Below are positions 1 through 32,000 of a stretch of DNA of 32,000 bases, one piece after another. Made by a program: the position numbers and the translations under genes. Positions within the stretch are counted from its first letter, which is position 1, and every line of letters begins with the position of its first letter. A model generated the notes under the pieces. The model did no database searches. It worked only from the letters and a program-made list of their open reading frames with translations, and was not told where the DNA came from. Source of the DNA: Promethearchaeota archaeon (GTDB lineage Archaea; Asgardarchaeota; Lokiarchaeia; Sigyniarchaeales; Promethearchaeaceae); the NCBI GenBank assembly GCA_016933055.1, contig JAFGBS010000004.1:300001-332000 (forward strand), given 5' to 3'.

Positions 1-834
1 TAACTCTTTTCCAATCACGGATGGATTGAAAAAGCATTCTGGTGCTAGGAAGCGTTCAACGCCCACGGTAATGGTTTCTCCATCGGGTAGCATATAGACT
101 TTCTCGTTTCCAGAAATCTTTTTGGAAAGCATGATCTCTTTCTCCGGATCTAATGCAACATAACAGAGTTTCTCTTTAATATCTCGGACAATTTCTTTTT
201 CTGCGGATGTAGTAAAACTGAATCCTTTTTGTCGAAGTAATCGTTGTAGGTAGGTAGTAATGTCTCGTCCTGCTAAATCCAACCGGGCGATTGCATGAGA
301 TAATGCGAACCCTTCATAGATTGGCACGACGTGGGATACACCGTCTCCAATATCCAGTACACAACCCGTAGTACGACCGGATGCATATAAGGATAGTACT
401 GCTTGCATTGCTACGTATATCGCGGGGGTGTTAAATGTCTCAAACATAATTTCAGCCATGCGTTCTCGATTTGGACGTGGATTCAATGGTGCCTCGGTTA
501 ATAAAACCGGATGTTCTGATGGATCAACACGTAAATCGGTGTAGAACGTGTAATGCCAGATCTTCTCCATGGCTAACCAATCTTCAATGATACCGTGCTC
601 AACAGGGAACATTAATTTCAAAACCCCTTTCAATTGAAGAGCTTCTTCACCAATGTAGTATTCCCGTGTGTAGTGTTCGACGTCAGTCATGATTGAAGTA
701 TATTTTGGATAGCCAATTAGTGTTGGAAATACAGATCTTGGCTGATCTTCTCCCGCAAACCCGTTCTTAGAAATACCTGTACCGTTGTCGACAACTAATG
801 GTTTGGCCGACAAAAAATCTTGATCTTCTGCCAT
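1..834 (-). CDS. Actin (Lokiactin-type Asgard actin), 3' end truncated by window edge
   Basis: Not in the ORF track; translated by hand from ATG at 834: [45 protein letters not shown]...[10 protein letters not shown]...[29 protein letters not shown]...[27 protein letters not shown]. Both actin phosphate loops are present and the frame is open to position 1. Confidence 0.97.
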
Positions 835-1116
835 AATTTATAACCTACAGTTTTTGGTTTTTGGATAATTATACTAAGATTATTATCTTGAGGAATAGTT
901 ATTTGTTCTTACCTAAATGAATTAGCTTGTTTAGAGAAATTTTATCGGATAGAAATTTGATCTTAAATCCGTTTCTCCAATCTAAGTTTTATTTTCCTCA
1001 TAGATAACATCTTGTATTTTGAATGAAAAATGAAAAATTGACTGGATTAATCTTATTCCAAGGGATAATTTACTGTGGTATGGTCAACTTGCTATTATAA
1101 GTGAAGAAGAAAAACA

Positions 1117-2337
1117 TTAAAGAAACAACTTTTCCTTGCTTTTATACTTCACATCTTCCATGGCATCCCGAATGGCAATCAAATCCGAATTCGGGTCCAC
1201 ATACTTCTTTTTTGAACCCACTTCTAAATCAACCGCACAGATTTGGGTGCCATTCAAACTGGACATTTTTCCATAGACTCCATCGATCAGCATACTCATC
1301 GCATGATAGCCATATCTAAGTCCTGTTATTCTATCATACACGTTGGGGGTACCTGCCCTCATCGTATGCCCCAGAACTACGGAGCGTACTTCAAAATTAA
1401 CATAGTGCTGTTCAAAGAATTGTTTCAGTTCTTTTGTCCTCTTGATCTGTTTTGCGATTTTATCTGCAATTTTTAATGCATGAAGTTCTGGGTGACCGAA
1501 AGTATCCTTTGGAAGATTATTTATGTCCTCTGCTGATATCACAGTGAAATCCCGTTCTAAGGATTCCATACTGGGATATGCACCTTCAGCACATGCAATA
1601 ATGTGGTAAGTATATCCTGCCCTAACTCGTTCTCGCAAAACTTCAATAACATCTCGTTGAAAATCGAAAGGAGTTTCTGGTAGTAGAATAATATCCGCAC
1701 CTGAGGACAATCCGCTAAACAAAGTCAGCCAACCTGCGTCTCTTCCCATAATTTCTACTACAAAAATTCTCTGGTGGCTATGAGCGGTCGTTGTAATACT
1801 ATCAAGGGAATTACTTGCCAATTGAGCGCTAGAAAAAAATCCAAAGGTATAATCGGTTCCTGCTAGATCATTATCAATGGTTTTTGGACACGCAACGACT
1901 TTGGCATTTGTATATTTATATAGTGCTGCTCCCACTCCGCATGTATCATCTCCACCGATAATAATAAGGGCATCTAAACCTATAATATGCATCTTTGCTT
2001 TCAAATCGAGAGCAACTTTTTTTCGTAAGGCTTCTTGTGCTTTCGGGTCAGTAAGTTTTACAACCTCTTCAAAAGGATTGGAACGAGAGGTATACAAAAT
2101 TGTTCCTCCTCGAGTATGCAGATCATCTAATTCTCCAATTTTTAACTCCTCAACATAAAACTCTTTTATTTTTGGAATTTCTTCGATTGGAAATGTAAAT
2201 ATTTTCCATCCTTGCTTAATGCCAAGAATCTTTATGTCTTTCTCTTGATACCCACGAAGCAAAATACCATAGATCGCAGCATTCAGTCCGGGAGCATCAC
2301 CACCACCTGTCAAAACGCCTACGTTCACTGTGTTCAT
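1117..2337 (-). CDS. pfp: 6-phosphofructokinase, PfkA fold, probably PPi-dependent
   Basis: VLTGGGDAPGLN, GGDDT, PKTIDND, VEIMGRDAGW, LGHTMRAG. GGDD plus PKTIDND are the PPi-specificity residues; ATP enzymes have GGDG and PGTIDND. Confidence 0.9.
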   Translation of the reverse strand: MNTVNVGVLTGGGDAPGLNAAIYGILLRGYQEKDIKILGIKQGWKIFTFPIEEIPKIKEFYVEELKIGELDDLHTRGGTILYTSRSNPFEEVVKLTDPKAQEALRKKVALDLKAKMHIIGLDALIIIGGDDTCGVGAALYKYTNAKVVACPKTIDNDLAGTDYTFGFFSSAQLASNSLDSITTTAHSHQRIFVVEIMGRDAGWLTLFSGLSSGADIILLPETPFDFQRDVIEVLRERVRAGYTYHIIACAEGAYPSMESLERDFTVISAEDINNLPKDTFGHPELHALKIADKIAKQIKRTKELKQFFEQHYVNFEVRSVVLGHTMRAGTPNVYDRITGLRYGYHAMSMLIDGVYGKMSSLNGTQICAVDLEVGSKKKYVDPNSDLIAIRDAMEDVKYKSKEKLFL

Positions 2338-2399
2338 CTATTTTATTTATCTAAAAATATTTAGTACTCGAAATGTAGGATTTTTAAAGAGTTTTACCA

Positions 2400-2987
2400 T
2401 TATTCTTTGTTTTTTATCGGTTCAAACTGTAAATTATCGGTTTTTGTGCTAGCGATATAACTACCCCCAATTGTATCTCTTAAAATCAGATGAAAGGGGC
2501 TAGTCCCTTGGAGACAATTCAAGAGTATTTCAAGAGTTGATTCGATCTTCTGATAGTTCGCATCATCCTTGGAAGCGTGGGTGAGCATGACATTCGTGAA
2601 TTGTATCATTCTTTTTAAAATTCCTTCCACATTTGTGATCCAGTATTCAGCAGATGCTCCCGGTTCGATCTCAAAATCTGCTTCGGGTAATTCAATCACT
2701 CCTGTTGGACTTCGGAAGATTTTACTTGTCAAATCTCCATCATTGATCGTTAATGAATACGTTCCCGGAGCAAAGGCACTTCTTAATGGAATTATATCAT
2801 TACGACGAAAAGAGCACGCATTACATTCCATTAACAAAATTAAAATGTCTTCTCCATCGGGTAGAGTATGTACATTGCGGCTAATCTGTAAGATCCCTTT
2901 TGTACAACTTGGACATGGTATATCTTGAATTTCAGGTAAACTATATTTTTCTTCTAACGATGGTTTTGTTTCCCAATCCTTTCCCAT
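2400..2987 (-). CDS. ZPR1-family zinc-finger protein (single-module archaeal type)
   Basis: CPSC...CNAC zinc finger, then IFRSPTGVIELPEADFEIEPG and TNVEGIL, then LILRDTIGGSYI (ZPR1 A/B domain pattern). Confidence 0.9.
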   Translation of the reverse strand: MGKDWETKPSLEEKYSLPEIQDIPCPSCTKGILQISRNVHTLPDGEDILILLMECNACSFRRNDIIPLRSAFAPGTYSLTINDGDLTSKIFRSPTGVIELPEADFEIEPGASAEYWITNVEGILKRMIQFTNVMLTHASKDDANYQKIESTLEILLNCLQGTSPFHLILRDTIGGSYIASTKTDNLQFEPIKNKE

Positions 2988-3137
2988 TTTCCTATACCCA
3001 TTCTATTATCAAACTAAAACAGCTATTGAAGTTTCTATTTTAAGAATAAAAGTTTTTATGGATTAAGAATTCATGTGTTATATCATTAAAGCTTAGGAAA
3101 GCTAATTTTTAATGCAAATATAATTTAGGTTCTCTAT

Positions 3138-3728
3138 ATGTCGGTAGCAGTTCAAACAAAAGATATAATTAACGTAGTTATTCACGGACGAGGAGGACAA
3201 GGTGCAATCACGGCATCGAATCTCTTATGTGAATGCGCCTTTCGAGCGGGATTTAAAGATGTCCTTGATATTCCAAAGATTGGTGCCGAACGGCGAGGTG
3301 CACCTATTCAAGGTTTTGTACGTCTTTCTCGTGATAAAGAAATTAAACTCTACTCGGGAGTGCGGAATGCCGATTACACCCTTATTTTTGATTATACTCT
3401 TTTGGATATCCCTTCTGTTGTTAAGAGCTTATCAGGGATTATCCTACTGAATGCTCCAGAATTTATGAATTTGGATTGTATTGATCCAAGTTTTGAAGTA
3501 TGGATTGTGGATGCTACGGGTATATCTGTAAAAAATAAGTTAATGATTAGTGGATTCCCCATATTAAATACTCTCATATTGGGTGCTTTTGCCAAAATGA
3601 CAGGAATTTACTCCCTTGATATTATTAAAGATGTCTATAAAGCACGTTTTGGAAAGAACTGGGAAAAAAACTTTTTATCTGCAAAGGAAGCATATGAATC
3701 CGTGAAAAAAGTCGGGAGGAAAATTTAA
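3138..3728 (+). CDS. porC: 2-oxoacid:ferredoxin oxidoreductase gamma subunit (POR/VOR family)
   Basis: IHGRGGQGAITA, GAERRGAP, NTLILGAF. First gene of the gamma-delta-alpha-beta cluster; substrate cannot be determined from sequence. Confidence 0.9.
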   Translation: MSVAVQTKDIINVVIHGRGGQGAITASNLLCECAFRAGFKDVLDIPKIGAERRGAPIQGFVRLSRDKEIKLYSGVRNADYTLIFDYTLLDIPSVVKSLSGIILLNAPEFMNLDCIDPSFEVWIVDATGISVKNKLMISGFPILNTLILGAFAKMTGIYSLDIIKDVYKARFGKNWEKNFLSAKEAYESVKKVGRKI

Positions 3729-4075
3729 TGGGGGATTGGAGAAATATTTGTAAAGATAAGGACACAAGACCTGAAGTACAACAGTATGAATCTTGGAAGG
3801 AATTGCCCCCGATTCCAATTTGTTTTCCCGCTCATGCAAGTGATACGGGATCGTGGAGAACAGTTCGTCCCGTGACAAATTATGAGAAATGTACGAAATG
3901 CGGATTCTGCTATCTATATTGCCCAGAAGGTACAATCCACGAAGGAAAAGACGGATATTATCATGTAGAATATGATTATTGTAAGGGATGTGGTGTTTGT
4001 GCGAACGAATGCCCCGTAAAATGCATTACGATGGTATTAGAAAGTGACGCTCAGGAGGAGATAATGAATGACTAA
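3728..4075 (+). CDS. porD: 2-oxoacid:ferredoxin oxidoreductase delta subunit (2x[4Fe-4S])
   Basis: TGSWRTVRPV, CTKCGFCYLYCP, DYCKGCGVCANECP. Overlaps the gamma stop codon. Confidence 0.92.
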   Translation: MGDWRNICKDKDTRPEVQQYESWKELPPIPICFPAHASDTGSWRTVRPVTNYEKCTKCGFCYLYCPEGTIHEGKDGYYHVEYDYCKGCGVCANECPVKCITMVLESDAQEEIMND

Positions 4076-5327
4076 TACTGAATCTGAATTTGAGGGTATT
4101 CACTTACTTAAAGGGAATTACGCGGCAGCATACGCTGCACGCGCAGCAAATGTGCAAGTAGTTACAGCATTTCCTATTACTCCTCAAACACTCGTTGTTG
4201 AGAAAATCTCCGAACTGGTAGACTCTGGAAAGATGAACTGCGAATTCATTCGCATGGAATCAGAGCATTCTGTAATGACAGGTTTGATTGGAGCTAGTAT
4301 TGCTGGAGCACGCACATTTACTGGGACTAGCGGTCAAGGATTATTATATATGTCTGAACCTGTCCATTGGGCAGCTGGTACTAGACTTCCGATTGTAATG
4401 TCAATAGCATCACGAGGAATTGCCCCTCCATGGAATATTTGGGCGGATTTCTCAGACGTGATCACCCAAAGAGATTCTGGATGGTTGATACAACTCACAG
4501 CAACGCATCAAGAAATTTATGACAGCATCTTAATGGCATATAAGATCTCGGAAGATCCTGATGTAATGTTACCTTCAATGGTTGCCTATGGGGGATTTAT
4601 TCTAAGTCATACTTCTAAACCCGTGGATATGCCTCCTCAGGCTGAAATTGATGCTTTCTTACCTCAAATCCCAGACCAGGGATGGGAACATATCTTCCTT
4701 GATGCTGAACGTCCCATGATGCATGGAGCGTTAATAATGCCGGGAGATTTTTACCAAGAATTTCGAATGAAAATCCAACTTGCACAAATACGGGCCAAAG
4801 ATAAAATTAAACAAGTTTCCAAAAAATTTGGTGAGAAATTTGGGAGATATTATGGAAATGGTTTATTTGAGGAATACAATTCATCTGATGCGGAATATAT
4901 TATTATTAACTGTGGTGAAATTGCGAAACAGATGGAAATTGCAGTGGATTCTTTACGTAAAGAGGGATATAAAGTAGGGATGATTCGATTACGTACATAT
5001 CGACCTTTTCCATCCTCAGAACTAGTGCAAGCAGTTAAGCATGCTAAAATAGTCGGAGTAGTAGATCGAGCTACAGCTTTTGGAAGTCCCACGGGAGGTC
5101 CCATATCCACAGATGTTCGAGCTGCTTTGCAAGATGATCCAAACACAAGAAACTTGACAGTAGTTCCATTTATTAATGGCATTGGAGGACGGGATGTCCT
5201 ACCTGAGGAACAACGCGGACAATTTGAAACCTTATTTCATGTTTTAGATAAAGGTACCTACCCCAAAACTAAAGATCTTATGGATAAAACATATTGGACG
5301 GGTACTATTGATAGGAGGGATTCTTAA
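4068..5327 (+). CDS. porA: 2-oxoacid:ferredoxin oxidoreductase alpha subunit
   Basis: AFPITPQT, ESEHS, TGTSGQGL, RLRTYRPFP, GIGGRD. Confidence 0.93.
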   Translation: MTNTESEFEGIHLLKGNYAAAYAARAANVQVVTAFPITPQTLVVEKISELVDSGKMNCEFIRMESEHSVMTGLIGASIAGARTFTGTSGQGLLYMSEPVHWAAGTRLPIVMSIASRGIAPPWNIWADFSDVITQRDSGWLIQLTATHQEIYDSILMAYKISEDPDVMLPSMVAYGGFILSHTSKPVDMPPQAEIDAFLPQIPDQGWEHIFLDAERPMMHGALIMPGDFYQEFRMKIQLAQIRAKDKIKQVSKKFGEKFGRYYGNGLFEEYNSSDAEYIIINCGEIAKQMEIAVDSLRKEGYKVGMIRLRTYRPFPSSELVQAVKHAKIVGVVDRATAFGSPTGGPISTDVRAALQDDPNTRNLTVVPFINGIGGRDVLPEEQRGQFETLFHVLDKGTYPKTKDLMDKTYWTGTIDRRDS

Positions 5328-6260
5328 ATGACAAATATGAAAGATGTAAAAACCATTCCATATCGGGATCGCGAATTCTTCCTTCAGGGAAATGCAACTT
5401 GTGCCGGATGTGGCTTGGATTTATCCTTACGGTGGGCTCTTAAAGCATTAGGTCCAAAAACGGTGCTTGTAACGCCAGCTTCTTGTTTAAATGTAGTTAT
5501 TGGAATTTGGCCAAAAGCAGCACCAGATTTCCCCTTTATCAATATGGTATTTGCAGGGGGAGCTTCTGCTGCAACGGGGGTATATCATGGATTAAAAGCA
5601 CGGGGGATTGAAGATTATACAGTTATGACCTATGCCGGAGATGGAGGTACCACTGATATCGGAATTCAAGCATTAAGTGGTGCTGCAGAACGAGGAACTA
5701 ACATTATTTATGTATGTTACGATAATGAGGCATACATGAATACGGGGATCCAGAGATCCAGTTCAACACCTGTGGGAGTAATGACCACTACAACCCCTTT
5801 TGGAAAAACGGAGCAAAAAAAGAATTTACCAGCCATTATGGCGGCCCATAATATTCCATATGTAGCAACCGCCTCCGTAGCAGATCCATTGGATTTATAT
5901 GATAAGTTTAAAAAAGCCAAAGATATCAAGGGGCTGAAATATATTCATATCTATGCACCTTGTCCACCTGGATGGCGTATTCCAAGTGAAAAATCTGTAG
6001 AAGTCGCAAAAATGGCTATAGATAATGGAATGTGGATTTTATATGAAATTGAAGATGGAATTTTCCGATTAACTGGTAAAAGCAAACGACTCACGGATCC
6101 CAAGAAACGCAAACCAATCCATGATTATTTGAAAATACAAGGACGTTTTCGCCTAGTAAAAGAAGAACAAATCAAAGAGTTGGAACAGTATCGAGATTAT
6201 CTATGGAATCAAGTTGAAAAAGAATTACTATACCAACAAATGGAAGAAAAAACTCCATAG
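5328..6260 (+). CDS. porB: 2-oxoacid:ferredoxin oxidoreductase beta subunit (TPP-binding)
   Basis: CAGCG, GDGGTTDIG, YDNEAYMNTGIQRSSSTP, CPPGW. Confidence 0.93.
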   Translation: MTNMKDVKTIPYRDREFFLQGNATCAGCGLDLSLRWALKALGPKTVLVTPASCLNVVIGIWPKAAPDFPFINMVFAGGASAATGVYHGLKARGIEDYTVMTYAGDGGTTDIGIQALSGAAERGTNIIYVCYDNEAYMNTGIQRSSSTPVGVMTTTTPFGKTEQKKNLPAIMAAHNIPYVATASVADPLDLYDKFKKAKDIKGLKYIHIYAPCPPGWRIPSEKSVEVAKMAIDNGMWILYEIEDGIFRLTGKSKRLTDPKKRKPIHDYLKIQGRFRLVKEEQIKELEQYRDYLWNQVEKELLYQQMEEKTP

Positions 6261-6309
6261 AAATCCATCAATTTTATTTCTTTTTCCTCATTAACTAACT
6301 GCACAGATC

Positions 6310-7014
6310 ATGGGACATTTTATTATTCACTTAAAAGACTCGACTGATCCTACAATATATATCCGACGAGCTGCTGAAATAGTGATGGAGGGAGGCATTA
6401 TAGCTTATCCTACCGATACTGTATATGGAATGGGAGCAGATCCTCGCAATTTTAATGCGGTACAAAAAATATTTGCCATTAAGTTAAGAGATTCCTCTCA
6501 AGGAGTTCCTATTTTGGTACCGGATTTAGAGGATGCTCTGCGTATCGGAGTTTTTCGGCGCTTTGAGCAGGAATTATGTAAACACTACTGGCCTGGACCG
6601 TTAACCATAATAGTGCCCCTTAATACAAGTTCTGATATTACTTTAAATCGGTTAGTTACAGGTGGAAGTAGCAATATTGCAATTAGAATACCTCGAAATC
6701 CTATTATTTTAGGGATTTGTAAAATTTTGAAAGAATTATGTGGATTTGGAGGTATTATTGGCACTTCTGCTAACTATTCGGGACAACCTAGCTTAATTTC
6801 AGGTAAACAGGTTGTGGAAGAATTCTCCCATATTTTAGACTTCATTATTGAGATGGGATTTTGCAAAGAAAAAATCCCAAGCACTATCATACAATTTGGC
6901 CATGAAGACAAAAATCTGGTAGAAGCTCTATCCATTTTACGAGAAGGTAAAATATCTAGACAAGAATTATTATCGGTACTAGGAACACTTGGGGGATTAC
7001 ATGAACACTTTTAA
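6310..7014 (+). CDS. sua5: L-threonylcarbamoyladenylate synthase (TsaC/Sua5/YrdC family, short form)
   Basis: YPTDTVYG, IKLR, YWPGPLTII, AIRIP, TSANYSG, PSTII. At 234 aa there is no room for a C-terminal SUA5 domain. Confidence 0.9.
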   Translation: MGHFIIHLKDSTDPTIYIRRAAEIVMEGGIIAYPTDTVYGMGADPRNFNAVQKIFAIKLRDSSQGVPILVPDLEDALRIGVFRRFEQELCKHYWPGPLTIIVPLNTSSDITLNRLVTGGSSNIAIRIPRNPIILGICKILKELCGFGGIIGTSANYSGQPSLISGKQVVEEFSHILDFIIEMGFCKEKIPSTIIQFGHEDKNLVEALSILREGKISRQELLSVLGTLGGLHEHF

Positions 7015-7561
7015 TTTGATCATATCTTCTAATCGAACGTATGAAAATTATGCAGAGCAGGAAATCTGGTTTACATTGCTAATTTTGGGGGATTCATCTC
7101 CCGTAATTATGCATAGCCCTATTCCTGGTATTTTATTAATCCACACAAGGTTGAATCCCTATCAAGTAGTTCGGAAGATGCGATCGATATTGAAGAAAGA
7201 ACCTCACTTTTTCCAATATATCCTACGAGTGATTCCAATTGATAAGGTGGTGGAGTCTGATCTAGATTTGATCCATGATACGTCAGTTGAGTTATATCGA
7301 ATTAAGAAAAGATTGACTAAAAAACGTAATACTTTCGCTATTCATGTGAAAAAAAGAGCAACTCCATTGTCTCGAAACGAAGTTATTGAAAAAATCGTTC
7401 CAGAAATTCGAAATCGGGTGGATTTAAAGGATCCCGATTGGGTCCTCCATTTTGAAATTATCGGTAATATTACGGGAATCTCACTAATGAAGCCTGATTC
7501 TATATTTCGAGTGATTTCTGAGCAACGATCTATAATCATTCAACCGGATTTAGATGTTTAA
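7001..7561 (+). CDS. THUMP-domain RNA-binding protein (Tan1-like)
   Basis: ILRVIPIDKVV, TFAIHVKKR, RVDLKDPDWVLHFEII. ATG at 7001 follows GGGGGA and is preferred over the TTG at 6989. Confidence 0.8.
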   Translation: MNTFNLIISSNRTYENYAEQEIWFTLLILGDSSPVIMHSPIPGILLIHTRLNPYQVVRKMRSILKKEPHFFQYILRVIPIDKVVESDLDLIHDTSVELYRIKKRLTKKRNTFAIHVKKRATPLSRNEVIEKIVPEIRNRVDLKDPDWVLHFEIIGNITGISLMKPDSIFRVISEQRSIIIQPDLDV

Positions 7562-8234
7562 AATTCTCCATGAATAGTAGAGTCATTTTTTCTATAATTA
7601 CGTGTAAAATCGTTCGTATTTTTACCTCTTCTTTCTGATCAGTGATCTTATCTTCGGAAGAATACCCCAAACATAGTAGAGCATTTTTTATTTCAAAGTC
7701 ATGGATTTGAAATAGTGATTGTAGATACTGAATACGAGAATTTGTCAAATTCGGAGTTACATATTCTACGATGCGCGCCTTTATTGTTGGAAGAACAACC
7801 GTGGAAAATTGGGAAACTTTCTCTTTCGAGTCTCCTGTAATTATTATATTTGCGTATTCTGGATGGATTCCATCCTCAAAAGGGAACCCAACTTTCTCGA
7901 TCGCATTTTTAATCTGCCGTTGGAAAGATGTATAGATTAAATATTCTACTGATTTAGTATTGGAAATGTTGGACGAAAGCGCAAAAGCTTGTTCCGTGAA
8001 ATAAATTGCAAAATAGAGATGCTGGGGTGAGATGATGGGTTCTGGATTAAAAATTTGAATCGTAGTGGAAGTGGAATCTTGTAATTTGTTCAATATATCA
8101 AAAAATGCTTTCCTATTTTTCCATTGGGATAGAAATTGTATTTTCCCAATTCCTACATATCCAAATGAATCAAATTTCATTAGCTGATAAGAAGAAAGAG
8201 GAGCAATTTTTTTTATTAACAGCATATCCATCAC
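7536..8234 (-). CDS. cgi121: KEOPS complex subunit Cgi121
   Basis: IQIFNPEPIISPQHLYFA...NISNTKSVEYLIYTSFQRQIKNAIEKVG matches the Cgi121 pattern. True start is uncertain and could be ATG 8180. Confidence 0.75.
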   Translation of the reverse strand: MMDMLLIKKIAPLSSYQLMKFDSFGYVGIGKIQFLSQWKNRKAFFDILNKLQDSTSTTIQIFNPEPIISPQHLYFAIYFTEQAFALSSNISNTKSVEYLIYTSFQRQIKNAIEKVGFPFEDGIHPEYANIIITGDSKEKVSQFSTVVLPTIKARIVEYVTPNLTNSRIQYLQSLFQIHDFEIKNALLCLGYSSEDKITDQKEEVKIRTILHVIIEKMTLLFMENFKHLNPVE

Positions 8235-8278
8235 ACAGATAGTGTAATAAATGGTAATCGTATGAAAAACTTATCGAA

Positions 8279-9049
8279 TTATAGTGGTATTTCCAATAAA
8301 AATAACCAAGTTTCTGAACAATACCCAGTGACTTTAAACCAAATACCTGCCACAAGCAAAAAAAGCAGAAGAACAATAACAACCCAATCATAAATTTTAA
8401 GTTTTACCGGATATAAATGCGTTCGGTGCTTAATTAGGCCAAAAGAACGTGCTTCTAAACTTTCTGCTACATAATAAGCCCGTTTAATGGAATTTGTTAT
8501 AAGAGGTATAAGTAATGGGAATAAATTGCGGATTTGTTGAAACAATCCCCCTCGTTGAAGAACTAAACCCCGTGATTTTTGTGCCTTGGTAATTGTTTCG
8601 ACTTCTTGAGCCAATGTAGGGATAAAACGAAATGCTAAGGAGAACGAAAAAGCGATGGGATATGATATTCCAAATTTTGCTATAGCTTGTGTTAAATCCT
8701 CTGGACGAGTTGTTTGAAAAAAGATGGAGAATGCGATTATGATATTTATCAAGCGCAAGCTCATTCGAACGCCCAAATTCAGAGAATGAAATAAGGTATT
8801 AAAAAAAATGATAAAAAAGAGGATAAATGCCATCCCACGGAGGGAGTCTAAAATTTGTTTTCCCATATGTGCAATTAGGATCCACACAATTAATGTTGCA
8901 AGAAGCACAATTTGGACAACATATTCTCCAAATAGGATAAATAAGGTCATATATACTATCACTAAAAATAATTTTGAGCGAGGATCTAAGCGATGCACAA
9001 AATCATCCCGATCGATAAAATTGAATGCACTTAGAAGATCCTTACTCAT
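8279..9049 (-). CDS. ecfT: ECF transporter transmembrane component T
   Basis: LDPRSKL, TTRPEDL, AFRFIPTL, and Ala-Arg-Ser/Gly-type coupling motifs (AQKSRG, LEARSFG). Confidence 0.92.
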   Translation of the reverse strand: MSKDLLSAFNFIDRDDFVHRLDPRSKLFLVIVYMTLFILFGEYVVQIVLLATLIVWILIAHMGKQILDSLRGMAFILFFIIFFNTLFHSLNLGVRMSLRLINIIIAFSIFFQTTRPEDLTQAIAKFGISYPIAFSFSLAFRFIPTLAQEVETITKAQKSRGLVLQRGGLFQQIRNLFPLLIPLITNSIKRAYYVAESLEARSFGLIKHRTHLYPVKLKIYDWVVIVLLLFLLVAGIWFKVTGYCSETWLFLLEIPL

Positions 9050-9912
9050 AGATGTTCATGCCTCCCGATATGGTTTAGGAGATTTTCTGTAAGATCATTA
9101 AATCCCCGTGAATTGGATACTAAAGAGGATAATATGTCTTGAGAAGAGAGCGTTGAATTGATCTTCTTGTGAAAAAGGGAAAATTGGGGCTCCACTAATG
9201 ATCCATTTTTTAAAATTACCGGATTTGTCAAGATTTTCTCCTTTGGACCATCTGCAAGTATTTTCCCTCGTTCCAGAACGATAATGCGATCAAGATATGT
9301 ATAGGCAAATTCTGTGTTATGAGTGACAACAATCGTGGTTTTATTCTCATTTTTCGCATTCATCAGAATTTGATCCAAAATTTGATACCCGTACTTATCT
9401 TGACCTAGAGTGGGTTCATCGAATACAATCACATCGGGATTTCTGCATAAAACACAAGCTATGGAAACCTTTTTTCGTTCTCCACCCGAGCAATTCCATG
9501 GGGACTTATGCAATAACTTCTGCAATTCCAATTTCTCAATAGTGGATTTTTTATACTGGGTTTTTAGCTCTTTACTTATTTTCAAATTCTTTAGTGAAAA
9601 ATCTAGTTCCTCTTCCACGCTGCTGCAAAATAATTGGTGTTCGGGATTTTGAAACATTATTCCTATTTTTTTTGTCAATTCATATGGATCATATTCTTCA
9701 GTTGAGATTCCGTCAATAAAAACAGTGCCAGAGGTTGGAATCAACAGTCCATTAAGTTGCTGAATGAGAGTAGACTTTCCTGCGCCATTTCTCCCCATAA
9801 TGCCCACCATCTCACCTTTTTGAATGATAAGTGATACTTGATCTAGTGCATAGGCATCATTACCGTAGGTATAACTCAGATTTTCTATGAAAATCTGACT
9901 CAATTTAACCAC
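9046..9912 (-). CDS. ecfA2: ECF transporter ATPase component A'
   Basis: GRNGAGKST, FQNPEHQ, CSGGERKK, DEPTLGQD, VTH. Confidence 0.88.
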   Translation of the reverse strand: MVKLSQIFIENLSYTYGNDAYALDQVSLIIQKGEMVGIMGRNGAGKSTLIQQLNGLLIPTSGTVFIDGISTEEYDPYELTKKIGIMFQNPEHQLFCSSVEEELDFSLKNLKISKELKTQYKKSTIEKLELQKLLHKSPWNCSGGERKKVSIACVLCRNPDVIVFDEPTLGQDKYGYQILDQILMNAKNENKTTIVVTHNTEFAYTYLDRIIVLERGKILADGPKEKILTNPVILKNGSLVEPQFSLFHKKINSTLSSQDILSSLVSNSRGFNDLTENLLNHIGRHEHL

Positions 9913-10847
9913 TCCTTCAATTTTAGAACCGCTTGATCAATATTTGTGGGTATTGTGCCCGAATACTTAGCTTTTTCTCTTAATTGTAAAAACATCTGAA
10001 TATATTCTGGAATTCTAACTCCTGTTTTTTGGAGAGACGATGATAATAGCACTTGTTGAGTTGGTCCATGTTCGAGTACGTTGCCTTGATTCATCACAAT
10101 AATTTCATTGCAAAACGGCAAAATGACTTCTAATCTATGTTCAATGATTATTATCGTTATTTTATTCTCCTCATTGAGTTTTTTCAGAAGATTTAATACT
10201 GATTGGGCCGCTTGGGGATCTAAAGTTGCTGTAGGTTCATCTAAAATAATCACACTGGGTTCCAAAGTAAGAATGGAAGCTATCGCTACACGTTGTTTTT
10301 CCCCCCCCGATAGATCATAGGGATGTCGGTCTTTTAAGTGAGTAATTTTTAAATATTCCATAATCTGGGTCAATTTTTCCCGTATTTGCGATTGTTCCAT
10401 ACCTAAATTTTCTAAACCAAAAGCAATTTCTCTTTCTACTGTCATTGCGACCAATTGATTATCGGGATTTTGGAATACCAATCCCACATGCTGGGAAAGG
10501 GCACTTACTTTTTCTTGAATCGTATCTTTTCCTAACACATTCACATACCCAAAAAAAATCCCACGATAGAAACTGGGAATCAATCCGTTAAATGTACGCA
10601 CTAAAGTGCTTTTTCCTGAACCCGTGTCTCCTACCATAGCAATGAATTTTCCCTTTAATATAGAAAGATCAATAGAATTTAACGCTTTAAATTTGTCCAG
10701 TTTAGGATCATCCTTGAAAGAGGGTCCTTTTTCCTTTAAAAGCGAATCAATTTCCCCCCGGTTTTCCTTATATGCGGATTCATAAATAAAGGAAAGATTT
10801 TTCGTGATGATTTGAGTATCAAGTTCGGAAGGAGGGGATCCATTCAT
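9900..10847 (-). CDS. ecfA1: ECF transporter ATPase component A
   Basis: GDTGSGKST, FQNPDNQ, LSGGEKQR, DEPTATLD, IEH. Confidence 0.88.
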   Translation of the reverse strand: MNGSPPSELDTQIITKNLSFIYESAYKENRGEIDSLLKEKGPSFKDDPKLDKFKALNSIDLSILKGKFIAMVGDTGSGKSTLVRTFNGLIPSFYRGIFFGYVNVLGKDTIQEKVSALSQHVGLVFQNPDNQLVAMTVEREIAFGLENLGMEQSQIREKLTQIMEYLKITHLKDRHPYDLSGGEKQRVAIASILTLEPSVIILDEPTATLDPQAAQSVLNLLKKLNEENKITIIIIEHRLEVILPFCNEIIVMNQGNVLEHGPTQQVLLSSSLQKTGVRIPEYIQMFLQLREKAKYSGTIPTNIDQAVLKLKEWLN

Positions 10848-10870
10848 CAGAGATCGCTTTTTTATAAGAT

Positions 10871-11941
10871 TTAATTCTTTAATTCCTTTTTCAATGCTGA
10901 TATTACCACAGATTTAAGATCACTCGGTAAATTTTGCCCATTCATTCCCGCAGCTCCTTTGTGACCTCCTGAGTTTCCATCGTATTTAAGTGCAATTTTT
11001 TCCATAAATTTGCCTAAATGAAATTCTGTAGCATGTTGAATAGCTTCAGAAGCTCGTGCTATAAGTCGAAACTTCATATCCTTGCGTTTCGCAAGACAAA
11101 ACGCAATATCTGCCCCTAATCCAAGAAGACCATTACAGACGGTGCTTTCATAGGAATTCACATGGGTAAAGAGTATAATCCACTCTCTAATTTGAAAGAT
11201 CTCCTCACTTCGAATTGCACCCTTAACTCGTGCAATCTTCACGTCTAAGGGTGTTTCTCGAATAGACATAGACCGTGCAGTGGGTAAATCCGCACCTTTT
11301 CGTATTAAAAAATCCAAAATTGGAACGACCGAATTTTCACTATACCGCAGTCCGTTGGAGTCCATCAGTATTCCCATAAGTAATAGTTGAGAAATATGGG
11401 GTTCTAGATCAGGATTCCAATTTCCTCCTTTTTTCTTCTCATCTTCAATATATTTCCAAATTTGTCCGATAATCTCGCTGCAAGATGATGCAGAAGAATC
11501 GATTAATTTAAGTAGGAATTTATGTTCTGGTATGGTTCCGGATAGTTCTGAGTCACCATTTCGAGTATTTTGAGACTCGATGTGATGGTCAATCAAGATT
11601 ACAGATTGAAACCCGTTTTGGAAATAGGGAGGAATATACGGAGTATCCAAGATGATTACGACATTATAGGATTTATTTGTATCAGTGGATACAATTTGGT
11701 TGAAATAATTGATATTCTGAAGCGTTTGTTTAACAAATTGATTAGTGTGACTCAAAATAAGGTCTATTTTTCCACCCTGCGGTATATAAGAACTTAGAAG
11801 AAGATATAGCCCTAGAGCGGAAGCTGCACCATCAAGATCCGTATTATCATGTGATAAGACTGCTATCGGTTCATAATTTTGTAGATTTCCTACAAAATTT
11901 ATAAAATCTAGGGTGAATTTCCTAATTTTTTCAACATTCAT
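10871..11941 (-). CDS. DHH/DHHA1 family phosphoesterase
   Basis: SHDNTDLDG, ILDT, IDHH, GILMDS, GGHKGAAG. Confidence 0.9.
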   Translation of the reverse strand: MNVEKIRKFTLDFINFVGNLQNYEPIAVLSHDNTDLDGAASALGLYLLLSSYIPQGGKIDLILSHTNQFVKQTLQNINYFNQIVSTDTNKSYNVVIILDTPYIPPYFQNGFQSVILIDHHIESQNTRNGDSELSGTIPEHKFLLKLIDSSASSCSEIIGQIWKYIEDEKKKGGNWNPDLEPHISQLLLMGILMDSNGLRYSENSVVPILDFLIRKGADLPTARSMSIRETPLDVKIARVKGAIRSEEIFQIREWIILFTHVNSYESTVCNGLLGLGADIAFCLAKRKDMKFRLIARASEAIQHATEFHLGKFMEKIALKYDGNSGGHKGAAGMNGQNLPSDLKSVVISALKKELKN

Positions 11942-12096
11942 TAGAGTTCTCTCTTTTTATAGGCGTTAACAAAAAATTTTGTGAGTATTCACCAAGTGTA
12001 AGTACATTGTTCCATTCTTTCAAACGAATCACTCCAAGTAGTTTTAATAGTTTAATGAAATGAAGCCACGGATTAGAAATTAATCGTTGGTTTCTT

Positions 12097-12264
12097 ATGA
12101 AAAAAATATCAGATAAAGAATATATGGAGCATCTATTACAAGATTTGAGGATAAAAGCGAGGGATGAAGATAACTTCTTAGAAAAAAAAAAACTAAAAAA
12201 GATAATCGAACAGTTTGATAGAGGAATTAAAGAGGAATACACCAAAACCCGAAATAATTCTTAA
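12097..12264 (+). CDS. Small hypothetical charged helical protein (55 aa)
   Basis: Hand translation: MKKISDKEYMEHLLQDLRIKARDEDNFLEKKKLKKIIEQFDRGIKEEYTKTRNNS. Its stop overlaps the convergent AAA ATPase stop. Below the ORF-track length cutoff. Confidence 0.35.
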   Translation: MKKISDKEYMEHLLQDLRIKARDEDNFLEKKKLKKIIEQFDRGIKEEYTKTRNNS

Positions 12265-13460
12265 GAAAATATTGCGTTTCCCTCATCCTGTTTTTTACGA
12301 ACGTTTCGGATTATTTCCAAGAGATGATGAGTTGTGATTTTTTCTATTTTCGATAACACCACATTATGAAAGGCGATTTTTATCAGTTTCTCCTTTATAT
12401 CTCTTCCAGACCATCCATCCAAGTGATTACTTACCTCTTGATAGGATATTTCATAAGGTACATCGATTTGACTCAAGAATAATTGCATCATTTGGACACG
12501 TTCAGAATTATCTGGTAATTCAAAATCAATCTCTTCTTCAAATCTACTACGCAAACCTGGGTCCAACAGATCAATGTTATTTGTTGCCGCAATGGTGATA
12601 ATCCCGCTATTCTCTGATAATCCATCCATTTCAGACAGTAGTGCCGTACTAACCTCTATTACGTCGCCTCTTACGGACTGATATGACCGACTTAATCCTA
12701 TTGCGTCGATTTCGTCTATAAATATTATTGCTGATCCTGATTTTTTAACTATTTTACGAGCTTTATCAAAAAGAGTATGGATCTTATTCGCTCCATCTCC
12801 AACATGCAATCCAATTAGTTCAGTTCCCTTTCGGACAAGTATTTGAGAACCACATTCGGATGCCAATGCTCTTGCTGTTAAAGTTTTGCCTGTACCCGGA
12901 AATCCAAAAAATAATACGTTTTTAGGAGACCATCTTCCGAATTTTTCGGGATGAAGCATAAATTCTTGGATAATCTTGCATTTTTCAATGGCTCGAGAAT
13001 TTCCTATAATATCAGCAAATCCAACTTTTTCCATACTTTTTAATTGGGAATCGACAGAAGGGACTATTTCGAATTCCGTTTCTACGGTAACACGACGAGA
13101 GGATTCTGGAATAATTTTAATTATCTTAAATGCAAAATCAGGTAATATCATCTGATCAAATAGATATTCATCCACTGCAACTATTAACCCTACCCATTGA
13201 TCTTGTGCATATGCTTGGAACAAATTATAATCATCAATTTCTAAATCTGATTGAGCAGATGCTTGTTCACTCAAACGAATAGGATAACCAACTGGCTTAA
13301 GAAGAATTTTTTGAATATTTGATTCTTGAGAAGTCTCATCCGTCTCCTGTTCTGAATCCGACTCTGTCAGCTCCTCTCCTTCAATAGTGACCTCAATCGG
13401 TTCCAATTTATTATCGGAATTAAGATAAACACGACGGTTTAATACTTTTTTCTTGGCCAT
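12261..13460 (-). CDS. Archaeal AAA+ ATPase (COG1223-like)
   Basis: PKNVLFFGFPGTGKT, GLHVGDGA, IFIDEID, ATNN, RSRFEEEIDF; N-terminal YLFDQMILPDFAFK domain. Confidence 0.85.
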   Translation of the reverse strand: MAKKKVLNRRVYLNSDNKLEPIEVTIEGEELTESDSEQETDETSQESNIQKILLKPVGYPIRLSEQASAQSDLEIDDYNLFQAYAQDQWVGLIVAVDEYLFDQMILPDFAFKIIKIIPESSRRVTVETEFEIVPSVDSQLKSMEKVGFADIIGNSRAIEKCKIIQEFMLHPEKFGRWSPKNVLFFGFPGTGKTLTARALASECGSQILVRKGTELIGLHVGDGANKIHTLFDKARKIVKKSGSAIIFIDEIDAIGLSRSYQSVRGDVIEVSTALLSEMDGLSENSGIITIAATNNIDLLDPGLRSRFEEEIDFELPDNSERVQMMQLFLSQIDVPYEISYQEVSNHLDGWSGRDIKEKLIKIAFHNVVLSKIEKITTHHLLEIIRNVRKKQDEGNAIFS

Positions 13461-13667
13461 AAGGTTCTACCTATTTGGTTGCAAAAGGAGGTTTGGATGA
13501 ACCTAAAACCAATCAATTTGGTAATAATTAATGATTGAGAAGACCCTATTATTTATATCACTACTCCTTTTGTATATCAATAAAATATCCCTATAAAATT
13601 TTACGCTGAGTTTTTCTGTAAATTTTGAACATGGGAATAATTTGCATGATGGATGAGAGGGGAGGAA

Positions 13668-13823
13668 TTACACAAGAATCGTACTACAGTACTCACAATA
13701 TTCTATAGACTTTTTACATGAAGAACAAGGAAGAATGTTAATTTTTCCGCATCTCCCACACATTTGTCTTCGAGCAGGATTTTTACCACATTTCGGACAG
13801 ATTCTTTTTGTTAAATCACTCAT
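13668..13823 (-). CDS. 51-aa Cys-rich microprotein with four CxxC motifs (double zinc-ribbon-like)
   Basis: Hand translation: MSDLTKRICPKCGKNPARRQMCGRCGKINILPCSSCKKSIEYCEYCSTILV. ATG lies 10 nt after the GINS stop, with AGGT upstream. Confidence 0.75.
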   Translation of the reverse strand: MSDLTKRICPKCGKNPARRQMCGRCGKINILPCSSCKKSIEYCEYCSTILV

Positions 13824-13833
13824 AAATTTCGAC

Positions 13834-14394
13834 CTATTTCGATTTTTTATGCGGGATATTCAAAAAATAATCCTTCCAAGCATGTACAGTCGAACTTGAA
13901 TGGGATAGTAATATTTTCTCTTCTTCTGATAGGTTTTGAGTAAGACTTAAAGTAGTATTGATTTGGGACAATGCCAGTATTTTGCTTTGCCTTAATCTGA
14001 TTAATTCTTGAGTAAAAGATATAAATTTCCGATAATTCTTGTCATCCCGTTCATTTCCGTCCGATAGGATCCCCATATATTCGGTAATTGCTGTGAATAG
14101 ATTGGGATCCAATTTTAACAGTTCTTCCGTATGAGATTGATTGAACGCTATTTTTTGAATTCTTTGCGCATTTATATGTTCTGATTCGGTAAATTGAAGG
14201 ATATTATATTTAATAAACTCTTTAGCAATCCAGTATTCCATTTTATAATGGTTTCCGGCAATAAAGGGTCCAATGATTTTTCCAAAAATTTCAATACTGT
14301 GTTTGAAGTTTTTTACCGCTTTCACCTCTATGATTTTATTGCGGAATTTATAACGAATACGTTTCAACTGTGACTGAATAGAATTCATAGACAT
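13834..14394 (-). CDS. GINS complex subunit, Gins23 type (B domain then A domain)
   Basis: IEVKAVKNF...IIGPFIAGNHYKMEYWIAKEF (B domain), then LLKLDPNLF...LIRLRQSKILALS...LSEEEK (helical A domain). Start moved to ATG 14394 (or 14388) because the 14505 start overlaps the divergent gene. Confidence 0.75.
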   Translation of the reverse strand: MSMNSIQSQLKRIRYKFRNKIIEVKAVKNFKHSIEIFGKIIGPFIAGNHYKMEYWIAKEFIKYNILQFTESEHINAQRIQKIAFNQSHTEELLKLDPNLFTAITEYMGILSDGNERDDKNYRKFISFTQELIRLRQSKILALSQINTTLSLTQNLSEEEKILLSHSSSTVHAWKDYFLNIPHKKSK

Positions 14395-14482
14395 CAATAA
14401 TGTAAGGTAATCTCTATAAAATAATAGAAGAGGAAATAAAAAAATAGATATTAAAGAATTGATAGCCTTTTTTTTTAATTGT

Positions 14483-17400
14483 ATGTCATTTTGGGACATT
14501 TTCAAGCTAAATTTCGAATGGAATTTCTATTCGATTCTATTGACTGTTGGATTCGTGCTTTCCTTTATCATTGGATATATCTTAATTTATCAGCAAATCC
14601 ACCTCGTGAAAGCAGAAACTATGTCTCTGTTGGATCATTTCAAGTGTTTGTTATATGGGATTATATTTTCCAGCGGAATTACCATAATTTTGACCACCGT
14701 GATATTATTTCGAATTAATAAGAAAAATATTCCCTTAGATACAACCACGTTAAGTCGTTTTCTGTTATGGCCGCTAAATTTTGTTATTTTTCTCTTATAT
14801 ATATTTCCATGTATTGATTTTTTGTATATGGCACATTCTGATTCGAATAAAGGAGTTACAATCTTTCAAGAATTTTTTGCTAAGAAAATCATCCATAAAT
14901 TTGAAGAACCTTGGAAGCGATCCTTAGTTGCAATCACATTATGGCTTGGATTGTTTATTTTACCTCCCCTCTTCCTATCTATGGTCATCCCTCTATATAT
15001 CGCATTCATGGGGTGGTCATTTGTCTATCCAATCATTATAATTGCATACTTTGGTTATCGAGGTTACGTAACAAGTGTGGTCAAAAATGTATATACACAT
15101 CATACAATGAGTCGCGCTCTCCATCTTGCATTCGATAAAAGTCCGCGCATCTTTCGCATATTATTTTATCGTTTTTATACCACAGTTACTCTCGTAATCC
15201 AAATTGTGACATATTTTATTATGTATCTCATTCTGATTGAGTTTATGCATTACTTTTTCGTAGGTGATGTATTGATCACCGTCAAAGGGACACCATTCCA
15301 AACTTTCGCCATTTCCTTATCTCTATTATCTGGAATAGAGGGATATTTTAGCCGATTCTGGAAAAAAAAAATAAAGTTTCGCTGGATCGATGTATTTTTA
15401 TCATCTTGGCTTATCGCAAGCGTAGGCATTAATTTATTAGTAAATTTTATGATATTACGAATTGATAATGGCATTTCTACCATATTAGAATCTTGGTCTG
15501 TAACTAACATAATAACCCAAACTACTACCATGAAAGGAGGAAATTATGTCCTTTTTATCCCAGTTGCTCTCATTGAAGAAATTATGTTTATCATCCTTGT
15601 AAATTATTATTTATTCAGTAAAAATAGCAAATTTTTTCTAGAAGCACGCCTGAATTTTATGGAATACTGCGGATCAAAATTCATTCCTGTTCCATTATTT
15701 AACTTTGTCCATCACTCAAATTCTCACCTACATAGTGCCGCTAAACAGCAATTAATACAGTTGTATGGAAGACTCCCATTGCGAAATGATCTCAAGTACA
15801 CTCATAAAAGGTATATGTATCCTTTGTTTGATGCAATTTCTGATTCGAATAAATATAATCGCGAAGTAGCCCAAATTATTTTGGAAGATGCAATTCAAAA
15901 TCACCCCATCAAAATTTCCCCTCTAATCCTTAAAGCGCTTCAATCTGGGAATGTAGATTTGCAGATTAACGTCGGAAATATCATAAAAAAGCATCCTAAA
16001 TTTATGGAATCTGTTCCCTCCTCTCTGATCACTGATTTTTTCAATCATCCCAATTATCTAATAAAACGATTAGGTGCTGATCTAGTATTAAATTTATCAC
16101 AATCGCCTAAATCGTTGAATAAAGAGACAATTTTACATGGGATCACCGATGGAGACCATATTTTTCAATGTAAATGTATGGAAATTGCTATAAAATTTGG
16201 TTTTCTGAAGGACATTAATGAATTTTTAGATAAAATGAAAAGTTCAAAATCTCGGATACAACAAATAGCAATTCAAAGTTTTATTGGATTAATAGGACAG
16301 GATAACATTACTCTATCTAATAGTGATATAGAAAAACTTTTAGACAAATTACGTATTGCAGACGGTCCATCCCGAGATGCAGCGATTATCAGTGTTTCTC
16401 AACTTAAAAATCTAACACAGTATAAAATTCCATATGAACCTTTTGTGATGGGTATTAGAAGTCATGTCCAATCTGTGCGCAAAGCTTCACAGCATGTATT
16501 ACACCAACTTCACCCAAATTTAAACAGGAATGAACAATCCAAAATATTTAATACATTTATCAAACTGGCAGAAACTGCGGATGATGAAACCATTCAACAT
16601 ATTATTCCATTACTTAATCGGAATTGGAAGCAAAACCCTCAAAAAGTCACATCAATTATCATGAAGTTTTTTAAAAGTTCCAATAATACCACTCAAAACA
16701 TAATTATTGAGGCTCTTCTTACTATTGCAGAAGAAGATCCAGAGCTTGTGCTTAATTCCATAGTTTCCATTCAAGAGGAACGTACCTATCTTACAAAAAG
16801 CGTTTTGCAGAAAACAATATTGCAAATTTGTGCACAGAATCCTCATTCTATCAAAATATTGGAAAAATTAGTAGAACAAAGTAATATGACTGTAAAAAAA
16901 AATGTATTAACTGCTATGGAGGGCTTGGCTGAACAATATGCAACTTATTTTAATAAAGATTTACTAATAAACAGTATAAAATCACAACCCTTTATGGAAA
17001 TACGCATCAAATTATTATCAGTTTTATCAAAGATTATCCATCATCATCCTGAAATTAAATCAAACACTTTAACGGAATTGTTACCGTTATTGAATAGTTC
17101 CGAAAGAGACATACGTAAACAAACTGCAAGTATTTTTTTGGAGATCGCACAAATTAAACCGTCATTAATTACCTTAGATATAATCCAGAATTTAAGCAAG
17201 GATTCAGATCCGTCTATTAGAGAACTTAGCGCAAAAATACTCCGATACTATATTTCTATCGAAAAAGAACCATCCTTGACAATTCTAGATACATTATTGG
17301 AAGATAGCAAGTGGATTGTTCAAACTGCCGCCATTGATGCTTTAATGCAAGAATGGAATTTAATGAAATCCGCTCAAATTACAAAAATCATAAATATGAT

Positions 17401-17878
17401 TGATAAATCTGATGAGTGGTTATCCCGGAAAGCCTTAGAATTTATCCAATATGTGGGTAAGCAAAATCCTGAACTAATTCCTTTACGCAAGATCACAGAA
17501 TTAACTTCTCATGCTAATCCTTATCTCCGGAGTATGATATTGAAAATCATAGAATTACTCCCCTTTGATAAAGCTTGGGAGATTTTGAAAAAATTAATGC
17601 AAGATAAAGACAGTCAAATAAGAGAACAAGCTGCAAGAAGTTTGGTAACGTTTTCTAAGGATATGACAATTTCAACCCTATTTTCCTATACTTTGCCTTA
17701 TTTTAGCGATGAAACTGATATATTCCTGCAACGAACCATCGCCAACGCATTACGACGAATTGTAAAATATGAATCTAGTGATGTAAGGAATCGTTTGATC
17801 AGTATTCTTAAAATCCGCTGTCAAGTCAGTCAAGATCCTGTATTATGCCGAATATGGCATAAACTCGAAGAAAAATAA
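14483..17878 (+). CDS. Large polytopic membrane protein with C-terminal HEAT/ARM alpha-solenoid
   Basis: About 8-9 hydrophobic segments in the first ~380 aa, then ~750 aa with repeated HEAT-like units (SERDIRKQTA, SDPSIRELSA, SKWIVQTAAI, ANPYLRSMIL, KDSQIREQAA). ATG 14483 preferred over TTG 14459. Confidence 0.8.
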   Translation: MSFWDIFKLNFEWNFYSILLTVGFVLSFIIGYILIYQQIHLVKAETMSLLDHFKCLLYGIIFSSGITIILTTVILFRINKKNIPLDTTTLSRFLLWPLNFVIFLLYIFPCIDFLYMAHSDSNKGVTIFQEFFAKKIIHKFEEPWKRSLVAITLWLGLFILPPLFLSMVIPLYIAFMGWSFVYPIIIIAYFGYRGYVTSVVKNVYTHHTMSRALHLAFDKSPRIFRILFYRFYTTVTLVIQIVTYFIMYLILIEFMHYFFVGDVLITVKGTPFQTFAISLSLLSGIEGYFSRFWKKKIKFRWIDVFLSSWLIASVGINLLVNFMILRIDNGISTILESWSVTNIITQTTTMKGGNYVLFIPVALIEEIMFIILVNYYLFSKNSKFFLEARLNFMEYCGSKFIPVPLFNFVHHSNSHLHSAAKQQLIQLYGRLPLRNDLKYTHKRYMYPLFDAISDSNKYNREVAQIILEDAIQNHPIKISPLILKALQSGNVDLQINVGNIIKKHPKFMESVPSSLITDFFNHPNYLIKRLGADLVLNLSQSPKSLNKETILHGITDGDHIFQCKCMEIAIKFGFLKDINEFLDKMKSSKSRIQQIAIQSFIGLIGQDNITLSNSDIEKLLDKLRIADGPSRDAAIISVSQLKNLTQYKIPYEPFVMGIRSHVQSVRKASQHVLHQLHPNLNRNEQSKIFNTFIKLAETADDETIQHIIPLLNRNWKQNPQKVTSIIMKFFKSSNNTTQNIIIEALLTIAEEDPELVLNSIVSIQEERTYLTKSVLQKTILQICAQNPHSIKILEKLVEQSNMTVKKNVLTAMEGLAEQYATYFNKDLLINSIKSQPFMEIRIKLLSVLSKIIHHHPEIKSNTLTELLPLLNSSERDIRKQTASIFLEIAQIKPSLITLDIIQNLSKDSDPSIRELSAKILRYYISIEKEPSLTILDTLLEDSKWIVQTAAIDALMQEWNLMKSAQITKIINMIDKSDEWLSRKALEFIQYVGKQNPELIPLRKITELTSHANPYLRSMILKIIELLPFDKAWEILKKLMQDKDSQIREQAARSLVTFSKDMTISTLFSYTLPYFSDETDIFLQRTIANALRRIVKYESSDVRNRLISILKIRCQVSQDPVLCRIWHKLEEK

Positions 17879-17916
17879 CTTCAAATTTTCTCTACCGTAT
17901 GAGTATATAATAAAAG

Positions 17917-18696
17917 ATGATCAGCATGCAAACAATTATTGGCGGTAACTGGAAGATGCAACTGGGGATTAAAGAATCCATTCAATTAGCAAAAACACTA
18001 GTCTCTTCTCTTCAAGATCTTGAGAGGGTTAAAATATATGTGGCACCTTCCTTTGTGGCTTTACCCGAAGTAGCAACAATAATACAGAATTCTCCTATCA
18101 AACTTGCTGCTCAAAATATGAGCGAATATGAATCTGGGGCTTATACAGGGGAGATTTCACCCCTTTGGTTGAAAGAATTAGGCTGTGAATACGTCATTTT
18201 AGGTCATTCAGAGCGACGTCGAATTTTGGGAGAATCTAATGAACTCATAAACAAAAAAGTGCATAATGCCCTTAAATATGGATTAAAACCTATTTTATGC
18301 ATTGGTGAATCTGCTTCGGAGCGATCCAGCGGGAAGGTGAAAGAAGTAAACGCAAGACAATTAGAAAAATCTCTTAAGGACATCGATTCAGATCAGATTA
18401 AAAATATCATAATCGCATATGAACCCGTTTGGGCCATCAATTCTAGAGGATTGAATCCCACGGGAGAGATCGTACCTGCTACTCCTAAACAAGCTGAAGA
18501 AATGCATAACTTCATACAACAATGGTTAGTATCCGCCTATGGTAATATAGGAAAGGAAATTCCTCTCCAATATGGGGGATCCGTAAAACCAGAGAATGCC
18601 AAAGATCTCTTATCCATATCATCGATTCATGGAGCTTTAGTGGGGGGTGCTTCCTTGAATTCAACAGACTTCGTTCAAATAATCCGTTCCATCTAA
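17917..18696 (+). CDS. tpiA: Triosephosphate isomerase, bacterial/eukaryotic type
   Basis: GGNWKM, GAYTGEIS, GHSERR, YEPVWAI, YGGSVK, LVGGASL. Confidence 0.96.
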   Translation: MISMQTIIGGNWKMQLGIKESIQLAKTLVSSLQDLERVKIYVAPSFVALPEVATIIQNSPIKLAAQNMSEYESGAYTGEISPLWLKELGCEYVILGHSERRRILGESNELINKKVHNALKYGLKPILCIGESASERSSGKVKEVNARQLEKSLKDIDSDQIKNIIIAYEPVWAINSRGLNPTGEIVPATPKQAEEMHNFIQQWLVSAYGNIGKEIPLQYGGSVKPENAKDLLSISSIHGALVGGASLNSTDFVQIIRSI

Positions 18697-18763
18697 ATAT
18701 TTCACTTTATATCATAGGTTTTCATTGAAGGATCTTAAAAATCTTGCTCACTTGTTTTTGTTT

Positions 18764-19078
18764 ATGTGTGAATTCACAGTACTCAAAAAGATAGGTAAAG
18801 ATACAGAAAAAATTGGGGAAGATGTTATTTTTTTTCAATATTCCGAAAATGGACAATGCCGTCTTGCAGATATATTTGGACGTGCTAAGATTGAAGCAAA
18901 AAATGCATTCGTCTATGAAATCAACATGCTAGATAGTCGACACGATATCACAATCATAGAATCTGAACTGGTACCTTATTTTGTTCGTTTTATGCAAGAT
19001 CTCCAAACTGAGGAAGGGGAATCAAAAATACATAGTGCAGAGCAATTAATAACGGAGATCCGAAAACATCTCCCCTAA
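18764..19078 (+). CDS. CooT-like nickel-binding protein with C-terminal extension
   Basis: From ATG 18764: MCEFTVL...EDV...RLADIFGRAK...EINMLDSRHDITI, fitting the CooT pattern (N-terminal Met-Cys, DIFG). Lies upstream of ACDS genes. Confidence 0.65.
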   Translation: MCEFTVLKKIGKDTEKIGEDVIFFQYSENGQCRLADIFGRAKIEAKNAFVYEINMLDSRHDITIIESELVPYFVRFMQDLQTEEGESKIHSAEQLITEIRKHLP

Positions 19079-19135
19079 AGAGAACATATATATTTTTTAA
19101 AGCAAATAGGGTTCTATATCTTGAGGTTATGAAAA

Positions 19136-19951
19136 GTGCCCAGAATCGAATTTTTTAACAAAGTAGATGTTATGCATACCATATCTCGTAGTTTTCAAGA
19201 CCTACAAACTCTTAGACATTGCGGAGTAAATGATATAGTATCAACATTATATCTTCCAATTCAAGTTAAAGAACCCGGAACCGCTCGGGATTTATATGAT
19301 TGGTTAATGAATGCAGAAGTGAAGCGTGGAAGAGAAGCTGGAGTGAATATTCATCCTGCAATAGGAATTCATCCTATGATGGTCCCAACGGATACTAAAG
19401 TATTAGATGGTGCTTTAAACTATCTCGAACAAGCCCTCAAAACCAAAAAAGCCATTGCTTTAGGAGAAACTGGACTTCATCGCGGCACTCCCGAAGAATT
19501 TATATCTTTCAAACGTCATTTAGAATTAGCTCGTCAATATAATATGCCAGTGATTATTCATACCCCCCATGAACAAAAAGGGGAACTAACTAAAGTGATA
19601 ATGAAAGAATTACAAAAGCATAAGGTGGAACGAGCTCTCATCGACCATGTTACTGGGGAAAATATTGCAATTGTCCTACAAGATCCTCGGAGAAACATTA
19701 AAATTGGCGTCAGTATCCAGAAATCCAATTTATCTAAGAAAGAAGCGCTTCTGTTGTATAAGAATTATTCATATGAAAACCGTTACATGATGAACACTAA
19801 TGCCGGTAATGGACCTGGTGATATATTGAGTGTGATAAAAGCCATTGAGTCTTTTGAAAAAGCTGGCTTTCAAACTCGGCTTTTGAAAAAACTGTGTTAT
19901 GATAATGCGTTGGATATTTTTGGCGGAATTTTACGTGAACCTTTTATTTAA
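19136..19951 (+). CDS. TatD-like amidohydrolase-fold protein (COG1099-like) with degenerate metal site
   Basis: AIGIHP, ALGETGL, PVIIHTP, LIDHV. The N-terminal DxHxH and C-terminal NSD motifs are altered. Confidence 0.8.
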   Translation: MPRIEFFNKVDVMHTISRSFQDLQTLRHCGVNDIVSTLYLPIQVKEPGTARDLYDWLMNAEVKRGREAGVNIHPAIGIHPMMVPTDTKVLDGALNYLEQALKTKKAIALGETGLHRGTPEEFISFKRHLELARQYNMPVIIHTPHEQKGELTKVIMKELQKHKVERALIDHVTGENIAIVLQDPRRNIKIGVSIQKSNLSKKEALLLYKNYSYENRYMMNTNAGNGPGDILSVIKAIESFEKAGFQTRLLKKLCYDNALDIFGGILREPFI

Positions 19952-20038
19952 TTCACCTATTTTTTAGAAAAAGAACTCTGAATTTTTATAAAGTTTCGAC
20001 TGAACAAGAATTTTAGAAATTATAGAGGTTTTCTAAGA

Positions 20039-20572
20039 GTGTCAAAACCCTACCAAAAAGCAAACATTCCTGGACCCGAAACAGGTGTATCGGTATTTGA
20101 ACCTGTAACTTTAGCTACAATTATTAATAAATCAAAAAACATTCTGCTCGTTATTGGGGCTGAATCTATAGAGGAAAGCGTTGGAAAAAAATCATATGCC
20201 GAATACCTGGTAGATCTGGGAATAAAATCGAAAGCATCAATCATCGCTACCACTAGTGCATATAAATTCCTTTCAGAAAAAACCAAACTGGATGGAATAA
20301 CAATCATGTCTCTAATTAATATTACTGACAGATTGCGAGATAATACATGGATTAATCTAGCTGGGAAGGGGGATAGATATGACCTCATTATATTTGGAGG
20401 ATTTTTGATCTATTACGTTAGCCAAAGTCTTTCAACGCTGAAGAATTATTCAGAGTATAGAACTGTTACTCTAGATCGTTATTACCATCCGAATGCACGT
20501 TTTTCACTGCCAAATTTAGAAAAAGAAGAATGGGAGCAATATTTAGAATCAGTATTATCGAATATTAAGTGA
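20039..20572 (+). CDS. cdhB: ACDS complex epsilon subunit
   Basis: ANIPGP, KNILLVIG, YDLIIFGG..YYVSQSLSTLKNY, TLDRYYHPNARFSLPNL. Immediately upstream of cdhC. Confidence 0.88.
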   Translation: MSKPYQKANIPGPETGVSVFEPVTLATIINKSKNILLVIGAESIEESVGKKSYAEYLVDLGIKSKASIIATTSAYKFLSEKTKLDGITIMSLINITDRLRDNTWINLAGKGDRYDLIIFGGFLIYYVSQSLSTLKNYSEYRTVTLDRYYHPNARFSLPNLEKEEWEQYLESVLSNIK

Positions 20573-20577
20573 TTATC

Positions 20578-22068
20578 ATGAGTTTTGAAGCATATCCAAT
20601 CGGTGTAGGACCGCAATTTGAGGGTGAACGAGTCAGAAAGAAAGAAATGTATATTGAATTGGGTGGACCGAAGATCGAAAAGAAATTTGAATTATGTGAG
20701 GTAAAACCCGCAAAAGCTATAAAAGATGGAATGGTAAAAATCATCGGTCCCGACATCTCCGAACTTAAAGAAGGGGGATCATATCCCATTGGAGCATATC
20801 TGGAAATATCAGGTTCCCAATTGGAACAAGATCTCGAGGCTGTAATTGAGCGAAGGTTTCATGATTTTTCTAATTTCATTCAAGGTTTTATGCATCTTAA
20901 TCAACGGTACACCAATTGGTTTCGATTATCCAAAAAATCCTATGAAAAAGGATTGAATTCGTTCAATATCTTAGGAGAAATCTTAATTAAACTATTCAAA
21001 GCTGAATATAACATCATAGAAAAAGCACAAATCACCTTTATCACTGATAAAAAACAAGTTGATGCGAAATTCAAATATGCCATGGAAGTTTATGATAAAC
21101 GGGATGAACGAATACGGGGAATGAAAGATGAAGACGTAGAGGAGTTTTATGCATGCACTTTATGTGCTAGCTTCGCCCCAAAACATGCTTGTGCTATAGC
21201 TCCCAATCGTATGAGTCTATGCGGTGCTATCAATTGGTTTGATGCCCGTGCAGCAGCGAAAGTGGATCCCAAAGGACCTATATTCAGAATAGAAAAGGGA
21301 GAATGTTTAAACGAAAAAGCAGGAGAATACACCGGTATAAATGAAATGATTAAGAATGCCTCCCTGGGGGAGATTGATAAGATCTACATGTATTCTGGAT
21401 TAGAATATCCCCATACTTCCTGTGGTTGCTTTGAAGCCATCGCATTTTATATACCAGAAGTCGAAGGATATGGGGTTGTTGACCGGGATTTCAAAGGAAT
21501 TGCTGTTAACGGATTACCGTTTAGTACTATGGCGAATAGTACGGGTGGAGGAAATCAAGTAGAAGGATTTAATGGAATAAGCATTGAATACATGCGCAGT
21601 CCCCGTTTCTTTCAATATGATGATGGATGGAATCGATTTGTATGGTTACCTTCTTCCGTTAAAGAGAGGATCAATGAGTTTATTCCCAAAGACTTGCTTG
21701 ATAAAATTGCCACAGAAGCCGAAGTCACCGAAATAAATGAATTAAAGGACTTTTTACAAAAGAAAGAGCATCCTGTAATGAAAAGATGGGAACAAGAAGA
21801 AGAGGAAGCAGATGAAGAGGAAGGTATAGAAGAATATCCACAGGCTCAAGCGATAGGATCTCCCACACAGATACCGTACACTATGCCTACTCAGGCATAC
21901 ACTCCCCAAGGAATCCCTCCAGGATCTCAGAGTTTTATTTTACCGGGTATTGTAATTCCAGCACCAAGTACGGGATCTGGACCTGGATTCAAGATCATCT
22001 TCAAAAACGTCAAAATCCATGCCGAATCCGTAACCGTGAAAAAGATCAAACCTAAGAAGAAGAAATAG
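20578..22068 (+). CDS. cdhC: ACDS complex beta subunit (acetyl-CoA synthase)
   Basis: GPQFEGERVRK, CTLCASFAP, PNRMSLCGAI, TSCGCFE, GGGNQVEGF. ATG 20578 preferred over GTG 20569. Confidence 0.95.
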   Translation: MSFEAYPIGVGPQFEGERVRKKEMYIELGGPKIEKKFELCEVKPAKAIKDGMVKIIGPDISELKEGGSYPIGAYLEISGSQLEQDLEAVIERRFHDFSNFIQGFMHLNQRYTNWFRLSKKSYEKGLNSFNILGEILIKLFKAEYNIIEKAQITFITDKKQVDAKFKYAMEVYDKRDERIRGMKDEDVEEFYACTLCASFAPKHACAIAPNRMSLCGAINWFDARAAAKVDPKGPIFRIEKGECLNEKAGEYTGINEMIKNASLGEIDKIYMYSGLEYPHTSCGCFEAIAFYIPEVEGYGVVDRDFKGIAVNGLPFSTMANSTGGGNQVEGFNGISIEYMRSPRFFQYDDGWNRFVWLPSSVKERINEFIPKDLLDKIATEAEVTEINELKDFLQKKEHPVMKRWEQEEEEADEEEGIEEYPQAQAIGSPTQIPYTMPTQAYTPQGIPPGSQSFILPGIVIPAPSTGSGPGFKIIFKNVKIHAESVTVKKIKPKKKK

Positions 22069-22105
22069 ATTCATTCATTTTTTTTATTTTTCTCAATTTT
22101 TGGCG
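22069..22105 (+). terminator. Putative oligo-T archaeal terminator after cdhC
   Basis: T-rich tract (TTTTTTTATTTTTCTCAATTTTTGG) directly after the stop codon. Confidence 0.4.
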
Positions 22106-22250
22106 CAGGATATTTTTGATTATTAAACCATTTAGGAAGGATTTTTTATTCCGTAATTGCAATATTCCTTAACAGTATCTTCTCATAATATTTAATATAG
22201 AGGATGAATTCATCAACATTACATACAAATTCACGGGAGATAACCCCTAA

Positions 22251-23153
22251 GTGAAGCCAATCGGCATAGCATGCAGACTGGATAAAGAAAATGCCTTAGA
22301 TTTAGCTGGTAAAATTATAGATTACCTTATGAAAAAAGATGCCAAGTTGGTTTTAGAAAATCGTATCGCTCAGCGATTCCAGCGATTTCTACCTAAAAAA
22401 GATCTACGCCAAATGAACAAAAGTCAAATTAAAGCGATCATTTCAGTGGGGGGAGATGGTACGATTTTACGAGTTGCGCAAAATCTCCCACGTAAGAATC
22501 CCGCTCCAATCCTTGGGGTAAATCTTGGAGACTCGGTAGGATTCTTGGATGAATGTGATTTGGGTTCAGATAAGTTATATGATACGCTGGACAAGCTAAT
22601 AAACGATGAGTTTTCTACAGAACGAGTGATGCGATTAGCGTCCTATCATCGACAAAATCGTTTTCCGGATGCCTTGAACGAAATTTATATTGTTTCTGCT
22701 AAACCCTCGAAGGTATTACGCGTGAATATTAAAGTTGATGGAGAATTTTATAGCATGGCTCATGTTGACGGATTAATTATATCTACTACCGTGGGAAGCA
22801 CAGCGTATTCATTATCTGCAGGAGGGGCGTTAGTAGATCCACGATTAGATTTGATTCAGATAGTACCGGTGAATCCTTTTGCACGTACAACCGTACGACC
22901 TATTATAGTTCCTAATTCGAGCCAAATTGAAGTAGAATTAGTACGACCTAAGCTTAATGCTCTTATTGTAATTGACGGACAACATGATTATCGTATTTAT
23001 CCTAAAAGCAAAATTCTTATTCAAAAATCAGATAGCGATATAGAATTTATTCGGTTCAATCCCAATTTACAAGAAAATTTTTATGATAAACTCCAGAGAA
23101 AGATTCTGGTTGGATTAAATTCCTCCATTATCGAGGATTCTCCAGAGGAATAA
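22251..23153 (+). CDS. nadK: NAD(+) kinase
   Basis: GGDGTILR, GVNLG..GFL, ALNE, DGLIISTTVGSTAYSLSAGG. Confidence 0.95.
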   Translation: MKPIGIACRLDKENALDLAGKIIDYLMKKDAKLVLENRIAQRFQRFLPKKDLRQMNKSQIKAIISVGGDGTILRVAQNLPRKNPAPILGVNLGDSVGFLDECDLGSDKLYDTLDKLINDEFSTERVMRLASYHRQNRFPDALNEIYIVSAKPSKVLRVNIKVDGEFYSMAHVDGLIISTTVGSTAYSLSAGGALVDPRLDLIQIVPVNPFARTTVRPIIVPNSSQIEVELVRPKLNALIVIDGQHDYRIYPKSKILIQKSDSDIEFIRFNPNLQENFYDKLQRKILVGLNSSIIEDSPEE

Positions 23154-23155
23154 TT

Positions 23156-23686
23156 GTGCAAGATTCTATGATCTATGTATTTGATACTAGTGCATTTATC
23201 AAGGGTATGGATGTCAATGTTATAGATCAATCAAGATGTTACACTACGGATGGGGTATTATCAGAGATCAAAAATAGTTTTAAAAGGCAAAGAATTGATA
23301 TCTCCATCCAATCAAGGAAATTAATAATCGCATCTCCTTCACTGGAAGCCGTGAGAAAAGCAAAACAAGCCGCTCTCCAAAGTGGAGATTTACCTTTCTT
23401 ATCTTCAGTTGATATAGATCTAATTGCATTAGCTATAACCTTAACGACTGATGTTATCGAATTGGCTGATAACACTTCCCTTTTAGAAGTGATCACTGAC
23501 GATTACTCTATACAGAATGTATTAAAGCACTTGAATATCCGTATCCATTCTTTCATGCAAAAAGGAATACGAGACTTCATACGATGGGAAATTTATTGTC
23601 CCGTTTGCAATAAAATCTACAAAGCGGATAAGAATAATTACTGTACTGATTGTGAAGTCAAATTGAAAAGACGACCAATTCAATAA
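23156..23686 (+). CDS. nob1: Nob1 endonuclease (PIN domain plus Zn ribbon)
   Basis: YVFDTSAFI, LSSVDIDLIALA, TDDYSIQNV, CPVC...CTDC. Confidence 0.88.
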   Translation: MQDSMIYVFDTSAFIKGMDVNVIDQSRCYTTDGVLSEIKNSFKRQRIDISIQSRKLIIASPSLEAVRKAKQAALQSGDLPFLSSVDIDLIALAITLTTDVIELADNTSLLEVITDDYSIQNVLKHLNIRIHSFMQKGIRDFIRWEIYCPVCNKIYKADKNNYCTDCEVKLKRRPIQ

Positions 23687-23738
23687 GAATAGAATTTTTT
23701 AATTAATTATCGATTACAATAATAATAAGGTGGAATAA

Positions 23739-24785
23739 GTGGGTGTAAAAATTTCAACATTGATTAAACCAGCATTAACAGAAATTACCTTACCAAATTT
23801 GTTGGGGAAAAAAATTGCCATAGATGCTTTTAATAGTATTTATCAATTTCTCGCTACTATACGCCAACCAGATGGAACCCCTCTAAGAGATCACCAAGGA
23901 AATGTGACCTCTCATTTATCGGGTTTACTATTTCGGACCTTACGTTTGATTGAAAATGATATAAAACCATTATATGTATTTGATGGTCCCCCTCATGAAC
24001 TGAAATCTCAGATCGTTCAAGAACGTCGAGAAAAACGCGAAGAAGAAAAGCATAAAATGTTACAGGCACAAGATGAAGGAGATTTTGAGGAGGCAATGAA
24101 ACATGCACAAGCTAGTTCTAAGCTAACCTCTGAGATGATTGAAGAAAGTAAACAGATGCTAAATTATATGGGTGTTCCTTACATTGAAGCCCCTCATGAT
24201 GGGGAAGCTGAAGCTGCCCGTTTAACCAATGAAGGATTAGTATGGGCATGTTCTTCCCAAGATTATGACTCGTTATTATTTGGTTCCAGTCGTCTTGTGA
24301 GAAATTTGACTATGTCCAGAACGCGTCGAGTGAAGGGAACTACCATAGAAGTTCAGATTGAATATTATTTCTTAGAAAAAGTATTAAACGAATTAAAAAT
24401 TACTCGTGAACAACTTATTGATATTGGCATTCTGGTGGGGGTCGATTTTTTTCCTGGATTTAAAGGATTAGGAGAAAAAACAGCGTATAAACTGATAAAA
24501 GAAAATGGTTCAATCGAAACTATTATCAATAAGGGCATTGAAGTAAGGAACACTCCCATCGAAATAGATTTGGAACTGTTAAATACCCTCCGCAAGATCT
24601 TTCTCAATGTTAAAAAACCAGACAAAATTCCCAATTTTGTGTGGAAGAAGCCTGATGAAGAAAAATTGCGGGAACTATTGATAGAACAAAAAAACTTTTC
24701 CGAAGAACGAGTCAGTTCTGCGATAAAGCGATTAGTGCAAAAAAAATCCCAAAAATCCCAAGTAAATTTAGATCGATTTTTTTAG
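23739..24785 (+). CDS. fen: Flap endonuclease 1
   Basis: MGV, AIDAFNSIYQFLATIRQPDG, TSHLSG, FDG, APHDGEAEA, SQDYDSLLFG; C-terminal PCNA PIP box SQVNLDRFF. Confidence 0.97.
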   Translation: MGVKISTLIKPALTEITLPNLLGKKIAIDAFNSIYQFLATIRQPDGTPLRDHQGNVTSHLSGLLFRTLRLIENDIKPLYVFDGPPHELKSQIVQERREKREEEKHKMLQAQDEGDFEEAMKHAQASSKLTSEMIEESKQMLNYMGVPYIEAPHDGEAEAARLTNEGLVWACSSQDYDSLLFGSSRLVRNLTMSRTRRVKGTTIEVQIEYYFLEKVLNELKITREQLIDIGILVGVDFFPGFKGLGEKTAYKLIKENGSIETIINKGIEVRNTPIEIDLELLNTLRKIFLNVKKPDKIPNFVWKKPDEEKLRELLIEQKNFSEERVSSAIKRLVQKKSQKSQVNLDRFF

Positions 24786-24899
24786 AATCTCAAAAACTAA
24801 CTTCTTTAGGAATGAACCATTTTTTCAAACACATATTGCGGAATTTCCACTTCTTACTTAGACTAAATATAGTAGTAACAATCAAAATGGGAATTGTAT

Positions 24900-27125
24900 A
24901 TGGCAAACAATTCAGATAATAATACGCCGAATAATAAACCCAAAGAAATAGTATTAAGGGTTCTCGATGCACGAAAACGAGATGTAGGTCGATCTATCAT
25001 TCGGATCGATACCGAAACCATGAATGGATTAGAAATCAGCACAGGAGATATTGTTGAAATAATTGGGAACAGTACCTCAGCTGCCATTGCATGGCCTTCT
25101 TATCCTCAAGATCAAGGATTGGGAATTTTAAGAATTGATGCACGATTACGTCAAAATGTTGGATTGAGTATAGACGAAATGGCTACGATTCGAAAAGCAG
25201 ATGCTCAAGTCGCTAAAAGTATCGTCTTAAAACCCCATCAAGTAAAAATTAAATCCAATGCGAGATTTGAAAGCTTTGTAAAACGCAAACTGCTAAGTTA
25301 TCCCGTTACCAAAGATGATTTAATTTATATTAGCATTGGCATATCGCGTGAAATTGCATTTAAAGTCACAAGCATTAAACCCGATGAAATTTGTATCATC
25401 AAACAATCCACGCAACTACATATCAGTGAAAGCACTCAAGAGGAAGCTCCCCAAGGAATTGCTTTTATTACTTATGAAAATGTGGGGGGCTTGGATGAAG
25501 AAATCAATCGGATCCGAGAACTGGTCGAACTTCCCTTAAAACATCCTGAATTATTTAATCGATTAGGTATAGATCCTCCAAAAGGAGTATTGTTACGAGG
25601 ACCACCTGGATGTGGGAAAACTCTTCTCGCTAAAGCAGTTGCAAATGAATCGGAAGCTCACTTTATCTCCATAAATGGACCCGAAATTATGAGTAAATTT
25701 TATGGGGAGTCGGAGAAAAAACTTCGAAGTCTATTCAAGGAAGCAGAAGATAAAGCTCCTACAGTAGTTTTTATTGATGAACTAGATGCAATCGCTCCCA
25801 AACGAGAAAATGTAACGGGAGAAGTGGAAAGACGTGTTGTAGCACAGATGTTAGCTCTCATGGACGGACTTCAAAGTCGGGGCCGTGTATTGGTAATTGG
25901 TGCGACCAATCGCCCCAATGCGCTTGATCCTGCTTTACGTCGCCCCGGTCGGTTTGACCGAGAGATCGAAATCAAAGTTCCTGACGAGAAAGGAAGATTA
26001 GAGATTTTACAAATTCATACCCGTAATATGCCTTTAGATGAAGATGTATCTCTCAATGAATTTGCTAAGGGTACTCATGGGTATGTAGGGGCGGATATTG
26101 CAGCTTTATGCAGAGAATCCGCTATGGTTGCTTTACGACGTTATCTTCCCGAAATTGATCCGAACTCAGAAGAAATACCCATTGATATTTTAGAAAAAAT
26201 TAGAATCACCAAAAATGATTTTGAGATAGCTAAACGCGAAATCATTCCCTCTGGGATACGGGAAGTCTTCATTGAAATTCCAGATGTTCATTGGGCTGAC
26301 GTAGGGGGTTTGGAAGAAGTGAAACAAGCCTTGAAAGAAGCCGTAGAATGGCCGATTAAGGCTCCTGAAACCTTTAAAAAGATGGGAATGAGTCCACAAA
26401 AAGGCGTTCTTTTATACGGTCCCCCCGGATGCGGTAAAACCTTACTTGCTCGTGCTGTAGCGACTGAAAGTGAAGCTAATTTCATCTCCATCAAGGGTCC
26501 GGAAGTTCTTTCTAAATGGGTGGGTGAATCAGAAAAAGCTATTCGCGAAATATTTCGTAAAGCTAAGGTTGCCTCTCCATGTATCATTTTTATTGATGAG
26601 ATTGATTCGATAGCTTCTTCGCGTTCATTACAAAATGATTCTAGTGGAGTTACGAATCGAATATTATCCCAATTACTCAGTGAATTAGATGGATTACAAG
26701 GAACTAATGGATTAGTTTTTATTGCTGCCACAAACGCCCCCCATATCTTGGATCTAGCCTTAATGCGTCCCGGTCGCCTTGATCGTTTCTGTCATGTACC
26801 CACACCTAATGATGATGATAAAAAGAAGATCTATGACATTTTCATTTCTCGAATGTATATTCATAAAGAAATTGATATCGATACATTAGTAAGGCGATCC
26901 CAAGATTATTCTGGTGCTGATATCGAGATGCATTGCAAAGCAGCGGCTTTTCAAGCAATGGGAGAGGGCGGCACATTAAAAGCACGAAAAATAAGGATGA
27001 AACATTTTGAAGAAGCACGGGGCAAAATTCACCCCTCATGTACTCAAGAAATCCGGGAATCATATGAGAATTTTGAAGCGAAAATCCATGCACGGAAGAA
27101 GAATAGATTAACTATGTTCTCGTAG
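24900..27125 (+). CDS. cdc48: CDC48/VAT family AAA+ ATPase
   Basis: N-domain (DVGRSIIRID) and two AAA modules (GPPGCGKT twice, FIDELD/FIDEID, RPGRFDR/RPGRLDR). ATG 24900 preferred over TTG 24894. Confidence 0.96.
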   Translation: MANNSDNNTPNNKPKEIVLRVLDARKRDVGRSIIRIDTETMNGLEISTGDIVEIIGNSTSAAIAWPSYPQDQGLGILRIDARLRQNVGLSIDEMATIRKADAQVAKSIVLKPHQVKIKSNARFESFVKRKLLSYPVTKDDLIYISIGISREIAFKVTSIKPDEICIIKQSTQLHISESTQEEAPQGIAFITYENVGGLDEEINRIRELVELPLKHPELFNRLGIDPPKGVLLRGPPGCGKTLLAKAVANESEAHFISINGPEIMSKFYGESEKKLRSLFKEAEDKAPTVVFIDELDAIAPKRENVTGEVERRVVAQMLALMDGLQSRGRVLVIGATNRPNALDPALRRPGRFDREIEIKVPDEKGRLEILQIHTRNMPLDEDVSLNEFAKGTHGYVGADIAALCRESAMVALRRYLPEIDPNSEEIPIDILEKIRITKNDFEIAKREIIPSGIREVFIEIPDVHWADVGGLEEVKQALKEAVEWPIKAPETFKKMGMSPQKGVLLYGPPGCGKTLLARAVATESEANFISIKGPEVLSKWVGESEKAIREIFRKAKVASPCIIFIDEIDSIASSRSLQNDSSGVTNRILSQLLSELDGLQGTNGLVFIAATNAPHILDLALMRPGRLDRFCHVPTPNDDDKKKIYDIFISRMYIHKEIDIDTLVRRSQDYSGADIEMHCKAAAFQAMGEGGTLKARKIRMKHFEEARGKIHPSCTQEIRESYENFEAKIHARKKNRLTMFS

Positions 27126-27250
27126 AAAAAATTTTAATTGTCGTTTTTCTATAGAGAATATAATCTTATTTTAGTCAAACTTCAACGACTCGAATAACCA
27201 AATCTTTCATTAATTCTTATATTTATATTGATAACATCCAGTGCACTATT

Positions 27251-27538
27251 ATGGGAAAACTCGGTACATGGAAAGTACAACCAATAAATAATGAAATCGT
27301 AACAATATTGGTGCGACACAAAGGAGAAATGCTGGACTCAGAACTCTTAAGAACATTGCAAAGTAAATATGTGGATATCACCCGCAATACATTGTACAAA
27401 TGTTTATTCACTCTCGAAGTCTCAAATATCATCGAAGTCATCCGATTGCGTCAAAATAAATACAAAATTTCGTTACGTAAAGACGCACCTATTGATGAAA
27501 GTTTTATAGATACTTTAAAAAACTACACTAAATCATAA
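27251..27538 (+). CDS. Small winged helix-turn-helix protein
   Basis: ELLRTLQ...RNTLYKCLFTLEVSNIIEV...YKISL gives a recognition helix plus wing pattern. TTTATA lies ~25 nt upstream of the ATG. Confidence 0.65.
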   Translation: MGKLGTWKVQPINNEIVTILVRHKGEMLDSELLRTLQSKYVDITRNTLYKCLFTLEVSNIIEVIRLRQNKYKISLRKDAPIDESFIDTLKNYTKS

Positions 27539-29137
27539 TTTGGTATAGCGTGAACACACGTCTTCCAAGGTTTCTATATCGGTTGTATTTTTGCATATTC
27601 GATTGCGAATGTTCACAAAAATCGGAAAATTGGTAGCATTGCCTAGTAATAAGGCATTTCCTGTTGGTAAATTTGAGATCATCCGCATGGATTCTCGTGT
27701 TAATGCCTCAGAGGTTGCTTTTATATGATCCAAATCATTAGGATTGGTTACACGGAGTATTATATGAGTATTGCATTGAGAAAGTACGGTATTACTAAGT
27801 TTAACGGGACGTTGAGATATTAAGCAGAGTTGTCCGAAGAATTTTCGTCCTTCACGAGCGATAGTTTCAATTATCGATTTTGATATTGATGAATTATTTA
27901 TGGAGTGTTCAGGAGCAAATTGATGTGCTTCCTCTAAAATAATGAAAAACGGTGGTACCTCCTCTTTTCTTCGCATGTAAAATAGCCGATCTAATAAAAA
28001 TGACACGATAATTTGTTTTTTTCGTATCGATATTAAGGAAGAAAGATCTATAATGTTTAATCTACCGGGTTCAATTAAGGTTCGCAACACGGGATGATTT
28101 TTTTTAGCAAAAATTTTGTTTCGATTTAAATCACTTAACCATCCCGATAAAGCACTCCGAACTTTTTGGTTGATACTTTGATCTTTTTCTATACGGGTGA
28201 TAATCTCTGAAATATCGTATTGGTCATTATTTTCTTCGTATTTAAGCCGATTTAACACGCTTTTAAGTTCCCGTATTTGAGCATTAGATATATTAGGTTG
28301 AAATTTTGCAAAATCATACGCTGTGAGGGAGGATACAGCGATTTGAAAATATCGTGCATCATGTCGGGTGGTAAATTTTGTAAATTCTTGATTTTCTAAA
28401 GTGTTATGATCTGTAAAGAACTTATATTCCCCATGTACATCAAATAGAATAATTCCTGGAGTACCCTGATTAGTATTGGATCTTTTTAATAATTCTTCCA
28501 ATACCACCGATACTAGATAACTCTTCCCCGCTCCAGACATGGCTAAAATTGCTACATGTTTATTGATTAAACGGGACAAATTGAGTTTTACAGGCGTATT
28601 ATAATGGGATAGTGATCCGATGTATAATCCATGTGGGTCTATTCCCAGTAAAATGTCTAATAGTTCCCCTTGAACTACACTAACTTTACTGCCGGGTTTC
28701 GCAGGGAAATAACTTCTTTTCAAGACTGACTGAAATTTCAAAGGCGCATCGGTTAGCGTTGCGGTGGATTTAGCTATTTTGGGAAATACGCCTAGTACTT
28801 TTACGTATGCTAAATAATCCTCCCATTTTTCACTGGGAAAATAGGAACAAATATTTGACAAATATCCTTTATCAAAATTCTTAACCGTTTGAGGATTGGA
28901 GTAATATTCATTATTTACAATTATATCTTCAATTTTTCCGATGAGCATACCTTCCTCAGATAAAGTTGAACAAAACATACCTTGTCTTATTAGAGAATTT
29001 TGAACATTAGGATCTACAATAAAAAGGTAATGATCTGTATTGGGCGAATTTTCCGCTGGAGATGTATAAATAGTGCCAATATTTTCTCCTGTATAGATAT
29101 CATTGAATCCTTTTTGCATAGATTTCGTGCTGTCCAT
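27533..29137 (-). CDS. herA: HerA-family ATPase/helicase (HAS barrel plus FtsK/HerA domain)
   Basis: KHVAILAMSGAGKS, FDVHGEY, ILEEAHQFAP, IAREGRKF, ISQRP..L...VLSQCNT, LPTGNA. ATG 29137 preferred over TTG 29155. Confidence 0.85.
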   Translation of the reverse strand: MDSTKSMQKGFNDIYTGENIGTIYTSPAENSPNTDHYLFIVDPNVQNSLIRQGMFCSTLSEEGMLIGKIEDIIVNNEYYSNPQTVKNFDKGYLSNICSYFPSEKWEDYLAYVKVLGVFPKIAKSTATLTDAPLKFQSVLKRSYFPAKPGSKVSVVQGELLDILLGIDPHGLYIGSLSHYNTPVKLNLSRLINKHVAILAMSGAGKSYLVSVVLEELLKRSNTNQGTPGIILFDVHGEYKFFTDHNTLENQEFTKFTTRHDARYFQIAVSSLTAYDFAKFQPNISNAQIRELKSVLNRLKYEENNDQYDISEIITRIEKDQSINQKVRSALSGWLSDLNRNKIFAKKNHPVLRTLIEPGRLNIIDLSSLISIRKKQIIVSFLLDRLFYMRRKEEVPPFFIILEEAHQFAPEHSINNSSISKSIIETIAREGRKFFGQLCLISQRPVKLSNTVLSQCNTHIILRVTNPNDLDHIKATSEALTRESMRMISNLPTGNALLLGNATNFPIFVNIRNRICKNTTDIETLEDVCSRYTKL

Positions 29138-29257
29138 TAACACCACAATACTCAAAAATTTACAAGACTCGCTACAATAAATCGAAAATCTCGTTATTTT
29201 TAATTTGAGTCATCCACTTTATAAGAAAATAGAGTGTGAGGGATTTTTAATATCCCA

Positions 29258-29776
29258 TCACGTTCGTCGTATAATAATTTGAACAATTTTTTTGTCGCGA
29301 AGTGAATCAATTTTTTCTTCAAGATTCTTTAATGGGATTCCAGTAATCTCAGAAATTGTTTCAATTGTATGATCTCCATCACATAATTGGAGGATTTTAT
29401 ATTCCTCTTGCGTAACCATACCCAATTGTACGGACATTGGCTGAATTTCTTTTTCACATACTGGAATGCGGGTTCCCTCATTTAAATCTTCTTTAGCAAG
29501 AGCTGAATCCCCGTGATAGGATTCTACTTGCTTTACTTCGTAATCTTGATTAATAAAAACCGCTGTAGTATGCTCAATATTCGAGAAATCTTGGGGATTA
29601 TTGATATCGGGATTCATGTTTAAATGACGATGTTTATAAATGTACAACCCTCCGAGTTTTAATCCGTTACGGATCTCTTCTTTATCTATATCAATCCCTA
29701 TCACTTCTTTACATATGTCACAATTCACATAAGCGCGGATAGTTTTAAAGTAATTTATCGTGCGGTTAAAAGACAT
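29258..29776 (-). CDS. Hypothetical protein: Cys/His putative metal site plus C-terminal wHTH
   Basis: CDIC...KHRH...EHTTAVFIN, then EEYKILQLCDGDHTIETISEITGIPLKNLEEKIDSLRDKKIV. Confidence 0.7.
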   Translation of the reverse strand: MSFNRTINYFKTIRAYVNCDICKEVIGIDIDKEEIRNGLKLGGLYIYKHRHLNMNPDINNPQDFSNIEHTTAVFINQDYEVKQVESYHGDSALAKEDLNEGTRIPVCEKEIQPMSVQLGMVTQEEYKILQLCDGDHTIETISEITGIPLKNLEEKIDSLRDKKIVQIIIRRT

Positions 29777-29980
29777 GATCTATGTCATTATCTAATTAAG
29801 GAATATATTTATCTTTAGGTGAGACAAAAAAATCGAAAACGATAATTAGATGGTGGGAAATCTTCGCCACCCTATTTAATTCCAATTGATTGCTATCATC
29901 CATCCTTGGAGTACATTTATTTTTTGTTCCTCGATCGAAAAGAAAATAAAGTATCCCATATTATCCGCAATCATTCATTC

Positions 29981-29997
29981 CCTACTATATAAGTAGG
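29981..29997 (+). promoter_or_regulatory. TATA-like element embedded in a 6-bp inverted repeat
   Basis: CCTACT-ATATA-AGTAGG contains TATATAA, about 45 nt upstream of ATG 30035. Confidence 0.35.
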
Positions 29998-30034
29998 ATT
30001 TACCAAACTTAACAATACTAGATGATCAAAAACT

Positions 30035-30208
30035 ATGTCTTACGCTCAAGAAGTATGCAATGGATGTGGAAAACAGCTCGCTCCATATGAAAACGCGGTA
30101 TCTTTTCCTTGTCCCAATTGCGGAGATATCATGATTTATCGATGCGAACGCTGTCGAGCATTTGCTCGTCCTTATAAGTGTCCCAAATGCACTTTTGAGG
30201 CTCCATAA
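30035..30208 (+). CDS. Archaeal Zn-ribbon protein (DUF1610/PRK14890-like, 57 aa)
   Basis: Not in the ORF track; hand translation: MSYAQEVCNGCGKQLAPYENAVSFPCPNCGDIMIYRCERCRAFARPYKCPKCTFEAP. This family typically precedes EF-1beta in archaea. Confidence 0.9.
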   Translation: MSYAQEVCNGCGKQLAPYENAVSFPCPNCGDIMIYRCERCRAFARPYKCPKCTFEAP

Positions 30209-30233
30209 ACACTCCCAACCGAGGAACATAAAC

Positions 30234-30749
30234 ATGACAACTAACTTAACTTTTGCACGTAGCCCTGTTAGAGAAATGATGAAGCGAAACGGTGCTCAAC
30301 TAGTTGCACAAGATGCAGTAACATTGTTGATCGACCATATTGAACAAGCTGCTAAACAACTAACAAAACAAGCACTTGTATACGCCCAGCATGCAAAGCG
30401 AAAAAAAATTACACGGGATGATATTCTCTTAGCTACAAAATATACAATAATTAAACACAAAATGAAAAAAGAACACTATGTGATAGCGGTAGTAAAAGTT
30501 CTTCCTGATGATGTGTATGAGAATGCTCACTTGGAGAAATTAGTTGGAGAGCTCAAAAATGTGCTAACACCGTTAAATACTGTTGTCGAAAAGTTTACCA
30601 TAGTCCCCATTGCATTTGGGTTGCAAGCTCTTCGTGTTCAAATACGAATTCCAGAAGAAACTGAGGGTGGAACTCAACCTGCGGAAGATGCTATGGAATC
30701 CTTAGGATGGGTTCAGCGAGTAGAAGTGGAAATGGTCACACGTTTATAA
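30234..30749 (+). CDS. Archaeal histone fused in frame to elongation factor 1-beta (171 aa)
   Basis: ATG 30234 follows GAGGA. Residues 1-70 form a histone fold (FARSPVREMMKRNGA...AQHAKRKKITRDDILLA). After a TIIKHK linker, Met at 30462 begins EF-1beta (VKVLPDD...PIAFGLQAL...EGGTQPAE...VQRVEVEMVTRL). No in-frame stop lies between them. Confidence 0.85.
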   Translation: MTTNLTFARSPVREMMKRNGAQLVAQDAVTLLIDHIEQAAKQLTKQALVYAQHAKRKKITRDDILLATKYTIIKHKMKKEHYVIAVVKVLPDDVYENAHLEKLVGELKNVLTPLNTVVEKFTIVPIAFGLQALRVQIRIPEETEGGTQPAEDAMESLGWVQRVEVEMVTRL

Positions 30750-30762
30750 TTTCCTGTATTTT

Positions 30763-32000
30763 TTACCTATGAAACTCTTTCTCGAGATATGACCAACTGA
30801 AAAATAACATGGTAGGTCGACCATGAGCGCAATGATGGGGATTTTCGCACAGTGATAAGGTTATGAGTAATTTTTTTGCAAATTCCGGATCTGAAATCAT
30901 ATCTCCTCCTCTAATGCTCTCATGACACGCAATATATTTAAGGATCTTCTCAACCGATTGACTAAAAGATGTTTGTTTTCCCATTTCAATAATTTCTAAG
31001 CAAATGTCTGTAAGAATAGCTGTATCTTGTACTTCTTTCAAGATGGTAGGAATTGTATGTAAAGTAAAGGTGGTACCTCCTAGATGGTTCACTTCAAATC
31101 CAAACTTTGCAACCTCAGAAATCGTATCGAGCAAGTATTCTTTCATATTTATCGGAACTTCAATAGTAAAGGGAATTATTAAACGCTGTCTATGCATTCC
31201 TCCTTTTAAATACGCCTTCATCTCTTTTTCATAATTGATCCTTTCATCTGCTGCGTGCATATCTAAGATATAAAATCCTTCCTCCCCTTCAAAGACAAAA
31301 TATACATTCTTTAATTGTCCTGATTCGCTTATTAACCGCATCTTCGGAAAAGATTTTGTTTGTATCCATTCATTGCGTAGAAAATAATGGGATTGTTTGG
31401 AAATAAGATTTGGAGCAAAGGTTTGCAACGGAAGAGCTTTAGTTTTATGAGGAGTAGCTATCTGAGCTTCAGAGGACACCCTCTCTTGGGATTGTGACGT
31501 AAATTTAGAACTTGATTGAACTAATGGGCTTTGAGCAGATGTAGATAGATTATTCTTTAGATGATTTTCCGATGGAGATTTTTCTTCAATCCATGTTTCA
31601 ATTGTTTTACTGGAGGAAGAAATAGATTGGTCTAGTTGACTGGTAATTGTAGACTGTCCAAATTTTTGATTGACCACTGAGCGCGTTACCTCGCTTAATG
31701 CACTTAATATCGTTTCTTCTTCTTCGAATCTGACAATTTTCTTGGTGGGATGAATATTGAAATCTACCTTGGAGGGATCTATGGTCAAAAATAGGACATA
31801 AAATGGATGTTTATGGATCATTATATAGCTTTTATAAGCAAATTTCATCGCTTCATGGACGGTGGGAGAAATAACGTACCGGCCATTGATAAACACCGTA
31901 GTATTATGAGATGTGGATTGTGCTAAGGTGGGATCCCCAATATACCCTTCGATGGTGAATAAATTGTGCGATTCTCTAAAAAATACGCTATTTTTTGCGA
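30763..32000 (-). CDS. mutL: DNA mismatch repair protein MutL (5' part outside window)
   Basis: Frame is open to the window edge (…FTIEGYIGDP…VFINGRYV); VDFNIHPTKKIVRF, QRLIIP, DMHAADERINYE, ACH, CAHGRPT. Confidence 0.95.
   Translation of the reverse strand, partial: AKNSVFFRESHNLFTIEGYIGDPTLAQSTSHNTTVFINGRYVISPTVHEAMKFAYKSYIMIHKHPFYVLFLTIDPSKVDFNIHPTKKIVRFEEEETILSALSEVTRSVVNQKFGQSTITSQLDQSISSSSKTIETWIEEKSPSENHLKNNLSTSAQSPLVQSSSKFTSQSQERVSSEAQIATPHKTKALPLQTFAPNLISKQSHYFLRNEWIQTKSFPKMRLISESGQLKNVYFVFEGEEGFYILDMHAADERINYEKEMKAYLKGGMHRQRLIIPFTIEVPINMKEYLLDTISEVAKFGFEVNHLGGTTFTLHTIPTILKEVQDTAILTDICLEIIEMGKQTSFSQSVEKILKYIACHESIRGGDMISDPEFAKKLLITLSLCENPHHCAHGRPTMLFFSWSYLEKEFHR

Follow-up and report, generated by a model that had tools for sequence, protein, structure and literature searches.

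Fusion of a nine-helix membrane domain to a long HEAT solenoid in one order of Lokiarchaeia

Introduction

Asgard archaea have been searched for membrane-organising proteins akin to eukaryotic coats and adaptors. Here we ask what is encoded by a Promethearchaeota gene that joins a polytopic membrane domain to a long HEAT solenoid (the TM-HEAT gene), and what such a protein might do. The gene lies in a stretch of 32,000 nucleotides, hereafter the window, to whose positions all nucleotide coordinates refer, and a first-pass annotation had read its product as a candidate scaffold for membrane organisation or as a gated or sensory membrane protein. Alpha-solenoids are expanded in Asgard archaea (PMC13734099), and this architecture is already listed as asCOG cog.002852, under the name 'Adaptin_N like' and in class U, in a catalogue entry without function, structure or topology.

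The gene and its membrane domain

The plus-strand frame at 14459-17878 is the sole long frame at the locus, and from its first ATG, at 14483, it encodes 1131 aa plus a stop codon (14483..17878, +; open reading frame list and translation). Full-length orthologues are present at 60-63% and at 32% identity. The gene is confirmed as real and intact, and its two-part frame is not a product of chance, since such a frame of ~1100-1290 aa is kept at 20-65% identity in more than 140 genomes. Both parts described by the annotation, a polytopic membrane domain and a HEAT solenoid of ~750 aa, were recovered by Pfam, AlphaFold2 (AF2) and the charge pattern. The full-length AF2 model has a pLDDT of 85.2 and a pTM of 0.52, the latter value leaving the placement of the solenoid against the membrane domain unfixed by this model, which counts against the docking role discussed below.

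The N-terminal membrane domain spans aa 1-379 (14483..15619, +), with Kyte-Doolittle peaks of the protein confined to aa 12-379. We observe nine long helices in the AF2 model (15-42, 49-79, 87-118, 143-165, 171-206, 221-260, 271-292, 301-326 and 354-378), the last ending near nucleotide 15620, in agreement with the 8-9 TM helices first counted up to that position. Across 33 family members, the mean number of K+R residues per successive loop is 0.3/4.8/0.9/4.7/0/5.6/0.5/3.9/1.7/8.5, and this clean alternation indicates an N-out, C-in arrangement, which places the solenoid in the cytoplasm. Topology prediction, a check that the annotation had itself proposed, thus gives nine helices, N-out/C-in, from AF2 combined with the K+R pattern. 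In this charge-based topology all outer loops are short, which makes an extracellular sensor unlikely, and it was set aside as a candidate; this concerns the sensory half of the gated or sensory alternative, and a gating role returns below. Alignments reveal that Pro, Gly, Trp and Phe make up most of the invariant or near-invariant positions of the domain, alongside D51 and N317, and that the conserved loops are all on the cytoplasmic face. Conserved polar residues within the membrane are Q38, D51, D112, D303, N317, N321, E365 and E366; a pure scaffold would not need them, a point against the docking role proposed in the next section.

The annotation could not place the TM domain, and neither could we in Pfam, NCBIfam or the PDB. 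Pfam and NCBIfam searches returned no family, and Pfam on 33 TM-domain sequences gave scattered single matches at E >= 0.01, inconsistent between members (MgtE in 2 members, RDD, Colicin_V, Wzy_C_2). When PDB sequences were searched with the TM profile, no usable match emerged (best, V-ATPase c subunit, E 0.25), and an ESM Atlas feature search with aa 1-385 yielded neither a usable match nor a stored model. With a confident model of the membrane domain (pLDDT 82.6), Foldseek against the PDB returned no solved fold that stood out from noise. The top Foldseek rows were armadillo proteins at a TM-score of ~0.1, owing to the pair of HEAT hairpins that spans aa 380-430. Furthermore, no MFS_1 or TLC/NTT profile matched at E <= 1 (Pfam/NCBIfam) in the protein, the 33 members or a paralogue publicly labelled 'MFS transporter, partial', a label without HMM support; no MFS chains were among the VIA or Foldseek matches listed, an absence that does not exclude a fold. 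An NTT/MFS-type family widespread in bacteria, the outcome that would have refuted the first interpretation, is therefore not what we find, as neither a transporter family nor a bacterial relative emerged.

Several membrane enzymes were considered and rejected. For archaeosortase/exosortase, CPBP/Rce1 and rhomboid, the conserved columns lack a Cys/Arg/His, EExxxR/FxxxH/HxxxN or GxSG-type set, and the Cys/His/Ser set typical of membrane enzymes is absent among the conserved membrane-domain residues. For a GT-C glycosyltransferase, there is no conserved catalytic-type set and no GT-C chain among the structural matches listed. No catalytic or transporter signature was found in the protein. The best explanation is that the nine-helix domain is a family not described before.

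By analogy with bacterial NTT/MFS-HEAT fusions and with channels that carry ankyrin-repeat springs, the membrane domain could represent a new family of transporters, channels or lipid-handling modules, with the solenoid as a cytoplasmic regulatory or gating arm, a reading that we regard as unlikely. The bacterial fusions likewise place cytoplasmic HEAT repeats after a polytopic membrane domain; however, they have twelve helices rather than the nine predicted here, and the TM-HEAT protein has a far longer solenoid and gives no MFS or TLC/NTT profile match at E <= 1.

The HEAT solenoid and a possible docking role

The cytoplasmic HEAT alpha-solenoid spans aa 383-1131 (15629..17875, +) and comprises ~44 helices, or ~20-22 repeats; in the full-length model it is all-alpha and unbroken over 383-1130. 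Pfam HEAT_2 (PF13646; 67.7 bits, cut-off 27.7), HEAT (PF02985; 51.7 bits, cut-off 23.5) and Cnd1 (27.8 bits versus a cut-off of 26.4) all score above threshold, with matches limited to aa ~840-1100. By profile score and by the stacked hairpins of the model, the protein is a HEAT repeat protein, and the many HEAT-like units noticed initially are seen by Pfam, AF2 and Foldseek alike. Foldseek with the full-length model matches CAND1 (E 1.7e-12), karyopherin-beta2 and SF3B1 (probability 1.0), and UTP proteins are also among the 50 best matches. For the two parts, whose separate examination had been suggested, the outcome is CAND1-type matches for the solenoid and nothing above noise for the membrane domain. 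PADLOC, consulted for anti-phage defence, gave generic HEAT matches only (E 1e-6 to 1e-8), and that candidate was dropped.

CAND1, karyopherin-beta2/transportin and SF3B1 resemble the protein in being solenoids of ~20 HEAT repeats (E 1e-12 to 1e-10), but they are soluble, eukaryotic and without a membrane domain. At identities of 11-14% and TM-scores of 0.2-0.35, the common feature is the repeat fold and not demonstrable orthology. These three proteins are partner-binding scaffolds.

When comparing five segments with 31 relatives, we find mean identities of 30% for the TM domain, 30.5% for the junction, 35% for the C-terminal cap and 21-23% for the mid-solenoid, so that the cap is the most conserved and the mid-solenoid falls below both the TM domain and the junction. 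The junction (aa 381-460; 15623..15862, +) contains the first HEAT-like hairpins and two conserved sequence features, the PIPLFN motif and an R.P.R...PLFD stretch; Pds5B, huntingtin and Kap123 have HEAT hairpins on which aa 380-430 superpose. The C-terminal cap (aa 1041-1131; 17603..17875, +) carries the motifs KYE and NRLI.ILKIRC..SQDP.LC, with columns 1104-1121 forming an invariant run in nine orthologues.

We propose, at roughly even chances, that the protein is a membrane-embedded docking platform, a role suggested by the closest structural analogues of the solenoid being partner-binding scaffolds. The nine-helix domain would hold the solenoid of ~750 residues and ~20 repeats at the inner side of the membrane, where one or more cytoplasmic partners would dock on it, above all on its C-terminal cap and its membrane-proximal junction, and so be kept at the membrane. 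The membrane domain may additionally oligomerise, bind a lipid or small ligand, or contribute to the binding surface; being conserved as well as the junction, with its conserved loops cytoplasmic, it is probably more than an anchor. Observations that speak for a docking platform are the cytoplasmic position of the solenoid with short loops outside, the conserved fusion, the pattern of segment conservation, the lack of a catalytic signature, the class U entry and the recurrence of the architecture in paralogues, also in a second Asgard class. If a partner or activity were found, a catalogued, unstudied 'trafficking ESP' would gain a function, as would a membrane domain without a known fold.

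Distribution and paralogues

Among 1.84 billion proteins, searched exhaustively, we found 57 relatives, mostly of ~1100-1300 aa, the remainder being shorter and largely fragment-sized. Those bearing organism names are all Promethearchaeota/Lokiarchaeia except one labelled Bathyarchaeota, and no bacterial relatives were seen in this search. Within the same order, the fusion occurs as frames of ~1100-1290 aa in 142 of the 153 other genomes, and upon partitioning by family it is present in 13/13 genomes of family f1, 1/1 of f2, 124/135 of f3 and 4/4 of f4. The phyletic survey that the annotation had recommended thus reveals a fusion near-universal in one Lokiarchaeia order, without bacterial relatives seen, and the best explanation is an integral membrane protein specific to that order. 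The family constitutes a rare case in which a long HEAT scaffold has a polytopic domain of its own and is embedded in the membrane through it. The order includes both cultured Loki-type strains, Ca. L. ossiferum and Ca. P. syntrophicum, which makes localisation and a partner search feasible now.

Distant TM+HEAT paralogues have lengths of 1423 aa (this genome), 1209 and 2037 aa (a related closed genome) and 1068-1087 aa (a second Asgard class). In all of them a HEAT solenoid follows ~400 aa of membrane domain, and the family profile detects a weak but significant similarity over TM3-TM5 (E 1e-8 to 1e-12), with P109, D/E112, P161, W178, P183, G194 and R211 common to both groups. In contrast, the paralogues have other lengths, the conserved motif of the C-terminal cap is missing from them, and their genes have no GINS23 neighbour; one of them ends in a second membrane domain, absent in the TM-HEAT protein.

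The adaptin question

The protein shares with cog.002852 its Asgard lineage and its architecture, in which HEAT repeats come after an N-terminal membrane domain, and it would be placed there by orthology and architecture rather than by asCOG profile score. In supplementary file 3 of PMC9834061, ORTHOMCL769, with cog.002852 among its labels, directly follows ORTHOMCL768 (GINS23), an order that fits the GINS23/TM-HEAT gene pair in the L. ossiferum genome. The name 'Adaptin_N like', however, is not borne out: Adaptin_N (PF01602, 37-bit cut-off) does not match the protein at E <= 1, and neither adaptin nor COPI subunits are among the 50 best Foldseek matches of the full-length model.

An adaptin- or coatomer-type trafficking component, a forerunner of coat adaptors that resides in the membrane and shapes or sorts it, accordingly receives a small probability from us. 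The class U name, the 'adaptin N heat repeats domain' counted among trafficking ESPs in the L. ossiferum paper, and Adaptin_N scores of 39-56 bits in the paralogues, over the cut-off, point towards it, and one orthologue of 32% identity has a precomputed PF01602 match. It is opposed by the null results for the protein itself and by the lack of appendage, mu or sigma-type partner genes nearby. Furthermore, true adaptins are soluble, being recruited by GTPases and lipids, unlike the TM-HEAT protein. The eukaryote-like flavour of the first annotation (adaptor, karyopherin, PP2A) finds no support beyond generic HEAT similarity, and the family appears to be one already catalogued yet uncharacterised, whose eukaryote-like reading would reflect that similarity alone.

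Gene neighbourhood

The divergent upstream neighbour is a GINS23-like gene (13834..14394, -; 186 aa from an internal ATG), with a weak match to Pfam Sld5 (PF05916; 20.9 bits, below the cut-off of 22.3; E 4.4e-4), weak PDB matches (GINS subunit, E 0.11; PSF2, E 0.14) and, as read from its sequence, the domain order B then A. The AT-rich spacer of 88 bp between the two genes (14395..14482), read directly from the sequence, is presumed to be a shared promoter region. The GINS23-like gene is adjacent and divergent in 14/19 orthologous loci, among them that of the Ca. L. ossiferum genome (at about 3.4075-3.4110 Mb); these belong to families f1-f3, and the pairing is absent in f4.

This pairing raises the idea of a membrane tether for replication or chromosome machinery, co-regulated with GINS23 via the shared divergent promoter, which we consider very unlikely. 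It gains from the retention of the neighbour in 14/19 loci while the f1-f3 proteins are only ~25-33% identical, and from Cnd1 passing its cut-off here and both Cnd1 and PDS5 passing in the paralogues; by analogy, the solenoid would then act like the condensin/cohesin-associated HEAT subunits (Cnd1, Pds5), an equally slim prospect. However, the genes are divergent and form no operon, f4 lacks the pairing, the neighbours of the paralogues are unrelated, Cnd1/PDS5 matches are the usual cross-matches from one HEAT family to another, and gene order kept within one order can be historical.

A bolder reading, distinctly improbable in our judgement, is a Lokiarchaeia-specific hub that connects an event in the membrane with cytoplasmic machinery, in which a new membrane fold has its own ion, lipid or small-molecule activity around the conserved N317/N321/E365 cluster, coupled mechanically or allosterically to the 20-repeat HEAT arm. 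The conserved divergent GINS23 pairing would make the replisome a possible cytoplasmic partner, and such membrane-to-scaffold coupling, if true, would be of a kind not described in archaea.

Returning to the docking platform, two features of the neighbourhoods count against it, namely that no conserved downstream operon partner exists among the orthologous loci compared, and that the paralogues, with Sir2, SDRs, an aromatic lyase, a methyltransferase and DUF4332 nearby, have no shared neighbourhood theme. Functional inference from operons was abandoned, since the downstream genes are genus-limited and the paralogue neighbours unrelated. The downstream genes encode TIM, CooT-like and TatD-like proteins and CODH/ACS epsilon and beta; their conservation stops at the genus, except that TIM is also found near a TM-HEAT orthologue in one other genus.

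A membrane domain joined to a long HEAT solenoid

We found that the frame at 14459-17878 (+) is the sole long one over the TM-HEAT gene among the ORFs of window positions 10-22 kb, and that its first ATG, at 14483, gives a protein of 1131 residues. The coordinates of the first-pass annotation (14483-17878) are thus exact, and its observation of a membrane domain followed by a HEAT solenoid is confirmed. By hydropathy, every strongly hydrophobic segment lies within residues 12-379, where about 8-9 transmembrane helices had been predicted. An AlphaFold2 model of the N-terminal 430 residues, built from an alignment of 33 sequences drawn from the genomes of related species, was confident (mean pLDDT 82.6, pTM 0.78) and contains nine long helices (residues 15-42, 49-79, 87-118, 143-165, 171-206, 221-260, 271-292, 301-326 and 354-378), with short amphipathic helices also present in the loops. 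The mean number of lysines plus arginines per loop across the 33 sequences alternates from the N- to the C-terminus (0.3, 4.8, 0.9, 4.7, 0, 5.6, 0.5, 3.9, 1.7 and 8.5), which supports this arrangement and indicates that the N-terminus is outside and the C-terminus inside, placing the solenoid and every long conserved loop in the cytoplasm. Since the outside loops have a mean length of at most ~25 residues, an extracellular ligand-binding role is unlikely.

We found no evidence that the membrane domain belongs to any known family, in line with the earlier failure to place it. Pfam and NCBIfam matched no membrane-domain family in the TM-HEAT protein, and when 33 members were scanned one by one against Pfam, only scattered, inconsistent matches appeared (E ≥ 0.01). 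The lowest E obtained with the membrane-domain profile against PDB sequences was 0.25, no usable match came from the feature search of the ESM Atlas, and Foldseek matched the model to no solved fold (best E 0.05, TM-score ~0.1). A match to an NTT/MFS-type family widespread in bacteria was likewise not observed. One paralogue (P0072, in the cluster of P0045; MHA1795083.1) carries the public name "MFS transporter, partial", which looks wrong, because Pfam and NCBIfam give HEAT and TPR matches only and none to MFS.

Next, we investigated the solenoid. Pfam matches to HEAT_2 (67.7 bits), HEAT (51.7 bits) and Cnd1 (27.8 bits) are confined to residues ~840-1100, whereas the full-length model, computed from 32 sequences (pLDDT 85.2, pTM 0.52), is wholly helical and places ~44 helices, corresponding to ~20-22 hairpin repeats, in residues 383-1130. 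Foldseek against the PDB returned CAND1 (E 1.7e-12), karyopherin-beta2, SF3B1 and UTP-type proteins at probability 1.0, with identities of 11-14% and TM-scores of 0.2-0.35. Taken with the Pfam matches, the predicted structure establishes a genuine long HEAT solenoid, of the ~750 residues originally proposed, and as modelled it shows no specific kinship to any single eukaryotic family. An adaptin-like trafficking component is improbable: Adaptin_N passes its cut-off in several paralogues, but in the TM-HEAT protein it has no match at E ≤ 1, and the best 50 Foldseek matches against the PDB include neither adaptin nor coatomer chains. The original interpretation is supported in part: a membrane-anchored HEAT scaffold of Lokiarchaeia is correct, the functions proposed for it stay putative, and its eukaryote-like flavour is a generic one.

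Distribution across Lokiarchaeia and paralogues

A word-indexed search found ten relatives, the window's own protein among them, and an exhaustive phmmer search of 1.84 billion representative proteins with the membrane domain recovered 57 proteins (E ≤ 0.001), roughly half of them 1100-1290 aa long and the others shorter, mostly fragment-sized. Those with names are called "HEAT repeat domain-containing protein" or "hypothetical protein" and come from Promethearchaeota/Lokiarchaeia, with one exception (P0031, MBD3188855.1, 1250 aa) labelled "Candidatus Bathyarchaeota archaeon". This label is probably wrong, since GTDB places the genome of its 11,658-bp contig (G282:C448) in the same Lokiarchaeia order.

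Within the phylum, the membrane domain was matched in 144 of 400 genomes, source genome included, all within the same order save one weak match. It is order-wide, being found in 142 of the 153 other genomes of the order (families f1, 13/13; f2, 1/1; f3, 124/135; f4, 4/4), and an orthologue is present in a single-contig genome of the same family, taken as Ca. Lokiarchaeum ossiferum Loki-B35. The matching frames are nearly always 1100-1290 aa, and therefore the TM-HEAT fusion itself is conserved.

The family profile also picks up distant paralogues, all with a ~400-residue membrane domain followed by HEAT repeats. These include a 1423-aa protein of the source genome (L060:2509-6777, + strand; contig 17, ~559.5-563.8 kb) with ~10 TM helices, HEAT repeats and Adaptin_N at 39 bits, proteins of 1209 and 2037 aa in a related closed genome, and proteins of 1068-1087 aa from one family of another Asgard class, where 6 of 12 genomes have them. 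Residues P109, D/E112, P161, W178, P183, G194 and R211 are common to the wider superfamily. The 1423-aa paralogue is flanked by genes for Sir2 and for two short-chain dehydrogenases. The 2037-aa protein (L063:969-7079, - strand; 4.36-Mb genome) has a polytopic membrane domain at each end of a ~1000-aa HEAT solenoid.

Conservation pattern and putative function

Against 31 relatives, mean identity is 30% in the TM domain, 30.5% in the junction (residues 381-460), 21% and 23% in the two parts of the middle solenoid, and 35% in the last 90 residues. The membrane domain is therefore not merely a greasy anchor, and because of the same pattern the C-terminal cap is the leading candidate for a site of binding or regulation. 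The best explanation, with roughly an even chance of being right, is that the protein serves as a docking platform embedded in the membrane, where the conserved cap and junction would bind cytoplasmic partners. Within the TM helices, orthologues keep the polar residues Q38, D51, D112, D303, N317, N321 and E365/E366, the last pair becoming Q/R or Q/G in the paralogues and in family f4. The sort of Cys/His/Ser set that marks membrane enzymes is not conserved in the family alignment. A possible but distinctly less probable reading than the docking platform is that the membrane domain is a transporter or lipid-handling module of a new kind, regulated by the HEAT arm.

Genomic context and prior records

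Upstream and divergent, separated by an 88-bp spacer, lies a GINS23-like gene (13834-14394, -), with a Pfam Sld5 match slightly below cut-off (E 4.4e-4) and weak PDB matches to a GINS subunit and PSF2. The two genes are divergent neighbours at 14 of 19 orthologous loci (the 14 being L031-L033, L035, L037-L039, L043-L047, L049 and L050), which span families f1-f3 and include that of L. ossiferum. The pair persists over three families despite protein identity of only ~25-33%. The pairing may reflect co-regulation from the spacer, or else simply retained gene order. A replication or chromosome tether tied to GINS23 would draw on this recurrent neighbour, but with gene order perhaps merely retained, no adjacency in f4 (where an ABC ATPase gene is near in 2 of 4 loci examined) and no shared theme in paralogue neighbourhoods, the link to replication is a minority hypothesis of low probability. 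PADLOC found nothing beyond generic HEAT matches.

In the paper on L. ossiferum (PMC9834061, supplementary file 3), the GINS23 family is ORTHOMCL768, and both it and the next entry, ORTHOMCL769 (which has among its labels cog.002852, the Asgard catalogue entry for the membrane-HEAT architecture), occur in L. ossiferum and P. syntrophicum; the main text lists an "adaptin N heat repeats domain" with trafficking ESPs. The membrane-HEAT fusion is not discussed in the main text of the asCOG paper, a 2026 preprint on how solenoids expanded in Asgard archaea (PMC13734099) does not discuss one either, the word "transmembrane" not occurring in its main text, and our search found no literature specific to Asgard transmembrane HEAT proteins. 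The architecture is therefore catalogued but uncharacterised. To this the present analysis adds its topology, a membrane domain for which neither a family nor a solved fold could be detected, conservation across the order, the conserved cap at the C-terminus, a superfamily of paralogues and the synteny with GINS23.

Downstream lie genes for triose-phosphate isomerase, CooT-like and TatD-like proteins, and CODH/ACS epsilon and beta, kept in the same genus only, with triose-phosphate isomerase additionally near the gene in one other genus. A PRS2-type AAA+ ATPase (12261-13460, -; Pfam PRS2_N, AAA and AAA_lid_PRS2_C) is encoded past the GINS23-like gene and shares its strand; it is kept at that position in the same genus only.

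Follow-up and report, generated by a model that had tools for sequence, protein, structure and literature searches.

A histone joined in frame to the translation elongation factor aEF-1beta in one small lineage of Asgard archaea

Introduction

Can a histone and a translation elongation factor share one polypeptide chain and, if so, how did such a protein arise and what might it do? Histones and aEF-1beta, the exchange factor of aEF-1alpha, are among the best-known small archaeal proteins, and their joining is unexpected. To our knowledge, all described archaeal aEF-1beta proteins are free-standing and about 90-100 aa long, as are all the others found here. Histones, on the other side, are known to acquire partners: the survey by Schwab et al. 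(2024, PMC11390915), with 17 groups including the ZZ-domain histones, covers prokaryotic histones fused to other domains.

The question is raised by an open reading frame near the end of a 32,000-nt stretch of a Promethearchaeota genome (GCA_016933055.1 JAFGBS010000004.1:300001-332000), hereafter the window, in which a histone fold runs directly into aEF-1beta. Here, we analysed the two halves of its predicted product, the junction between them, and the relatives and genomic surroundings of the fused gene, and weighed what the joined protein may be doing.

Results

The fused gene and its neighbourhood

The locus comprises the following features (window coordinates, strand, description and basis):

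30035..30208, plus strand: aS21, a 57-aa Zn-ribbon protein of the HVO_2753 family (Pfam PF07754, Ribosomal_aS21, E 9e-20)
30221..30225, plus strand: Shine-Dalgarno-like GAGGA, 8 nt 5' of the fusion ATG
30234..30749, plus strand: fused gene histone::aEF-1beta, 171 aa, 19.4 kDa, pI 9.1
30234..30443, plus strand: histone-fold domain, aa 1-70 (Pfam, NCBIfam and PDB matches)
30444..30476, plus strand: connector TIIKHKMKKEH, aa 71-81 (coil over 71-81 in the AF2 model)
30462..30464, plus strand: internal ATG, Met77 (alignment with stand-alone relatives)
30477..30746, plus strand: aEF-1beta guanine-nucleotide-exchange domain, aa 82-171 (Pfam, NCBIfam, PDB and Foldseek)
30763..32000, minus strand: MutL, the C-terminal part of which lies inside the window, convergent (Pfam MutL_C and DNA_mis_repair)

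Translation of 30234-30749 yields a single 171-codon ORF on the plus strand, stop-free until 30747-30749, and Pfam and NCBIfam matches place a histone fold and aEF-1beta within it, bearing out the original prediction on this point. The sequence likewise reads as had been claimed around the two potential starts, with GAGGA upstream of the histone ATG and no such site upstream of the EF-1beta ATG at 30462.

The aS21 gene ends 25 nt before the fused ORF begins. Its product scores 74.1 bits against NCBIfam PRK14890 (cut-off 61) and matches chains of archaeal 30S/70S structures (6sw9_C, 6skf_Az and 6tmf_W; E ~1e-19), and aS21 is present in the 30S subunit of M. acetivorans (PMC12605026). This protein is a conserved operon partner of aEF-1beta, and synteny identifies MutL as a neighbour kept at fused and unfused loci. 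Being so short, the aS21 gene can be missed by gene callers, and it is uncalled in several related loci (e.g. L023 and L025). Diverging from the aS21 operon is the gene for a 172-aa protein (29258-29776, minus strand) with a weak winged-helix match only (HTH_47, E 5e-4, below the cut-off), a neighbour kept in all fused loci. Farther away, the gene for a HerA/DUF87-type ATPase (27533-29155, minus strand; E 2e-33) is kept beside a CDC48-like AAA gene in the related loci.

Both halves are ordinary members of their families

The histone half matches Pfam CBFD_NFYB_HMF (PF00808) over aa 10-67 (E 2e-10; 41.1 bits, cut-off 21.4), passes the NCBIfam archaea_histone model NF043032 narrowly (50.3 vs a cut-off of 50) and aligns with HPhA (1ku5), HMfA (1b67) and HMfB (1a7w) by PDB sequence matching, the fold spanning aa ~6-70. 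Across the fused clade, R13, G20, H53, K55, R56, K57, K58, R61, D63 and K69 are invariant, and G20, H53, K55-K58, R56 and D63 align with HMfA and HPhA. Following HMfB numbering, we take R56-D63 to be the RD clamp, H53 to belong to the tetramer (four-helix-bundle) interface and G20 to be the small residue of the stacking position, so that the fusion resembles the nucleosomal histones HMfA/HMfB and HPhA in having one ~65-aa fold with these three features. Residues 1-76 of the window fusion carry a net charge of +8, and the histone part across the fused clade retains +8 to +12 with a pI of 10.1-10.9, equal to or above the values of free histones. Two differences from other archaeal histones stand out. 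A folded acidic domain of 95 aa follows helix alpha3, which neither those histones nor the paralogues in the same genome possess, and every fused copy has Arg or Lys where most of the free histones compared have the Trp of the N-terminal FAWSP motif.

Those paralogues are four free histone genes, identified by histone matches in the same genome (G000):

C6:124103-124297, minus strand: free histone gene
C17:262003-262185, plus strand: free histone gene
C28:77081-77263, minus strand: free histone gene
C16:209413-209589, plus strand: free histone gene

All four share with the fusion the basic L2 motif KRKK-T, which reads KRKKIT in the window. Over its matched span, the C28 histone is not basic (net charge -1, pI 6.1), an unusual property in a histone that wraps DNA. 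Another oddity encountered among the histone matches, unrelated to the fusion, is P0018, a 374-aa protein whose four matched stretches correspond to four histone-fold repeats in one chain.

The EF-1beta half matches Pfam EF1_GNE (PF00736) over aa 85-171 (E 1.5e-13; 51.1 bits, cut-off 20.8) and passes the NCBIfam elongation factor 1-beta model NF001670 narrowly (67.9 vs a cut-off of 67), while its score against TIGR00489 (51.1) is below the cut-off of 61.2. PDB sequence matching aligns it over its full length with aEF-1beta of M. thermautotrophicus (1gh8; E 3e-8). Modelling of the fusion by AF2 gave a confident EF-1beta fold (pLDDT ~85) and an unusable inter-domain geometry (monomer pTM 0.48), the exchange domain appearing as a beta-alpha-beta-beta-alpha-beta arrangement (E82-91, H97-114, E117-125, E131-140, H148-155 and E160-170). 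Foldseek superposes it with a TM score (target) of 0.85 on P. horikoshii aEF-1beta (2yy3_A), on 7csl_C, the EF1B chain of an archaeal EF1A-EF1B complex, and on yeast eEF1B-alpha (1f60_B). The PIAFGL and GGTQP motifs and the C-terminal R170 are invariant or nearly so in the fused clade: P125, A127, G129, L130 and R170 do not vary, and position 128 is F or Y. In the alignment with 1gh8, the closing R170-L171 falls opposite the R-L terminus of that protein; R170 may be the equivalent of Lys205 in yeast eEF1B-alpha, the EF-1alpha-contacting basic residue next to the C-terminus, and the aromatic residue of the PIAFGL loop may likewise be a conserved EF-1alpha contact. The domain has a net charge of -5.

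With its 90-residue C-terminal fold, its motifs, the TM score of 0.85, an aS21 gene directly upstream and a single copy in the genome, the fusion is like other archaeal aEF-1beta (PF00736/NF001670; 1GH8, 2YY3 and 7CSL), differing in the 80-residue N-terminal histone module carried by its sole copy. Indeed, the genome of the window, 91% complete, has one EF1_GNE match, which is the fusion. As the exchange domain looks intact and is the only one in the genome, it presumably must still recycle aEF-1alpha-GDP.

The fusion recurs in independent assemblies

Nine further protein clusters from JGI, ENA, NCBI and Logan assemblies have the same fused architecture and are 63-77% identical, which with the window protein makes ten fused clusters in all. 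For the comparison at the DNA level, seven fused genes were used, namely that of the window and those of six fetched loci (among them L022, L023, L025 and L030). The gene order aS21 > histone::EF-1beta > MutL (minus strand) is found at all seven, on contigs that include ones of 355 kb, 128 kb and 123 kb, and the nucleotide sequences of the junctions differ. None of the six close loci has separate histone and EF-1beta genes. GAGG(A/T) lies 7-10 nt upstream of the histone ATG in 6 of the 7 loci. Over codons 1-171, the seven genes show no indel at all despite saturated synonymous sites (mean pS 0.71), with a pN of 0.15 for the histone, 0.30 for the linker and 0.22 for EF-1beta, the histone part thus having the lowest non-synonymous divergence of the three regions. 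These comparisons indicate purifying selection on two intact domains. Among the proteins, P0010 is the sole length variant, and its 6-residue deletion is in frame. Another apparent variant, P0012, in which the histone and linker are followed by a repetitive tail, comes from a 601-nt contig and was treated as the product of a poor contig.

The obvious objection to such an architecture is that two separate genes were brought together falsely, by a sequencing or assembly error where the DNA is AT-rich or through a chimeric contig. The junction has features that invite it: as pointed out at the outset, TAA stops are present out of frame at 30448-30450 and 30452-30454, and an A8 homopolymer (30401-30408, plus strand), a spot of likely read errors, falls within the histone L2 codons (CGA AAA AAA ATT). 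Nevertheless, the same in-frame fusion occurs in independent assemblies with different junction nucleotides, and among short proteins there is no unfused close relative of the fused histone, none of them sharing enough words with the histone half. A frame that stays open although synonymous sites are saturated, the independence of the assemblies and the in-frame nature of the P0010 variant together argue that the fusion is not an assembly artefact, an explanation that we consider extremely improbable. The A8 run itself is broken in orthologues by G or synonymous changes (A5-A7) and is therefore not a conserved slippery site.

The predicted in-frame histone::aEF-1beta fusion is thus corroborated by nine further fused clusters and by the shared gene order, and, judging from these sequences, it is very probably a genuine fused gene that is translated as one protein. 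The accompanying caveat, that an indel or a lost stop might separate the two genes, does not apply to the assembly, as the orthologues are fused in frame; it proved apt in another sense, in that a stop was lost in the course of evolution.

In one of the fused relatives (L022:4560-6428, minus strand, on the 355-kb ENA/NCBI contig), gene calling splits MutL into three ORFs, of 144, 213 and 228 aa, in place of the single gene of ~625-645 aa seen elsewhere; this may reflect a broken mismatch-repair gene or sequencing errors in the assembly.

Distribution and origin of the fusion

The fusion belongs to one small lineage of Asgard (Lokiarchaeia-type) archaea. Among the genomes of the phylum, the fused form is found in 1 of 400, the one to which the window belongs, and no other genome has it among the 161 of the class or the 400 of the phylum. 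An exhaustive HMMER pass over 1.84 billion protein representatives returned exactly one fused cluster; the longer representatives with EF1_GNE or histone matches (P0026, P0036, P0064, P0102, P0103, P0126, P0144, P0147 and P0165) were inspected as further candidates, and none combines both domains. A search of genome contigs with the fused protein and the fused alignment, from which the genome of the window itself was possibly absent, yielded no loci.

In the same family, 12 of 13 other GTDB species genomes have EF-1beta, always right behind aS21 and without a histone, and several of these unfused loci also have the convergent MutL downstream; the aS21 > EF-1beta pairing is also seen at L042. 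The same-genus genome G001 (76% complete) was considered as a counter-case and set aside as uninformative, because it is without both aS21 and EF-1beta and the locus is unassembled. The nearest stand-alone EF-1beta proteins are 55-63% identical, and aS21 immediately precedes their genes except where the contig is too short to show the neighbour; no intermediate with a histone adjoining yet separate from EF-1beta was found at the nearest stand-alone loci. Divergence of the neighbouring genes follows the same division, with identities among fused loci of 59-75% for MutL and 82-88% for aS21, vs 31-42% and 57-72%, respectively, between fused and unfused loci of the family.

In phylogenetic trees, the fused histone parts form one clade (support 98/95), which groups, without a resolved branching order, with C6:124103-124297, a stand-alone histone of this genome, and the orthologues of that histone, and the fused EF-1beta parts form one group (support 87/85). 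The grouping of the fused sequences in both domain trees points to a single origin, and the family genomes in which EF-1beta follows aS21 without a histone suggest a one-time insertion and fusion of a histone copy. The simplest history that these sequences support therefore has one event, at the root of one genus-level lineage, in which its main histone gene would have been copied into the space between aS21 and aEF-1beta. Subsequent loss of the stop codon of this copy would have turned the old EF-1beta start, Met77, into an internal residue. The fusion is rare and lineage-restricted, yet stable and obligatory where present. Its confinement to one narrow lineage means that it may be nearly neutral.

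The junction and the fate of Met77

The segment TIIKHK at 30444-30461 and Met77 at 30462 lie exactly where they had been placed. The linker of six residues was thus correctly positioned, but the structural connector is longer: in the AF2 model, ~11 aa separate the end of helix alpha3 (Y70) from the start of the first strand at residue 82. Around the junction, K69, Y70, T71 and H75 are encoded by differing codons and yet invariant among the fused genes, T71 and H75 belonging to the connector itself, and connector length is constant in all fused orthologues except P0010, with its in-frame 6-aa deletion.

Stand-alone relatives of EF-1beta start with M-G-D-K-K..K-H-Y-V at the position matching Met77, where translation of the ancestral aEF-1beta thus probably began. 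Of the 7 fused genes read at the DNA level, however, 3 have another codon here (ATA in L023, TAT in L022 and L030), and I, Y or F takes the place of Met in 5 of 11 aligned proteins (P0005, P0008, P0009, P0011 and P0012). Counted by cluster, Met77 is kept in 6 of the 10 fused clusters and gone in 4, and the orthologues without it have no other start codon ahead of strand beta1. In those four clusters, its absence implies that EF-1beta is made only as part of the fusion. In the clusters that keep Met77, this genome included, some extra free EF-1beta may be produced by internal initiation.

These data bear on the alternative that the ORF gives rise to two products, with EF-1beta arising as a separate protein, whether by internal initiation from Met77, from a promoter within the gene or by proteolytic cleavage of the Lys-rich linker, and the fused polypeptide being a minor or transient species. 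Retention of the ancestral start in 6 of 10 clusters would fit, as would the linker, which is Lys-rich and predicted to be unstructured, and the AT-rich 25 nt ahead of Met77, in which the stretch 30437-30455, about 10-25 nt 5' of Met77, might be taken for a TATA-like element of archaeal type, although it shows no conservation in orthologues. On the other hand, the five proteins with I, Y or F (codons ATA or TAT) have no alternative start, no Shine-Dalgarno-like site precedes Met77, and linker length, T71, H75 and the frame have been kept through saturating divergence, which separate halves would not need. We therefore regard two products as an unlikely outcome.

Predicted pairing through the histone fold

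In the AF2 monomer model, the histone half has a pLDDT of 55-67 and its helices alpha1 and alpha2 are merged; such low values are expected of an unpaired histone fold. When two copies were modelled together, a homodimer was predicted with an ipSAE of 0.53 (best control, 0.01), three runs sharing at least 83% of contacts and the partner pLDDT being at least 81. Of solved structures, 20 of 30 homodimers and 1 of 23 single chains pass the same mark, although, with histone dimers well represented among such structures, passing it shows likeness and does not prove binding. The predicted interface involves residues 6-68 only and is a classical histone handshake, the dimer form shared with nucleosomal histones. 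The prediction modestly supports dimerisation of EF-1beta through the histone fold.

A possible interpretation is that the histone fold is nothing but a dimerisation handle, a protein-protein module in a single protein without any action on DNA, by which aEF-1beta is made dimeric or is docked to another histone-fold protein. Several observations agree with it. The predicted homodimer uses histone-fold residues alone, the Trp of FAWSP is replaced in every fused copy, and TAFs, NF-Y and CENP, whose kinship is apparent from the Pfam matches, use histone folds purely for dimerisation. Moreover, N-terminal oligomerisation modules occur in the eEF1B subunits of eukaryotes, and a dimeric state has been reported for Sulfolobus aEF-1beta. 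A pure handle, however, would not require the Lys and Arg residues of L2 and alpha1 that contact DNA, which are invariant in a clade with saturated synonymous sites, nor the retained net charge of +8 to +12, and the change of Trp to Arg or Lys adds charge rather than removing any. We consider this interpretation doubtful. With its DNA-contact residues invariant, the histone half, as a dimer, most likely still binds DNA.

Discussion

Our preferred reading is that the fused gene is translated as one 19-kDa protein that acts as a dimeric, nucleoid-associated exchange factor; combining sequence conservation with structure prediction, we hold this reading, taken as a whole, to be evenly poised between right and wrong. 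According to it, two copies of the fusion, or one copy and one of the four free histones, would pair by the histone-fold handshake, and each dimer would present one or two exchange domains, tethered by ~11 residues, while keeping DNA binding through its invariant Lys and Arg residues. In nucleosomal histones, the end of helix alpha3 emerges on the stacking face; with a 95-residue domain directly after this helix, long hypernucleosomes are probably not built, and the fusion would instead bind as dimers or tetramers or cap histone stacks. Archaeal translation starts on nascent transcripts, near chromatin, and an exchange factor associated with the nucleoid could concentrate aEF-1alpha recycling there. 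It is the conserved basic residues that suggest a tethering of the translation factor to chromatin, and any gain from putting an exchange factor on DNA is speculative. The more specific proposal that the sole aEF-1beta sits on DNA-bound histone dimers, capping or decorating stacks, with aEF-1alpha recycling tied to or regulated by the nucleoid, is accordingly put forward as a tentative possibility.

Each half of the protein is an ordinary family member, and it is their combination that represents a domain architecture that we have not found described. A full-text search of literature that takes in only a minority of subscription journals returned no described histone-EF-1beta fusion. Likewise, no elongation-factor partner came up in term searches of Schwab et al. 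(PMC11390915), a 2026 archaeal histone survey (PMC13260811) and a 2026 Asgard chromatin preprint. The fusion resembles the histones surveyed by Schwab et al. (2024) in combining a histone fold and a second functional domain in one chain, and differs from them in that its partner is an essential translation factor.

The closest functional parallel may be looked for in eukaryotes. The fusion shares with eEF1B-alpha and eEF1B-delta (1F60_B and 9A9S) the succession of an N-terminal interaction or oligomerisation module, a flexible linker and a C-terminal exchange domain, and its exchange domain superposes on the eukaryotic eEF1B domains with TM scores of 0.74-0.85. In eukaryotic eEF1B, the N-terminal position is taken by a GST-binding domain or by a leucine zipper rather than by a histone fold; these modules show no sign of common descent with it and constitute a parallel, not an ancestor.

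The fusion is the cell's only aEF-1alpha exchange factor, not an extra copy, and every round of elongation-factor recycling depends on a protein with an intact basic histone fold. Should DNA binding be retained, it would offer a simple natural system for spatial coupling of chromatin and translation in archaea, and would show how a bulky C-terminal domain affects histone polymerisation. Should it serve as a dimeriser only, a histone fold would have been recruited as an oligomerisation module of a translation factor, paralleling eukaryotic eEF1B. If the sole aEF-1beta is indeed bound to DNA, elongation, termination and ribosome rescue would all be linked in space to the nucleoid or come under its regulation, giving a natural example of direct chromatin-translation coupling, and the eEF1B-style pairing of an oligomerising module with an exchange domain would have been invented independently in the closest relatives of eukaryotes. 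The comparison of fused and unfused loci, for its part, documents a clean and datable route to fusion, in which a conserved two-gene operon received a gene copy that afterwards lost its stop codon.

A minor observation concerns the other end of the protein. In 6 of the 10 fused clusters (P0006-P0011, e.g. L025:4001-4543), Leu171 is changed to Pro and the chain continues into a conserved 9-residue C-terminal extension, MQPKDI[AS]QF, past the point where aEF-1beta normally stops at R-L. Since the basic residue next to the end of the exchange domain works at the EF-1alpha nucleotide site, this tail might modulate exchange.
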